Positions 1 through 64,000 of a stretch of DNA of 64,000 bases are shown here, in pieces. Where the stretch lies: contig JAZDLX010000115.1 of the NCBI GenBank assembly GCA_043801585.1, positions 32,001-96,000 of the forward strand, written 5' to 3'. The notes under the pieces are model-generated. The model was not told the DNA's origin, did no database searches, and saw nothing but the letters and a program-made list of their open reading frames with translations. Each line of letters begins with the position of its first letter. Positions within the stretch are counted from its first letter, which is position 1. The translations under genes and the position numbers were made by a program. This DNA comes from a bacterium (lineage in GTDB: Bacteria; Electryoneota; Electryoneia; Electryoneales; Electryoneaceae).

Positions 1-2
1 GC

Positions 3-641
3 TACCTGCAGATAACGATTGTCGATGAGGGGGTGGGCATTCCGGAAGAATTCCTGCAGCGGATCTTCGATCCGTTCTTCACCACCAAGCAGCGTGGCAG
101 CGGTCTCGGTCTGGCCAGCTCGTTTTCCATTATCCAGAAGCACGATGGACACATTACAGTGGAATCGAAGGTGGATTCAGGGACGACATTCACGATCTAT
201 CTGCCTGCTACGGAAACAGTCGAAGCCAAACGCCCGGAAACCGCCGATGGACCGTTCCAGGGATCGGGGAAGATCCTCATCATGGATGATGAAGCATCGG
301 TCCGACGGGTGGTCAAAGCGATGTTGGAAAAAATCGGTTTCGAGGTGGACGAAGCTGAAAATGGAATCAAGGCCATTGAAACTTATCAGAAAGCACGGAT
401 GGCGGGCGAGATGTATCGCGCAATCATTATGGACTTGACGATTCCCGGGGGAATGGGCGGGGGAGAGGCAATCCAGCATCTGCGCAAACTTGACCCGAAA
501 GTGAAGGTCATCGTCTCCTCGGGGTACTCAAACGACCCCGTGATGTCCAACTACGAACAGCATGGTTTCAAAGGTGTGGTCGCAAAACCGTATCGTCTGG
601 AAGAGTTGATACGTGTCATCCGTGACGTCCTTGGGGATTAG
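3..641 (+). CDS. Hybrid sensor histidine kinase, C-terminal part (HATPase + receiver), 5'-truncated by window edge
   Basis: DEGVGIP...[18 protein letters not shown] boxes followed by REC domain ([24 protein letters not shown]); frame open to window start. Confidence 0.93.
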
Positions 642-745
642 GCTCGCCGGGAGTCGCAACGACTGGTTCGACAGTCGGGGGTATGCTTACCTTTCGACGT
701 GTTCCCTCCGAGCATTCCCGATGAAGCATTGGGAGTATTGGATTC

Positions 746-1165
746 ATGACAGAAACACAAGAACGTAAAATCCGAATTTTGCTTGCAAAACCGGGTTTGG
801 ACGGCCATGATCGGGGAGCCAAAGTCATGGCCTCGGCATTCCGCGACGCCGGATTTGAGGTGATCTATACAGGCCTTCGACAGACGCCCGAAATGATTGT
901 GGAGGCGGCACTTCAGGAAGATGCGGACGTGGTCGCATTGTCGATTCTTTCCGGCTCACACATGACACAGTTTCCACGCGTTCTCGAGTTGATGAAAGAG
1001 AACGGTCTGGACGATGTTCTCCTGACGGGTGGGGGGATCATTCCTGACGAAGATGTTGTTTCGCTTCAGGAGCTGGGGATAGGCAAATTGTTCGGTCCCG
1101 GAACTTCCACCCAGGATGCGATTGAGTATATCCGAAAGTGGACGAAGGAACATCCCCGTGATTGA
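746..1165 (+). CDS. Cobalamin-binding subunit of methylmalonyl/acyl-CoA mutase
   Basis: [14 protein letters not shown]12-binding motif, LSILSG, GGIIP, FGPGT. Confidence 0.92.
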
Positions 1166-1211
1166 AGCTGTATTTCGATTTAATGATAACCGTCTGGTGT
1201 GAGGAACAACG

Positions 1212-1958
1212 ATGTCCGGCCATTCAAAGTGGGCAACGATCAAGCGAAAGAAGGGGGCTGCGGACGCAGCGCGAGGAAAGATCTTCACTCGACTGATCCG
1301 CGAAATATCCATCGTTGCACGTGAAGGTGGTGGGGACCCCGAAGGAAACCCCCGGCTGCGTCTGGCGATCCAGAAAGCCAAGCAGCAGAATATGCCCCAG
1401 GAAAACATCATCCGTGGCATCAAGCGGGGCACAGGCGAACTCGAAGGACAGACTTTTGAAGAGATCACCTATGAGGGGTATGGACCCGGAGGGTGTGCGA
1501 TCATGGTGGATGTGATCACCGACAACCGGAACCGCACCGTTTCTGAAATGCGCCATTTGTTCAGCAAGTACGCCGGCAACCTGGCGGAGACCAACGCCGT
1601 GGCGTACATGTTCGAACGAAAAGCCGTCATCGAGTTGAATCCGGGAGGCAAGAGTGAGGACGACATCCTGATGGCTGCACTCGATTCCGGAGCAACGGAT
1701 GTAGTGCAGGAGGAAGACGGCAGTTATACCGTGACCGGTGAACCTGGTGATCTTGAAGCGATCAATTCCGCACTCGAGGCGTTTGGAGTCGAGATCATAT
1801 CCGCTGAATCGACGTTTGTTCCCAACAGTCTTGTCAACGTCGATGAGAAACACGCCCGCAGCCTGATCAAACTGATGGACGCTCTGGACGATCACGACGA
1901 CGTGCAGAAGGTCTATTCCAATTTTGATATCGATCCGAAACTTCTGGAAGAAGAATAG
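1212..1958 (+). CDS. yebC: YebC/PmpR family protein
   Basis: MSGHSKWATIKRKK N-terminus, YEGYGPGG, TDNRNRT, DDVQKVYSN. Confidence 0.97.
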   Translation: MSGHSKWATIKRKKGAADAARGKIFTRLIREISIVAREGGGDPEGNPRLRLAIQKAKQQNMPQENIIRGIKRGTGELEGQTFEEITYEGYGPGGCAIMVDVITDNRNRTVSEMRHLFSKYAGNLAETNAVAYMFERKAVIELNPGGKSEDDILMAALDSGATDVVQEEDGSYTVTGEPGDLEAINSALEAFGVEIISAESTFVPNSLVNVDEKHARSLIKLMDALDDHDDVQKVYSNFDIDPKLLEEE

Positions 1959-1990
1959 GGCGCATAGCCAGGCATATTCATCCGTAAACC

Positions 1991-2042
1991 AAAGCCGGTG
2001 GCGGCTGATTCGAGTGAATCGTTGACACATCGGCTTTTTTTT
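1991..2042 (+). terminator. Intrinsic terminator-like hairpin after yebC
   Basis: AAAGCCGGTG...CATCGGCTTT stem followed by T-tract. Confidence 0.6.
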
Positions 2043-2060
2043 ATTGGAGCGAGGGTGAAC

Positions 2061-2408
2061 ATGGCATCGGAAAGACTGGAACAGTTCTGGAAGGAACGAG
2101 AAAGGTTGAACGACATTGTCATGGCGTACGCGGGGCGTGACCTGAAACGTTTATATCATATCGACGACGCCGTATACAAGGATGGGGCTCTGCCGGCGAA
2201 AACGAAGGAACTGCTCGGCTATGTGGCGTCGCTTGTACTCCGTTGTGACGACTGCATTACCTATCATCTCGCGCAGCTTCATGACCTCGGGGTCACCAGT
2301 GAAGAATTCGAGGAGGCAACGGTCATCGGTTATGTCGTCGGTGGATCGATCACTGTTCCCCATCTCCGGCACGCTTTCGACCGCTGGGACGAGCTCCAGA
2401 ATTCCTGA
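2061..2408 (+). CDS. Carboxymuconolactone decarboxylase/AhpD-like protein
   Basis: GALPAKTKELL, LRCDDCITYH motif; ATG at 2061 after GAGG. Confidence 0.88.
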   Translation: MASERLEQFWKERERLNDIVMAYAGRDLKRLYHIDDAVYKDGALPAKTKELLGYVASLVLRCDDCITYHLAQLHDLGVTSEEFEEATVIGYVVGGSITVPHLRHAFDRWDELQNS

Positions 2409-2542
2409 CTCTCTGGGTGGCGAAGGGGGCTTGACCTGCCCCGGAAAGACTCGTAGGTTTCCTCTGCAGGTGCTTGAAAACACGCAAGATCAGGAACGAA
2501 TTGCGGGGTGATGCCATCCTTGGATGGAACGCTCTGATTTTT

Positions 2543-2574
2543 TTGACATTAATATTTACTTTTTTGTAAAGATT
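2543..2574 (+). promoter_or_regulatory. suf promoter region: TTGACA -35 with adjacent AT-rich palindromic operator
   Basis: TTGACA at 2543; near-perfect inverted repeat AATATTTAC-TTTTTT-GTAAAGATT at 2551-2574 just upstream of Rrf2 gene. Confidence 0.55.
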
Positions 2575-2591
2575 TATCCGAGGACGTTTGG

Positions 2592-3110
2592 ATGAAGATC
2601 ACAGCACTGGAAGAATACGGTCTCCGCTGCATGGTTCGGCTGGCGAAAGCCGGTCCGGGCAGGGCTCTCTCCCTGACGGAAATCGGGGGAGCCGAGGGGC
2701 TTTCCATCCCGTACTCCGGGAAACTGCTGGCGATGCTTCGCGAGGCTGGATTGGTCGTTGCCGAACGTGGGCGAAATGGTGGATACACTCTCGCGATGCC
2801 CGCTTCGCAAATCCGTCTGAAGCGGATTTTCGATGCGCTGGGAGAACCCATCTTCAGCGCAAACCATTGCGAACGCTATCAGACATCCGGCAACGAAGAA
2901 GGTAATTGTGTTCACCATGAAGACTGTTCCGTCCGTGATGTCTGGTCGTCTTTCCAGAAGATGATCGGCGAATTCCTGCAGCGTGTCACCCTGGAAGACC
3001 TGGCTCGCAGGAAACCGGGGAGTCGGCTGGACCTTTTCGAGTTGGCTGGATATGGCAGAGAAGGGGGAGAGTCCGGGAAGCTCAACCCTGCGGAGAGTGT
3101 TCAGGCGTAG
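2592..3110 (+). CDS. Rrf2 family transcriptional regulator (IscR-like, three Cys)
   Basis: EEYGLRCM, RGRNGGYTLA wing motif, C-x12-C-x5-C; heads suf operon. Confidence 0.92.
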   Translation: MKITALEEYGLRCMVRLAKAGPGRALSLTEIGGAEGLSIPYSGKLLAMLREAGLVVAERGRNGGYTLAMPASQIRLKRIFDALGEPIFSANHCERYQTSGNEEGNCVHHEDCSVRDVWSSFQKMIGEFLQRVTLEDLARRKPGSRLDLFELAGYGREGGESGKLNPAESVQA

Positions 3111-3156
3111 CGCCTGACGATGCTTGACAACAAAACGATAACGATATCCAAAGAGG

Positions 3157-3924
3157 TTGATTGTGGCGAACAACGACGTACTTCTATCCATTGAGGATCT
3201 GCACGTCACCGTGGAGGGCGTGGAGGTCGTCAAAGGGGTGTCACTGGAACTCAAGGCCGGTGAAAAGCACGCGATCATGGGTCCCAACGGATCCGGGAAA
3301 AGCAGCATGGCGAACGCCCTGGCGGGACATCCCGCGTACGAGATTACCCATGGTAAGGTGACACTTGCGGGTGTCAATCTGCTCGACATGGATGCTACCC
3401 AACGGAGCCGTGCGGGCCTGTTCCTCGCTTTCCAGTACCCGATGTCCGTCCCCGGCGTGACGGTCACCAACTTTCTTCGCAGCGCGGTCAAGGCGCATCG
3501 TGGCGATGGCGACGATGTGCTGCGTTCGTTTCGCAAGGATTTGAAAAACGCTTTCGAACTGCTGGAGATGGACGAAAAATTCGCCAGCCGTTACGTGAAT
3601 GACGGTTTTTCGGGAGGCGAGAAGAAGCGGTTTGAGATTCTGCAAATGGCGATGCTGTTGCCCAGGGTGATGATCCTTGACGAAACGGACAGCGGCCTCG
3701 ACATCGACGCGTTGAAGGTGGTGAGCGAGGGCGTTAACCGCGTTTCCAGCAAGGACAACGCGGTCCTGCTGGTCACCCATTACCAGCGCATCCTGAACTA
3801 TGTGAAGCCGGACCAGGTGCATGTGATGATCGACGGCCATATCGCCCTTAGCGGCGGAGCCGATCTCGCCTGTCAACTGGAAGAAAAGGGGTACGACTGG
3901 CTGAAGGCCGAGCAGGTGGCCTGA
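3157..3924 (+). CDS. sufC: Fe-S cluster assembly ATPase SufC
   Basis: [41 protein letters not shown]; exact start uncertain. Confidence 0.97.
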
Positions 3925-3961
3925 AGCGTCCCCTTGCAACGAAGCGCACAGGAGGGTTGAG

Positions 3962-5392
3962 GTGAGCGATACCCTTGTCAATAAGCCGGATCTGACCGGC
4001 ATCGGCGATGATTACGCGACGAAATACGGTTTCCATGACCCCGAAGAGTATTTCCACAAGGGTGCCAAGGGGCTGTCTCATGAAGTCGTCGAGATGATGT
4101 CCCTGATGAAAAAGGAACCGGAGTGGATGCGCGAATTCCGCCATCAAGCTTTGGACGTCTTCTACGCCAAGGAGATGCCGCGCTGGGGAGACACGGAGCG
4201 CCTTTCCCAAATCGACTTTGACGACATCTACTACTACATCAAACCGATTGAAATGCAGGGGCGCACCTGGGAAGATGTGCCGGAAAACATCAAGCTGACA
4301 TTCGAACGGCTTGGCATCCCCGAGGCCGAGCGGAAATATCTTGCCGGAGTTTCCGCCCAGTACGAATCCGAGGTTGTCTACCACAGCATGCAGCAGGAGC
4401 TCGTCGATCAGGGCGTGATCTTCACCGATATGGATTCCGCTGTTCGCGAGCATCCGGAGATCGTGCAGAAGTATTTCAGCACGGTGATTCCGGTGATGGA
4501 CAACAAGTTTGCGGCGCTCAACAGCGCCGTCTGGTCCGGAGGCTCTTTTATCTATGTGCCGCCCGGTGTTGAGGTTAAAGTCCCGCTGCAGGCGTATTTC
4601 AGGATCAACGCGGAGAGCATGGGCCAGTTCGAGCGCACGCTGATTATCGCGGACAAGGGCAGCCGTGTCCATTACATCGAGGGCTGCACGGCGCCGGTGT
4701 ATTCATCGAACAGCCTCCATTGCGCGGTCGTTGAGCTGATCGCCCTCGAGGATTCCTACATCCGCTATTCGACGATTCAGAACTGGTCGCACAACATCTA
4801 CAACCTCGTCACCAAGCGCGCCATGGCGCACAAGAACGCCACCGTTGAGTGGGTCGATGGCAACATCGGCAGCAAGCTGACGATGAAATATCCTGCGGTG
4901 TACCTCGTTGGAGAGGGAGCCAAGGGCGAGATCCTTACGGTGGCCTTTGCGGGCAAGGATCAGCACCAGGACAGCGGCGCCAAGGTGGTTCACGCCGCGC
5001 CGCACACCACAAGCCGGATTACCTCGAAGTCGATCAGCAAGAACGGGGGACGGGCGAGCTACCGCGGCCTGGTCAAAGTCTATCCGAACGCGAATAACTG
5101 TCATGTGAACGTCGAGTGTGACGCTCTGCTCCTTGACAGCGAATCGCGGACGGATACCTACCCGACCATGGAGATTGACAACAATCATGTCACCATCGAG
5201 CACGAGGCGTCGGTTTCCAAGGTGGCCGAGGAGCAGGTTTTTTACCTGATGAGCCGCGGTCTCAGTGAGGATGAGGCGAGACTCCTGATCGTCAACGGGT
5301 TTATCAACCCGTTCGTCAAGGAGCTTCCGATGGAGTACGCAATTGAATTGAACCGCCTGATCGAGCTCGAGATGGAAGGCTCGGTGGGCTGA
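3962..5392 (+). CDS. sufB: Fe-S cluster assembly protein SufB
   Basis: [49 protein letters not shown]. Confidence 0.98.
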
Positions 5393-5408
5393 GGAACGGA
5401 TATTCACG

Positions 5409-6698
5409 ATGACACAAACGAACGCAACAACCGCACCCGTCCAGTTCCGTCCGCGTCACGACCAGGAACCGGAATGGCTGTACGATCTTCGCTCCCGTTC
5501 CTGGAGAGCCTGGGAGACATCCCCATTGCCCGATCGCGTGGTGCACCTGTGGCGCTACACGGAGCCGCAACGGTTCGTGCCCGATGCCCTCGAGGGATTG
5601 TTGCGCAGTTACCCTGTGATGCCCAATGGTCACGCGGATCAGGCGAAAGCGGTACCTGACAATAGGGTGGGGCACGCCTACAACGACACGAGCCTGTTGA
5701 CCCTTGCACGGCTGACACCCGAAGCCGCTAAAATGGGTGTCGTCCTGACGGATCTGTTGACAGCTGTCCATCAGCATCCGGACCTCATCCGCGAATATCT
5801 CGGCAGCGCCGTGGGCGAGAATTTCGACAAGTTCGAGACGCTCAACCTGGCGCTCTGGAACACCGGGCTGTTCCTGTATGTGCCGGATGGCGTTGTGCTC
5901 GACAAGCCAATTCATCTCCACCGCACTTCTGGTAACGGGGACACGTTGATGCGCCTTCTTGCCGTTGTCGGAGAAAACTCGGAAGTCACCATCATCGACG
6001 ATTACGAGGGGCAGCAGGGCGTCCAGGCGCGGATCAACAGCGTCGTGGAGTTGATCGCCAAGGCATCGTCCCGCGTGACCTTCTCGACGTTTATCCGCCT
6101 CGCGGATGAGGATTCCCTTTTCCTCACGCAGCGCAACCGCATTGGTCAGGATGTCAGCCTTCGCTCGTCCGCACTTTCGCTCGGTGCGGGTCTCACCAAG
6201 GTCAATTGGGGAACCCAGCTCGAGGGAAGAGGGGCGGACAGCCGGTGGACGGGGCTGCTGATGGGAGGGGACGAGCAGCACTTTGACAATCACACGCTCC
6301 ACCGTCACATGGCGGGTGAGACCTGTTCGAACCTGGAGTTCAAGGTCGCTTTGAAGGATCGGGCGGTTTCCTCCTACACAGGACGGATCAACATTGAACC
6401 ACACGCTGCATTCTGCGAGGCCTACCAGGAGAATCGGAACCTGCTGCTCTCGGACGCGGCAAAGGTGGAGTCGATTCCCGAGCTTGAAATCGTCAACGAC
6501 GACGTCAAGTGCTCGCATGGCGTGACCGTGGGAATGCTTGAGCCGGAGCAACTTTTCTATCTTACCAGCCGAGGGATTGAGGAAGAGGAGGCGCGGCGGA
6601 TCATTCTTGCCGGTTTCTTCGAAGAACCACTCGCACAAGTTCCCCAGGAGTTGCGCGAACTTGGTCATACACTTCTGATGCAGAAACTGGAGGCTTGA
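5409..6698 (+). CDS. sufD: Fe-S cluster assembly protein SufD
   Basis: WRYT, NRNLLLS, SIPELEI..DDVKCSHGVTVG, LFYLTSRGI. Confidence 0.95.
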   Translation: MTQTNATTAPVQFRPRHDQEPEWLYDLRSRSWRAWETSPLPDRVVHLWRYTEPQRFVPDALEGLLRSYPVMPNGHADQAKAVPDNRVGHAYNDTSLLTLARLTPEAAKMGVVLTDLLTAVHQHPDLIREYLGSAVGENFDKFETLNLALWNTGLFLYVPDGVVLDKPIHLHRTSGNGDTLMRLLAVVGENSEVTIIDDYEGQQGVQARINSVVELIAKASSRVTFSTFIRLADEDSLFLTQRNRIGQDVSLRSSALSLGAGLTKVNWGTQLEGRGADSRWTGLLMGGDEQHFDNHTLHRHMAGETCSNLEFKVALKDRAVSSYTGRINIEPHAAFCEAYQENRNLLLSDAAKVESIPELEIVNDDVKCSHGVTVGMLEPEQLFYLTSRGIEEEEARRIILAGFFEEPLAQVPQELRELGHTLLMQKLEA

Positions 6699-6701
6699 CC
6701 G

Positions 6702-7016
6702 ATGGCGTCCTTTCACGAAGCGTGCAGTACAAAAGATGTTCAGAATGGAATGACGAAGATGTTCAAAGTCAGCGGAAAGAACGTGTTGATTGCGAATGAC
6801 AAGGGCTCTTTTTACGCCCTGAGTCCCTATTGCACTCATGACGGACAGGATCTGGACGCCGATGAGATCGTGGACCACGCGCTCACCTGCCCCCGGCATG
6901 GCGCCGTGTTTGACGTTCGGGACGGGTCCGTCATCCGCATGCCCGCTGTGTACGGGTTGGCCACCTATCCGGTGAAGGTTGAAAACGACACCGTTTTCAT
7001 CCAGATCGGCGATTGA
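6702..7016 (+). CDS. Rieske-type [2Fe-2S] ferredoxin
   Basis: CTH...CPRHGAVFD Rieske motifs. Confidence 0.92.
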   Translation: MASFHEACSTKDVQNGMTKMFKVSGKNVLIANDKGSFYALSPYCTHDGQDLDADEIVDHALTCPRHGAVFDVRDGSVIRMPAVYGLATYPVKVENDTVFIQIGD

Positions 7017-7028
7017 TGGAGGCGCAGG

Positions 7029-8318
7029 ATGGAATCGCCGGAAACTGTTGTCGCAAAAGAGATCATGCGGGGTACCAGGCTTCCTGCGTACGACCTTCAG
7101 GCGGTGCGGGCAGACTTTCCGATCCTCAGCAGAAGGATCAACGGGGAGCCTCTCGTCTACCTCGATAATGCGGCGACCACCCAGAAACCTCAGGCGGTGA
7201 TCGATGCGTTGAGTGATTACTACTCCTCTCACAATGCGAACGTCCATCGGGGCATCCACACACTCGCCGAAGAGGCAACAGCATCCTACGAGGCGACTCG
7301 TGATCTGGTGGCGAAGTGGGTGGGGGACGTCAAGCGCGAGGAGATCGTCTTCACCAGCGGGGCTACGGAATCCATCAACCTCGTCGCATCATCATGGGGT
7401 GAACGGAATCTTAAGGTGGGAGACAGGGTTCTCCTCACCCGGATGGAACATCACGCCAATCTCGTACCCTGGTTGCAGGTGGCTCAGAAGACCGGTGCGG
7501 AAGTTGTCTATATCCCGATCATGGGCGATGGGCTTTTGGACATCGAAGCCGCGGAAAAGATCTTGAGCGACGGACGGGTCAGACTGGTCGCGCTGACACA
7601 TGTCTCGAACGTCCTTGGTACAATCAACCCTGTTGCCGAGATGGTTTCGTTGGCGAAGAATCACGGTGCGGTTACCCTCGTCGACGGCGCACAGGCGGTT
7701 CCTCATCAGGCGGTGAACATTCCGGAAATTGGCGCGGATTTCTATGCCTTCAGCGCTCACAAGATGCTCGGCCCGACAGGTGTCGGAGTGCTCTACGGAC
7801 GGGAAGACATCCTGGGCGGAATGGAGCCCTACCAGACGGGAGGCGAAATGATCCGTCTGGTGACCTACGAAAAGGCCACATGGGCCGACCTTCCCCACAG
7901 ATTTGAGGCTGGCACCCCGAACATCGCCGGGGTAATTGCCTTTGCGAAGGCGATCGAGTACCTGAAATCGTTGGGGATGGCTGCTATCCGGGATCACGAG
8001 CGGGAGTTGACCTCGAACCTATTGAGTGCTTTCGACGCCTTGCCGTGGCTGATGGTGTTTGGCCCGCGGGAACTTTCCGAGCGTGCCGGAGTGGTCAGTT
8101 TTGAGGTTGAAGGAGTTCACCCGCACGATCTCGCGCAGTTCCTCGACAGCAAAGGTATCGCTGTCCGTGCAGGACATCATTGCGCACAGCCGTTGACGAA
8201 ACTGCTCGGCAGGACCTCCACGACTCGAGCGAGCGTCTATCTGTACAACACGGCAGACGAAATCGACCAGGTTGTCGAAGCGGTTCGTGAAGCGCGGCGT
8301 TATTTCGTCGGGAACTGA
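7029..8318 (+). CDS. sufS: Cysteine desulfurase SufS
   Basis: YLDNAATTQKP, FSAHKMLGPTG, RAGHHCAQP. Confidence 0.97.
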   Translation: MESPETVVAKEIMRGTRLPAYDLQAVRADFPILSRRINGEPLVYLDNAATTQKPQAVIDALSDYYSSHNANVHRGIHTLAEEATASYEATRDLVAKWVGDVKREEIVFTSGATESINLVASSWGERNLKVGDRVLLTRMEHHANLVPWLQVAQKTGAEVVYIPIMGDGLLDIEAAEKILSDGRVRLVALTHVSNVLGTINPVAEMVSLAKNHGAVTLVDGAQAVPHQAVNIPEIGADFYAFSAHKMLGPTGVGVLYGREDILGGMEPYQTGGEMIRLVTYEKATWADLPHRFEAGTPNIAGVIAFAKAIEYLKSLGMAAIRDHERELTSNLLSAFDALPWLMVFGPRELSERAGVVSFEVEGVHPHDLAQFLDSKGIAVRAGHHCAQPLTKLLGRTSTTRASVYLYNTADEIDQVVEAVREARRYFVGN

Positions 8319-8340
8319 AAGCAAAGGACAGGGACGACCA

Positions 8341-8841
8341 GTGCTGGAAAAAGAACACGAACTCGGTGAATTGTATCGGGATATCATTCTCGATCATTAT
8401 CGCTCGCCACGTGGACGGAGAGAAGTTGACAATCCGGACATTATCAACGAGGGACAGAATCCCGTGTGCGGCGACGAAGTCGAGATGCGTGTTCGGATGA
8501 ACGGGGACGTGATCGAGGATCTGGGCGTTCATTGTGTTGGCTGTGCGATCTCGGTGGCATCCGGGTCGATGTTGGCGGAAATTGCTCGTGGAAAGTCCAT
8601 CTCGGAACTGAAGCAGATCGCCTCTGCGATCAAACAGATGTTGACGAACGGAGAACCATCGGACGCTGTGGACCTTTCGGAACTCAGCGATCTCGAGGTG
8701 CTGGAGGGTGTGCGCAATTTCCCCGTCCGGATCAAGTGCGCTCTGCTCGCGTGGGTGACGTTGATCGAAGGTCTGGAACGATACGAGAATGGCAAAAACG
8801 AGAACCATGTTTCAACCACCGAGGAGGGAAATCTTCCATAA
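8341..8841 (+). CDS. sufU: SufU family sulfur-transfer protein
   Basis: LYRDIILDHY, NPVCGDE, GCAISVASGS, PVRIKCALL; GTG start at 8341 inferred. Confidence 0.92.
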   Translation: MLEKEHELGELYRDIILDHYRSPRGRREVDNPDIINEGQNPVCGDEVEMRVRMNGDVIEDLGVHCVGCAISVASGSMLAEIARGKSISELKQIASAIKQMLTNGEPSDAVDLSELSDLEVLEGVRNFPVRIKCALLAWVTLIEGLERYENGKNENHVSTTEEGNLP

Positions 8842-8876
8842 GACTCAGGTTGAATTCATTGCGCAGTAAGAATCGT

Positions 8877-8900
8877 CCCCTTGACAAAAAGGGGTATTTT
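8877..8900 (+). terminator. Possible terminator of suf operon
   Basis: CCCCTT..AAGGGG stem then TATTTT. Confidence 0.4.
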
Positions 8901-8967
8901 GTTGCAATCATTGATGAATTGCGGGGTATGCGAAAAGCGTATCGTATGAAGACGAAGGGCTGATGAC

Positions 8968-9621
8968 TCAATCAATGCCCTTTGCCAAGAGTTCTTCGAT
9001 CGTGAGCGTTGTTCTTAACGTCTCTTCAAACGAAGACGCATCTTTGATTCCCACGGCTTCGTTCAACCCGATCACAAAATCCCGATGAGGTCGTTTCGCA
9101 CGGTAGTTCGGTTCGCGCGGCGGGTGGGGGAGGTAGCGGTCGAGCAGCTCGAGTCTTGGTGTGACGAGGATGCTCGCTGAGAAATAAAGCAAGTCTTTCG
9201 CACGGTGGAGTGATGTCCCGGCGATTTTGCGATCTCCGATGACGAGATCGCTGATCCCATCGACACGAACGCTGGGGACACCGCAAGCATCAAGTCCTTC
9301 CGCAAGCCATTCACAGCAACGTTGGAACCATTTCTTTGTGTCCCCAAGCCCAGGCACGGGAAGAACGACCGACACAATCACATTCCCGGGATCGAGCACC
9401 ACTGCGCATCCTCCTCCAGGCCGCCGTTCGAGTGGGACTCCGTCATTGCGGATCGCATCGAAATAGACTTCGTCTTTGATCTTGCTGCCATGCCCGAGAA
9501 TCACCCGCACCGTTGCGGGGTGATACACCTTCAGGCGGGCTTTCCCGTCCTTTCTCAGAGCGGCGACGAGGTACGCATCGTCCTGATAAACCCCAATGCC
9601 GTATTCGCTGTCAGATTTCAT
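8968..9621 (-). CDS. Lipoate-protein ligase A family protein
   Basis: RRPGGGCAVVLD, GISDL..GDRKIAG; directly downstream of lpdA. Confidence 0.85.
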   Translation of the reverse strand: MKSDSEYGIGVYQDDAYLVAALRKDGKARLKVYHPATVRVILGHGSKIKDEVYFDAIRNDGVPLERRPGGGCAVVLDPGNVIVSVVLPVPGLGDTKKWFQRCCEWLAEGLDACGVPSVRVDGISDLVIGDRKIAGTSLHRAKDLLYFSASILVTPRLELLDRYLPHPPREPNYRAKRPHRDFVIGLNEAVGIKDASSFEETLRTTLTIEELLAKGID

Positions 9622-9691
9622 CTCACACCAAGTAAAATGGGAACCCCGGAAGGTCGGGATTCCCTTGACGTATTACAATCCTTGACGACCG

Positions 9692-11131
9692 TTACTTCTT
9701 CGGCTTTTTCGGAAGCACGTGAGTCGGTTCCCCGGCGGCGACTTCCGCAGCCTCCATGATCGACTCGGACATGGTGGGGTGTGGATGGATGGTGTTCACC
9801 AGGTCCTCGAGGGTGGCGCCCATCTCAATCGCGAGCGTGCCCTCGGCAATCAATTCGGACGCTGAGGGACCAACGATCCCGATACCGAGAATCAACCTTG
9901 TTTCGGGATCGGACATCACCTTGACAAACCCTTCCGTGCGGCCAAGGCTGCGGGCACGGCCCAGCGCCGTAAGCGGGAATCGGCCGATAGTGATTTCCAC
10001 TCCTTTCTCCTTCGCTTCACGCTCCGTGATGCCTGTCCAGGCGATTTCCGGGTCGGTGAAAACGACAGCAGGAATAGCGCGATTGTCGAATGCGGAGGGG
10101 TGTTTGGCGATCACCTCAGCGGCTACTTTGCCTTCCCGGCTCGCCTTGTGCGCCAGTGCGGGACCCGGTGTGACATCTCCGACGGCAAAGATGTGATCGA
10201 CGGTCGTGCGCTGCTCTTCATTGACCTCGATCAATCCCCGCTCATTGACCTTCACACCCGTGTGTTCAAGACCGATGTTGTCCGTGTTGGGGCGGCGTCC
10301 AATGGCGACGAGAACCCGGCTGAACGTCTTGGTCATCGTCTTGCCCTCGTGCTCGATATCGACGTCATAACCGTCGCCCTTGGCTTTGCGAACGCCAATG
10401 ACCTTGGAGCCGGTGAGGATTTCCTCGAACTTCGATTCACAGTGTTTGACGACGACGCGAACGAGATCCTCATCCGCACCCGCAAGCAAACGTGGCAGGA
10501 ACTCAACCATTGTCACCTTCGATCCGAGTCCGGCGTATACCAATCCCAGCTCCATGCCGATGTAGCCGCCGCCAACCACGAGCAGCGACTCCGGGATCTC
10601 CGGGAGATTCACTGCTTCCATCGACGTCCAGAGATTCAGGTCTTTGTCGTAGTCGCCGGGCAATTCGTTGATCCGTGACCCCGTGGCGATGATCGCGTAT
10701 TTGAATTCGATATTGCCGGCGCCCTCGATGTGCAACTTGTTGTTGTCGGTGAAATTCGCCCGGCCGTGCACGATGTCCACGCCGCGTTTTGTCAGGAGGG
10801 TGTCGACTCCGCTGGTCAGATTATCGACGACACCCTGGGTCCAGTTGCGGAGTTTGTCGATGTCGATTTTGATTTCGCCTGTGTGGGAAATACCGATTTC
10901 TTCGCCATAACGGGCGGCATCCACTACCTCGACCGCGTGAATCAACGTTTTGGAGGGAATACACCCCTCGATCAGGCAGACCCCGCCGAGCTTGTCACGT
11001 TCTTCGACGATGGTCACGTCGAATCCGAGGTCAGCGGCGCGAATCGCGGCGACATAGCCTCCCGGTCCGCCGCCGATGACGACAACATCCGTTTCCTGAG
11101 TCAATTCCCCGATAACCATGTATGCCTCCAA
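9692..11131 (-). CDS. lpdA: Dihydrolipoyl dehydrogenase (E3)
   Basis: GGGPGGY, GGVCLIEGCIPSK, HPHPTMSE; true start may be 11119. Confidence 0.97.
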   Translation of the reverse strand: MEAYMVIGELTQETDVVVIGGGPGGYVAAIRAADLGFDVTIVEERDKLGGVCLIEGCIPSKTLIHAVEVVDAARYGEEIGISHTGEIKIDIDKLRNWTQGVVDNLTSGVDTLLTKRGVDIVHGRANFTDNNKLHIEGAGNIEFKYAIIATGSRINELPGDYDKDLNLWTSMEAVNLPEIPESLLVVGGGYIGMELGLVYAGLGSKVTMVEFLPRLLAGADEDLVRVVVKHCESKFEEILTGSKVIGVRKAKGDGYDVDIEHEGKTMTKTFSRVLVAIGRRPNTDNIGLEHTGVKVNERGLIEVNEEQRTTVDHIFAVGDVTPGPALAHKASREGKVAAEVIAKHPSAFDNRAIPAVVFTDPEIAWTGITEREAKEKGVEITIGRFPLTALGRARSLGRTEGFVKVMSDPETRLILGIGIVGPSASELIAEGTLAIEMGATLEDLVNTIHPHPTMSESIMEAAEVAAGEPTHVLPKKPKK

Positions 11132-11172
11132 AGGCGTGCCGTCATCCGGGGGAGGAGGACGGCTGCCCGGGT

Positions 11173-12558
11173 TTACAATTCAAGCAGCAACTGGCGCGGA
11201 TCGCTGAGCAGGCGTGTCAGGTCGGTCACGAAATGTGCGGCCTGAGCTCCGTCCGCGACACGGTGGTCAAACGCCAGCGTCAGCGGGAGCATCTTCCGGA
11301 TCACGATTTCTCCTTCACGAACCACAGGCTTTTCCTGAGTCTTGCCCATGCCGAGAATTGCCACTTCAGGATAGTTGATCGTGGGGATCAGGCCGGTGCC
11401 GCCGATGGGACCGACGTTGGTGATCGTGAATGTCCCGTGCTGCATGTCCCCGATTTCGATCATCCCCTCGCGTCCCTTTGTCGCCAGGTTCACGATGTCA
11501 GCAGAGATGTCGAGGATGCTTTTCTTGTCCGTTCCCTTGACAACGGGAACGATCAAACCGCGCGGCGTATCCGCGGCGAAACCGAGGTTGTAGAACTTCT
11601 TGTAGACGATTTCCTCGCGGAACGGATCGAGGCTGGCATTGAACATCGGGTATTTTTTCAGCAATACGGTGACCGCCTTCATCACGAAGGGGAGCAACGT
11701 CAGCTTGCCACCCGGCTGATCCTTGCGGCGCTCACGCTCCTTGACACGGAAAGCCTCGAAATCGGTGACGTCCGCCTCGTCCATGTGGGCGACGTGGGGA
11801 ACAGTGACCATTGATGTGGTCATCCGGAACGCGACCTTCCTGCGGATCGAGCGGACGGGTTCGCGCTCCACCTCGCCGAGTGCCTCGAAATTCGGCATCG
11901 GTTCAAGCTGGTAGTAGGGAATGCCGCTTCCGCTGCCGGAGATCGCCGGTTGGCCGCTGCCGGGTTCCTCGGCGGAAACAGCACCGGCATGAGCTGAAAC
12001 TGCGGTGCGAACCGGTGCACCGCCCGAGGCGAACGCTTCGACGTCGCCTTTTGTCACACGGCCGGATGGTCCCGATCCCTGGATCTGATGGATGTCGACG
12101 CCAAGCTCGCGCGAGAGACGGCGGACGGCCGGTGCTGCGGCGACTTTCCCGAGAGGGGTTCCATCAGAACGTTCCGAGGTGGCTGAAACCTGTTGTACAG
12201 ATACCGCCTCCGCCTTGGCAATGGTCTCCGCTTTTGCCGCAGGTGCGGATTCAGCCTTGGCTTTCGCTTTCGGCGCTTCGTGTTTCTCCTCAGCCTTTGC
12301 GCTGGCGGGAAGCTCACCGCCGGTGCCGTCGTCGATGACGATAACAACCTCGCCGACGTGCAGCGTGTCGCCAACCTTGCCGTTGAGCTTCACGACCTTC
12401 CCGCCCTTCGGGGAGGGTATCGTCACCGCCGCCTTGTCCGTCTCGACATCCATCAGGTCGGCGTCTTCTTCAATGATATCGCCCTCCTTGACGTGCCACT
12501 CAAGAAGTTCGCCCTCATGAATGCCTTCGCCGAGATCGGGCAGTTTGAATTCAAACAC
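11173..12558 (-). CDS. Dihydrolipoamide acyltransferase (E2), one lipoyl domain
   Basis: VETDKAAV lipoyl-lysine, PSBD (GSGPSGRVTKGDV), FDHRVADG. Confidence 0.96.
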   Translation of the reverse strand: MFEFKLPDLGEGIHEGELLEWHVKEGDIIEEDADLMDVETDKAAVTIPSPKGGKVVKLNGKVGDTLHVGEVVIVIDDGTGGELPASAKAEEKHEAPKAKAKAESAPAAKAETIAKAEAVSVQQVSATSERSDGTPLGKVAAAPAVRRLSRELGVDIHQIQGSGPSGRVTKGDVEAFASGGAPVRTAVSAHAGAVSAEEPGSGQPAISGSGSGIPYYQLEPMPNFEALGEVEREPVRSIRRKVAFRMTTSMVTVPHVAHMDEADVTDFEAFRVKERERRKDQPGGKLTLLPFVMKAVTVLLKKYPMFNASLDPFREEIVYKKFYNLGFAADTPRGLIVPVVKGTDKKSILDISADIVNLATKGREGMIEIGDMQHGTFTITNVGPIGGTGLIPTINYPEVAILGMGKTQEKPVVREGEIVIRKMLPLTLAFDHRVADGAQAAHFVTDLTRLLSDPRQLLLEL

Positions 12559-12567
12559 GGTCGCCTC

Positions 12568-13548
12568 CTAGAAGTCGAGGGTTTCCTCGATGGCCCGGCG
12601 GATGCGCCCCACACTCGGGAGATAGTAATTCTCCCGGGAAAAGTAGGGCATGATCAGGTCGTATCCCGTGACACGCTTGACCGGCGCTTCAAGGTACATC
12701 AGTGCCTTGTCGTTGATGATCGAAATGATCTCCGAGGCAGGACCGAGAGTCTTCTGCGCCTCCTGCACTATGACGCAACGTCCCGTCTTGGTGACGGATT
12801 TTGCAATAGCTTCGCCATCCATGGGATAAATCGTCTGCAGGTCGATCAGTTCGATTCCGGTGTGTCCCTGCTCGGTCATCTCCTCGACGATCTTCTGGGT
12901 TTTGTGTAGCATGGCGCCCCAGGCGATCACGGTGATGTCATTGCCTTCGGTAACGATGCGAGCCTTGCCGAGTTCCATCGCCTCGCCGTTGTCGTTGATC
13001 TCCTCCTTGAAAGCGCGGTAGCTGTGTTTCGGCTCCATGAAGACCACTGGGTCGGGATCACGGATCGCGCCGAGCAGCAACCCGTAGGCTGTCGCCGGAG
13101 TGGAGGGGATCACGGTTTTCATCCCCGTTGTGTGAGCGTAATAGGTCTCCTTGGACTCGCTGTGGTGCTCCAGGGCGCGAACGCCGCCGCCGTAGGGCAT
13201 CCGCAGCACCAGCGGCACGGTATGCTGTCCACGGGAACGTGTGCGCATCCGTGCGCCGTTCCCTTCAAGCTGTGGGATCATCAGGTAGCTGAAACCCGAG
13301 AACTGTGCTTCGGCCACAGGTTTCAGGCCGTTGATCGCCATCCCGATCGCGGTGCCGATAATCGCGGATTCCGCCAGCGGGGTATCAATCGCCCGTTGCG
13401 GGCCGAATTTGTCGATAAGGCCGTCGGTGGCGCGGAAAACACCACCGTTGACACCGACATCCTCGCCGAGTACCAGAACGGAGCTGTCGCGTTCCATTTC
13501 CTGGTGCAGGGCGAGATTGATCGCCTGAACCATCGTGAGCTTAGGCAT
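12568..13548 (-). CDS. 2-oxoacid (pyruvate/branched-chain) dehydrogenase E1 beta
   Basis: LGEDVGVNGGVFRAT, DTPLAES, EHHSES; ATG at 13548. Confidence 0.96.
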   Translation of the reverse strand: MPKLTMVQAINLALHQEMERDSSVLVLGEDVGVNGGVFRATDGLIDKFGPQRAIDTPLAESAIIGTAIGMAINGLKPVAEAQFSGFSYLMIPQLEGNGARMRTRSRGQHTVPLVLRMPYGGGVRALEHHSESKETYYAHTTGMKTVIPSTPATAYGLLLGAIRDPDPVVFMEPKHSYRAFKEEINDNGEAMELGKARIVTEGNDITVIAWGAMLHKTQKIVEEMTEQGHTGIELIDLQTIYPMDGEAIAKSVTKTGRCVIVQEAQKTLGPASEIISIINDKALMYLEAPVKRVTGYDLIMPYFSRENYYLPSVGRIRRAIEETLDF

Positions 13549-14629
13549 TGTTCTGATCCTTCTGTAGGTCTGCGAGGAATTCCTGGTGCTGCTCGACGAG
13601 CGGCGCCACCTCTGTGCCAAACGTTGTCTCGAACGGCTCATCGAGTCTGAAATCGGTGTAGGATTCAAACTGCGTCACCGCCTCGTCGATCTCCGCCTTG
13701 AGTTCTTCCTCGAGCTTCACGTTCTTTTTGTCGTCCCAGAGCTTTTTCTTCTCGAGATAGAGCTTGAAACGGGTGATCGGATCGCGCTTCACCCACTCCT
13801 CGACCTCTTCCTGGGAACGGTATTTCTTCGGATCGTCGGCGGTGGTGTGCATCAGCATCCGGTAGGTGTTCGCCTCGATCAGCGAGGGGCCTTCGCCCTT
13901 GCGCGCCCGGTCGAGGGCTTCCTTCGTCGCCCTGTAGACAGCGAGAGCGTCATTGCCGTCCACCTGGATGCCGGGGATGCCGTAGGCGATCGACCGCTGG
14001 GCGAGGGTCTCGATTGCCATCTGTTTGTTCAATGGTGTCGAGATCGCCCAATGGTTGTTCTGGTTCAGGAACACGACCGGCGCTTTCCACACGGCGGCGA
14101 AGTTGACCGCTTCGTGAATGTCGCCCTGGGAAGAGGCCCCGTCACCGTAGAAGGTCAGCACCGCGTTTTTCGTTCCCTTGACCTTTTCGGCGTAGGCAAT
14201 CCCCACGGCGTGGGGGACCTGCGAGCCGAGGATGATCGCCACGGGGAGAATGCGGCTGTTGTCCTTGACCACGTTACCCTCTTCGAATCCCGCGTAGACG
14301 AGCATCGGGTTCAGGGGCTTTTCTCCGCGCATCAAACGACCGGCGAGTTCACGGTAGGCCGTCACCATCCAGTCGTCTTTTTCGAGGGCAAGCGCCGAAG
14401 CTGCGGAAACCGCTTCCTGCCCGACACAAACCGGGAGGGTTCCGAGTCGTCCCTGCCGTTGAAGCTTGAGCATCCGCTCATCCGTGCGGCGGGCGAGAAG
14501 CATGATTCGGTACAACTTCAACAAATCATCCTTTGAAAGCTTCGGATCGAGCTTCTCATCAACATTGCCGTCCTCGTCGAGGACCTGCATGTACGAGATG
14601 CTGAATTTCTGGATCACTTTCGTGGGCAT
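13541..14629 (-). CDS. 2-oxoacid dehydrogenase E1 alpha
   Basis: LQRQGR, GDGASSQGD...NQNN TPP motif, HTTADDP; start 14629 or 14635. Confidence 0.96.
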   Translation of the reverse strand: MPTKVIQKFSISYMQVLDEDGNVDEKLDPKLSKDDLLKLYRIMLLARRTDERMLKLQRQGRLGTLPVCVGQEAVSAASALALEKDDWMVTAYRELAGRLMRGEKPLNPMLVYAGFEEGNVVKDNSRILPVAIILGSQVPHAVGIAYAEKVKGTKNAVLTFYGDGASSQGDIHEAVNFAAVWKAPVVFLNQNNHWAISTPLNKQMAIETLAQRSIAYGIPGIQVDGNDALAVYRATKEALDRARKGEGPSLIEANTYRMLMHTTADDPKKYRSQEEVEEWVKRDPITRFKLYLEKKKLWDDKKNVKLEEELKAEIDEAVTQFESYTDFRLDEPFETTFGTEVAPLVEQHQEFLADLQKDQNNA

Positions 14630-14723
14630 GATCATTCCCTTTTGTCTTTCGGACTCATCGAAGTTGGTCACGTCAATGCAGCCGGACCTCATGAGTTCCC
14701 GGATTCGTATAAAATTCGATAAA

Positions 14724-14753
14724 AAGATAGCCGTACCTAACGGAGCGCGTCAA
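14724..14753 (-). promoter_or_regulatory. Putative sigma70 promoter of dehydrogenase operon
   Basis: TTGACG-N18-TATCTT on minus strand. Confidence 0.4.
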
Positions 14754-15100
14754 CGAAACCCAATCCGGCAGGGAGCATGGCGTTGAAGTGATGAAAACAC
14801 CCGTCTCAGGGGTGAAAACAACAATGGAAACATTGTAATATGTCGCATCAGAGAGGGGAAAAATGATCGCTATCTGTCTGATATATAAGATGATATATAC
14901 TCACTTTGAACTCCCGGGGAAGGCGAGTGTGGGGAGGAAGGAACGTTCAGCAAACCGGTGGCGAATCCTTTGAATCGGCCTGAACAAGACTCCTTTTGTG
15001 AACTGAAACCGGGGCTACCTGGATGTGTGCTACTGAAAGTAAGGAAGGTATAACGTCATATAATACGATAACGTATTAACTCTGGATGAACGGCACATCC

Positions 15101-15295
15101 TCACGATTCTTTTCGGAACATGGCTTTTACCACACCGCAGATGGGACAACTCCAGGTGTCAGGAATTTCTTCAAAAGGGGTTCCGGGCTCGACATCGCCC
15201 TCAAGATCGCCCAACGATGGCACATACACATAGCCACAAACGACACAACGGTACCTCGCCTCCCCCGCCTGTTCGGGCACTTTCACCATGATCAC
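15101..15295 (-). CDS. Rubredoxin
   Basis: [10 protein letters not shown]...[18 protein letters not shown]. Confidence 0.93.
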
Positions 15296-15372
15296 TCCTC
15301 ACTGACTGTTTCTATGAAAGATAAGGAATGAATCGTGATCCAATGAAGAACGAAAAGCAGACAAAGAAAGGT

Positions 15373-16695
15373 TCATTCGTCAGACAGATGGTGCAGCAGA
15401 TAGCGGAAAGGAGGAGTCAGTTGCCCCTGATGAGCGATCACCGAAAGACGAAACGCAGGAGGCAATTCGAGTTTGTCGAAAGGCTGTGAAAAATCGACTT
15501 CTGCCAGGGCAGGAAGAAGGGGTTTCAGCATCGCTCCGAAGTGAACGGAGGATGTCTCAGGGATTTCGCTGGGCAGGATGTCCACCGTCATCATCAGTAA
15601 ACCTTCGCCCTCAAATCCATCCCGGATCTGTCCGGTTTCCGGAAGGTAGACGTAGACGGGATTGTCCGGGAGTGTGGCTTTGACAGTAGTCTCAACACTC
15701 CCGCCGACATCGCAGGTGATATCGCCAATGACCAGGAGTTTCGGATCATCATCAGTGTAAAGCCGTTTTGCATCGTCAAGGGTGACGAGTTTCGGGAACC
15801 GTTCGTCCCAGTAGATACCATTGACCATCACTGTGAGGCTCGGCAGGTACCGCGAAAAATTGGACCGGTAACGTTCGGGATGCTGGGTATACTCGTCGAA
15901 ATCAAATCCATCACCGCCATCGATTCGCTCCAGGAAATACTCCATGTTGAAATACACCACATAAACCTCGTGGCCGCTTAGCCCGGCGAGAGCTTCTCCG
16001 TCCTGTAGCTGCTCGATGGTCAATTCCACAGGGTTCATCACGTCGAGAACATCACGCGCTCCGCCGGCCACACGTCCTTCGCCGGTAATCCCGATGATCA
16101 AGGGGGAAACCGCCGCGGGGAGCCCCTGCTTATGGATTTGATCGCCCACGCGATGCATGGCTTCCTTCGCCTCGGCAAGACCCCCCTGATAGCGGATCGA
16201 CTGTTCAAGCGTAGTAAGCGGAGAATCGATGCCTTTCGCGAGCAATCGTTGCCCAAGCGCCCAAAGGCTGTTGATCGTTCCAGCCTGTCCGGCCTGGTAG
16301 GAAAAGGCAATCAGCCGGAGGCCATCCTCATCCGTCACCAGTTCGTAATCCAACAGCGTGACGTTTTTCATGAGAACACTTGCCAGCAGCGGCATGTTGT
16401 AGGGTTGGCCCTTGGCCGTGTGTGAAAAGAAAAGATGCGGTTTGCCATCGATCAACCGCTCGACAGGTACTTCCTTGATCCCGACGATCAGGTCGCAATC
16501 GCTGAGGTCGTCGGTGAGGGTCGCTCCGGCCTCGCGGTAGGCGCTGTCGGGGAAAATGCGCGTGTCCGAAGGTTCGATCGACACTTGAATGCGATGATCC
16601 CTGACCAGCTCCGCGACGTCGTTCGGTGTCAACGGTGCCCTGCGTTCCAGTTCAGATTTGTCTTCCCGGCGAATGCCGATGTGTTTACCCGTCAT
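15373..16695 (-). CDS. Lysine-ketoglutarate reductase / saccharopine dehydrogenase-like (AlaDh/PNT fold)
   Basis: GIRREDK..ERRAPLTP, FFSHTAKGQPYNMPLL, DYEL, NGIYW, DITCDVGGS, VDILPSEIP. Confidence 0.88.
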   Translation of the reverse strand: MTGKHIGIRREDKSELERRAPLTPNDVAELVRDHRIQVSIEPSDTRIFPDSAYREAGATLTDDLSDCDLIVGIKEVPVERLIDGKPHLFFSHTAKGQPYNMPLLASVLMKNVTLLDYELVTDEDGLRLIAFSYQAGQAGTINSLWALGQRLLAKGIDSPLTTLEQSIRYQGGLAEAKEAMHRVGDQIHKQGLPAAVSPLIIGITGEGRVAGGARDVLDVMNPVELTIEQLQDGEALAGLSGHEVYVVYFNMEYFLERIDGGDGFDFDEYTQHPERYRSNFSRYLPSLTVMVNGIYWDERFPKLVTLDDAKRLYTDDDPKLLVIGDITCDVGGSVETTVKATLPDNPVYVYLPETGQIRDGFEGEGLLMMTVDILPSEIPETSSVHFGAMLKPLLPALAEVDFSQPFDKLELPPAFRLSVIAHQGQLTPPFRYLLHHLSDE

Positions 16696-16746
16696 CTTTC
16701 CTCTCCAGGACTTCGTGCCGGAAGGGTAGGGTCCGAATGACCTCAG

Positions 16747-16779
16747 AACAAGAGAACCCCGGAAACCTGCTCCCGGGGT
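16747..16779 (-). terminator. Possible terminator after Trx-NHL gene
   Basis: ACCCCGG/CCGGGGT stem followed by T-rich tail on minus strand. Confidence 0.4.
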
Positions 16780-16803
16780 CCGGATGAGACATCGAACGGG
16801 ATG

Positions 16804-18849
16804 TCAGTGGCCGGGGACGTTTGCCTGCAACGCTACCGTCGCAGTGTTTTCGCTGCCCTCGGCCATTTCAATCGGCAATCGAACGGATGCACTGCCAAGG
16901 TAACAGAGCCCCTCGTTGTCTTTCCGGCAGAAGAAATACTCCGCCTGCAAGGTGATCGAACCATCACCGCTGATTTGCACCGGAATGTTCACCGGAAGCG
17001 ACTTGGCGGTAACGAGTTCCTGTACGCTGGAGACACCGCCCGAAGTACCTGCAATCGTCACTCGAGCCCCGCCCTCCGCGTTGAGTTTGAATCCCTCGGG
17101 GAAGCTGACGTCAAAGGTGATGGAAACGGGTCCGCCGGCGAGTCTGGCGACGTTCAATTCCGTAGCGTGATCGGATTCCGCCTCGGCGGGTGTAGCCGGC
17201 ATCATGGAATCCAATCCCTTCAACGCCAGCGTGATGACCGTTCCTTTCGCGGGGTCGATCACACGGATCAAATTGTTGTTTGTATCCGCGACATAGACCG
17301 TGCCGTCGTCGGCGACATCCAGGCCGCCCGGCTCGTCGAACGTGGCCTCCAGCAGGAGACCGTCCTCATGACCCTCATTCCCGGTGCCCGCGAACGTCTC
17401 GGCGCTGTACTCCTCCGGGATCACTTTCTTGATCTTGTTGTTGTACGTGTCGGCGACATAGAGCACGCCATCGTGCCATGCCACTCCGAGCGGGTGCTGC
17501 AGCCGGGCTTTCATTCTTCCGCCATCGACGTCGCCGAAATCGAACAATCCCTGTCCGACGATACTCATCACCCCGCCGTTCGGGTCAAGCTCGATGGAGC
17601 GGATGGCGGACACCTCACTGTCAGCGGTAAACAGCCTCTTTTTACCGTCCGTCGTAATGCCGGATGGTTGCGCCATAGCCGCCAGCAACCGTGGACCGTC
17701 CACGATGTCCTCGCGTCCCGATCCCGCCCAAAGTCCAACTTCCTTGTTCCGAGGATCGTAGTACCAGACCTGGTGAGAGCCCGCCATGGCGATGTAGAGT
17801 ATCTCGCCGACAGTGACGAGGTCCCAGGGACTTGTCAGGCGGGTTTCCAGAGCCGGAGTGGCGCCGCCGCCATACCCGCCCTGTTGCCCTGTCCCGGCGA
17901 CACGAGTCACTGTTTTCCTTTTCAGATCAGCCGCACGCAGAGAGTGATTCTGGGTGTCCGCGATGTAGAGAAGATCACCGACGAGTTCCAGTCCCTGGGG
18001 GGAGTTGAACGTCGCCTCCGAAAAGATCCCGTCCGTCATCCCGCGTTCGCCGTTTCCGATCACGTCGATCACCTCCGCCGTGGATCGGTTGACCACCAGC
18101 ACACGGTTGTGGCCGGAATCGCCGATGAAGAGGCGGTTTCCCTTTTCGTCCACACGGATCTTGCCGGGAAACTCAAGAAGCGAGAGGGGCGCGGAATCCC
18201 TTTCCAGTTTCAAAGCGAGAGATGTCGTGTCGAGCTTGCCCCGTTGGGCGAACGTCCTCGCAATCTGTCCGATCAGTGGATCGAACGTTTCCGGTGCGCC
18301 CTCTCCGGACTGCGCCGCCGCGATATATCCTTCGGGATCGATCAACACCATCGTCGGCCACGCATGGACGTTGTAGGAACGCCAGACGACAAACTCTTTA
18401 TCGTTGACGACAGGGTGCTCGATCCCGTAACGGAGGATCGCCTCGCGGATATTTTTCGTATCCCCTTCGTTCTCGAACTTCGCCGAATGCACTCCGACCA
18501 CGGCAAGACTGTCGCCGTATTTCTGTTCGAGGTCATGTAGTTTCGGCAGAACGTGCATGCAGTTGATGCAGCAGTAGGTCCAGAAATCGAGAACCACAAC
18601 CTTTCCCCGTAGTTGGGCAAGGGATAGAGGTTGCGATGTATTCAGCCAGTCCATGCCGTGGGGAAACTCAGGCGCACGAGCATCCTGTTTGTAGGGTAGC
18701 GTCATCGAAGGTGTATCTCCCGCTGTGACTGGGGACAGGGCGACGGATGCAAGCAGCATCCCAATTGCCAGCATCACACGAACATGAGTCGGGCGACGCG
18801 GTTTTCTTATTGAATTGCAGCGGATGATCGGCGGTCTGTCCGGATTCAT
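16804..18849 (-). CDS. Exported thioredoxin-like + NHL-repeat protein (NHLRC2/SOQ1-like)
   Basis: DFWTYCCINCMH, GVHSAKF, repeated NHL units (YIADTQNH, QHPLGV, FDEPGG); hydrophobic signal-like segment; start uncertain. Confidence 0.9.
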   Translation of the reverse strand: MNPDRPPIIRCNSIRKPRRPTHVRVMLAIGMLLASVALSPVTAGDTPSMTLPYKQDARAPEFPHGMDWLNTSQPLSLAQLRGKVVVLDFWTYCCINCMHVLPKLHDLEQKYGDSLAVVGVHSAKFENEGDTKNIREAILRYGIEHPVVNDKEFVVWRSYNVHAWPTMVLIDPEGYIAAAQSGEGAPETFDPLIGQIARTFAQRGKLDTTSLALKLERDSAPLSLLEFPGKIRVDEKGNRLFIGDSGHNRVLVVNRSTAEVIDVIGNGERGMTDGIFSEATFNSPQGLELVGDLLYIADTQNHSLRAADLKRKTVTRVAGTGQQGGYGGGATPALETRLTSPWDLVTVGEILYIAMAGSHQVWYYDPRNKEVGLWAGSGREDIVDGPRLLAAMAQPSGITTDGKKRLFTADSEVSAIRSIELDPNGGVMSIVGQGLFDFGDVDGGRMKARLQHPLGVAWHDGVLYVADTYNNKIKKVIPEEYSAETFAGTGNEGHEDGLLLEATFDEPGGLDVADDGTVYVADTNNNLIRVIDPAKGTVITLALKGLDSMMPATPAEAESDHATELNVARLAGGPVSITFDVSFPEGFKLNAEGGARVTIAGTSGGVSSVQELVTAKSLPVNIPVQISGDGSITLQAEYFFCRKDNEGLCYLGSASVRLPIEMAEGSENTATVALQANVPGH

Positions 18850-19112
18850 GCATCCTCCCGTTGAGGCATCTGAAGAGTACACTGGACGCAAGGTGGAGCG
18901 GAGCAGGGGAAATGGTTGAACGCTAAGCTCCTGGAGTTCAGATCACCGAACAATTGGAGACACAATAGGACCACGTGCATGAAATAGTAACAAGCGATGA
19001 AACGTCGTCCTGTAGTTCGAAGGTTGACCATCGGCGTCGGACGACAGGTTCGGCACAGCACAGCTGTTCAACGGTGAAAGACTATCCTGGCAACCAGTCG
19101 GAGAGGTAAAAC

Positions 19113-19727
19113 ATGAATAGATCACAGGTGATTCCCGTCTTCTCGAAAACAGTACTGATCGCCGCTGTCCTGCTTATATCCACTCAGATGGTCCGTGCAC
19201 AGCTGATGAAGGAGAGTGATATGACGAGCAACATGGACTACCGAGACCTCCCGTTCCAGACGATCACGGGCGACACTGCGACCTTGAACACTTTCCACGG
19301 GAAGGTCATCCTGATCGTGAACACCGCCAGCAAATGCGGGTTTACACCCCAGTACGAGGGGTTGGAAGCGATGTACATGAAATACAAGGATCGCGGTTTC
19401 ACGATCATCGGATTTCCAGCGAACGATTTTCTCGGGCAGGAGCCGGGTTCAAATGAAGAGATCGCGACATTCTGCAAGACGGAATACGGAGTTTCTTTTC
19501 CGATGATGGCAAAAGTCCACGTCAAAGGGGATGAACAGATTCCTCTCTACGAGTACCTCACCGAAAAGTCACCGTTTCCCGGCAAGATCACTTGGAACTT
19601 CAACAAGTTCCTGCTTGACCGGGATGGCAATGTCATCGCGCGATTTGACACACGGACGAAACCCGAGGACGAGAATGTCGTAACCGAAGTGGAGAAAGCC
19701 CTGTCGAGCGGTGAACAGAAGATGTAA
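19113..19727 (+). CDS. Glutathione peroxidase family protein with signal peptide
   Basis: VNTASKCGFTPQY, GFPANDF.GQEPG, WNFNKFL; active residue is Cys (TGC). Confidence 0.95.
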   Translation: MNRSQVIPVFSKTVLIAAVLLISTQMVRAQLMKESDMTSNMDYRDLPFQTITGDTATLNTFHGKVILIVNTASKCGFTPQYEGLEAMYMKYKDRGFTIIGFPANDFLGQEPGSNEEIATFCKTEYGVSFPMMAKVHVKGDEQIPLYEYLTEKSPFPGKITWNFNKFLLDRDGNVIARFDTRTKPEDENVVTEVEKALSSGEQKM

Positions 19728-19817
19728 CCCTTTTACGGACAGACTTGATATTATGTGGCCCTGTTTGCTTGCAAACAAGGTTTCTTTTAGTCAGCCGTCT
19801 GATCTGGTGAAGCAGCC

Positions 19818-20239
19818 TGTAGGCCGGGGTCTCCGAACCCGGCGCAGTGTGGCGTGGCTTGTGGCCCGGCTGCCCCGTCAGCCGGGTTTCAGAAGTTTTT
19901 GTGTAGGCCGGGGTCTCCGAACCCGGCGCAGTGTGGTGCGGCGTGTGGCGCGGCGTGTAGCCCGGCTGCCCCGTTAGCCGGATTTCAGAAGTTTTTGTGT
20001 AGGCCGGGGTCTCCGAATCCGGCGCAGTGTGGTGCGGCGTGTGGCCCGGCTGCCCCGTCAGCCGGGTTTCAGAAGTTTGTAATGTAGGCCGAGGTCTCCG
20101 AACCCGGCGCAGTGTGGCGCGGCGTGTGGCCCAGCTGCCCCGTCAGCCGGGTTTCGGAAGTTTTTGTGTAGGCCGGGGTCTCCGAACCCGGCGCTGTGTG
20201 GTGCGGCGTGTGGCCCGGTCCCGACCGTTCGGGACCGGG
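19818..20239. repeat. Tandem array of five ~84-bp REP-like units (GTAG-tagged hairpins)
   Basis: Units start 19818, 19902, 19998, 20083, 20167 with TGTAGGCCGGGGTCTCCGAACCCGGCGC; second hairpin CCCGGCTG-CCCCGT-CAGCCGGG-like; between convergent genes. Confidence 0.9.
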
Positions 20240-20255
20240 TATCATCCGACTCAGA

Positions 20256-20891
20256 TTATGAAGTTTTTGTTTCTCCGGGCATCGTCCCGAAGATGTAATC
20301 CCAGAGGGGCGTGCTGACGCCGAAGCGCCTGCTCATATCAATCCCGTGATGACGCATGTGGTGTTTGCGCATTGTCTGGAACCATTTACCGGGCAGGTTG
20401 ACGTGATGGTAGGCGTAGTGAAGCATGTCGTAGATGATGTAGCCTGTCATCATACCGGCGAACAGGGGATTCACCCACATCACCAAGTCGAGCACAACTC
20501 CAACGACAAGGTAGAATAGTCCATAGATGATTGCAGCGGTTGGGATCGCACCCAGGGGTGGCATCACCAGGCGGGTTTTCACCATCGGCTGGTCGTGGTG
20601 TACGCCATGCCCCATGTACTGCATCCGCTTCAATCGTTCAGAGCGAAAGTTCCTGTGAAACAGGAAACGGTGCAGCAGGTACTCGATGAAAGTCCACGAG
20701 AAAAGCCCAAGCAGCAGCGCAAGAAGCCATTGTGTGTGCGTCATGGGGGAGAAGTAGCCCAGCCATGCGCAAAACACGATCACCGGTGTCCACAAGATCA
20801 CAACCCCGACCGGGGTGAAGTGGGTGAGAGCTTCGAGAATGGGGGATTTGAACAGCCGGACAGGCGGCGCATCTGGCGACATCGGCGTCAT
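20256..20891 (-). CDS. Fatty acid hydroxylase / sterol desaturase family protein
   Basis: EYLLHRFLFH, HGVHHDQP..RLVMPP, HYAYHH, HHMRHH, FGVSTPLWDYIFGT. Confidence 0.92.
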   Translation of the reverse strand: MTPMSPDAPPVRLFKSPILEALTHFTPVGVVILWTPVIVFCAWLGYFSPMTHTQWLLALLLGLFSWTFIEYLLHRFLFHRNFRSERLKRMQYMGHGVHHDQPMVKTRLVMPPLGAIPTAAIIYGLFYLVVGVVLDLVMWVNPLFAGMMTGYIIYDMLHYAYHHVNLPGKWFQTMRKHHMRHHGIDMSRRFGVSTPLWDYIFGTMPGETKTS

Positions 20892-20957
20892 GGGCACCTC
20901 GTGCTTGTTAGGATGCTCAAACGTAGAAAGGATAGAACAACTTCTGCAAGACTTTAC

Positions 20958-20983
20958 AAAAGACCCCGGGGAAATCCCCGGGG
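20958..20983 (-). terminator. Intrinsic terminator after LVIVD gene
   Basis: CCCCGGGGA/TCCCCGGGG hairpin followed by TCTTTT on minus strand. Confidence 0.65.
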
Positions 20984-21014
20984 CACGGTTCTCACCGTAT
21001 CGCTGTAACATTAA

Positions 21015-23294
21015 TCACTTGATCAGCGTGACTTTTCGTGCTAGTTGAATCTCTCCCGGCACGGACATTTGGACGAAATAAACTCCACTGGCAAAGGAGC
21101 TGCCATTAAAAGTTATTGTCTTATATCCCGCCTCAGTTTTTCCATCCAACAGAGTGGCGACATTCTGCCCTAAAACGTTGTACACATTCAATCGCACGTT
21201 TGTAGTGTGGGGTAGACTGACCACGATAGAAAGTACCGGATTGAAGGGATTCGGGTAGAGCGAGACAATAGAATACTCCTCAGGCACAGCCATGTACGAG
21301 GGGTCTTCACTACTCAAAACGGCTGAGCCATCATAGATATCAAAATGGGCGAAGTCTGCTACATAAATGTTGTTCCCCGATACAGCCACATCTTGTGCAT
21401 TACCCATTGTGTTGTAATATCCGACTTCAACAAGCTGCACAGGATTGGATATATCCAAGACTCTCAATCCTGCAACCTCGTCAGCGATGAATGCAAAATG
21501 ACCTTCAACTTGAACGCTGCAGATATAGCCGGGAGTTTCATAGTATCCGACTTCGACAGGACTTGCCGGATTTTGAACATTTATGATATGGAGTCCCATA
21601 AATGCATCTGCCAGATAAACGAAATCCCCCGAAACCGTAAGGCATTCGGAATGTCCCACTGTCTCCAAACTGCCGATTTCGAAGGGATTGTTCGGAGTAG
21701 AAATATCGAGAATACGAAGTCCAATAAGCTCATCCACGATATAGGCATAGTCCCCGGAAACTGCGACGTCCATCACTGTACCTATTGTATCGCAATAACC
21801 GACTTCAAAAGGCTGTTCTGGATTCGATACATCGATGACACGAAGTCCCTCTCCGCCATCAGCCATATAAACAGCACCGCCATTAGCAGCCAGGCTGAAT
21901 GCACGGCCCGGTGTATTGTAGCTTCCTATAACTTCGATTGAAGAGGGAGTGGAAACATCAAGAACTTTCAGCCCAACGTCAAGATCTGCAGCGTACAGGT
22001 AATGATCAAGATAGACTATATTTTCTATTCCCTTGGCAGAATCGCAAAACCCTACTTCCATGGGATTGTTTTTTGACTCAATGTCAACAACTCGAATACC
22101 TGCTCCAAAATCAGAGACAAATGCATAGCTGTTGGATACTGCAACTGCATAAATAATGCCGTACGAGTTGTATTGACCGATAATCACAGGACTGGTTGGG
22201 TTTGAGATACTTACTACTCGCAAACCGGTATAGTGGCCTGCCAAATAAGCATTCTCACCCATAAGCCAAACATTATGCGCATTCAAGTATTCGCTTAAAC
22301 GACCCATCTGAGTTGGTTGGGTTGGGTCTGAGATGTCCGCGATGATAAGCCCCCAAACACCATCAGCGATATAAGCTTTCCCATTTCGTACCGTGACATC
22401 CCACGCGTATTCAGGTGTTCCAAGTTGCCCGATTAGTTGAGGATGTGCCGGGTCGGATACATCAATGACCAGAAGGCCCCCATGCCCGATGGCGACATAG
22501 GCGAAATTGCTGTCGATTGCGATGCCAAGCGCTAAATCTGTTGTCGGAAAGGTTCCTGAAAAAGTGGGGTTTTCAGGATCGCTAATGTTATAAATACATA
22601 ATCCCGAATCCTCTTCAGCCACGTATGCGTAATTCCCCGACAGTGCAATGCTGCGTGCGTCGCCACGTTGACTGCATGAGCCAATTAAGGTTGGGAGAGT
22701 GGGTTCGCTGATATCGATAGTGCTGATTGCCCCGGATTCAGCAATAAACGCATAGTCACCGGAAAGGGCGATGTCACTCGGGCTGCCATTTGTTCTGCAT
22801 AAACCGACTTCGTTGGGATGCTCAGGATCGGAAATGTCGACTACATGCAATCCATTGGACTGACCGGCAAGAAGCGCATAGTCTCCGTCAACGGCGGCAT
22901 TCGAGACATAGTCCTGAACTTCGATCGTGCTGATCGCAAGTGGATTTGCCGGATCTGTAATATCCACCAGGTGCAACCCAGCGTAACCATCAGAGACAAA
23001 GGCAACATTGCCTGAGGTTGTTACCCCAGTTGCAGTAGACCATTTATCATACATCGTGCTGATGAGTTCGATGTTCTCATGATCGCTGTTGTTGCCAAGT
23101 TCGGATTTTGATGCCGTTGATACTCTTGGGAATGGGAGAAGAATCGATTCGTTCAACATCATCGGCTGAACCATTTTGTACGCATGATTGTTTACGTATG
23201 CAGGAGGAACAGCATGGACAGCGGGTGCATCTTCAGCCAGGGTAATCGAAACAGCGAGTAGGACACCGGTGAGGGCAAAAAGCAGGGATTTCAT
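21015..23294 (-). CDS. Secreted LVIVD-repeat (beta-propeller) protein with T9SS-type C-terminal sorting domain
   Basis: Signal peptide, ~13 repeats of VAVSGNYAYVADG..GLRVIDISNP, C-terminal YPNPFNP...VYNVLGQ...ASGVYF..KVTLIK. Confidence 0.9.
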   Translation of the reverse strand: MKSLLFALTGVLLAVSITLAEDAPAVHAVPPAYVNNHAYKMVQPMMLNESILLPFPRVSTASKSELGNNSDHENIELISTMYDKWSTATGVTTSGNVAFVSDGYAGLHLVDITDPANPLAISTIEVQDYVSNAAVDGDYALLAGQSNGLHVVDISDPEHPNEVGLCRTNGSPSDIALSGDYAFIAESGAISTIDISEPTLPTLIGSCSQRGDARSIALSGNYAYVAEEDSGLCIYNISDPENPTFSGTFPTTDLALGIAIDSNFAYVAIGHGGLLVIDVSDPAHPQLIGQLGTPEYAWDVTVRNGKAYIADGVWGLIIADISDPTQPTQMGRLSEYLNAHNVWLMGENAYLAGHYTGLRVVSISNPTSPVIIGQYNSYGIIYAVAVSNSYAFVSDFGAGIRVVDIESKNNPMEVGFCDSAKGIENIVYLDHYLYAADLDVGLKVLDVSTPSSIEVIGSYNTPGRAFSLAANGGAVYMADGGEGLRVIDVSNPEQPFEVGYCDTIGTVMDVAVSGDYAYIVDELIGLRILDISTPNNPFEIGSLETVGHSECLTVSGDFVYLADAFMGLHIINVQNPASPVEVGYYETPGYICSVQVEGHFAFIADEVAGLRVLDISNPVQLVEVGYYNTMGNAQDVAVSGNNIYVADFAHFDIYDGSAVLSSEDPSYMAVPEEYSIVSLYPNPFNPVLSIVVSLPHTTNVRLNVYNVLGQNVATLLDGKTEAGYKTITFNGSSFASGVYFVQMSVPGEIQLARKVTLIK

Positions 23295-23375
23295 TGTGTC
23301 CCCCGATCGAAGTTATTTACGATAGTGACCATTAACCCACATAAAATAATTTAATACAATGGGCCATCCTAATAC

Positions 23376-23412
23376 AAAAGTGAGCGAACCGGATGGATTC
23401 GCTCACTTTTTT
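23376..23412. terminator. Terminator after pntB (bidirectional-type)
   Basis: AAAAGTGAGCGAA...TTCGCTCACTTTT perfect stem with A/T tails. Confidence 0.75.
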
Positions 23413-23435
23413 CTAAAGACAGGATTGAATAACTA

Positions 23436-25007
23436 TCAGCTTTCCTTGACCGCCTCGATGATCTCGGCGAAGGCCTTCTTGCCGTCGTTGAAGAACATCA
23501 GGGTGTTGTCCAACGCGAACAGCGGGTTCGGAATGCCCGCAAAGCCCGGCGACAGCGAGCGCTTGATCACAATCGCCGTCCTTGCCTTATCCACGTTGAT
23601 GATCGGCATTCCGGCGATCGGGCTGTCCGGGTCGGTGCGGGCGACGGGATTGACCACGTCGTTGGCGCCGACGACGATGGCGACGTCGATGGTGTCGATG
23701 TTGTTGTTCGACTCCACCTCATCCCACAGTTTGTCATAGGGGACGTTCGCCTCGGCCAGCAGCACGTTCATGTGGCCGGGCATCCGGCCCGCGACAGGAT
23801 GGACCCCGAAGAACACCTCGGTGGTGTACTTCGACTCGAGCAGATTCGCGAGGTCACGCACGGCGTGCTGTGCCTGGGAGACGGCCATGCCGTATCCGGG
23901 GACGATCAGGACGCGCTGTGCGGTTTCGAGCATCATCGCGATCTCTTCCGCGGAAGTTACCTTGACGGTTTTGTAGATCTCGTTGGCGTCCATCGTGGAC
24001 TCGGTCGCGCCCATCGCTCCGAAGAGTACGTTGGGCAGCGAGCGGTTCATCGCCTTGCACATGATGTTCGTCAGGATGACGCCCGACGCACCCACCAGCG
24101 ATCCGGCGATGATCAGCACGGTGTTGCTGATGACGAAACCGGTCATGGCGGCCGCGATGCCGGAATAGCTGTTCAACAGGGCGATCACAACCGGCATGTC
24201 CGCGCCACCGATCGAGAAGGTGAGCAGGATGCCAAGCACCGCGGAAACGCCGATCAGCACCCAGTAGAGCAGCAACGTGTGCTCGGTGGGAACCACTTCC
24301 GTCCCAGACAACTGCACGACGAGTACAACGCCGACGATCAGGGCAATCGCACCGGAGAACATCTTCAGCGCCTGCATCCCCGGGAAGATCGCCTTCCTGT
24401 TCAAGGTCAGCAGACCGGTGAGCACAAAGGTGGCGATCACCAGCCAGGAGAGCGGGGTATAGGCGTAGGTGGAAGCGATGTAAACGCCGAGAGCCGCAAC
24501 GATCAGCGCGAAACCATACTTGATCAGCTTCTGCCAGGTGTGAAGTTTCCACTTCACCGCGAGGAACTCCGACAGCTTGCCAAACGCAATGTAGCTGCCG
24601 AAGAAGGTGACGCTGCCGACCAGACCCGCCAGCACGGTGGCGATGGACTTCTGCATGTCGGCCGGTTCGTGGCCGTGGATCACCTTGACCAGCTCGGCGG
24701 CGGCGACAACCAGTGACGCAGCGCCACCGAATCCGTTGAAGATGGCCACCATTTCCGGCATCGAGGTCATCGCGACACGGACTGCGGCAATCCAGCCGAT
24801 CGCTCCACCGATAATGAAACCAATGATGATGTAATGATACTCCAGGCCGCTGGCGAGGAGTGTGATCACGACGGCGATGAGCATACCCAGGGCGCTGGTC
24901 AGGTTGCCCTTGACTGCGGTGCGCGGGTGGGACATGCCCTTCAATCCGTAGATGAAAAGGACCGACGCGATCGCGTACACGATGTTTTGAAGGCTTTGAG
25001 AAACCAT
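23436..25007 (-). CDS. pntB: NAD(P) transhydrogenase subunit beta
   Basis: MPEMVAIFNGFGG, IGGADMPVVIALLNSYSG, VPGYGMAV, HPVAGRMPGHMNVLLAEA. Confidence 0.97.
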   Translation of the reverse strand: MVSQSLQNIVYAIASVLFIYGLKGMSHPRTAVKGNLTSALGMLIAVVITLLASGLEYHYIIIGFIIGGAIGWIAAVRVAMTSMPEMVAIFNGFGGAASLVVAAAELVKVIHGHEPADMQKSIATVLAGLVGSVTFFGSYIAFGKLSEFLAVKWKLHTWQKLIKYGFALIVAALGVYIASTYAYTPLSWLVIATFVLTGLLTLNRKAIFPGMQALKMFSGAIALIVGVVLVVQLSGTEVVPTEHTLLLYWVLIGVSAVLGILLTFSIGGADMPVVIALLNSYSGIAAAMTGFVISNTVLIIAGSLVGASGVILTNIMCKAMNRSLPNVLFGAMGATESTMDANEIYKTVKVTSAEEIAMMLETAQRVLIVPGYGMAVSQAQHAVRDLANLLESKYTTEVFFGVHPVAGRMPGHMNVLLAEANVPYDKLWDEVESNNNIDTIDVAIVVGANDVVNPVARTDPDSPIAGMPIINVDKARTAIVIKRSLSPGFAGIPNPLFALDNTLMFFNDGKKAFAEIIEAVKES

Positions 25008-25019
25008 GATCGTCGATCC

Positions 25020-25298
25020 TTACTTTTTCTTGAACATCTGAAGCATGCGATGGGTGACGAGATAACCGCCGACCACGTTGATGGTGGCGAAAATCATCGC
25101 GAGCATGCCGAACAGTTTCGAAAGTTCAGGCTCTTTGATGGTGCCTGCCGCAAAGATGGCGCCGATGATGGTGATGCCGGAGATCGCATTCGATCCCGAC
25201 ATTAACGGCGTATGAAGCATTGGCGGCACCTTCGTGATTACTTCGAACCCCACGAAGATCGCGAGGACGAAGACCGTCAACAGCATGACGAGGTCCAT
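25020..25298 (-). CDS. pntAB: NAD(P) transhydrogenase alpha-2 (membrane part)
   Basis: KVPPMLHTPLMSGSNAISG, NVVGGYLVTHRMLQMF. Confidence 0.95.
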   Translation of the reverse strand: MDLVMLLTVFVLAIFVGFEVITKVPPMLHTPLMSGSNAISGITIIGAIFAAGTIKEPELSKLFGMLAMIFATINVVGGYLVTHRMLQMFKKK

Positions 25299-25307
25299 CC
25301 CTCCTCC

Positions 25308-26588
25308 TTATTTCTTTTTAGTCGTCTTCTTCGTCGGAGCCTTTTTCGCGGAGGTTTTCTTCACCGCGACAGGCTTTTTCGTTGCGGCTTTCTTCGCCGG
25401 GGCCTTTTTACCGCCCTTTGACTTTTTCGCCGAAAGGGCTTCAATCAATTCCTTGACCCGTGGATTGACGATTTCGCCACCCTGGCAGATCATGCTGCCC
25501 GCGGTGATCTCGTCTTCCAGGTTGAGCACCAGCTTGCCTTCTTTGTCAGCGAGGTGCTGAAGCAGGGTCTGGACGTTCTTGGCGTACATCTGGCTGGCGT
25601 GGAAGGAAACGGTGGAAGTGATATTCTCGGGGCCGTTGATGAACACACCGTTCTTGGTTGTGATCGTCTTGCCGTGCACCGTCAGTTCGCAGTTGCCGCC
25701 ACGTTCGCTGGCGAGGTCAACAATCACCGAACCGGGTCGCATTGCCGCGACTTGGCTTTTGGTAACCAGAACCGGGGAACGCTTGCCTGGAACCGCCGCA
25801 GTGGTGATCACCACATCCGCCTCGGCGATTGCCTTGCCCATCGCCTCGCGCTGCCTCTTCAGGAATTCTTCGCTCTGTTCCTTCGCGTAGCCGCCGGTGC
25901 CCTGCGCCTCGCTGGTATCCAGTTCGACCTCGACGAACTTGCCGCCGAGGGATTCGATCTGCTCCTTGACTTCCGGGCGGACGTCATAGGCGTGAACGAT
26001 GGCGCCGAGACGTTTCGCAGTCGCAATCGCCTGCAGTCCCGCAACTCCCGCACCGATAATGAACACCTTCGCCGGGGCAATCGTCCCCGCAGCGGTCATC
26101 ATCATCGGGAACATCTTTGGAAGCAGGCTCGCGGCGATCAGGACGGCTTTGTATCCCGCCACATTCGCCTGAGATGAAAGGGCATCCATGGACTGCGCAC
26201 GAGTGATGCGGGGGATCAGCTCCATCGAGAAGCTGATCGCACCTGTCTTTGCGAGTTCCCTGGCTTTGTCAGGGCTGCCGAGTGGATCCGTGTGGCCGAC
26301 AATGACCTGTCCAGCCTTGATCTTTTTCAGATCACTCCTGCCAGCGCCATTGTCACCACCGTAGGCGCGGACCTGGGCGATGACGTCTGCCTTCTTGAAA
26401 ACGTCGTCGCGCTTTCCGATGCTGGCGCCCTTGGATGTGTAGGTCTCGTCCGTAAAGCCGGCTTCCACACCGGCTCCCTTCTCGACGAGCACCTTGAAAC
26501 CTTTCCGGGTGAGCTGGTGCACGATATCCGGCACCAACGCCACGCGCTTCTCGCCCGGAAACAGCTCTTTGGGCACTCCGACAATCAT
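25308..26588 (-). CDS. pntAA: NAD(P) transhydrogenase alpha-1 (NAD-binding) with Lys-rich C-terminal tail
   Basis: GEKRVALVP, PRITRAQSMDALSSQ, GAGVAGLQA, GGYAKE; start 26588 or 26600. Confidence 0.96.
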   Translation of the reverse strand: MIVGVPKELFPGEKRVALVPDIVHQLTRKGFKVLVEKGAGVEAGFTDETYTSKGASIGKRDDVFKKADVIAQVRAYGGDNGAGRSDLKKIKAGQVIVGHTDPLGSPDKARELAKTGAISFSMELIPRITRAQSMDALSSQANVAGYKAVLIAASLLPKMFPMMMTAAGTIAPAKVFIIGAGVAGLQAIATAKRLGAIVHAYDVRPEVKEQIESLGGKFVEVELDTSEAQGTGGYAKEQSEEFLKRQREAMGKAIAEADVVITTAAVPGKRSPVLVTKSQVAAMRPGSVIVDLASERGGNCELTVHGKTITTKNGVFINGPENITSTVSFHASQMYAKNVQTLLQHLADKEGKLVLNLEDEITAGSMICQGGEIVNPRVKELIEALSAKKSKGGKKAPAKKAATKKPVAVKKTSAKKAPTKKTTKKK

Positions 26589-27078
26589 GGCGATGTCCAT
26601 CCCTTGTTTCGTTTGTCTTATGCCCTGCGACCAATTACGTCGTGGGCCTCGCTTTTGGTTTTGTTCCAGTTGCGGGGTCATCCCGCCGAGATAGAAACTC
26701 CTCCGGCCACTCGATTCTTTGGCATGGCAACTGCCCGTCTAACGTTATGCCTGAGTGTTCAAATTCCGCTTTGCGACGGGAAATGTGCTGGCGAAAATAG
26801 GTGCAGCCTCTCGTGCAGTCAAGAGTGCGGGAGGTGCCTGCATCCCTTGTCATTGTTGAAAAAGGGTGCGCAAATGCCGCAAAGCGAACAATCACGGGTG
26901 TTACAGGGGGATGGAATATTCGCACTTGAGTGCTGAAACCGATCCTTTCGACTCTCAGAGACCCTGAAATCACTGGTAATGTTGATGTGCAGGTTCATCC
27001 AATGGAAAGAGAGGCGAGAGGAGGTGTCGGGTCTTTCCTCTTGCGCCATCGGATAAATAAAGTCACTCGGAGCATAAA

Positions 27079-27636
27079 GTGAATACCAGCCCTGTCGTTG
27101 ATCTGTTGCGCGGAAGGCGGTCTACCCGGTCGATCGATTCACGACCTCTTCCAGAAGAGGTCGTTCAGGATCTCATTGAAGCGGTACGCCTGACTCCTTC
27201 CTGTGCGAACAACCAGCCATGGCGTTACATCTTTGCGGAGAGCGAAAACGAACGCCAGCGCATCTCGGAAGCCTTCATCGGCGCCAATGCCGCCTGGGCT
27301 CCGCGAGGAGCGTTGATCGTCTGTGGCTACAGCCGGGCATCCGAAGATTGCCGCAACGAGGATGGGAGGGAGTATCACCAGTTCGACCTCGGCATGGCAA
27401 CGATGAACATGATGCTGGCAGCAACAAGCCATGGACTTGTCGCCCGACCAATGGGGGGATTTAATCCGGATGTCATCCGCAGGCTCTACGGCCTCGACCC
27501 GGAGGATCAACCTCTTGTGATGGTTTCCATCGGACGCCCGGGCGCGAATGAGGATCACCTGCCGGAGAAGTACAAGGGAATTGAGGACAAACCCAGGAAT
27601 CGTAAAAGCGCCGCGGAGATCATCCGCAGGGTGTGA
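27079..27636 (+). CDS. Nitroreductase family protein
   Basis: RRSTRS, TPSCANNQPWRYI, DLGMA..NMMLAA, PMGGF. Confidence 0.92.
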   Translation: MNTSPVVDLLRGRRSTRSIDSRPLPEEVVQDLIEAVRLTPSCANNQPWRYIFAESENERQRISEAFIGANAAWAPRGALIVCGYSRASEDCRNEDGREYHQFDLGMATMNMMLAATSHGLVARPMGGFNPDVIRRLYGLDPEDQPLVMVSIGRPGANEDHLPEKYKGIEDKPRNRKSAAEIIRRV

Positions 27637-27666
27637 GGAGCAGGTGCCAGTTGCTTAGGGATGAAC

Positions 27667-28055
27667 ACAATATGTCACCCCCAGCGCTATCTGTCACTCC
27701 CCGCGCTACCTGCCACCCCCGGACAATATGTCACCCCCGCACAGGTGGGGGTCCAGACAATAAACCATGGCCGACCATCCGGATTCCCGCCTGCGCGGGA
27801 ATGACATTTCTACGTTTCCGTCGGTTCCTTAGCGAAAGCGTGTTCAGTCATCCTGAACCGGCCTGCCAAAGGCAGGCGCAGTCTGTTCAGGATGACCGGA
27901 TTTGGACTGTCCCGCAGGTTTCTCAGCGAAGCGGAGAACCGATGGATAGAGACGGGGTGTCGGGTTTCCACTTCGTTTACGACCCGACACAACAAAGAAA
28001 GCTATAAGGCAAATAGTCAGCAGGGCCATTCTCCCTGTCCGAGAGAGAATGGCCC
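27667..28055. repeat. Cluster of REP-like palindromic elements
   Basis: TGTCACCCCCGCACAGGTGGGGGTCCA + inverted GGATTCCCGCCTGCGCGGGAATGACA; GTCATCCTGAAC..GTTCAGGATGAC; GTGTCGGGT..ACCCGACAC; GGGCCATTCTC..GAGAATGGCCC. Confidence 0.75.
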
Positions 28056-28114
28056 GTTGTGCTCATGCAATACTTGAAGTGCGCCGAGGGTATTCTGGAA
28101 TACCTCCGGTCAGG

Positions 28115-28545
28115 TCAATTGCCGGTCGAGAGATCTTCAGGAGCGTTGTTGGATATCCAGTCCTCGATTGCCTGGATGTTGTCAGTGCGGATGTTTCCGC
28201 CCGGGGGCATTCTCGGAAACCCCTGACCCTGACTCGACTCAGCAATTCGCTTGCGCTTGGGTTGCCCGGAAGGATCACACGGTTCCCGCTTGTCGTCACA
28301 TGGCTGACGACCGGGGTGTACGTTGCAACGCTGAATCCGCTTTGAGCATTCGATCCACCGTGGCATGCGCTGCAATAACCATCGAGCATCGGTCCGATCG
28401 TGTGCTTCCAGTCTAGATCAGCATTCGGATCCAACGTGAATCCTGAGCCTGCAGGTCCCTGATTGGAGCACCCAGAAAGAAGAATCGTCAGAAGAACGGT
28501 CGCAAGAATCGCCCGTGGAAGGACGAATCGGATACTGGATTCCAT
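28115..28545 (-). pseudogene. Monoheme cytochrome c lipoprotein (planctomycete cytochrome c-like), split by a -1 frameshift
   Basis: Lipobox LSGC, CSACH, VILPGNPSASELL in one frame; RMPPGG..IQAIEDWISNNA in the adjacent frame; junction ~28216-28230. Confidence 0.8.
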
Positions 28546-28784
28546 GAAGAAAATCCTCCGATGATGAAAACCGTCATTTGACTGACGCAGTAAATGACAC
28601 GGTAACCTGCTGCACCTCAAATGTGTTTCATCATCGAAGTCCTTTCACGGCTGATTTGAGAGATTAAAATGCCGTGAAAGCAAAGTTAGGGTGTTATAAC
28701 ATCAAGCGTTTTTTCAAATCGAGGAAATGAAGGTAAACCGAGATGGAGCACTGAAACGTTGAATTTATCAACGTGATAACGTGG

Positions 28785-28824
28785 AAAAAGGACATCCCCC
28801 GACTCTGATGAGGTCGGGGGACGT
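28785..28824 (-). terminator. Intrinsic terminator of candidate sRNA
   Basis: ACGTCCCCCGAC/GTCGGGGGATGT 12-bp stem followed by CCTTTTT. Confidence 0.7.
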
Positions 28825-29007
28825 TTCAAACCCTGCAGAATTCGTGCTGCCCTTACATACGCCGGAGCCGGTTCGAACGTATGGCCTAGGATCGTGCCCG
28901 AATCCCTTCGGGTTTGACCGAGAATTGGGATTGGGTGGGTGATATCCAGTGTGGTTAGGGGTACACTGGATACCACAATTGACAAGGAACCAAACACAAC
29001 AGATCCG
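28785..29007 (-). ncRNA. Candidate sigma54-dependent structured small RNA (~225 nt)
   Basis: Between canonical -24/-12 promoter and intrinsic terminator; 14-bp hairpin, C-rich linker, 92-nt rod, terminator; G-U wobbles favour the minus strand; no credible ORF. Confidence 0.65.
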
Positions 29008-29017
29008 AAAACTGTTT

Positions 29018-29034
29018 TGCAATGGTTGTGCCAA
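29018..29034 (-). promoter_or_regulatory. Sigma54 (-24/-12) promoter
   Basis: TTGGCACAACCATTGCA, GG-N10-GC, near consensus. Confidence 0.8.
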
Positions 29035-29050
29035 TCATCTAAAACACTCG

Positions 29051-29063
29051 TATCATCTTGTTA
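29051..29063. promoter_or_regulatory. IHF-like site
   Basis: TATCATCTTGTTA vs WATCAANNNNTTR (1 mismatch), between promoter and upstream palindrome. Confidence 0.5.
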
Positions 29064-29107
29064 TTATAAGGTATAAGTCCGTTCCTGCCGATCATGTCAC
29101 ATTCGCC

Positions 29108-29128
29108 GTTGTAGGAATACGCTACAAC
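29108..29128. promoter_or_regulatory. Putative bEBP upstream activator site
   Basis: Perfect inverted repeat GTTGTAG-N7-CTACAAC ~110 bp upstream of predicted TSS. Confidence 0.55.
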
Positions 29129-29418
29129 AGGTTCCGATTATGAGTTTCGATACGAAGCATCCACTGTTCATGGATGAATTCACTGCCTGAACGTTTACCC
29201 TACAACGAACGATAGGTGGAATCCAGTTGACTGGTTTATGTGTTTTAAGGTGTTGCCTGAGAGCAGGAAAATGTACAAAATACCTTTTCATATGAGAACA
29301 AGCAATTTTCCCGGTAAGGGAAAAAGTACCTGGTACATTTTCCGGCACGTTCCCTGGTTATGCAGGCTGCCATCCGTTATTGCACGCTCACGCGCGAGGG
29401 ATTCAGGCGGCGAAGCCA

Positions 29419-29447
29419 TTGCGTATCTTTCGTGTTCTCGGTATACT
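29419..29447 (+). promoter_or_regulatory. Sigma70 promoter of yicC operon
   Basis: TTGCGT-N17-TATACT, 28 nt before ATG. Confidence 0.65.
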
Positions 29448-29475
29448 TCGGCGGTTTCAATCAGAAGGGGGTCAG

Positions 29476-30354
29476 ATGATTGTCAGTCTTACCGGTTTCG
29501 GCCGGGCGGAAGTGGAAGATGGGGATCTGCGTTTCAGCGTGGAAGTGCGCAGCGTCAACAACCGTTTCCTCGAGATCGGCACCAAGTTGCCACGCAGCCT
29601 GGTCAACCAGGAGATGGAGTTTCGTGCCCTGGTTCGCAACCGTGTCGATCGCGGCAAAGTGAACCTGTTTATTCAGGAGGACCGGTCGGCGATCCGGCAA
29701 ACAAAGCTGAATTTTGACCAGGCTTCCGCCAAGGCCCTCGCCGACGGACTTCGCGAGCTTGCTCAATCGGCTGGTGTCAAGGACGATCTGACCCTCTCGG
29801 ATCTTGTACACTTGATGGAATGGTTCACCGGCGAGAACGATGACGAGGATTCAGGCCAGCGGTTGGCGCTGGCGAAAAGGGGGATTGAGGCCGCGTTCGA
29901 CGAATTCGACCGCATGCGTGCGGAGGAGGGCAACAACCTTGAAGCCGATTTCCGGCAGCGGCTTGAGTCGATTTTCGAAGTGCTCGCGAAAGTGGAAACC
30001 AAGACAGACACTGTCCGCGAGAGCCAGCTCGAAAAGCTGCGTGAACGGATCGAGCGCTACGTCACCTCCGACCAGGTAGATGAAAGCCGTCTCGAACAGG
30101 AAGTCGCTTACATCCTGGACCGGTTGGACATTACCGAAGAGATTGTGCGGCTTCGCAGCCATATCCAGCTTTTCCATAATGCCCTCGAGGGCGGCGGGAG
30201 CGTCGGCAAGCGCTTGAATTTCATTCTTCAGGAAATGAACCGGGAGATCAACACGATTGGTTCGAAATGTCAGGACGCCGAAACGGCGTCGTGGGTCGTG
30301 GAGATGAAGGACGAGGCGGAAAAGATACGCGAACAGGTCCAGAATGTCGCCTGA
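29476..30354 (+). CDS. yicC: YicC/YloC family endoribonuclease
   Basis: SLTGFGR, RSVNNRFLE, DITEEIVRL, GKRLNFILQEMNREINTIGSK, REQVQNV. Confidence 0.95.
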   Translation: MIVSLTGFGRAEVEDGDLRFSVEVRSVNNRFLEIGTKLPRSLVNQEMEFRALVRNRVDRGKVNLFIQEDRSAIRQTKLNFDQASAKALADGLRELAQSAGVKDDLTLSDLVHLMEWFTGENDDEDSGQRLALAKRGIEAAFDEFDRMRAEEGNNLEADFRQRLESIFEVLAKVETKTDTVRESQLEKLRERIERYVTSDQVDESRLEQEVAYILDRLDITEEIVRLRSHIQLFHNALEGGGSVGKRLNFILQEMNREINTIGSKCQDAETASWVVEMKDEAEKIREQVQNVA

Positions 30355-30958
30355 TGGGAAACGGAGTCCGGGATGCCTGATCGTCTTTGCTGCGCCTTCG
30401 GGCGCAGGAAAGACCACGATCATTCACCAGGTGATGCAGCGTGTTGAGGGGTTGACTTTCTCGGTATCCTCGACGACACGAGCCCGCAAAGAGGGGGAAG
30501 TGGACGGCGTCGATTATAACTTTCTCGGCGAGGAAGAATTCGACACGGCCCTGAAAGCGGGGGATTTTCTCGAACATGAAATTGTCCACGGGAAACTATA
30601 CGGTACGCGTATTTCAAAGATCCAACCGCTGCTTGACGAGGGGAAGGATGTCGTATTCGATCTGGACGTGCTCGGAGCATTGAATGTAAAACGACTGTTT
30701 CCTCAAGCACTCTTGATATATATTGAAGTTCTCTCGACGGAAATTCTTCGAGACCGGCTGAGAAAGCGAGGCCGCGAGAATGACGCCGAGATCGATCTGC
30801 GCCTGAAACGTTACGAAATGGAACGTTCAAAGGCGCAGCAGTTTGATAGGGTCGTGATCAACGACGATCTCGAGTGTGCAGTTCAGGAGATTGTCGATGT
30901 GATCGAGCGTTTCCGGAGCGGCGAACATGCCGCTTCCACACGAGGAGGAAGGCCGTGA
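30344..30958 (+). CDS. gmk: Guanylate kinase
   Basis: APSGAGKTT, SSTTR..EVDGVDYNF, FLEH..YGT. Confidence 0.96.
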   Translation: MSPDGKRSPGCLIVFAAPSGAGKTTIIHQVMQRVEGLTFSVSSTTRARKEGEVDGVDYNFLGEEEFDTALKAGDFLEHEIVHGKLYGTRISKIQPLLDEGKDVVFDLDVLGALNVKRLFPQALLIYIEVLSTEILRDRLRKRGRENDAEIDLRLKRYEMERSKAQQFDRVVINDDLECAVQEIVDVIERFRSGEHAASTRGGRP

Positions 30959-31344
30959 GCCACGAGATGTTTCTGGCCGAGGATTTCCACGGCAATGCGG
31001 ACAACATTTATGAAGCTATCGTCGCCATCGCGCGTCGTGCTCGTCAAATCGGCGAAGAACAGCGTAGAGAGATGGATGCGTATCTGAGCCAGGTGGAGAT
31101 GCTCGAGAAGTTCACCGAGGATGAGGAGAACTACGACGAGCCGGTCCGCCAGCATGAGCCGGTACTTCAATTCGAAAAGCCGACGATTCTCTCCTTGCGT
31201 GAGATGATCGCTGATAAACTCGACCTGCTGCGTCCGGAACTTCCCAAGGAGGAGGCCGAGGCCATCGCCGGGTTCACCAGCGGACCCGTGGATACCGAGA
31301 GCGTCGGCGGATTTGGCGGAAAACTGGATTTGTCCGAGGAGTAG
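30955..31344 (+). CDS. rpoZ: RNA polymerase omega subunit (FCB-like)
   Basis: NIYEAIVAIARRARQI, KPT..SLRE; gmk-rpoZ-coaBC synteny. Confidence 0.8.
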   Translation: MSHEMFLAEDFHGNADNIYEAIVAIARRARQIGEEQRREMDAYLSQVEMLEKFTEDEENYDEPVRQHEPVLQFEKPTILSLREMIADKLDLLRPELPKEEAEAIAGFTSGPVDTESVGGFGGKLDLSEE

Positions 31345-31347
31345 ACG

Positions 31348-32574
31348 ATGGACGCCGCGGGCGGCCAAGAGGCGAAAGACCTTTCAGGACGCCGGGTACT
31401 GGTAGCCTTATGTGGCGGAATCGCCGCCTACAAAGTCGTTGAAGTCGTGCGAAGACTGATCAAGCGGGGTGCGGATGTTCGGGTGATGATGACCGAAGCC
31501 GCGACCCGCTTTGTGTCTCCAGTCACTTTTGCCGCGATCACCGGCCAGCGAGTCGGATTGAACATGTGGTCGGATCCCGGTGATTCGTCGGTCGATCATC
31601 TGCAACTGCCTCACAGCGCGGATCTGATCCTCGTCGCCCCTGCGACGGCGAACATGATCGCGAAGATGGCCGCGGGGCTTGCGGACGACCTCGTCTCCAC
31701 GGCGCTCGTTGCCGCCCACTGTCCGGTGATTATTGCTCCCGCGATGAACACCCACATGTACGCCCATCCCTCCGTTTCAAGGAACCTGGCGACCCTTGCG
31801 CAGCGGGGTGTACATCAGGTAGGACCGGCCAAAGGGGAGATGGCGGCGCCCGGCGAAGAACCCGGTTTCGGCCGGATGAGCGAACCGGAGGAGATCGTGG
31901 AGGCCGTAGCGGGTCTATTGTTGGACTCTTCAACGGGACCTCTTGCGGGCAGGACCGTCCTGATCACCGCCGGACGCACGGAAGAACCCATCGACGACGT
32001 CCGGGTGATCACCAACCGAAGCAGCGGGAGAATGGGTGTAGCGCTTGCGGAGGCCGCACGAAACGCAGGGGCGAGAGTCATCTTCGTGCACGGCCCGATG
32101 GATGTTGCGCCTCCGGATGGTGTCGAAACGGTCCAAATTCGAAGCGCCCAGGAGATGAGGGATGCTGTCGTCTCCCGCGTTGCCTCCTGCAACGCCGTGT
32201 TGTATGTCGCGGCGGTCGCTGATTGGCGGCCAAAAGCGGTGTTCAAAGGGAAGATGAAAAAAGAGGGGACTGCTCCTCCTTCCATCGAATTTGTGGAAAA
32301 CCCGGACGTTGCGGCGGAAACCGCAAAACTTTGCCCCGGATTCACCCTCGGATTCGCGTTGGAGACCAGCGAATCCCGTGAAAACGCCGAGAACAAATTG
32401 AAACGCAAGGGCTTGAGCGCTATACTCCTCAATACCGCTGATGCCATCGGTTCCGATTCTTCCAAATTGACCTGGATTCAACCGGGGCAACCGGCTGAGA
32501 ACTCCGGCAGGAGGAGCAAACGGGATCTTGCGCAGTGGGTGATCTCTCATCTCGCTGAACGCATCCACGCTTGA
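31348..32574 (+). CDS. coaBC: Bifunctional phosphopantothenoylcysteine decarboxylase/synthase
   Basis: GGIAAYK, APATAN, PAMNTHM, TAGRTEEPID.VR..NRSSGRMG, GFALET. Confidence 0.97.
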   Translation: MDAAGGQEAKDLSGRRVLVALCGGIAAYKVVEVVRRLIKRGADVRVMMTEAATRFVSPVTFAAITGQRVGLNMWSDPGDSSVDHLQLPHSADLILVAPATANMIAKMAAGLADDLVSTALVAAHCPVIIAPAMNTHMYAHPSVSRNLATLAQRGVHQVGPAKGEMAAPGEEPGFGRMSEPEEIVEAVAGLLLDSSTGPLAGRTVLITAGRTEEPIDDVRVITNRSSGRMGVALAEAARNAGARVIFVHGPMDVAPPDGVETVQIRSAQEMRDAVVSRVASCNAVLYVAAVADWRPKAVFKGKMKKEGTAPPSIEFVENPDVAAETAKLCPGFTLGFALETSESRENAENKLKRKGLSAILLNTADAIGSDSSKLTWIQPGQPAENSGRRSKRDLAQWVISHLAERIHA

Positions 32575-32655
32575 GCAAAAACCTTGATACCGGACCGGTG
32601 ACTTTTTAATACCTTCTGCTCTGGCACACCATCACCAGTACAACAGCTTATATCC

Positions 32656-33555
32656 ATGAAGAACAACAACCTGAAATACGATGCTATCCGCTATCTGGCC
32701 CAACAGGCAGAACGGGACCGTCTGCTCTGGAAACATCCGGCAGGGGTCAAACCGGTTGATCTTGAGTCGGGTGGACTTCCGACTGATCAGCAGAGCGACC
32801 GCTCGTCTCGGACCCCGCCGTCAGCCATCAGCGCGTTGAAAAAAGGGTTGAAACAGGCAAGGGAGGAGTGGGTGCCGCCAGCAGTGACCAGTCGAGGCAA
32901 GAATTCTCCGTCACCTTGGGAACGAGGTGCGCCGGAACCTGAGCCGTTGATTCCGATCCCGGGACAGATCGAAAACCCATTTCCAGACTATAACGATCTG
33001 GATTCGTTCGATAAAGCGATCAGCGGCTGTATGAAATGTCCCCTGGGGGCGACACGGACGAAATTCGTTTTTGGTATCGGCGATCCCAATGCAGATCTTG
33101 TGCTGGTGGGAGAGGCGCCGGGTGCGGATGAAGATCGGCAGGGAGACCCCTTTGTCGGGCGTGCGGGCAAGCTCCTCGACCAGATTCTCTCAGCGGTCGA
33201 TTTGAGACGTGGGGAAGGCGTCTATATCGCGAACATCCTGAAATGCCGCCCACCGGGAAACCGCGATCCACTGACCTCCGAGGTGGAACAGTGCGAACCG
33301 CACCTCGTGAAACAATTGCAGCTTCTTCAGCCGAAATTGATTGTCGCATTGGGGCGCATCGCGGCTCAGACTCTGCTCAGGTCAACCATGTCCCTGACGA
33401 AGATGCGGGGGCATGTGCACGATTATCACGGCATTCCGTTGCTCGTAACCTTCCACCCAGCAGCGCTTTTGCGCAATCCTCAATGGAAGCGGCCAACCTG
33501 GGAGGATGTCCAGCAGATGAAAAAGCTCCTCGACGAGCTCCGTGCAAAAAGCTGA
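32656..33555 (+). CDS. Uracil-DNA glycosylase family 4 with Pro-rich N-terminal extension
   Basis: CMKCPL, GEAPG..ED.QG.PFVGRAG, KCRPPGNRDP, TFHPAALLRN. Confidence 0.93.
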   Translation: MKNNNLKYDAIRYLAQQAERDRLLWKHPAGVKPVDLESGGLPTDQQSDRSSRTPPSAISALKKGLKQAREEWVPPAVTSRGKNSPSPWERGAPEPEPLIPIPGQIENPFPDYNDLDSFDKAISGCMKCPLGATRTKFVFGIGDPNADLVLVGEAPGADEDRQGDPFVGRAGKLLDQILSAVDLRRGEGVYIANILKCRPPGNRDPLTSEVEQCEPHLVKQLQLLQPKLIVALGRIAAQTLLRSTMSLTKMRGHVHDYHGIPLLVTFHPAALLRNPQWKRPTWEDVQQMKKLLDELRAKS

Positions 33556-33586
33556 CAAACCGCTGGCTGCCTGACTACGTTAGAAG

Positions 33587-35053
33587 ATGGGAACTCCAGG
33601 AAGAGTGATGAACAAAAGAGACCAGCGCACACGGCAAGATGGCAACGGAAAGGAACATCCGGGTAAAGTTCCGCCGAGTGATTATCAGGCGGAGCAGGCA
33701 GTGCTCGGAGCGATCCTGCTCGACTCCACGGCCTTTGCGAAAGCCAATGAATTCGTCCGCGAGGATTCCTTTTACTGGGAGAAACACGCCCGCATCTTCG
33801 GTGTGATGCACAAGCTGTTCGACGACAGCCGTCCGACCGATCTGGTGACCGTGGCCGCTGAGCTGAAATCCGCCGATCTGCTTGCGGAGGTTGGGGGCGA
33901 CTACTATCTGACAGAACTCTCCGAGGCGGTGCCATTCCCGAGGAACGTTGATTATTACGCGCGGATCGTCAAGGAGAAATTTATCCTGCGAGAGGTTTCC
34001 TCCGTTTCCGAGGAAATCGGACAGCGAGTGTACGACCCCTCCGCGGAACCCAACGAACTGCTGGACTGGACGCTGGGGCGGTATTTCGAACTCCAGCAGC
34101 ACAACGAACGATCCGGGTACCGTCCGCTTGACACCATCTCGCAGGATGCGATGGAGGAGATCGAAAGGATCGCCCAGCGGAAAGGTTCGCTGACCGGCAT
34201 CGGCTCCGGATTCACCAGGCTGGATGAGTTGACCGGTGGATTTCAGAAGAGCGACCTGATCATTCTCGCCGCACGTCCATCCATGGGGAAAACCTCGCTC
34301 GCGCTCTGCTTCGCCTATAACGCCGCCCGTATTCATAAAATACCGATAGGCGTGATCAGTCTCGAAATGAGCGCCAAGCAGATCGCCATGCGCCTGATGA
34401 GCCTTGAATCGCACGTGCCGCTCTACAAGATCCGCACGGCAAAAGGGACGGATGAAGAGTGGATGCGGATCGGCAGAGCGACCTCGAACCTTGCTCAATT
34501 GCCGTTGTATATCGACGATACACCCGGACAGACAATCACCGATGTGCGGGCGAGAGCACGTCTGCTTCGCAGCCAGCACAACTGTGGAATGATTGTTCTC
34601 GACTACCTGCAACTGATGCAACCGCCAGACAGAGCGGAGAATCAGCAACAGGCGATCGCCCAGATCAGCCGCCAGTTGAAGGGGTTGGCAAAGGAGCTGG
34701 AAATGCCGGTGATCACCCTTTCGCAACTCTCCCGAGCCGTTGAAACTCGCGGCGGTACGAAACGGCCGATCCTCTCGGACCTCCGTGATTCCGGCGCCAT
34801 CGAGCAGGATGCGGACGTTGTCATGTTCGTCTATCGGCAGGCATACTACGACCGCCTTGAGAAGAACCCCGATGAACTCGACAGCATGCCGGTGGACAAC
34901 ACCGCCGAGGTGATCGTAGCGAAACAGCGCAACGGTCCGACGGGGACCGTGAAAATGGTCTTCCGTCCTGAATTCACTGAATTCGCCAACCTTGACTTGA
35001 GAGATCATGGCGACGAAGTACCGGAAGACGTAGGCACCGAGGTTCCATTCTAA
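33587..35053 (+). CDS. dnaB: Replicative DNA helicase
   Basis: AARPSMGKT, SLEM, DYLQLM, LSQLSR, SDLRDSGAIEQDAD, KQRNGPTG; start may be 33608. Confidence 0.98.
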   Translation: MGTPGRVMNKRDQRTRQDGNGKEHPGKVPPSDYQAEQAVLGAILLDSTAFAKANEFVREDSFYWEKHARIFGVMHKLFDDSRPTDLVTVAAELKSADLLAEVGGDYYLTELSEAVPFPRNVDYYARIVKEKFILREVSSVSEEIGQRVYDPSAEPNELLDWTLGRYFELQQHNERSGYRPLDTISQDAMEEIERIAQRKGSLTGIGSGFTRLDELTGGFQKSDLIILAARPSMGKTSLALCFAYNAARIHKIPIGVISLEMSAKQIAMRLMSLESHVPLYKIRTAKGTDEEWMRIGRATSNLAQLPLYIDDTPGQTITDVRARARLLRSQHNCGMIVLDYLQLMQPPDRAENQQQAIAQISRQLKGLAKELEMPVITLSQLSRAVETRGGTKRPILSDLRDSGAIEQDADVVMFVYRQAYYDRLEKNPDELDSMPVDNTAEVIVAKQRNGPTGTVKMVFRPEFTEFANLDLRDHGDEVPEDVGTEVPF

Positions 35054-35054
35054 G

Positions 35055-37295
35055 ATGACAACAGCGGAAGTCAAGACAACGGAAGACGAACGTTTCGCCA
35101 CCGACGAGCAGCTTCCTGAGGGCATTCTGTCGCGTTGGCAGGAGGTCGTCTCCACACTGCATCTTCCCAAGGACGATCCCTTCCGGGAGCAACTGGATCG
35201 TGCCTTCCGCTTCGCTGCGACCGCCCATGCAGGTCAGACCCGGCTGACGGGCGAACCCTATGTGACTCACCCCATTGAAGTCGCGGCGATCCTCGCCGAT
35301 CTCAATGTCGATCATGTCACCCTCATTGGCGCGCTGCTCCACGATGTTATCGAAGACACCGGTGTTGAAGTGGATGATGTCGCCAGGATCTTCGGGCCGG
35401 TGGTCGGACTGCTCGTGGAAGGGATGACGAAACTCTCCGCCCTTCGCTACGAGAGCACATCCAACGAAGACCGTCAGGCGGAATACTTCCGCAAGATGCT
35501 GCTCTCGATGGCGCAGGACATGCGTGTGATCCTGATCAAACTCGCCGACCGCCTGCACAACATGCGTACCCTCGACGCGATGCCGCCGAAAAGCCGTAAA
35601 CGGATCGCGGAGGAGACCCTCGAGATCTATGCCCCCCTCGCACACCGATTTGGTGTCGGCAGAATCAAATGGGAGCTCGAAGACCTCGCGTTGAAGGTTG
35701 TGGATGAATCGGCCTATCGAAAGATCGCTGAACGCGTCAACATGCGCCGAGACGAGCGTGAACGTGCGATCAATCAGTTCATCGATCCACTGAACAAGAG
35801 GCTGACCCAGGAAGGGATCAAACCCGATATTGAAGGCCGGGCAAAGCATTTCTACAGCATTTATAACAAGATCAAACGCCGTGGAAAAAGCTTCGACGAG
35901 ATCCTCGATCTGCTGGCGGTGCGTATCATAGTTGACTCGATCAGCGATTGCTACCGCACGCTCGGCGTCGTCCACAGCATTTACAAGCCAATTCTCGAGC
36001 GGTTCAGCGATTACGTCGCAATGCCTAAGGCGAACATGTACCAGTCGCTGCACACCAAGGTGATTGACGCCGAGGGGCGTGTGGTGGAGGTGCAGATACG
36101 CACCCATGAAATGGACCTCGTCGCCGAAGTCGGCATCGCCGCACACTGGCAGTACAAGGAGGGTGGGGAAGGGGCAACGAACAAGGAAGCCCTCTCGGAT
36201 TACTACCTCTGGTTGCGCCAGTTGATTGAAGGATCGAAAGAGGAATCCTCGAGCGAAGAGTTCATGCGCACGCTCAAAGTGAATCTGTTTACAGACGAGG
36301 TCTTCGTTTTCACTCCGAAGGGCAAGCTGATTCAGCTTCCTCAGGGGAGCACTTCCATTGATTTTGCCTTCGCCGTACACACCGACGTCGGGCTGACCAC
36401 TCTTGGTACGAAGGTCAACGGCAAGATGGCCCCGCTCGAGTACCAACTCGTCAACGGTGACACTGTCGAAATTCTTAGAAGCAATACCGCGAAACCGCGT
36501 GTCGAGTGGCTTCGCATCGCGAACACTCATCGTGCACGAAGCAAGATCAAGCGGTATTTCCGGCAGGCACATTTTGATGAATCAGTGCGACTCGGCGAAG
36601 AAATGCTCAAGCGCGAACTGACACGTCACCGGAAGAAAATGAATCAGCAGGAATTAGGGGAGCTTGCCGATCGTCTCGGGCATGAATCTCTCGAAAGCCT
36701 GTTCGCCGCGGTGGGTGCGGGTGATCTTTCGACGAGAGCGGTTCTCTCCAAGATCGAGGGCCTCGAGAAGTCCGAACAGGTAGTGGAGGAAAAAAAGATC
36801 CGTTTCTTCGCCGGGACACGCAAAGAGTCGATGGGGGTGCGTGTCAAAGGTGCGGATAATTTGATGATAAGTTTTGGGAATTGCTGCAACCCTCTCCCGG
36901 GAGACAGGATCATCGGGTACATCAGCAAGGGTAGAGGCATCCTCGTTCACCGGACTGATTGTTCCAATATTGCAGACCTTACGAAGGACAAAGAGCGCCT
37001 TGTCGAGGTGGATTGGGACGTCAGTCCACAGGATCGATTCAACGCCAGATTGCGGATTGTGACGGAAGATCGGCCAAGCTTATTACGTGATATTGCAGAA
37101 GTTATAAGTAAGATGGACGTAGGCGTTCTCGAATTGAACCTGCGCACTGAGGGATCGATCGGGGTCGGTACGGTGGTCATCAACGTTCGCTCCCTCTCGC
37201 ATCTCACCCGTCTCCGCAACAAGATCGGAAAGATAAAAGGAGTTGTGCAGGTTGAACGTGTTGGAGTTGCTGACGTCGCAGAGCGTGTGTTATAA
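35055..37295 (+). CDS. rel: Long RSH (p)ppGpp synthetase/hydrolase
   Basis: HDVIEDT HD motif, YQSLHT, EVQIRT, TGS, CC..PGD..IGY, ACT. Confidence 0.96.
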   Translation: MTTAEVKTTEDERFATDEQLPEGILSRWQEVVSTLHLPKDDPFREQLDRAFRFAATAHAGQTRLTGEPYVTHPIEVAAILADLNVDHVTLIGALLHDVIEDTGVEVDDVARIFGPVVGLLVEGMTKLSALRYESTSNEDRQAEYFRKMLLSMAQDMRVILIKLADRLHNMRTLDAMPPKSRKRIAEETLEIYAPLAHRFGVGRIKWELEDLALKVVDESAYRKIAERVNMRRDERERAINQFIDPLNKRLTQEGIKPDIEGRAKHFYSIYNKIKRRGKSFDEILDLLAVRIIVDSISDCYRTLGVVHSIYKPILERFSDYVAMPKANMYQSLHTKVIDAEGRVVEVQIRTHEMDLVAEVGIAAHWQYKEGGEGATNKEALSDYYLWLRQLIEGSKEESSSEEFMRTLKVNLFTDEVFVFTPKGKLIQLPQGSTSIDFAFAVHTDVGLTTLGTKVNGKMAPLEYQLVNGDTVEILRSNTAKPRVEWLRIANTHRARSKIKRYFRQAHFDESVRLGEEMLKRELTRHRKKMNQQELGELADRLGHESLESLFAAVGAGDLSTRAVLSKIEGLEKSEQVVEEKKIRFFAGTRKESMGVRVKGADNLMISFGNCCNPLPGDRIIGYISKGRGILVHRTDCSNIADLTKDKERLVEVDWDVSPQDRFNARLRIVTEDRPSLLRDIAEVISKMDVGVLELNLRTEGSIGVGTVVINVRSLSHLTRLRNKIGKIKGVVQVERVGVADVAERVL

Positions 37296-37373
37296 TTAAA
37301 ACGTTGACGATCTGAGATTTAGGTCGTCCGAAAGCGCACCGGACATCGCCCGACCGACCTGGGAGGAAACTCG

Positions 37374-37760
37374 ATGAAAACCTACATCAAAAAAGATGTG
37401 GTTGAACGCGTTATCGAGAAGACCGGCGAAAAGCCGGAAATTGTAGCCCGTGTTACAAACGAAATCTTCAACAGCCTTCGTGAGATCATGACGGGAAAAG
37501 ACATCGAGCTTCGTATTGAAATCCGTGATTTTGGTGTCTTTGAGGTCAAGAAGACAAAGCCTAAACCCAAGGCGCGTAACCCCAAGACCAATGACATCAT
37601 CTACGTTCCTGCTCGCCGCAAGACCCATTTCAAACCCGGCAAGTTGTTGAAGCAGGCGTTGAAGGTGCCGATTTCGGAACTCGAGAAGCCGCAGCAACCA
37701 GAAATGCATCAGCCCGATTTCGGAACGCCTCCTTCACCACCACCGATGCAAGGTTACTGA
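37374..37760 (+). CDS. HU/IHF family DNA-binding protein with Pro-rich tail
   Basis: IEIRDFGVF, ARNPKT, FKPGK. Confidence 0.92.
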   Translation: MKTYIKKDVVERVIEKTGEKPEIVARVTNEIFNSLREIMTGKDIELRIEIRDFGVFEVKKTKPKPKARNPKTNDIIYVPARRKTHFKPGKLLKQALKVPISELEKPQQPEMHQPDFGTPPSPPPMQGY

Positions 37761-37785
37761 CGGTCTTGAGGAGTACCATCGCTCG

Positions 37786-38208
37786 ATGACGCGAATCCTC
37801 GCCCTCGATTGGGGAACGGTTCGTGTTGGTGCGGCGCTCTCCGATTATCTCGGAAAGTTTGCATCACCCTACGAAACGTTTCCGGCGAAACCCCAGATTG
37901 AGTTGTTCCGGCGCGTTCGGGAAACCGTCGAGAAGGAAGAGGTCGAGCGCATTATCATCGGGCTGCCCCTGAACATGGATGGAAGTGAGGGGGTGAGCGC
38001 AGGCAATGCAAGGAGGTTCGCGGAACTCATCCGGGGTGAGGTGGGGATTCCCGTTGAAATGGTGGATGAGCGGCTCTCGAGTTTTGAAGCGGAACACCGT
38101 CTTCGTGAGATCGGGCGAAAGCCCAGTCGAGACAAAGGGCGGGTGGATCGTGCTGCAGCAGCGTTGCTGTTGCAGGAGTACCTGGATCGACACGCCAACG
38201 GATCCTGA
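37786..38208 (+). CDS. ruvX: YqgF/RuvX family pre-16S rRNA nuclease
   Basis: ALDWG..RVG.A, GLPLNMDG, DERLSS, VD..AA..LLQ.YL. Confidence 0.94.
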   Translation: MTRILALDWGTVRVGAALSDYLGKFASPYETFPAKPQIELFRRVRETVEKEEVERIIIGLPLNMDGSEGVSAGNARRFAELIRGEVGIPVEMVDERLSSFEAEHRLREIGRKPSRDKGRVDRAAAALLLQEYLDRHANGS

Positions 38209-38229
38209 GATTCGGGTGGCGTTTTTCTT
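38192..38229 (+). terminator. Terminator-like hairpin overlapping ruvX stop
   Basis: ACGCCA..GGATC/GATTC..TGGCGT then TTTTCTT. Confidence 0.5.
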
Positions 38230-38246
38230 ATGCGGAACTCTGAACG

Positions 38247-39293
38247 ATGAGTGACACGGCACCCCGAAACATCGAAGTAGTTCCATCCGACCGTCCCGTG
38301 CGCGTAGCTGTGTTTGGACTGGGGCACGCCGCACAACTGATCCACCTCCCGATTCTCTCGGAGATGGATTCTGTCGAGCTTGTCGGCCTTGCCGACATCG
38401 AGGAATACAAACTGGCTAAAGTATCCGACCGTTACAACGTCCCGGGCTTTGTCGACAGCGAAATTCTTCTTCGGCAGACAAAACCGGACGTTGTCTATGT
38501 ATGCGCACCCACGATCAACCATCTGCCGCTGGCGTTGACAGCCCTTCAGGCCGGTTCGCATGTCATCGTCGAGAAACCGGTTGCGAGAACACTTGATGAA
38601 GCCAAACGGTTGCAGGAAGCAGCTCACTCGGCTGGCAGGCATGTTTTTATCGCGATGAACCAGCGTTTCCGCCAGGATGTCGAAGTCCTCCGCAACTTTC
38701 TCGTTTCCGGTGAACTCGGGGACATCTGGAGAGTCCGCACCGGATGGCTGAAACGGTTTGGCGCGTGGGACAGAAGTTCGTGGCTGGATAAAAAGAACAT
38801 CAGTGGTGGCGGCGTCATGCTCGATCTGGGCATCCAGCTTCTCGACGTGGTTCTCTATCTGCTCGATTATCCGACCTCCACACGAACCGTCGCCTACATG
38901 CATTACCAGAACCTGGGGAAGGAGGTCGAGGATACCCTGACAGCCTCCCTGACCTTCGACAACGGCACCCTCGTTCACCTCGATTGTTCCTGGGGCATCA
39001 TGGCCGAACGGAACACCGCGTACACGTCATTTGAGGGCACGAAGGGTTCCGCCACGCTGAACCCCCTGGTGCTCCACAAGGTGCTTCAGAACGAACTGGT
39101 TACTGTGACTCCAGTCAAATCAGCCGATCCCTTCGATCTCTATCAGGCATCATTCGAATCCCAGGCGCACTATTTTATGGCGGCATTGAAAGGAGAACGC
39201 CCGCCCATATCGACCGCTGACGAGGCGGTCAAGGTGATGGAAGTTGTGGATCGGATTTATGCCAGCGCTTCCACAGGAAAAGAGATCGTCTGA
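38247..39293 (+). CDS. Gfo/Idh/MocA family oxidoreductase
   Basis: GLGHAA Rossmann, VEKP, GGGVMLDLGIQ. Confidence 0.92.
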   Translation: MSDTAPRNIEVVPSDRPVRVAVFGLGHAAQLIHLPILSEMDSVELVGLADIEEYKLAKVSDRYNVPGFVDSEILLRQTKPDVVYVCAPTINHLPLALTALQAGSHVIVEKPVARTLDEAKRLQEAAHSAGRHVFIAMNQRFRQDVEVLRNFLVSGELGDIWRVRTGWLKRFGAWDRSSWLDKKNISGGGVMLDLGIQLLDVVLYLLDYPTSTRTVAYMHYQNLGKEVEDTLTASLTFDNGTLVHLDCSWGIMAERNTAYTSFEGTKGSATLNPLVLHKVLQNELVTVTPVKSADPFDLYQASFESQAHYFMAALKGERPPISTADEAVKVMEVVDRIYASASTGKEIV

Positions 39294-39294
39294 A

Positions 39295-40827
39295 ATGACA
39301 ACCCGCAAATCCCGCCTCCTTTGGGTGATGTTTTCGGGTGCACTGCTGGCCCTGGCGATGCCACCTCTGCCGCTTGGTTTTCTTGCGTGGTTTTCACTGA
39401 TCCCATTGCTGCTCGTCCTTGAATCGAGCGAGAGTTGGGGGGAGGCGTACTTTGCCGGTCTCCTTTTTGGGGCGGTCTTCTTCACCGGCACCATCCACTG
39501 GATCGCATGGAACACCGGCACCGACCTGGTTTTCCGGATTGCTTCGATGCTCGGTACGGTGCTCCTGCTCTCGAGCACGTTCGGATTGTTCACCCTGCTC
39601 CATCGTCGTCTCTACGTTTCCTTCGGGAGACCCGCCCATTTTCTCTTTCCCATCGTATGGGTCGCCTGGGAAGCCTTGTGGCACCACACGGAGTTTGCAT
39701 TTCCCTGGCCGCTTCTCGCTTTGACCCAGGCGAAGTACCTGACCGTGCTCCAGCTTGCATCGGTCGGGGGAACGGCGACGGTGAGCCTGTGGGTGGCCTC
39801 CGTGAACGGTGTCCTCGCCGCTGGACGTTCCAGAAAACTGACTGGCTTAGTGGTTTTTATCATGATTCTCTCGGTGTGGATCGGCGGCAATTTCCGCCTG
39901 ATTCGGTTGGATACGATTGCGTCACAGAAGAAAATCGGCCGAATCGCTCTTGTCCAGGGCAATGTTGAGGCTGCCCTGAAATGGGAACTGGGGCCCGAAT
40001 ACAGTCTCAACGCCTATCTGACTCAGACACGTGATATCGCGCGCCAGCATGTGGACCTGATCGTCTGGCCGGAAACGGCGATGCCCGTCTACGTGCAGCA
40101 GTCCGTCCAGTGGAGACGATATTTTCAGGCCCTGGTGGACAGCCTCGGCGTGCCGTTGATCACTGGCGGGCGCTATACCGAATTCACCACGAAAGGACGC
40201 CAGCCGTACAATCCCGCGTTCCTCATCCGCCCTGGTGGAATGGGAGTCATGGAACGCTATGAAAAAGTGAACCTCGTGCCCTTCGGTGAACGGGTTCCTC
40301 TCCAGAAGCTGATTCCTGCTCTTGGCAACCTGAACCTCGGGCAGGCGGAATTCACACCAGGGAAAGATGCATCCGTATGGACGTTGAATGGATCGCTCGG
40401 ACCGTTCAAGGTGGCGCCGAACATCTGTTTCGAGTCCATCTTTCCCAGGCATCTCGTGAAATCCGTCCAGCTCGGCGCGGAAGTCCAGTTGAATCTTACG
40501 AATGACGGCTGGTACATCGGCACTGCCGGAACACGGCAGCACCTGATGCTTAGCCGGATCAGCGCCGTGGAAACCGGACGCGCCGTCGTGCGTGCTACTA
40601 ACACCGGGATTTCCGCAATCATCTCGCCGTCCGGCCGGTTTCTCATGCTCATGCCGGAGGGAGTCCGGGGCGCGGTTGCGGACGATATTCCCGCTCCAGT
40701 CAACACACCTTTCAACATCTGGGGGTGGAAGATCGGCGACGCGATACTGATCCTGTCGCTGTTACTGGGAGCCTTGGCGGTTGCGGTGGGGTGGAAACGG
40801 CGTGTGCGGGGAGAAACTTCTCCATGA
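39295..40827 (+). CDS. lnt: Apolipoprotein N-acyltransferase
   Basis: Multi-TM, WPET, YEK..LVPFGE, ICFES, TNDGWY, RATNTGIS. Confidence 0.95.
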   Translation: MTTRKSRLLWVMFSGALLALAMPPLPLGFLAWFSLIPLLLVLESSESWGEAYFAGLLFGAVFFTGTIHWIAWNTGTDLVFRIASMLGTVLLLSSTFGLFTLLHRRLYVSFGRPAHFLFPIVWVAWEALWHHTEFAFPWPLLALTQAKYLTVLQLASVGGTATVSLWVASVNGVLAAGRSRKLTGLVVFIMILSVWIGGNFRLIRLDTIASQKKIGRIALVQGNVEAALKWELGPEYSLNAYLTQTRDIARQHVDLIVWPETAMPVYVQQSVQWRRYFQALVDSLGVPLITGGRYTEFTTKGRQPYNPAFLIRPGGMGVMERYEKVNLVPFGERVPLQKLIPALGNLNLGQAEFTPGKDASVWTLNGSLGPFKVAPNICFESIFPRHLVKSVQLGAEVQLNLTNDGWYIGTAGTRQHLMLSRISAVETGRAVVRATNTGISAIISPSGRFLMLMPEGVRGAVADDIPAPVNTPFNIWGWKIGDAILILSLLLGALAVAVGWKRRVRGETSP

Positions 40828-41105
40828 AACAGGTTCTTCTTCTGATGGTTCTTCTGGGGATTGCCGTTCCCGCTGTTGTTGCGGCTCAACCTGCCGTTCA
40901 GGCACTGGATTCGTTGAGCATAACCATTCCGGACAGCGGTGGAGTTGTCGTGGATTCCACCGTTTCTCAGCCCGTTTCCCAGGGGGGAGACGACGTTGAA
41001 ACGACGCGTCAGGATGAGGGATTTTTGCGCTATCTTGTCCCGGTTCTGATTACGGTTGCGACGGGTGTCGCGACCTATCTTCTCTTCACAGTACGGAGTT
41101 CCTGA
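40824..41105 (+). CDS. Small exported/membrane-anchored hypothetical protein
   Basis: Signal peptide, acidic linker, C-terminal TM ending FTVRSS; translationally coupled to lnt and bamD. Confidence 0.7.
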   Translation: MKQVLLLMVLLGIAVPAVVAAQPAVQALDSLSITIPDSGGVVVDSTVSQPVSQGGDDVETTRQDEGFLRYLVPVLITVATGVATYLLFTVRSS

Positions 41106-41908
41106 TGCAACGAAGGGTTCGATTTCTTTCAACCGTAATCGTTCTGGTATCCTTCGTAGCGCTGTTGGTCGCCGGTTGCGGCGGTGCGAGACGATACGAA
41201 GATCTGCCGATGGATGCGTCCTGGGCAAAGATCAAAAACTTCTACGACCGCGGAAAATATCTCGAAGCGATTGACCGGCTTGAAGTTTTTCTGATTAATT
41301 ACTCAGGTTCGGCTCTCGCTGATTCCGCGCAGTATCTCCTTGCGGAAAGCCATTTTAACATCAAGGAGTATATCATTTCCGCAAGTGAGTACGATAAACT
41401 GACCCAGCAATATCCACAAAGCCCACTCGCCGCCGACGCTGAATACAAGCACGGTGTCAGCTACATGCGGCTTGCGCCGAAGTACTCTCTCGAGCAGATC
41501 TACGCCGAGAAGGCCATTGAGACCCTTCAGCTCTTCATTGAGGATTATCCGGATTCACCTCTGGTCAAGGATGCGGAAGCGCAAATTACTGAAGCACGGA
41601 AGAAACTCGCTCACAAGCAATATGCAAATGGCCAATTGTACTACAGGATGGGAGAGTATCCGTCGGCGAGGATTTATTACGACCTTGTCATCGAGAACTA
41701 TTACGACACCAGGTACGCCGAAGATGCACAGTATTACAAAGCGGTTTCGTTCGAAAAGAGCAAGGACTGGCAGAATGCGATACGCGAGTATCAGCTTTTC
41801 CTGCAGAAATTTCCAGAAAGCGAATTGGGAACAAATGCATTGGAAGGGTTGAATCGCGCACGCAACTACCAGATGGAAGAGGAAAAAACGGCGCGGGAGC
41901 GTGGGTGA
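41105..41908 (+). CDS. bamD: Outer membrane assembly lipoprotein BamD
   Basis: Lipobox VAGC, TPR repeats, YPQS/YPDS motifs. Confidence 0.9.
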   Translation: MQRRVRFLSTVIVLVSFVALLVAGCGGARRYEDLPMDASWAKIKNFYDRGKYLEAIDRLEVFLINYSGSALADSAQYLLAESHFNIKEYIISASEYDKLTQQYPQSPLAADAEYKHGVSYMRLAPKYSLEQIYAEKAIETLQLFIEDYPDSPLVKDAEAQITEARKKLAHKQYANGQLYYRMGEYPSARIYYDLVIENYYDTRYAEDAQYYKAVSFEKSKDWQNAIREYQLFLQKFPESELGTNALEGLNRARNYQMEEEKTARERG

Positions 41909-42525
41909 ATCCTGATCCCGAGGACACTCGAAGTGGTTCCGCACATAGGGTCGGCCTTTTCGGGGGCACCTTTGACCCTCCGACCATCGCCCACCTGGTA
42001 GCAGCGGACTGGGTGCGCCAGGCATATCCTCTGGACTGCATCTGGTTCGTTCCGGCAAATCAGAATCCTCTGAAAAACCATCGCGCAACAACCCCTCCGG
42101 AAGTTCGGCTCGAGATGATTTCCACCGCCATTTCCGGAATCACAGCGTTCCGGTTGGAAACCGTCGAGATCGAACGCGGCGGCACCAGCTATACGATTGA
42201 AACGCTCCAGCAGCTCCAGAACCATCATCCCGAAATAGCTTTTCACCTGATTCTCGGCCAAGACGGGTTCCTCCAAATGAAGGATTGGAAAGAAGTTGAG
42301 GCAATTTTCAAACGCGTTCCGGTGATTGTCATGACTCGTCCGGAGGTCGACACATCCAGCGTCCCCAAGCGAATCGTCGACCAGGTTAACATGTTGGAAA
42401 TTCCTGATATGGCAATCTCATCCACCCTTGTCCGGGAACTGGTTGGAAAAGGGTGGGATATCCGCACTCTGGTACCGGCTGGCGTTGCGGATCTGATCGC
42501 TCGCCACGGTCTCTATCGTTCCTGA
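41905..42525 (+). CDS. nadD: Nicotinate-nucleotide adenylyltransferase
   Basis: FGGTFDPPTIAH, SYTIET, ISSTLVR. Confidence 0.94.
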   Translation: MNPDPEDTRSGSAHRVGLFGGTFDPPTIAHLVAADWVRQAYPLDCIWFVPANQNPLKNHRATTPPEVRLEMISTAISGITAFRLETVEIERGGTSYTIETLQQLQNHHPEIAFHLILGQDGFLQMKDWKEVEAIFKRVPVIVMTRPEVDTSSVPKRIVDQVNMLEIPDMAISSTLVRELVGKGWDIRTLVPAGVADLIARHGLYRS

Positions 42526-42566
42526 AGTTTCCCCCACCGCTCCGGGCAATTCCCTCCGCCAAGGCA

Positions 42567-42581
42567 GGGCAGTCTCTGCCG
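42567..42581. promoter_or_regulatory. ftr-like enhancer upstream of flgB
   Basis: GGGCAG-TCT-CTGCCG, matches the palindrome upstream of flgD. Confidence 0.5.
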
Positions 42582-42654
42582 ATAGGGGCCACGCAGGCAC
42601 TCAGAATGTCCCATTTACATCCTGCATTAACAAAGACTAATAGCGCATTGATCC

Positions 42655-42671
42655 TTGGCACGCTGGTTGCT
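42655..42671 (+). promoter_or_regulatory. Sigma54 promoter of flgB operon
   Basis: TTGGCACGCTGGTTGCT, consensus -24/-12. Confidence 0.88.
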
Positions 42672-42705
42672 TTTCATCCGGCGACCACTCTCGCAGGAGA
42701 ATGCC

Positions 42706-43116
42706 ATGTTGCGGCAGATTCTGTACAACAACACCAACATGCCCCTGTACCGCAACGCGTTGGACGCATACACGGCACGTCAGCGCGCGATAGCATCAAA
42801 TATCGCAAACGCTGAGACACCGCAGTACAAGGCGAAACGGGTGTCGTTTGAGAAGCGTTTAAGCCAGGCGATGGGGCGTCCGGACGAACTCCTGAATGCG
42901 ACGAGCGAGAATCACATGCCGTTGAAGTCGGATCCGAGCCAAGTCCGGTCAATGGTTGTCCAGGACGAACCAGCTAAATCATCGAGCGGAGTCAATGAAG
43001 TGGACATGGAACGCGAGATGACGAACCTGGCAACGACACAGCTGCAATTCGAGATGACGGCAAAGAGCGCGAAATGGCTTTTCGACAGGATCAGAGATCT
43101 GGCCAAGTTGCCGTAA
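42706..43116 (+). CDS. flgB: Flagellar basal-body rod protein FlgB
   Basis: RQRAIASNIANAETPQYK, NEVDMEREM; ATG 42706 after AGGAG. Confidence 0.95.
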   Translation: MLRQILYNNTNMPLYRNALDAYTARQRAIASNIANAETPQYKAKRVSFEKRLSQAMGRPDELLNATSENHMPLKSDPSQVRSMVVQDEPAKSSSGVNEVDMEREMTNLATTQLQFEMTAKSAKWLFDRIRDLAKLP

Positions 43117-43126
43117 GGAGGTCGCG

Positions 43127-43627
43127 ATGAAGATCCGCGGGATATTCTCAGCCATCGATATCAGCGCCACTGGGCTCTCGGCCCAGCGCCAGCGGATGGA
43201 TGCAATCGCCGAGAACATTGCAAACGTCAACACGACGCGTACACCCGATGGCGGTCCCTTCAGGCGCCGTATTTCAGTTTTCACAGAACAGCAGGCCGAT
43301 GCGACGACACTCCATTTGCAGAAAGATCCTCCCACACGCATGACCCTCGAAAGTTCCGCCAAGGGACACATGAAACCGTTTGAAACCTACATGAAACAGA
43401 ACCAGTATTCGGGTGTCGCGCGCAAGGAAATCAGGGACAACACAACTCCAGAATACTACTATGATCCGCAGCATCCGGACGCGAACGAGTTCGGATATGT
43501 GGCAAAACCGAAGATCAACATCATCACCGAAATGGTGGATATGATCGCCGCAACACGGAACTATGAGGCGAATGTTTCGGCAATCGAAGCGGCAAAGCAG
43601 ATAGCCAAGAAAGCCATGGAGATCTGA
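43127..43627 (+). CDS. flgC: Flagellar basal-body rod protein FlgC
   Basis: SATGLSAQRQRMD..AENIAN, YDPQHPDA, EMVDMI.A.R.YEAN. Confidence 0.97.
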   Translation: MKIRGIFSAIDISATGLSAQRQRMDAIAENIANVNTTRTPDGGPFRRRISVFTEQQADATTLHLQKDPPTRMTLESSAKGHMKPFETYMKQNQYSGVARKEIRDNTTPEYYYDPQHPDANEFGYVAKPKINIITEMVDMIAATRNYEANVSAIEAAKQIAKKAMEI

Positions 43628-43646
43628 ACCTTGACCGAGGCGACAC

Positions 43647-44036
43647 GTGCAGATTGATCCAAAACTGGAACGGCTGACAGCACTGATCGAACAGAAACGG
43701 GCGCAACAACATTTGGATTCAACGCCTACGGCTGTTGGTCGCTCGGGCAATCCACGTTTCGCCGATGCCTCACGCCGGGTGCAGCTCGCCCGCGAGGGGC
43801 GTTGGACTCCCAACCAAGCACAACATATTCAACAAGATAAAAAGACTGACTTAGCGCGTTTAGCGTCTCTGAGATCGGCAACTCACATGCAGGCTCTCTC
43901 CTCGTCTCGAGCGGCACAGGAGAGTGATCTGTTGACGACGGTCCAGAGCGCGGGACACCTTTACACAGAAGGTACTCCCCGGCCACTTTCGGCCAGTGCG
44001 CCGCACCTCGGACGCAACTTCGATACCTACGCCTGA
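43647..44036 (+). CDS. Hypothetical protein in flagellar operon
   Basis: GAGG RBS + GTG; fills flgC-fliE gap; ends HLGRNFDTYA. Confidence 0.6.
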   Translation: MQIDPKLERLTALIEQKRAQQHLDSTPTAVGRSGNPRFADASRRVQLAREGRWTPNQAQHIQQDKKTDLARLASLRSATHMQALSSSRAAQESDLLTTVQSAGHLYTEGTPRPLSASAPHLGRNFDTYA

Positions 44037-44076
44037 CGATTGGGACCGTTCAGACGGAACCCGTGAGGGAGGAGTA

Positions 44077-44385
44077 ATGGCGGATATATCGAGAGTAGGA
44101 CTCAGGCCCGGACAGTTCCCTGGCGAACTGCCACAGCGCCCTGATCAAACAAAAAAGAGTGAGGGTCCATCTTTCGGCGATACGCTGAAAGGGCTCATCG
44201 GCGATGTTGACAAGATGCAGAAATCCGCCGAGGAGACGACTAAACGGATGCTCACCGGCGAGATTGAGGATGTCCACCAGGTGATGATTGCGATGGAAGA
44301 AGCGCAGACATCATTTCAGTTGATGATGGAAATCCGTAACAAGATCGTCGACGCGTACAAGGAAGTTATGCGGATGCAGGTGTAA
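44077..44385 (+). CDS. fliE: Flagellar hook-basal body protein FliE
   Basis: DVHQVMIA.EEA, EIRNKIVDAYKEVMRMQV. Confidence 0.97.
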   Translation: MADISRVGLRPGQFPGELPQRPDQTKKSEGPSFGDTLKGLIGDVDKMQKSAEETTKRMLTGEIEDVHQVMIAMEEAQTSFQLMMEIRNKIVDAYKEVMRMQV

Positions 44386-44388
44386 GCC

Positions 44389-46005
44389 ATGGCAAATATG
44401 TTCGGAACGATCGGTGAGCGATTCGCCAACGTCTTCGTCAACATGTCCTCCAGCCAGAAGCTGACGATGATCATCGTTGTCGTTGTCGGCCTGGCAGGGA
44501 TCATCGGTGTGGTCCACTGGGCGAGCAGCCCGGACTACGTACCGCTGTTCTCGAATCTACCCCCCGAAGACGCTGGGAAAATCGTTGACTGGCTGACAGA
44601 AAACAACATCCCCTACAGGCTGGAACAGAACGGAGAGCGGATCCTCGTGCCACGGGGAAATCAGTACAACGCCCGTATTCAGCTTGCGGAAGAGGGACTG
44701 CCAAGCCAGCGTTCTACAGGGTATGAGATTTTCGACAAGACCAACCTGGGGATGAGCGAATTTGTTCAGAAGCTGAACTTCCGCCGAGCCCTGGAAGGCG
44801 AACTTTCACGGACCATCGAGACAATCGACCAGGTCAGTGAAGCTCGGGTTCACATCGTGATTCCTGAACCTGCGCTGTTCAGAGAGAAAGAGAAACAGCC
44901 CACAGCCTCTGTCGCCCTGAAACTCTCCAGCAAGCTGAACGACAACCAGGTTTCCGGAATTGCCCACCTGATTGCATCATCCGTGGAAGGACTTGAAACG
45001 TCGAACATCACCATCATCGACACTCGCGGAAACGTTCTCTCGAATTTGACCAACAGTGATCCGTTGATGGCGATGACCACGACCCAGATACAATTGAAAC
45101 AGAACCTCGAGCAGAATCTGACTGATAAGGTCTCCACGATGCTGGACCGCCTGCTCGGAACGGACAAATCGATCGTGCGCGTGTCGGTAGATATGGATTT
45201 CACCAAGAGCGATGTCACCAGCGAAATCTATGATCCGGATCAGACAGCGGTACGGTCGGAAGAAATCGTTGAAAACACCCATCAGCAGCAAGATCAGAAC
45301 CAAGTCAACCCTGTTGATCCCTCTCAACCTCCGCTTGGTCAGAGTGACGTTGCGAACGAATCCAATACGATTACGAACTACGAAGTTTCCAAGACCGTTA
45401 CCAGTACATCGACGCAAGGCGGTACTGTCAAGCGTATCTCCGCATCCGTTGTCGTGGATGGTGTCTACGAACCGGCGACACAAACCGGTGGAGGAGCAGG
45501 AGAGCTGCAATACCGCGACCGCACGACACAGGAACTCGGAGCCATCCAAAACGTCGTTCAGGGGGCGCTTGGCTACGACGAAACCCGTGGAGATCAGCTG
45601 TCCGTGATCACCATGGCGTTCCAGGAGCCTGCGGATGTGATGCCAAAACCGAGTTTCTGGGATTGGCTGCGCAACACCGGCCCGATTGTCCTGCGCAATC
45701 TGCTGTTAGGTGGCGCAGTCATCGGCTTGCTGTTTTATTTGCGCAACCTGTTGCAACGCACCGGCCAGGCAGCACGCGAGTCCTGGGAGCGCCGTCTTGC
45801 CGCGCTTCCATCCGGGCGTGGAGCTTTGCCCGGTGCGATTGGTGGATTGGAGGAACGCCTCGCGTTGCCTGACATCGACAGCGAGCTTCCACCCGAAGTC
45901 GTGGAAGCGAACCAGCTTCAGGAACAGATCATCGACTTCGCAACGGAAAAACCCGAAGTGGCCGCACGTCTGCTGAAGTCGTGGCTGGTCGAAACGCCGA
46001 GCTAA
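44389..46005 (+). CDS. fliF: Flagellar M-ring protein FliF
   Basis: GYEIFDK, RALEGELSRTI, ARVHIVIP, TNYEVSK, RGDQ; two TMs. Confidence 0.97.
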   Translation: MANMFGTIGERFANVFVNMSSSQKLTMIIVVVVGLAGIIGVVHWASSPDYVPLFSNLPPEDAGKIVDWLTENNIPYRLEQNGERILVPRGNQYNARIQLAEEGLPSQRSTGYEIFDKTNLGMSEFVQKLNFRRALEGELSRTIETIDQVSEARVHIVIPEPALFREKEKQPTASVALKLSSKLNDNQVSGIAHLIASSVEGLETSNITIIDTRGNVLSNLTNSDPLMAMTTTQIQLKQNLEQNLTDKVSTMLDRLLGTDKSIVRVSVDMDFTKSDVTSEIYDPDQTAVRSEEIVENTHQQQDQNQVNPVDPSQPPLGQSDVANESNTITNYEVSKTVTSTSTQGGTVKRISASVVVDGVYEPATQTGGGAGELQYRDRTTQELGAIQNVVQGALGYDETRGDQLSVITMAFQEPADVMPKPSFWDWLRNTGPIVLRNLLLGGAVIGLLFYLRNLLQRTGQAARESWERRLAALPSGRGALPGAIGGLEERLALPDIDSELPPEVVEANQLQEQIIDFATEKPEVAARLLKSWLVETPS

Positions 46006-46015
46006 GGAGCTGACA

Positions 46016-47032
46016 GTGAATAGAGCGAAATCGTCAGTGGAAAAGATGCCGGGGATGAAAAAAGCAGCGGTCTTCATGGTCGCCCTCGGCACACAGGCTT
46101 CGGCGGAAATCTACAAGTTTCTGACTGAAGCTGAAGTAGAGCGCCTGACGCGAGAAATCGCACGCCTGGAAGGTGTGCCGAGCAGCGTGCTGCACGAGGT
46201 GAATCAGGAATTTCACCAGATGATCCTTGCCCAGCACTACATCGCGGCTGGCGGCCTCAATTATGCTCAGGAAGTCCTCGAAGCGGCGTTGGGCGAAGCG
46301 AAGGCGATGGAAATCATCAAGCGTGTTCAGCGTGCGCTGCAGGTCAAGGGATTCAACGTTCTGCAGAACGTGGACACGAATCAGCTTCTCGCGTTCCTCC
46401 AGAAAGAGCATCCGCAGACCATCGCCCTCGTGCTGACCCAGTTGAATCCGGTGCAGGCGGCAAACGTGCTGACGGATCTCAGCCCTCAGTTGCAGGTGGA
46501 CGTGATGTACCGCCTTGCGCAAATGGAGCGTGTCAGCCCCGAGACGATCAGCGCCGTCGAGCGGGTTCTCGAATCCCGCATCGACTTCACCAGCGGTGCG
46601 AGCAAGCTGGGCGGCATCCAGACCGCCGCGGACATCCTGAACCTGGTCGGACAGCGGTTTGAGAAAAACATTCTCGCCGGCATCGCGAAAGAAAATCCGG
46701 ACCTTGCCGCCGAGATCAAGAACCTCATGTTCGTGTTCGAGGATGTTATCAACCTCGACGACCGTTCGATCCAGAAAGTGCTTCGCGAAGTGGACAACAA
46801 GGAACTCGCCATGGCGCTTAAAGCGTCCAGCGAGGAGCTCAAGTCGAAGATCCTTGCGAACATGTCCCGCCGCGCCGCGGAGATGGTCGAGGAAGAGCTT
46901 TCGTACATGGGTCCCGTAAGGCTGCGTGAAGTTGAAGAAGTGCAGCAGCGGGTTATCGACGTGATTCGCCGCCTGGAAGATGAAGGTCAGATTGTCATCG
47001 GACACGGCGCCGCAGAGGAGCAGATGGTATAG
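46016..47032 (+). CDS. fliG: Flagellar motor switch protein FliG
   Basis: KAA, EHPQTIAL, MFVFED, NMSRRAA, GPVR. Confidence 0.98.
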   Translation: MNRAKSSVEKMPGMKKAAVFMVALGTQASAEIYKFLTEAEVERLTREIARLEGVPSSVLHEVNQEFHQMILAQHYIAAGGLNYAQEVLEAALGEAKAMEIIKRVQRALQVKGFNVLQNVDTNQLLAFLQKEHPQTIALVLTQLNPVQAANVLTDLSPQLQVDVMYRLAQMERVSPETISAVERVLESRIDFTSGASKLGGIQTAADILNLVGQRFEKNILAGIAKENPDLAAEIKNLMFVFEDVINLDDRSIQKVLREVDNKELAMALKASSEELKSKILANMSRRAAEMVEEELSYMGPVRLREVEEVQQRVIDVIRRLEDEGQIVIGHGAAEEQMV

Positions 47033-47034
47033 CC

Positions 47035-47898
47035 ATGAGCGCCTATTTCAAGCCTGAAGAGAAGGCGCGCGAGCTTGAGAAGAGGACGCGGGATCGGCGG
47101 GAGAAAATGCTGCCACGTGCCCGTGTCATTCGCGGAGGCCTGGACATCGAGGACAATTCCGAGGAAATCCGGAAACTCCTCGAGAGTCTGCAGCCGCGTG
47201 CGGTTGTTCGTGGCCGGGTTAACCTGGACGAATCAGGAGAGAAAGCGGGAGTGGGTCTCAGCTACACTCCCGAGTACTACGGACTTTCCAAGGTGGAAAC
47301 GGTCGAAGAAATGCAGGAACGCCACCGGAGCGAAATCGAGACGCTGCGTTCCGAAATCGAGCGCCGCGAGAAAGAAGCATACGATCGAGGATTCGGAGAA
47401 GGGCGTTCAAAGGGACACGAGGAAGGAGTAGGAGAGGTCAAGGAAGAGTTTGAGAAACACGTTGAATTGCTCCTCTCCATGCTCAAATCGACCGCGGAAC
47501 AGACAAAACACTATTTCGTCGATGTTGAAGAGCGATTGGTTGAATTTGCGATGCACATCGCACGGCGGATCGTCGGCGATTCCGCTGAACACTATCGCGA
47601 AGTCGCTGTCAAACTTGCAGGTGAGGCGATCAAGCAGGCCACGGACCGTACCACAGTGATCCTCCGCTGCAACTCGAACGATGTTCAACAATTGGAAGCG
47701 GCCAAGGGGGATCTGCTGGCAATCAGCGAGGGCATTCGAGAAATCGAGATCATTCCCTCGCCGCGCATTGAGAGCGGCGGGGTGATCCTCGAGACGGCAA
47801 GCGGTTCCATCGATGCCACCATTGGAACGATGCTCAACGAATTGCATCAGGCACTTTTACCGGACCATATGACGAGTGAGGGGGAGGGCAGCGCATGA
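47035..47898 (+). CDS. fliH: Flagellar assembly protein FliH
   Basis: AxxxGxxxGxxxG repeats, GGVILET..GSIDA; position. Confidence 0.9.
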
Positions 47899-49232
47899 TG
47901 CCGAATGTGTCCGCACCCCCGGCTGAAGCCGCATTTGCCCGATACGAGGAACGGCTCGCGCGGGCGATGCCGGTTGTTCCTCGCGGAAGGGTTACGCGGG
48001 TGATCGGGCTTGTCATCGAGTCCACGGGGCCTGACACCTCGATTGGTGACATCTGTGAAGTTCTGGACCGTCACAGCCGACTCTGCGGCATGGCGGAAGT
48101 GGTGGGTTTTCGCGATCATCAGGTGCTGTTGATGCCCCTGGGTTCCATCGAAGGAATCCATCCCGGCAGCGTCGTTCGCAGTTTGCGGCGGCCGTTTACG
48201 GTGGGTGTGGGTGAGAATATCCTTGGCCGGGTGATTGACGGCCTGGGGCAACCGCTTGACGATGAAGGCCCGCTGCATATTGTTGCCCAGGTTCCCGTGG
48301 TCGCAATGCCGCCGCATCCATTAAAGCGCCAGCGGATCACCGAACCTCTCGAACTGGGGATTCGATCCATCGATGGACTGCTGACCTGCGGAAAGGGGCA
48401 GCGTTTCGGCGTCTTTGCCGGTTCCGGTGTCGGCAAGAGCCTTCTGATGGGTATGGTCTCCCGTAACACCGCCGCCGAGGTCAATGTCATCGCCCTGATC
48501 GGAGAACGTGGGCGAGAGGTGCGTGATTTCATCGAGCGAGACCTCGGTGTGGAAGGATTGAAGCGCAGTGTCGTCGTCGTTGTCACGTCGGATCAGCCGG
48601 CGTTGATCCGGATCAAGGGAGCGATGCTGGCGACGGCGATTGCGGAGTATTTCCGGGATCTCGGCAAAGACGTACTATTCCTGATGGACTCCGTAACCCG
48701 GCTTGCCATGGCGCAACGTGAAATCGGACTTGCTATTGGGGAGCCCCCGACAACCCGGGGATATACCCCGAGCGTCTTCGCACTCCTGCCGAAACTTCTG
48801 GAGCGTGCAGGCAGATCCGAAACGGGTTCGATCACGGCGCTGTACACCGTGCTTGTGGAAGGCGACGACATGAACGAACCCGTCGCCGATGCCGTGCGTT
48901 CGATCCTTGACGGGCATATCGTGCTGTCGCGAAAACTGACGGCGGAAAACCACTACCCCGCTGTCGATGTCCTCGAAAGCATCAGTCGTGTGATGTACGA
49001 TGTGACGCCAAAGGATTACCGGGACGCGGCGAAACGGGTGCTGGCGGATATGGCAATCTATCGGGAAAATGAGGACCTGATCAACATCGGCGCCTACAAG
49101 AAAGGCACCAATTCGCGCATCGACCGTGCAATTTCCAAACACGGCGATATCCGCAGTTTTCTTGTGCAGGACATCGAAGAACATGGAAAGATGGAAGAAG
49201 CCTGGGAACAGGTCAAGAAGTTGGCTGACTGA
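47895..49232 (+). CDS. fliI: Flagellar export ATPase FliI
   Basis: [39 protein letters not shown]. Confidence 0.98.
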
Positions 49233-49265
49233 CCGTGATTTTCACGGACGAGGGTAGATGACGCG

Positions 49266-49727
49266 ATGAAAAAATTCACCTTTCGACTGCAACGATTGAT
49301 GGACGCGAAACGGGGTGAAGAGCGTTTGCGCCAGCGCGATCTGGGCATCGAACAGCAGAAGCTTTCCGATGAGGAAATCAAGCTGCAGAAGCTGTCGGAC
49401 GACCTGAAGCAGGTGTACCAGGAGCAGCGTGAAAAGTTGAAGAAGGGAACGAGGGTCGGGGATCTGTTGCTGAGTCATCAGTGGCAGCGCAACCTTCGAA
49501 CCAGAATTCGCGGTCAGACAAAAGAGGTTGAAAAACAGGAATCACGAGTCGAAACAGCTCGAGAAGTACTCGTCGATGTAAGTCGCGAGAAGAAGGTGCT
49601 GGAAAAGCTCCGTGAACGTCGAAAAGATGAGCATCAGCACCAGGTGAACACAGAAACGCAGAACCAGCTTGATGATATTGGCGCCCGGCTCCATCGCCGG
49701 AGAAAGTCTTCATCATCGGAGTCATAG
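49266..49727 (+). CDS. fliJ: Flagellar export protein FliJ
   Basis: FTFRLQRL, coiled coil, KVLEKL, EQ-like..LDD; position. Confidence 0.92.
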   Translation: MKKFTFRLQRLMDAKRGEERLRQRDLGIEQQKLSDEEIKLQKLSDDLKQVYQEQREKLKKGTRVGDLLLSHQWQRNLRTRIRGQTKEVEKQESRVETAREVLVDVSREKKVLEKLRERRKDEHQHQVNTETQNQLDDIGARLHRRRKSSSSES

Positions 49728-49759
49728 GCCGCCGGCGATGGCGGGCGAGGGGATGAAAG

Positions 49760-50392
49760 ATGGATCGGAAGAAACAACAAGCCCTGTTCGGACTGGTGAT
49801 CTTCGGATACCTTGCGTTTTTCCTGGCGAATTACGTGTACCTCAGGAGCACCATCAAATGGCCTGAGGTCCCGCAGGATTCGTTGGGCGTCGAACAGCAG
49901 GAAGAGAAGCTCGATGAACTGCAGCTGACCTGGGATATTTCCGGTGAAAAGGGTCCTCCGAAAGAGATCAGTCAGAAAGAAAAAGAGGATACGGAACGTC
50001 AGCGTGGGCGCCAGGAAGCATTGGGTATTGCCGACAGTGTGGCCTTTGAGACTGCGCTTCCGATTAAAGGCGAGATTTCGCAGACCCAGCAGAATCTGGA
50101 GCAGACTCAGGATCATGTAAAAGAGCTGGAGCGGCTGATCTCGTTGCTGGCTTCACAGGCTGACAGCGTCGACCAGGAGCACGCCAGGCGGCTGTCCAAG
50201 ATCGTTGAGGCCATGAAACCGGCAGATGCCGCCGCTGTCATGAACCGCCTGAACAACCGGACAAACGCCGAACTGCTGCTGTCGATGAAACAGCGTCAGG
50301 CGGCGAAAATCCTGGCGGCGATGCCCAAGGATCGTGCGGCGGAGGTTGCCAGATACCTTTCGCGGGCGTATGCGAGGAGTTCGATCCTATGA
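49760..50392 (+). CDS. MotE/YlxF-like (MgtE N-terminal-like) flagellar protein
   Basis: N-terminal TM, coiled coil, AMKPADAA..MKQRQAAKILAAM. Confidence 0.8.
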   Translation: MDRKKQQALFGLVIFGYLAFFLANYVYLRSTIKWPEVPQDSLGVEQQEEKLDELQLTWDISGEKGPPKEISQKEKEDTERQRGRQEALGIADSVAFETALPIKGEISQTQQNLEQTQDHVKELERLISLLASQADSVDQEHARRLSKIVEAMKPADAAAVMNRLNNRTNAELLLSMKQRQAAKILAAMPKDRAAEVARYLSRAYARSSIL

Positions 50393-52155
50393 GCGAAACT
50401 GTTCAATCCCAGGGTTATAACGTCTCGGTTGAGGCATCCCGGCAATCCTCATCGGCGGTCGGCCGCAGCAATACCGCGGGGACACGCTTCGTGGATATCT
50501 TCCGGCGTCTGCTCGGCCGTGGAAGCAAACGGCCCGTGGCCTATGTCCGCACCGGCAAGGAAGTGTCGTTCGAGAATATCCCCTTCGTCGATTCGAGTGG
50601 TTCCCGCTTGAAGATTGCCAGGAATTCCGATGGGGAGACGGTCATCAGCAGAAAGGGCCGCCTCGGCACAAGCAGTAAAACGGTGGACGCCGTTCTGCGC
50701 CGCGAAAAAGCGCTCTCTGGCAACCAGGGCGTTTCACGAGCAATTCCGCAATTCCGCTCCCGAGCTTACAAACACCTGAAAGAGACGGAGGATCTGCGGA
50801 ACGGTATTATCACCGGCGATCTCGAAACGCCGGGCAATAGCTCATCTCGACTCCTCAAGAAGTTGAAAGCCGAGCAGGAGAAGGATGGTGTGGCTGTGGA
50901 CGCTGCCTGGCTGGAGCAGGTGAAACAGCACCTCAACCGCACCAAGAGCAGCGGCGCCGCGAATCTGAAAGCTGCGGCAGCCGCACTGAAGGGCGCGGAT
51001 GGGAAAAAGGATGTCGAAGAGCTTGCCGATCCCCGCCGTCCAAGGGTGACGAAATATGCTCCGAAGCGTGTGATCGCCGAGGAAACGGATCATCTTGTCA
51101 GCACACGCAAGGGGAAAGCAAACGGCAAAGCTTCTGTCGAAGACGATGAAATCACCGCGTTGAAGGAAGCTGCAAAGAAGTCCGTCGATAAAACCGTGAA
51201 TGCTGGCCGGGAAGTTGTGCAACGGATCTCGATTCAGAAAGAGAAACCCGTTGTGGCTCCGGGGGAATCTGAGAGTCGCAGTCTGCAGATTGTCCGTCAA
51301 TTGAAGAAGAACACCAACGGAACTTCCGCCGAGACAAATGATTCTCAGACCACCCATGTCCGCAAAAGCGTGGATGATATGCAGGCCAAGGGCTGGCGCG
51401 TTCACACACCGATCAACCAGCGTTCCCATAAGCAGACGGAAAACGCGACTGGCGATGCATTGCGTGGAGACAGACGTGTCGAACAATCGCCAAAGAAAGA
51501 CGCTGGTCAAACCACGAATGAAACGGGACAGCAGTTGAAGAAAGAGCAGGACGATTCTGCCAAGCCGAGCGATCTTGCCCGTGTTCAGGCGTCATCCGGA
51601 TCGTCCGTCCCGCGATCCAATCCCCAGAATGGTACGAACGGCACTCAGCACACTCAATCGCAGATCCCGTCAGCAAGCCAGGAAGCCTCGAAGGGATTGC
51701 AGAATCTGGATCAATTGCTTGCCCGGATGGAGACCAGCGCCCGCGTGCTGACAGGCAACGGACAGACGACGATGATCGTGCGCCTGTATCCACCCGAACT
51801 CGGTTCACTCAGCGTGAGGATTCGCGAGTCGAATGGCAAGTATAATGTGACGATGGATGCCGAGAACGAGAAGGCTGTCCGGGCCATTGAGAAGCAGATC
51901 CCGGTGATCCGGGAACATCTGAACAACCGGGGCATCCAAGTTGATCAGATTCAGGTCAGACAGGGCGGCGAGCAGGAGGCCGACAGTTTCGCGAACACAT
52001 TTGATCAACGTGAGGATAGCGAGCGTTCCGTGCGCAAAGGTCGGCCGAGGGGACACGGAATCGCCGGTTCCGAGGTCGAAGAAACACAGGTATCGGCTTC
52101 GAATCAACGTACGAAACTTCAACTCGGCACGAACACAATGGAAGAAGTAGGTTAA
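50389..52155 (+). CDS. fliK: Flagellar hook-length control protein FliK
   Basis: Low-complexity N-region, RLYPPELGSLSV C-domain; precedes flgD. Confidence 0.9.
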   Translation: MSETVQSQGYNVSVEASRQSSSAVGRSNTAGTRFVDIFRRLLGRGSKRPVAYVRTGKEVSFENIPFVDSSGSRLKIARNSDGETVISRKGRLGTSSKTVDAVLRREKALSGNQGVSRAIPQFRSRAYKHLKETEDLRNGIITGDLETPGNSSSRLLKKLKAEQEKDGVAVDAAWLEQVKQHLNRTKSSGAANLKAAAAALKGADGKKDVEELADPRRPRVTKYAPKRVIAEETDHLVSTRKGKANGKASVEDDEITALKEAAKKSVDKTVNAGREVVQRISIQKEKPVVAPGESESRSLQIVRQLKKNTNGTSAETNDSQTTHVRKSVDDMQAKGWRVHTPINQRSHKQTENATGDALRGDRRVEQSPKKDAGQTTNETGQQLKKEQDDSAKPSDLARVQASSGSSVPRSNPQNGTNGTQHTQSQIPSASQEASKGLQNLDQLLARMETSARVLTGNGQTTMIVRLYPPELGSLSVRIRESNGKYNVTMDAENEKAVRAIEKQIPVIREHLNNRGIQVDQIQVRQGGEQEADSFANTFDQREDSERSVRKGRPRGHGIAGSEVEETQVSASNQRTKLQLGTNTMEEVG

Positions 52156-52160
52156 TTCCG

Positions 52161-52179
52161 TACGGCAAGCTTTGCCGTA
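52161..52179. promoter_or_regulatory. ftr-like palindromic enhancer upstream of flgD
   Basis: TACGGCAA-GCT-TTGCCGTA perfect inverted repeat ~60 bp upstream of -24 box. Confidence 0.6.
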
Positions 52180-52230
52180 AGGATTCCAGTTTTAAGGGGC
52201 GAATCCTTAGTAATGGAACGGATTTAGGGG

Positions 52231-52246
52231 TGGCATACGCTTTGCT
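52231..52246 (+). promoter_or_regulatory. Sigma54 promoter of flgD operon
   Basis: TGGCATACGCTTTGCT, GG-N10-GC. Confidence 0.8.
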
Positions 52247-52355
52247 GAAAACTTCAAGTGGTACTCCAGAAATCATGGAGGTATCACAATAAAGATACAT
52301 CAAACGTTCCTCCGCCGGGCGACGTCCCGGCTCAACAACGAAAGGAGTCCAGAAA

Positions 52356-53126
52356 ATGGCTGAATTCCAATCCATTACAGGGTTGGTAGGCCGGCTTCCG
52401 ACGACGTTCGACACCGAACCAGCACAAGGTGAGATTGACAAAAACGGTTTCCTGAAACTTCTGCTGACACAAATGCAGAATCAGGATCCGCTTTCGCCGA
52501 TGGATTCGACGGATTACGCCGCGAATCTGGCACAGTTTTCCAGCCTGGAGCAGTTGCAGAACCTGAATACCTCGTTGGACCAGGGTCTTCAGGCGGATGT
52601 GCTGCTCGCACAATCAATCAATAACACGATGGCAGCAAATCTGATCGGCAAGGATGTCAAGGCCTATGGCGATTCAGTGCATCTCGCCAACGGCAACGCG
52701 AACACTGTCGCTTTTGATCTTACTTCCTTTACGGACAAAGTTGAATTTACTGTGAAGGATGCCAGCGGCAATGTCATTCGCACCGATACGCTTACCAATC
52801 TTACGGAAGGTGAACACACCTATGTGTGGGATGGTAAGGACGACCGTGGCAACAACGTCATGGATGGCACGTACACTGTCAAAGCCAACATCGTCAATGA
52901 TGATGGAACGGAATCCGCTCTGGAGACCTTTATCGTTGGTCTCGTGGATGCGGTTCGTTATGAATCAACGGGTGCGATTCTTGTCGTCGATGGTCTGAAC
53001 ATCGGCTTCGGTGACGTTCTGGAGCTTCGCGAACCGAGCTCGACGGAAGATTCGTCAGCCAGCACTACCAGCAGCTATAAGAACGTCTTCAATTCAATCA
53101 TGTCGACACTTGGACTCAACTTGTGA
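52356..53126 (+). CDS. flgD: Flagellar hook capping protein FlgD
   Basis: FLKLLLTQMQNQDPLSPMD, AQFSSLEQ, LIGK, WDGKD. Confidence 0.97.
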   Translation: MAEFQSITGLVGRLPTTFDTEPAQGEIDKNGFLKLLLTQMQNQDPLSPMDSTDYAANLAQFSSLEQLQNLNTSLDQGLQADVLLAQSINNTMAANLIGKDVKAYGDSVHLANGNANTVAFDLTSFTDKVEFTVKDASGNVIRTDTLTNLTEGEHTYVWDGKDDRGNNVMDGTYTVKANIVNDDGTESALETFIVGLVDAVRYESTGAILVVDGLNIGFGDVLELREPSSTEDSSASTTSSYKNVFNSIMSTLGLNL

Positions 53127-53539
53127 GGGATGAGATGGACTGGGACACACAGCGTATTCAAGCTCAACTCGACGGTGTCGGACCTGTCCGACCCGGCGGG
53201 GGGGCTACCCGGCCCAAATCCGCCCGTGAAGCCGGCGATGAATTTCGCCTTGCTTTGGATCGTGCACGCCAGGATGGAAAAGCACCTGATGTGACTTTTT
53301 CCGCACACGCCGCTGAACGATTGATGCAGCGTGGCATCACCCTGGATGGAAGCGATCTGAAGAAGATCAGCGACGGTCTCGATCGCGCTTCTGAAAAAGG
53401 CGCAAAGGATTCGTTGATGCTGCTCCGGGACCTGGCCCTCGTCGTCAGTGTCGAAAACAGAACGGTGGTCACGGCTCTTCAGGGCGAAAGCGCACGGGAG
53501 AGTGTCTTCACACAGATTGATAGTGCAATTCTGTTGTAG
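53123..53539 (+). CDS. Flagellar operon protein (TIGR02530-like)
   Basis: FSAHAAERL..RGI, KGAKDSL, VVSV.NRTVVTA, VFTQIDSA. Confidence 0.9.
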   Translation: MRDEMDWDTQRIQAQLDGVGPVRPGGGATRPKSAREAGDEFRLALDRARQDGKAPDVTFSAHAAERLMQRGITLDGSDLKKISDGLDRASEKGAKDSLMLLRDLALVVSVENRTVVTALQGESARESVFTQIDSAILL

Positions 53540-53564
53540 GCGTTTTTGGGACCTTTGACAACAA

Positions 53565-53698
53565 CAACCATGGTTGGGATAAGGCTGGACCTCATTGAGG
53601 AGGCCTTCGGCTTCGCCAAACGACAGAGGCGACGTCCCGGAGAAACCGGATTCCCACTATGGTAACATCCGCTGAAAAGCGGGAAGTGGGAGGAATCC
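53565..53698 (+). promoter_or_regulatory. Structured RNA leader of flgE (candidate cis-regulatory element)
   Basis: Three-way junction plus a stem that sequesters the GGGAGG SD. Confidence 0.55.
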
Positions 53699-53702
53699 TT
53701 TT

Positions 53703-55670
53703 ATGCTTCGGTCATTGTTTAGCGGCGTGAATGGTGTTCGAAACCACCAGATCATGATGGATGTGGTTGCGAACAACATCGCAAACGTCAACACAATCGG
53801 TTTTAAAAGTGGTCGCATCACGTTTTCAGATGCGATCAGCCAACTGTTGAAGGGGGGATCCGCTCCGCGGGATGCACGCGGTGGGTCCAACCCGGTTCAG
53901 GTGGGACTCGGCATGAAGGTGCAGTCGATCGACAACAACTTCGGTCAGGGTGGTCTTGAGCAGACCGGTTACAACACTGACCTCGCCATCGAAGGACGCG
54001 GATTCTTCGTTGTCCGCGAAGGCGACAAGCTGCTCTATACCCGTGCCGGCAACTTCACCATCGACGCCGACGGCAGACTGGTCGCCAACGGCGGCTCAAC
54101 CTTCGTACAGGGCTATCAGGCTGACGCGAACGGTGAACTTTCGGACCCGACTTTGCAGGACTTGACGGTTCCGGTCCAGTTGAAGACACCAGCGAATGCG
54201 ACGACTGAGGTCGTTCTTTATTCCAACCTCGATTCGGACGCGACGGAAGCGCTGGCTTCGCTGAGTGACGCTGGCGATTCGGGAGTAACCTCCGTTTCCG
54301 GTACCGCGGATGATGGTGTCGGTGGAACTCATACGATCCAAATCAGCGGTACAAACGCCACGAATTCGAACGGCATCGGAACGAGCACCTTCGGCGGCGG
54401 CGGGTCTTTGACCCTCGCCACGACACTCACGGCAGCAGGCGTGACGGATGTGGACGGATTCCAGGTGACGGTGGACCAGGGAACGGGCGACGAAGTGACC
54501 TACACAATCCTCGGTCTCGACCTGAACAGCACTGTTGGCGAATTGATCAACCAGCTTAACGCTCAGGTAGCAGGTGCGGAATTCGTACTGACGGGCGGTG
54601 AAATCGAAGTCACTCGCCGTTATGCCGGCGATGGTACAAGTTTCAGCGTTCTGCTTACGGATACCGGCGGAACGAGTGACCTTGTCGATCAACTCTTCAA
54701 CGACGGCGCCGCCGGCGTCGGTGGTACGGCAAACTTCGCTGTCGCCAACGGAACGGCTTCCTCACTGGCTGCCGTCGATACCTTCATTGACAACGCTACC
54801 GGAGCCACATCCACGAAGACGCTTGATTTCGTCGCTGATTCGTCAACGGGTTTGATGACGGAATTAACCGGTCTCGGGCGCAGTGGTGTTTCCGTCCGCG
54901 CCAACAGCGGATTTACAGCGACGGCTATCACCGGCAATGATTTGATCATCGACACCGCAGACACGAACCACTCAACCTCGATTACCGTCTACGATGAGCA
55001 GGGAGTGACGCACAACCTAACCCTCACATTCACCAAGACGTCGCAGTTGAATGAATGGAAATGGGAGGCGAGCATCCCCGAACCGGCTCGTCTTGTCAAC
55101 GGTTACTCCGGAACGGTAGAATTCAATCCGGACGGTACCCTGCGGGCGTGGAACTACGACAACAACCAGTCGAGTTTCAGCTTCGATCCAGGAACCAGCC
55201 AGGCGCTCGTGAACATCCAGTTTGACCCGGGTACGTTGGGCGGCATGGACGGCGTGACACAAACGGCTTCCAGCTTCTCAACCCAGGCGATCAGCCAGGA
55301 TGGGTACAGCATGGGTGTACTCGAGGGCATTGACATCGACAACAACGGCGAGATTACCGGCAGTTTCACCAACGGTCAACAACTCCGCCTCGGCGCCATT
55401 GCAATCGCCGATTTCAACAACACGGATGGTTTGAACAAGGAAGGTGACAACCTCTGGTCAGCAACCGATTCCGCGGGCACACCGAGGTACGGCCTTGCCC
55501 AGACGAACTTTGGAAGCCTGATCGACCGTGGCTTCCTCGAAATGTCGAACGTGGACCTGGTCAAGGAGTTTACATCGATGATTACGGCACAGCGCGGTTT
55601 CCAGGCGAGTGCGCGAGTCATCACAACGGCCGACCAGATTCTACAGGAAGTGACAAACTTGAAGCGGTAG
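53703..55670 (+). CDS. flgE: Flagellar hook protein FlgE (long form)
   Basis: MDVVANNIANVNTIGFK, DLAIEG.GFF, YTRAGNF, LEMSNVDL..EF, QRGFQA. Confidence 0.97.
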   Translation: MLRSLFSGVNGVRNHQIMMDVVANNIANVNTIGFKSGRITFSDAISQLLKGGSAPRDARGGSNPVQVGLGMKVQSIDNNFGQGGLEQTGYNTDLAIEGRGFFVVREGDKLLYTRAGNFTIDADGRLVANGGSTFVQGYQADANGELSDPTLQDLTVPVQLKTPANATTEVVLYSNLDSDATEALASLSDAGDSGVTSVSGTADDGVGGTHTIQISGTNATNSNGIGTSTFGGGGSLTLATTLTAAGVTDVDGFQVTVDQGTGDEVTYTILGLDLNSTVGELINQLNAQVAGAEFVLTGGEIEVTRRYAGDGTSFSVLLTDTGGTSDLVDQLFNDGAAGVGGTANFAVANGTASSLAAVDTFIDNATGATSTKTLDFVADSSTGLMTELTGLGRSGVSVRANSGFTATAITGNDLIIDTADTNHSTSITVYDEQGVTHNLTLTFTKTSQLNEWKWEASIPEPARLVNGYSGTVEFNPDGTLRAWNYDNNQSSFSFDPGTSQALVNIQFDPGTLGGMDGVTQTASSFSTQAISQDGYSMGVLEGIDIDNNGEITGSFTNGQQLRLGAIAIADFNNTDGLNKEGDNLWSATDSAGTPRYGLAQTNFGSLIDRGFLEMSNVDLVKEFTSMITAQRGFQASARVITTADQILQEVTNLKR

Positions 55671-55705
55671 GGTTGAACCCGACCGTGTGATGAAGCAATA
55701 ACGCT

Positions 55706-55744
55706 TTCCCGCCACCGGTTCGATGGGTGGACCGGTGGCGGGGG
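55706..55744 (+). other. Strong GC-rich intercistronic hairpin after flgE (possible mRNA stabiliser; no U-tract)
   Basis: TTCCCGCCACCGGTT/GACCGGTGGCGGGGA stem. Confidence 0.5.
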
Positions 55745-55759
55745 AGACAGGGAGAATCG

Positions 55760-55966
55760 ATGATCCAGGTAACAAGACTGGACGGCAGCGAGCTGATCGT
55801 CAACAGCGACATGATTGAATTTGTCGAGTCTACACCCGACACGATTCTAACATTGACGGACGGTAAAAAGGTGATTGTTCGCGAAAAGCCGGATGATGTG
55901 ATCGAACGAATCGTGACTTTCCGTCGCCGTGTCATTCAACCCGGCGAGGGTGAGGCACAGGCCTAA
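55760..55966 (+). CDS. flbD: FlbD/SwrD family flagellar protein
   Basis: MIQVTRLDG..VN.D.IE.VESTPDT.LTL. Confidence 0.93.
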   Translation: MIQVTRLDGSELIVNSDMIEFVESTPDTILTLTDGKKVIVREKPDDVIERIVTFRRRVIQPGEGEAQA

Positions 55967-55984
55967 GGGAGGCTGTGAGCCAAC

Positions 55985-56767
55985 ATGGATATTTCAACCC
56001 TTATCGGCATCGTTGCAGCGTTCGTGCTCGTGTCTATCTCCATTTTCATGGGCACGGGTATCTCGTTCTTCTTCAGCTTGAGTTCCGTCCTCATCGTCTT
56101 CGGCGGAACCATTGGATCGACGCTGGTGAACTTTCCCCTGTCGGAAGTGTTTGCGGTGATCAATGTTGCGAAGAACGCCTTCATGACAAAAGAAGTATCG
56201 TCCTATGACGCGATTGAACAGTTGGTAGACATTGCGGAAAAAGCGCGTCGGGAAGGCATCCTGGCGATCGAACGTGAACTCGATGATGTTCATGACACGT
56301 TCATGCGCCTTGGCATTCAGTACGCCGTTGACGGTACGGAACCGGAGACGATTCGTTCGATTATGGAGTCGGAGCTTAACGGGATGGAGGAACGTCACCG
56401 TCAGGGCAAAAGGATCTTTGAAGCGATGGGTACCTATGCACCTGCGTTCGGCATGATCGGGACGCTGATCGGTTTGATCCAGATGCTCGCGGCGTTGGAC
56501 GATCCCTCGAAAATCGGCGCTGGCATGGCGACAGCCCTTGTCACAACGCTCTATGGTTCTCTATCCGCCAATATTGTGTTCCTCCCGCTCGCAGGAAAAC
56601 TGGAATACCGGAGCCGGGAGGAAGGGCGGCGCAAGGAACTGATCATCGAGGGCATCCTGTCGATTCAATCCGGGGACAACCCGAGAATTGTACGTGAAAA
56701 ACTGAAAACGTTCCTGCCACCTGTTGAACGTGGTTACGGCGGTTCGGGCGGCGGAGACGAGTTATAA
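55985..56767 (+). CDS. motA: Stator protein MotA/PomA
   Basis: ARREGILAIE, APAFGMIGTLIGLI.ML, ALVTTLYG. Confidence 0.96.
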   Translation: MDISTLIGIVAAFVLVSISIFMGTGISFFFSLSSVLIVFGGTIGSTLVNFPLSEVFAVINVAKNAFMTKEVSSYDAIEQLVDIAEKARREGILAIERELDDVHDTFMRLGIQYAVDGTEPETIRSIMESELNGMEERHRQGKRIFEAMGTYAPAFGMIGTLIGLIQMLAALDDPSKIGAGMATALVTTLYGSLSANIVFLPLAGKLEYRSREEGRRKELIIEGILSIQSGDNPRIVREKLKTFLPPVERGYGGSGGGDEL

Positions 56768-56809
56768 CAGGTCAGGATTCGAGAGCGATCTCGACAGTGA
56801 GGGGCAAGC

Positions 56810-57520
56810 ATGCCAAAGCAGCATCAGGAAAATCCACCCCCGGGGGCTCCCCCTTGGGTGGTTACCTATGGCGACATGATGTCGCTGCTGCTGACGTTTT
56901 TCGTGCTGATCGTGAGTTTTTCCAGCACGGAACAGGTCAAATTCAAGGCTGCGATTTCGAGCATTCAGCAGGGACTTGGAATCTGGCCGAGCAACGCAGG
57001 CCTTCTTCCGACAATCGTTCTTTTCCAGAATCAAACCGAACAGGCCCAGGAAGCTGCGGAAATCGTCGAGGAGGTCGCGGCATACCTGCGAGAGACGAAC
57101 ATCGTCAACCAGGTCGAGATCTACAACACTCCCGCGGGAATACGCCTGATCATCTCGGACCCTTTGATGTTTCAAACAGGGAAGGCGGATATTCAGCCCA
57201 AGTTTCGTTCACTGTTGAATAAGATCGCGGAAATCATAAAAAAACGCGAATTTACGGAGATCAAAGTCGAGGGGCACACCGACAACATTCCGATTCGTAC
57301 GGATCAGTTCCCGAGCAATTGGGAGCTGAGTGCAGCCCGGGCGTTGAATGTTGTGAAGGTGCTGGCGTTTGATGGAGGCCTCGACCCTGCAAAACTTAGC
57401 GGCGTTGGCTATGGCCAGTATCGGCCGAGAGCGACAAACAATACTCCCGAAGGAAGATCGATGAATCGGCGTGTAGAGATCTGGATCGAGTATCGGGAGA
57501 AACTGGAATCAAGCAGTTGA
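56810..57520 (+). CDS. motB: Stator protein MotB/PomB
   Basis: WVVTYGDMMSLLLTFFVL, EGHTDN, SNWELS..RA, NRRVEI. Confidence 0.96.
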   Translation: MPKQHQENPPPGAPPWVVTYGDMMSLLLTFFVLIVSFSSTEQVKFKAAISSIQQGLGIWPSNAGLLPTIVLFQNQTEQAQEAAEIVEEVAAYLRETNIVNQVEIYNTPAGIRLIISDPLMFQTGKADIQPKFRSLLNKIAEIIKKREFTEIKVEGHTDNIPIRTDQFPSNWELSAARALNVVKVLAFDGGLDPAKLSGVGYGQYRPRATNNTPEGRSMNRRVEIWIEYREKLESSS

Positions 57521-57524
57521 GGCG

Positions 57525-58082
57525 GTGATGAACGAGTTCAACGAAGTCCAGGAAGGCGCGGAAGGCATCGAACTGCCGGATGTCGATGTCGAAGCCGGTG
57601 GTGAATTGCTTCCGGGTAAAAGTGAAGGTGGCGGTGGCGGCGGGAAGAGCGTCGTTTTCGCGGTCGTTGTCGTCATCATCCTGGCGTTCCAGGCGGTCTC
57701 GTCGCATTTCATCGTAAAGAATCTGTTTTTCTCGGAACCACCGGCGCCGAAGCAGCAGAAAGCGGAAACCAGCGACGAGATCGGAGAGATCTATAGGATA
57801 ACCGGGTTGATTGTCAATCCAAAAGAATCCCGGGGAAGCAAACACCTCCTGGTCGATTTCGGCCTGGAGACAAAAGACAAGAAAGTCATGGATGAGCTTT
57901 TGAAAATCGAGCCGCTGCTCCGTGACAACCTGAATACATTTTTTGCCGCGCAACGACTTGAGATTCTGCAGGACATTACCTATCGGGAAAAGCTGCGGAA
58001 GCGTGTGCAGGAAATTGTCAATTATCACCTCACTGAAGGCACGGTGGATGAAGTGTTCTTCATCCAGTACGTGCTTCAGTAG
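57525..58082 (+). CDS. fliL: Flagellar basal body-associated protein FliL
   Basis: Single TM, IVNP, PLLRD, V.EVFF..YVLQ. Confidence 0.9.
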   Translation: MMNEFNEVQEGAEGIELPDVDVEAGGELLPGKSEGGGGGGKSVVFAVVVVIILAFQAVSSHFIVKNLFFSEPPAPKQQKAETSDEIGEIYRITGLIVNPKESRGSKHLLVDFGLETKDKKVMDELLKIEPLLRDNLNTFFAAQRLEILQDITYREKLRKRVQEIVNYHLTEGTVDEVFFIQYVLQ

Positions 58083-58096
58083 AGCCTGAGGTTCCG

Positions 58097-59089
58097 ATGA
58101 ACAGAATCCTCAGCCAGGACGAAATTGATGCACTGCTTAGCAGTGTATCCAAAGGCAAAAGCTACGAGTCGATCGAGCGGGAGCCGAAGAAAGCCGTAAC
58201 GGTTTACGACTTCAAGCATCCCGACCGCATCTCGAAAGAACAGATTCGCACGATGCGAACGATCCACGAGAACTTTGCGCGCCTGTTCGCGACGTTTCTC
58301 TCGACGAACCTGCGCGCCCTTGTGGACGTCAACGTCATTTCGATCGACCAGGTGACATACAGCGAATACACCATGTCACTGTCCATGCCATCGTCGCTTT
58401 ACCTCTTGCGTCTGCCGGATCTTGAGGGAAAGGCGGTTGTCGAAATCAGCCCGCAGTTTCTGCTTTTTGTTGTCGATCGGCTGCTGGGTGGCACAGGCGA
58501 AACGGAAATCGAGATCCGTGAGATTACTCTGATCGAACAGAATATCGTGCAGAGGATCATCAACAATCTGATCAACACCTTGAACGAAGTGTGGAGCCAG
58601 ATTTATCCGTTGAACGCTCAATTCGACAGCTTCGAAACGGATCCACAGTTCGTTCAGATTGCCCGTTCTTCGGAAACGATCGCGATCATCTTCTTTGAAA
58701 TCAAGGTTCGCGGCGCAGTGTATCCGATGAACATCGGTTTCCCGTATTTCGTGCTGGAACCCATCCTGCAGAAACTGTCGACTCAGACCTTCTTCGTAAA
58801 CGTCAAGAAGGTAGGCGAGGATGAATCGAAACTGCTTGAAGACAGGATTCGCTCCTCGACGCTCAGTGTTTCGGCACTGTTCCACCAAACCTCGCTGACG
58901 GTACAGGAATTTCTATCGCTGCGCCGTGGCGACATCGTTCAACTCGATAAAGAACTCGACGAGGAGCTGAAAGTCCGCGTCGGTAACAAGATCAAGTATT
59001 TCGGGGTGCCTGGACGCTCGGGGCGGAAACTCGCGGTTCGTGTAACGCGGGTGATCACCTTCGATGAAGTTCTGGCCCTGGAGAGGTGA
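58097..59089 (+). CDS. fliM: Flagellar motor switch protein FliM
   Basis: ILSQDEIDALL, YDFKHPDRISKEQ, DRLLGG.G. Confidence 0.97.
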   Translation: MNRILSQDEIDALLSSVSKGKSYESIEREPKKAVTVYDFKHPDRISKEQIRTMRTIHENFARLFATFLSTNLRALVDVNVISIDQVTYSEYTMSLSMPSSLYLLRLPDLEGKAVVEISPQFLLFVVDRLLGGTGETEIEIREITLIEQNIVQRIINNLINTLNEVWSQIYPLNAQFDSFETDPQFVQIARSSETIAIIFFEIKVRGAVYPMNIGFPYFVLEPILQKLSTQTFFVNVKKVGEDESKLLEDRIRSSTLSVSALFHQTSLTVQEFLSLRRGDIVQLDKELDEELKVRVGNKIKYFGVPGRSGRKLAVRVTRVITFDEVLALER

Positions 59090-59095
59090 TGGATC

Positions 59096-60079
59096 ATGGC
59101 GATTGACAACAAATACCGCGTTGTCGAAGAACAGGCGATTTCGGTGATGAAGGATGTTTTCGGACCGGTTCTCAACCGAGATGTCAACATCGAAATCATT
59201 GAACTGGAGCAGGCCGAGGTGGCACGCCTTTCCGAGATCTTCAAGGAAGAGGCCGTATTGATCGAGGTTCCCCTCGAGAGCACCACCGAGGGATCCCTCT
59301 ACTACCTGTTCACTCAGAAACTGGCAGCTGCGATTACCGATCTGATGGTGATGGGGGATGGATCGGCGCCGTTCAGCGATGAGTCCCTTGACGGGGTCGC
59401 CGAAGCCGTCAACCAGATCGTCGGCGCACAGACGACGTTCTGGGCTGATGAGCTCAAGGTGAACCTCTCTTTCGGCAACGCTCAAGGGGGGCTCGTAGCC
59501 GTTTCCGACCTGAACGTGCCCATTGCGGACCTGATTGAAGTTCGCTACAACATGGTAATCTCGGATTGGGGCGATGAGACGTTCGTCAAGCTCGTGCCGA
59601 ATGGTGTGATTGATCTTCTCGCCAATGCCTCAGGGGGAGAGATCAGCCCCGAGCAGGAGATGGCGCAGTCTGGTTTTTCATCGACACTCGAACCTTCTGG
59701 AGCCTCTCAGGGCACTCCTGCGGGAAAAAGCGCACCATCCACTGCTCGTCCAGCGGCTCGTGCTGTTCAGTTCGGCCAGTTTGACACGGGCGGCGCGTAC
59801 CAACCCGGTCCGGATGATCCACGAAATCTCGAACTTCTGATGGACATTTCGTTGCCCGTGACCATCGAACTCGGTCGAACTCAAATGCTGATCAAAGACG
59901 TTCTTGAGATCGGACCCGGTTCCGTCATCGAGCTTCAGAAGCTTTCGGGTGAGCCCGTCGATCTGTACATTAACGACAAACGATTTGCACTCGGTGAAGT
60001 CGTTGTGATCGACGAGAACTTCGGAATCCGCATCACCGAGCTTCTTAGTGTAGAGGATCGCATCAAGGCGTTGAAATGA
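59096..60079 (+). CDS. fliY: FliY/FliN switch protein (CheC-like + SpoA domain)
   Basis: [14 protein letters not shown]-terminal [27 protein letters not shown]. Confidence 0.88.
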
Positions 60080-60507
60080 CAGAAGATAAGAAGCCTTTCG
60101 GAAGGCTGGGCGTTCGCCTTGCGCAGATGGTTGCCCTCCTTTCGCTGGCGATCCCCGCCGAAGCGGCGCAGATCATCGCGCCGCCGGAGAGCTTTGGCGC
60201 GGCACTCGTTCGGACGGGGGCCGCGCTCCTGTTCATTCTGGGGTTGTTTTTTCTGCTTGTTTACGTGATGAAACGGTACTTTCCCAACGTCTTCGGTGGC
60301 CCGGCGCCAGGATCGAGTGCATCAAACGCACATATTGAACTTCTGGCGACTCGCCCGATCGGTCCAAAACGCTACCTCCATCTGATCCGGATCGGAAAAC
60401 GTGAACTACTCCTGGGTTCGTCCGAACAGGGTGTCAACAAACTCGGAGAATGGGAGTCAACGATGAAACCGGAGTCGAAATCACAGATTGACGAACCGGC
60501 TGGTTGA
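60076..60507 (+). CDS. fliO: Flagellar biosynthesis protein FliO
   Basis: TM, IGPKR.L.LIRIG..LLLG. Confidence 0.87.
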
Positions 60508-60569
60508 AGCGCAATGCCCCGCCCAATATGTTACCTTAGCATGATTTTCCAAGAAACCTGGGTGACGAA

Positions 60570-62138
60570 TTGAACGATACCAGCAAAACCATCAATCGAC
60601 CACCATCGGCGGATGAAAACGGTGTTTCCCCGGCACGGACGGACAGTAAGGGCGGCAAGGGTGAACGCCTGACGGAAGGCGAAGCGGTCGTTTCGGGGAA
60701 CATCCGGGTCGTCTGTTCATTGTCGACGAACGCCGTGGAAGCCTACATAACCGTGCGAACCCCTCCCAACACAAGCGTTCCCATCGAAATGATCCAGGAA
60801 GCTCTTCAACGTGAAAAAGTCACCGTAGGTTTGATGCAGGATGTCATCGAGGACCTTTCGCGCGCCAAGGGCAAACGTGGGGTGCCGGTGCTGGTTGCAA
60901 AGGGAAATCTTTCAGGGGGAGGGACAGATGCGCGAGTTGAGTATTTCTTCGAGACAGAACCAAAGCCGAAGATAAAGGTTTCGGAAAAGGACGGCCGGGT
61001 CGATTACCGGGAAGCGGGAATCATCCAGCAGGTCAACGAAGGACAGCTTCTTGCCATTAAAACACCTGCCATGCCCGGAGAATCGGGTATCTCAGTGACG
61101 GGTGTTATGATCACGGGCAAAACAGGCACCGATGTTCCCCTGTTGCGTGGTCAGGGAACTCATTTTGAAGACGAGGACAAGCTCAGGCTTATCGCGGAGA
61201 TCCCGGGAAGTGCAAAACTGCGTGGAAACGGGGAAGTGGAGGTCAGCAGCCGCCATATCGTTGACGGTGACATCGATTTTGAAACTGGAAACGTCCGGTT
61301 CAATGGATCGGTGATAGTCAAGGGAAGTGTGCGAGCGGGCTTTGAGGTTGTAGCTACCCATGACATCGAGATCCAGGGAGTAGTCGAGGATGCCATGGTT
61401 CACTGTGGCGGAAATCTGCTGCTTCGTGGTGGATTTATCGGGCAGGGAAAAGGATTGATTAAGGTTGGCGGGGAAACCCACATCAAATTCGTCGAAGGGC
61501 AGACCGTCTACGGCAATCACGACGTCTATATCGCTGAAGAGATCATCCATGCGAACGTCATCTCTGGTGGGCGCGTCATCGTCAAATTCGGCAAAGGCGC
61601 AATCATCGGAGGGAAAGTGTTTGCCCGTGACGGGATCAACGCAAAAATCCTCGGCAACATCCACTACGTTCGTACCCACCTGCGTACAGGGACTGATCCT
61701 CATCTGGATCAGCAATTGCAGAAAATTGCCGGCGTCATCAATAACAAGCAGATCATGAAGGAGAAGACGCAAGCTGCCATCAATGTTTATGTGCAGAAAA
61801 AATATGCAGAATCGAAGGGATTGAGCACCACGGAAGAGGAGCATCTAAAGTATCTCTACCACGTTATGAGCCACTATGACGAGTGGTCAAAATACCTGGC
61901 CAATAAGTATGAAAAACTGATTGAGGAACGTGAACATCTCGACCTGAGCGCTTTCGTGATCGCCGAGCAGCAGGCCCATCCGGGGGTCTTCATTGAAGTA
62001 GCAATGCTTCAACGAAAACTCGACAAGGAATTCAGAGGGGTCGCATTCAAGGTCAAAGACCGGATTCTCACCGCACTGCGGCCGATCGGGCACGAGGGGG
62101 AGTACAAACTTTACGAGGGTGAAGGAGCCGAATCGTGA
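60570..62138 (+). CDS. FapA/DUF342 family protein
   Basis: GRVDYRE, G..VTG, GDIDFETGNV.F.G.V.V.G.V..GF.V.A, IIGG. Confidence 0.88.
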   Translation: MNDTSKTINRPPSADENGVSPARTDSKGGKGERLTEGEAVVSGNIRVVCSLSTNAVEAYITVRTPPNTSVPIEMIQEALQREKVTVGLMQDVIEDLSRAKGKRGVPVLVAKGNLSGGGTDARVEYFFETEPKPKIKVSEKDGRVDYREAGIIQQVNEGQLLAIKTPAMPGESGISVTGVMITGKTGTDVPLLRGQGTHFEDEDKLRLIAEIPGSAKLRGNGEVEVSSRHIVDGDIDFETGNVRFNGSVIVKGSVRAGFEVVATHDIEIQGVVEDAMVHCGGNLLLRGGFIGQGKGLIKVGGETHIKFVEGQTVYGNHDVYIAEEIIHANVISGGRVIVKFGKGAIIGGKVFARDGINAKILGNIHYVRTHLRTGTDPHLDQQLQKIAGVINNKQIMKEKTQAAINVYVQKKYAESKGLSTTEEEHLKYLYHVMSHYDEWSKYLANKYEKLIEEREHLDLSAFVIAEQQAHPGVFIEVAMLQRKLDKEFRGVAFKVKDRILTALRPIGHEGEYKLYEGEGAES

Positions 62139-62932
62139 GAGGATGGGTGAAAAAAGGGATGCCGGCAGTCCGGGGCCGAGCATTTCGCATCGCCTTGCTG
62201 ATCGGTCCACTTCTCCTGGTCGCGTTCCTGACGGTGGGAGACGCCCAGGCCCAGACACCCCTGCCAAGCGTTAACATTTCTGTCGGACAGGCAGATTCTC
62301 CCCAGGATCTGTCGGTAACGATCCAGATCCTGCTCCTGCTCACGGTTCTCACTCTGGCGCCTTCGATCCTGGTGATGACGACGAGTTTCGTCAGGATTAT
62401 CGTCGCATTCCATTTCCTCCGACAGGCGATGGGGACGCAGACGCTTCCCCCAAACCAGGTCATCGTCGGACTTGCTCTGTTCATGACCATTGCCATCATG
62501 CAGCCGGTCATCAACGATATCTACGAGAATGCCTGGCTGCCCTATTCGCAGCAACAGATTACTCTTCAGCAGGGGTGGGATCGGGCAAAGGTGCCGATGC
62601 GGGAGTTCATGTTGCGTCAGACGCGGGAAAAAGACCTTGATCTGTTTGTGAAAATCAGCAAGCTCGAGCAACCGGGAACCCCTGCCGACCTCCCGATGAG
62701 CGTAATCATTCCGGCGTTTATGACAAGTGAACTTCGCATCGGTTTTCAGATTGGATTCCTCGTATATCTCCCGATGCTCGTGGTGGACATGGTGGTCGCG
62801 TCCGTGTTGATGTCGATGGGGATGATGATGCTGCCGCCGATCATGATCAGTTTGCCGTTCAAGTTGTTGTTGTTTGTCCTTGTGGACGGCTGGTACCTGG
62901 TGGTCCAATCGTTGGTTGAGAGTTTCCGATGA
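62135..62932 (+). CDS. fliP: Flagellar export gate protein FliP
   Basis: MTTSFVRI, PPNQV, PAFMTSEL, MGMMMLPP, LPFKLLLFVLVDGW. Confidence 0.98.
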   Translation: MRGWVKKGMPAVRGRAFRIALLIGPLLLVAFLTVGDAQAQTPLPSVNISVGQADSPQDLSVTIQILLLLTVLTLAPSILVMTTSFVRIIVAFHFLRQAMGTQTLPPNQVIVGLALFMTIAIMQPVINDIYENAWLPYSQQQITLQQGWDRAKVPMREFMLRQTREKDLDLFVKISKLEQPGTPADLPMSVIIPAFMTSELRIGFQIGFLVYLPMLVVDMVVASVLMSMGMMMLPPIMISLPFKLLLFVLVDGWYLVVQSLVESFR

Positions 62933-63195
62933 CACAGGAATTCGCCATTTTCATCATGCGTGAGACGTTGTTCACGGCATTGATGCTTGCGGCTCCGATG
63001 CTGCTCGCCGGCCTCATTGTTGGTGTCTCGATCAGCCTGCTGCAATCGATGACACAAGTCCAGGAAATGACCTTGACCTTCATCCCGAAGATTGTATCGG
63101 TGGTGACGGTGCTGATTCTGTTGGCCCCCTGGATGCTGAGTCTGATCACCTCTTTTTTCCACCGCGTTATGGAATACGTCGCACAGATTACGTGA
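62929..63195 (+). CDS. fliQ: Flagellar export protein FliQ
   Basis: QSMTQVQEMTLTFIPKI, PWML. Confidence 0.97.
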   Translation: MTQEFAIFIMRETLFTALMLAAPMLLAGLIVGVSISLLQSMTQVQEMTLTFIPKIVSVVTVLILLAPWMLSLITSFFHRVMEYVAQIT

Positions 63196-63207
63196 GGATT
63201 CAGAATC

Positions 63208-64000
63208 TTGACTGAGGGAACCTCATCTCGGATTCTCGTCATCGACGACGAACAGAGCATTCGTGAAATGCTCGCCCAAGCCCTCGAAATCGGAGGGTTT
63301 GAGGTGGAGACTGCCACAGATGGGAAAGAGGGTCTTGAAAAATTCAGTGTAGATAAAGCGTTCGATGTTGTGCTTACGGACCTGATGATGCCGAAGGTGA
63401 ACGGCATGCAGGTGCTTGAGGAGGTGAAGAGGCTGGATCCCACGGTCGAGCTGATCATGCTCACCGGTTTCGGTGGTAATGAATCCGCCATTGAAGCGAT
63501 GAAAAAGGGCGCCTACGATTATCTGCAGAAGCCGACCAATGTTGAAGAACTCTTCATCACCGTGCAGAAGGCCATCGAACGAAGGCGTCTTTCCGAAGAA
63601 AACAGACAATATCAGCGGAATCTTGAACGCCTCGTCAGGGAACGGACGCGCGAACTAAGTGAAACGAAGAATTTCCTTCAGTCGATCCTCGATTCTTCCC
63701 TGGACTATTCAATCATCGCTACCGGTTTGAACGGGGTAATCACCTTGTTCAATAAAGGCTCCGAACGGTTAACGGGTTTTTCCGCCAAGGATTCAGAAGC
63801 AAAGATGACCATCTATGACCTCGTACCCGGACTCGAGGAAAAACTGAAGAAGAGTGGAAAGGACGGACTGAAACCCGAACGAGGAACTCCGCGGGAGACA
63901 GAGTGCACTGTGATGCGTGCCGACGGGGAAATGGTCACCGTTTCGATGTCCATTGCAACCCTGACAAATCAGAAGAAGACGATTGTCGGCATGTTGTTCA
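63208..64000 (+). CDS. Receiver + coiled-coil + PAS signalling protein, 3'-truncated by window edge
   Basis: Manually translated (absent from ORF track): RILVIDDE, TDLMMPKVNG, GAYDYLQKP, LERLVRERT.EL, FNKGSERLTGFS; TTG start inferred. Confidence 0.88.
   Translation, partial: MTEGTSSRILVIDDEQSIREMLAQALEIGGFEVETATDGKEGLEKFSVDKAFDVVLTDLMMPKVNGMQVLEEVKRLDPTVELIMLTGFGGNESAIEAMKKGAYDYLQKPTNVEELFITVQKAIERRRLSEENRQYQRNLERLVRERTRELSETKNFLQSILDSSLDYSIIATGLNGVITLFNKGSERLTGFSAKDSEAKMTIYDLVPGLEEKLKKSGKDGLKPERGTPRETECTVMRADGEMVTVSMSIATLTNQKKTIVGMLF

Follow-up and report, generated by a model that had tools for sequence, protein, structure and literature searches.

Within the window, by which we mean the whole 64,000-nucleotide stretch of DNA analyzed here, a predicted RNA gene lies on the minus strand between two protein genes: a downstream cytochrome c lipoprotein gene (PSCyt1; 28063..28545, minus strand), an unconserved neighbor outside the RNA, and yicC, which encodes a YicC/YloC endoribonuclease and is read divergently (29470..30354, plus strand). 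The gene opens with a sigma-54 -24/-12 promoter box (29018..29034), from whose position the RNA is expected to start near 29007, and closes with a predicted intrinsic terminator (28785..28824) made of a hairpin (28792-28824) and a U-tract (28785-28789), giving a transcript of ~223 nt (28785..29007) with predicted ends. A simple terminator scanner left this terminator unlisted, its loop limit being 3-8 nt and its tail window opening 0-2 nt past the stem. From 5' to 3', the predicted fold comprises a 14-bp hairpin with a C-rich loop (28939..28976), a C-rich single-stranded linker (28926..28938) and an interrupted rod (28826..28917) with an apical stem-loop (28856..28883) that includes two U-G type pairs, a G-C closing pair and the 9-nt loop AACCGGCUC (28865..28873), invariant in the alignment of homologues. 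Upstream of the box are two putative activator sites: a proximal 15-bp imperfect palindrome (29111..29125), 91 bp before the box, and a weak distal copy (29144..29158), 33 bp from the first. A sequence-only reading of this DNA had described the box, the C-rich hairpin, the rod and the terminator, each of which was recovered in place on the minus strand. In the surroundings, a short stretch near 28690-28705 resembles the same spot in a related genome (G001) and may be the promoter of the cytochrome c lipoprotein gene, in place of which G001, G003 and G008 have a CxxCH protein without Pfam family; further away, the three genes at 23436-26681, the first encoding a protein with a lysine/alanine-rich tail, form a putative NAD(P) transhydrogenase-like cluster, named by family features. 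Here and below, G000 is the genome of the window, other G numbers are genomes of its family, L numbers are loci and C numbers contigs.

Folding supports a structured RNA on the minus strand, where region 28780-29007 (228 nt) reaches -85.8 kcal/mol (z -3.9), a value equaled by 0/200 shuffles. Regarding strandedness, it had been proposed that the wobble pairs favor the minus strand only; the bias is real and, in G000, modest, the plus strand of the same region having a z of -2.8 with 1/200 shuffles equal. The rod taken by itself has z values of -1.6 in the sense vs +0.1 in the antisense orientation, and the antisense rod folds better than the sense one in 3/13 homologues (G005, G012 and G009). 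When 35 nt of downstream DNA are added to the G000 fold, an alternative pairing of the lower arm of the rod appears. Opening the 9-nt loop costs 1.0 kcal/mol in G000.

Relatives were searched for the RNA, including the regions upstream of yicC as the sequence-only reading had suggested, and homologues with a covarying apical stem were recovered. DNA search and inspection of these upstream regions gave the first eight copies and a pattern search the ninth, in G010; a covariance model built from the nine, used with strict filters in the large search, found one copy each in 11/16 genomes of the family, adding G002 (E 1e-4) and G006 (E 0.015). Two metagenome copies (L276 and L294) bring the total to 13, with predicted lengths of roughly 124-244 nt. 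The five family genomes lacking the RNA (86-96% complete) are four members of genus g11 and G004, and the same model and filters gave 0/63 in genomes of eight other families of the phylum. Public collections were screened with a 21-letter pattern, too strict to catch copies as divergent as those of G002 and G006: the 27 genome matches comprised 8 known family copies and 19 sequences without stem and promoter, the 31 metagenome matches included 4 family copies (L276 and L294 being the 2 new ones), 0/7 viral matches were family copies, and nothing was found outside the family. A 17-letter pattern gave at least 120 matches in genome contigs, mostly by chance. With an apex model, no E value below 0.06 was obtained in G013 or in four genomes of the sister family. 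Two candidates were rejected: L269, which scores 33 bits, yet lies inside a 776-codon ORF without promoter, and L051:202-293 in the RNA-lacking G015, a hairpin with the same loop-like 12-mer that neither model matches and that sits between tRNA-Cys and tRNA-Leu.

As for novelty, no Rfam (15) family matched above chance in 27500-30500 or in nine homologue loci, and no description of the RNA was met in Rfam 15 or in the literature reached, a scope that left out most subscription papers and supplements of RNA-motif surveys. For Pxr (RF01812), the best score in G000 is 18.1 bits, elsewhere in the genome and against a gathering threshold of 80 bits, with none in the window. The decamer AACCGGCUCC turned up in a paper on a vector, and the portions available of the article on Electryoneota (AABM5-125-24, FCB group) do not mention small RNAs (PMC9324843). 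Judged by sequence comparison, the element is real and represents a conserved RNA family, apparently not described before, that most species of a single uncultured bacterial family retain.

The conserved core of this family is the rod and its tip. The decamer AACCGGCUCC caps the rod, unchanged, in 13/13 copies, each with a sigma-54 box 97-197 nt before it; the TGGCA and TGC columns of the box do not vary among the nine aligned copies. Folded with the loop held open, the rods span 84-99 nt and 27-36 bp, a geometry kept across homologues whose lower arms share a mean ungapped identity of 28%. In the apical stem, 90.9% of 132 cells are paired, and 13 cells are changed on both sides; this covariation, whose counts are inflated by kinship, was reached by 0/500 shuffles, while slid partners pair in 26-45% and two pair-count measures were attained by 72 and 74 of the 500 shuffles. 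Four of the apical stem pairs never or almost never vary. RNAalifold, run on sequence-only alignments, was limited to the 9-11 pairs of the apex, since the lower rod defies alignment. By contrast, the C-rich loop and tract, earlier put forward as the functional seed, are lineage-specific and occur in G000, G001, G008 and L294 only (4/13), and this role is not supported; the sequence-only reading had noted the rod without singling out its tip. Most copies finish in a hairpin followed by a U-tract, which is weak in G003, L294 and L276 and follows the rod's own base directly in G005 and G012. The apical loop AACCGGCUC is likely the working surface of the RNA.

Regarding activation, most homologues carry the 15-bp imperfect palindrome at a distance of 80-135 bp upstream of the box, as a rule in two copies with a spacing of 31-33 bp. 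At least 7/10 consensus positions are matched in 10/13 copies, and the summed match is 100 vs 76 +/- 3 in 300 shuffles, the consensus being taken from the same sequences. When the 108 sigma-54-like promoters of G000 were scanned with a matrix built from these same sites, and hence with partly circular scores, the present promoter came first with 21.7 bits, the next reaching 7.6; a strict genome-wide scan of G000 returned 2 sites. The gene rpoN is present in 15/16 family genomes, G000 included, and G000 encodes 15 full sigma-54 activators. A tree of 71 activators from five genomes, built with a quick search, left two candidates, L306 and L315, with the same presence pattern within that tree. 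L306, which passes no NCBIfam cut-off, is an NtrC-type regulator encoded behind a gene for a GAF/HisKA membrane kinase (G000:C100:13480-16051), and its orthologues (73-93% identity) occur in 11/11 RNA-bearing and 0/5 RNA-lacking family genomes (E 1e-110). The G000 copy is truncated at the end of its contig, whereas the orthologue L419, for instance, is full-length. Since the five RNA-lacking genomes come from two genera forming a single group in the activator tree, this co-occurrence may reflect one loss. In G000 the two genes are not adjacent, the regulator being on contig C100 and the RNA on C84 beside yicC. A 60-64% orthologue of the regulator is found in 4/9 genomes of the sister family, and its recognition helix is nearly invariant across both families. 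At four sister-family loci (L594, 6172-6330; L598; L602; L609), matching half-sites 30-31 bp apart follow the regulator gene, in gaps that also contain a sigma-54 box and lead up to a gene for a TPR protein; the fifth locus, L595, whose regulator may not be the orthologue, has neither half-sites nor box. The covariance-model and apex-model searches detected no copy of the RNA in these sister-family genomes. At L594 the TPR-protein gene precedes a peptidase C25 gene, and the sister-family kinase has an extra PDZ domain. On these comparisons, the L306 regulator is probably the activator of the RNA gene. The sequence-only reading had proposed an independent sigma-54 RNA gene under activator control, a proposal strengthened by the 13 conserved copies, the convergent neighbors described below and the support for a candidate activator; we regard such a non-coding gene, whose transcription is predicted, as very probable.

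Among the sigma-54 RNAs of other bacteria, Qrr (LuxO) and CrcZ (CbrB) each stand under one enhancer-binding protein, as the present RNA would under its candidate, and Qrr, CrcZ and the CsrB/RsmZ-type RNAs act with Hfq, Hfq/Crc or CsrA. In contrast to the Qrr/CrcZ situation, Hfq was not found in G000 (0/1 genome, 92% complete), and, unlike CsrB/RsmZ-type sponges, the RNA has loops without repeated GGA in a family where CsrA was found in 0/5 genomes. RapZ and Jag_N were likewise not found in 16 (0/16) and five (0/5) genomes, respectively. With Hfq, CsrA and RapZ not found, the RNA must work without a chaperone or with a novel one. A close parallel is Pxr of Myxococcus with PxrK/PxrR, which is reported to act through a conserved loop in a host without Hfq and shares with the present system, here on computational grounds, a sigma-54 promoter, an upstream enhancer region, a dedicated kinase with a sigma-54 regulator, a conserved loop as likely working part and a host without detected Hfq (PMC5684412; PMC10217877). 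Pxr differs in belonging to another phylum, in folding into three short stem-loops instead of one long rod and in having its regulator gene directly upstream. GlmY/GlmZ with GlrK/GlrR is similar in that a sigma-54 small RNA with a conserved central stem-loop has tandem activator sites ~100 bp upstream and is distributed like a single two-component system (PMC4152352). It is nevertheless distinct: the RNA described here matches no Rfam family, occurs as a single copy without a pair, has a palindrome unlike the site TGTC-N10-GACA, and comes from genomes without detected RapZ. Like the C-rich anti-Shine-Dalgarno RNAs of the RsaA/RsaE type, the RNA has an unpaired CUCC that could pair with GGAG, making an anti-Shine-Dalgarno role of the invariant tip possible; unlike them, it keeps its C-rich loop and tract in 4/13 copies only, and its invariant part is a loop of mixed sequence. 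With trans-acting small RNAs in general, it shares a promoter and a terminator of its own (allowing for the weak U-tracts noted above) and the lack of a conserved ORF.

The search for mRNA targets gave few leads. In G000, no perfect site of at least 9 nt lies at the ribosome-binding site of a credible gene, and in a ranking of 569 G000/G005 orthologue pairs, for which 2.0 of the 5.4 Mb of G005 were covered, the top combined score did not stand out from shuffled seeds (33/40 shuffles as high; 10/20 with a wider window). Family-wide patterns for the loop complement returned nothing informative, the leaders of yicC (14 loci) and of the regulator (11 loci) contain no conserved site, and most loop-complementary 7-mers are not enriched in leaders; in permutations, CCGGTTC reached a rank of 0.02-0.03 and GAGCCGG one of 0.06-0.10 (8 words, uncorrected). 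One group of genes recurs, an export operon of the order yip1-tolC-MFP-ATPase-permease (G000:C27:1088-10518), three of whose eight genes rank 5, 38 and 55 of 2391 as targets in G000 and whose permease is the top, non-significant, pair of the G000/G005 ranking. The motif GAGCYGG occurs in 6/14 permease leaders of the 11 RNA-bearing genomes (both paralogues in G000 and one leader each in G001, G005, G008 and G009) vs 0/5 in RNA-lacking genomes, with backgrounds of 1.2% and 0.8% of leaders, bearing in mind that two of the six had served to pick the gene and that three represent one paralogue lineage. Its position varies from -9 to -38; it is missing in G002, G003, G007 and G012, and reduced to a 6-mer in G006, while in G010 it contains a wobble and falls inside the coding region. 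From these sequence matches, it is rather doubtful that this TolC/MacB-type operon is a target of the RNA. Two further observations were made on the way: at L059 (G009:C26:215127), a 12-nt stretch perfectly complementary to the RNA tip lies ~60 nt upstream of a 71-residue ORF, itself preceded by the gene of a PAS-type sigma-54 activator, and at L576:1-65 (G004:C140), a 7-bp tandem repeat of about nine copies sits just upstream of the ABC-permease gene.

A pairing seed typically shows as unpaired sequence that stays invariant while the scaffold around it varies. By analogy with the first loop of Pxr, the open loop of the rod suggests such a seed, and we give roughly even chances to a trans-acting, Hfq-free small RNA that would pair through its loop and be what a dedicated two-component system mainly drives through sigma-54. 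The membrane GAF/HisKA kinase would phosphorylate the NtrC-type regulator, which would bind the two palindromic sites ~90 and 122 bp upstream and open the sigma-54 promoter, yielding an RNA that stops at the terminator described above. Its long rod would present and shield the invariant 9-nt loop, from which pairing with GAGCCGG-like sites in mRNA leaders could nucleate without Hfq; the weak U-G pairs under the loop could then open and lengthen the duplex. The yip1-tolC-MFP-ATPase-permease operon offers a weak lead as to the target.

The conserved length of the rod is not explained by seed pairing alone, and it is here that a second reading has its strength. The RNA may be a protein ligand, acting as decoy, scaffold or allosteric partner of a protein that would read the tip and measure the ~90-nt rod. 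The span is fixed at 84-99 nt though the sequence is free, the invariance reaches into paired positions (four stem pairs), and neither the 569 orthologue pairs nor the permease leaders yielded a convincing conserved mRNA target. A precedent exists in the sigma-54 decoy RNA GlmY (PMC4152352), whose central stem-loop is read by RapZ. However, the usual partners (RapZ, CsrA, Hfq and Jag_N) were not found in the genomes searched, each molecule offers one site, unlike multi-site sponges, and no candidate protein emerged, which leaves this reading a serious, less probable one.

The proximity of yicC raises the question of whether the RNA could be a substrate, decoy or guide-like partner of YicC itself, whose channel engulfs stem-loops, within a turnover module. 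The gene is the divergent neighbor of the RNA in 10/13 copies, and YicC is reported to engulf and cut the stem-loop of a small RNA while sparing the paired RNA (10.64898/2026.05.21.726821). Against this, the linkage is broken in G002 and G010 (G006 being not callable), yicC is found in 61/61 genomes searched whereas the RNA is restricted to one family, and E. coli YicC is reported to favor small, less structured RNAs (10.64898/2026.03.25.714237); we consider this partnership improbable. More improbable still is a housekeeping RNA of the 6S, SRP, tRNA-like or Y-like kind that has diverged, or an RNA binding tRNA T-arms, suggested by the rod shape and by a complementarity of 7-8 nt between the tip and 4/41 tRNA/tmRNA genes of G000. 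The complementary stretches were not placed within the tRNA fold, no Rfam family is matched, separate 6S (RF00013; C113, 50.8 bits) and SRP (RF00169; C55, 53.1 bits) genes are found in G000 above cut-offs, and 5 genomes of the family, like the 63 from other families, lack the RNA. Finally, a role in cis on the downstream gene, be it as leader, attenuator or riboswitch, is largely refuted, as is a gene for a short peptide: the next gene is co-oriented, and of varied kinds, in 5/11 genomes, and in G000 the RNA is crossed by two ORFs, one of 103 and one of 88 codons, a qualification to the earlier statement that there is no RBS-led ORF, yet the 13 homologues have no common reading frame or start, the invariant core is flanked by insertions of 1 and 2 nt, and the next gene is convergent in 6/11 genomes (G002, G005, G006, G009, G010 and G012), so that the RNA is no leader.

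The number of known sigma-54 small RNAs is small, and the ones checked come from Proteobacteria and myxobacteria; the present family comes from an uncultured lineage of the FCB group and offers a predicted complete circuit, from kinase, regulator, sites and promoter to an RNA with an exact 9-nt surface. The sister family provides a natural before/after comparison of a transcription factor handing its output to an RNA, as sites of the same regulator are found there directly at protein genes, including homologues of the export operon. In four of its genomes, the palindrome stands at conserved spots 20-130 nt before tolC, MFP and ABC-permease genes (L432, L433, L438, L441, L443-L446 and L449, ~1501); no sigma-54 box was found behind these palindromes, which are possibly repression sites. 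It is conceivable, if unlikely, that an ancestral sigma-54 two-component regulon was rewired in one family, where the regulator would have exchanged its protein genes for a single chaperone-free rod RNA, which would control the export operon post-transcriptionally or bind a novel class of RNA-measuring proteins. As to the signal perceived, the kinase/regulator pair ends a conserved cluster (G000:C100:11036-16051; L417, L584-L593) that also encodes a ubiE/menG-like methyltransferase, component I of heptaprenyl diphosphate synthase and a TPR lipoprotein, a gene content that is a possible pointer to a signal from quinones or the membrane.
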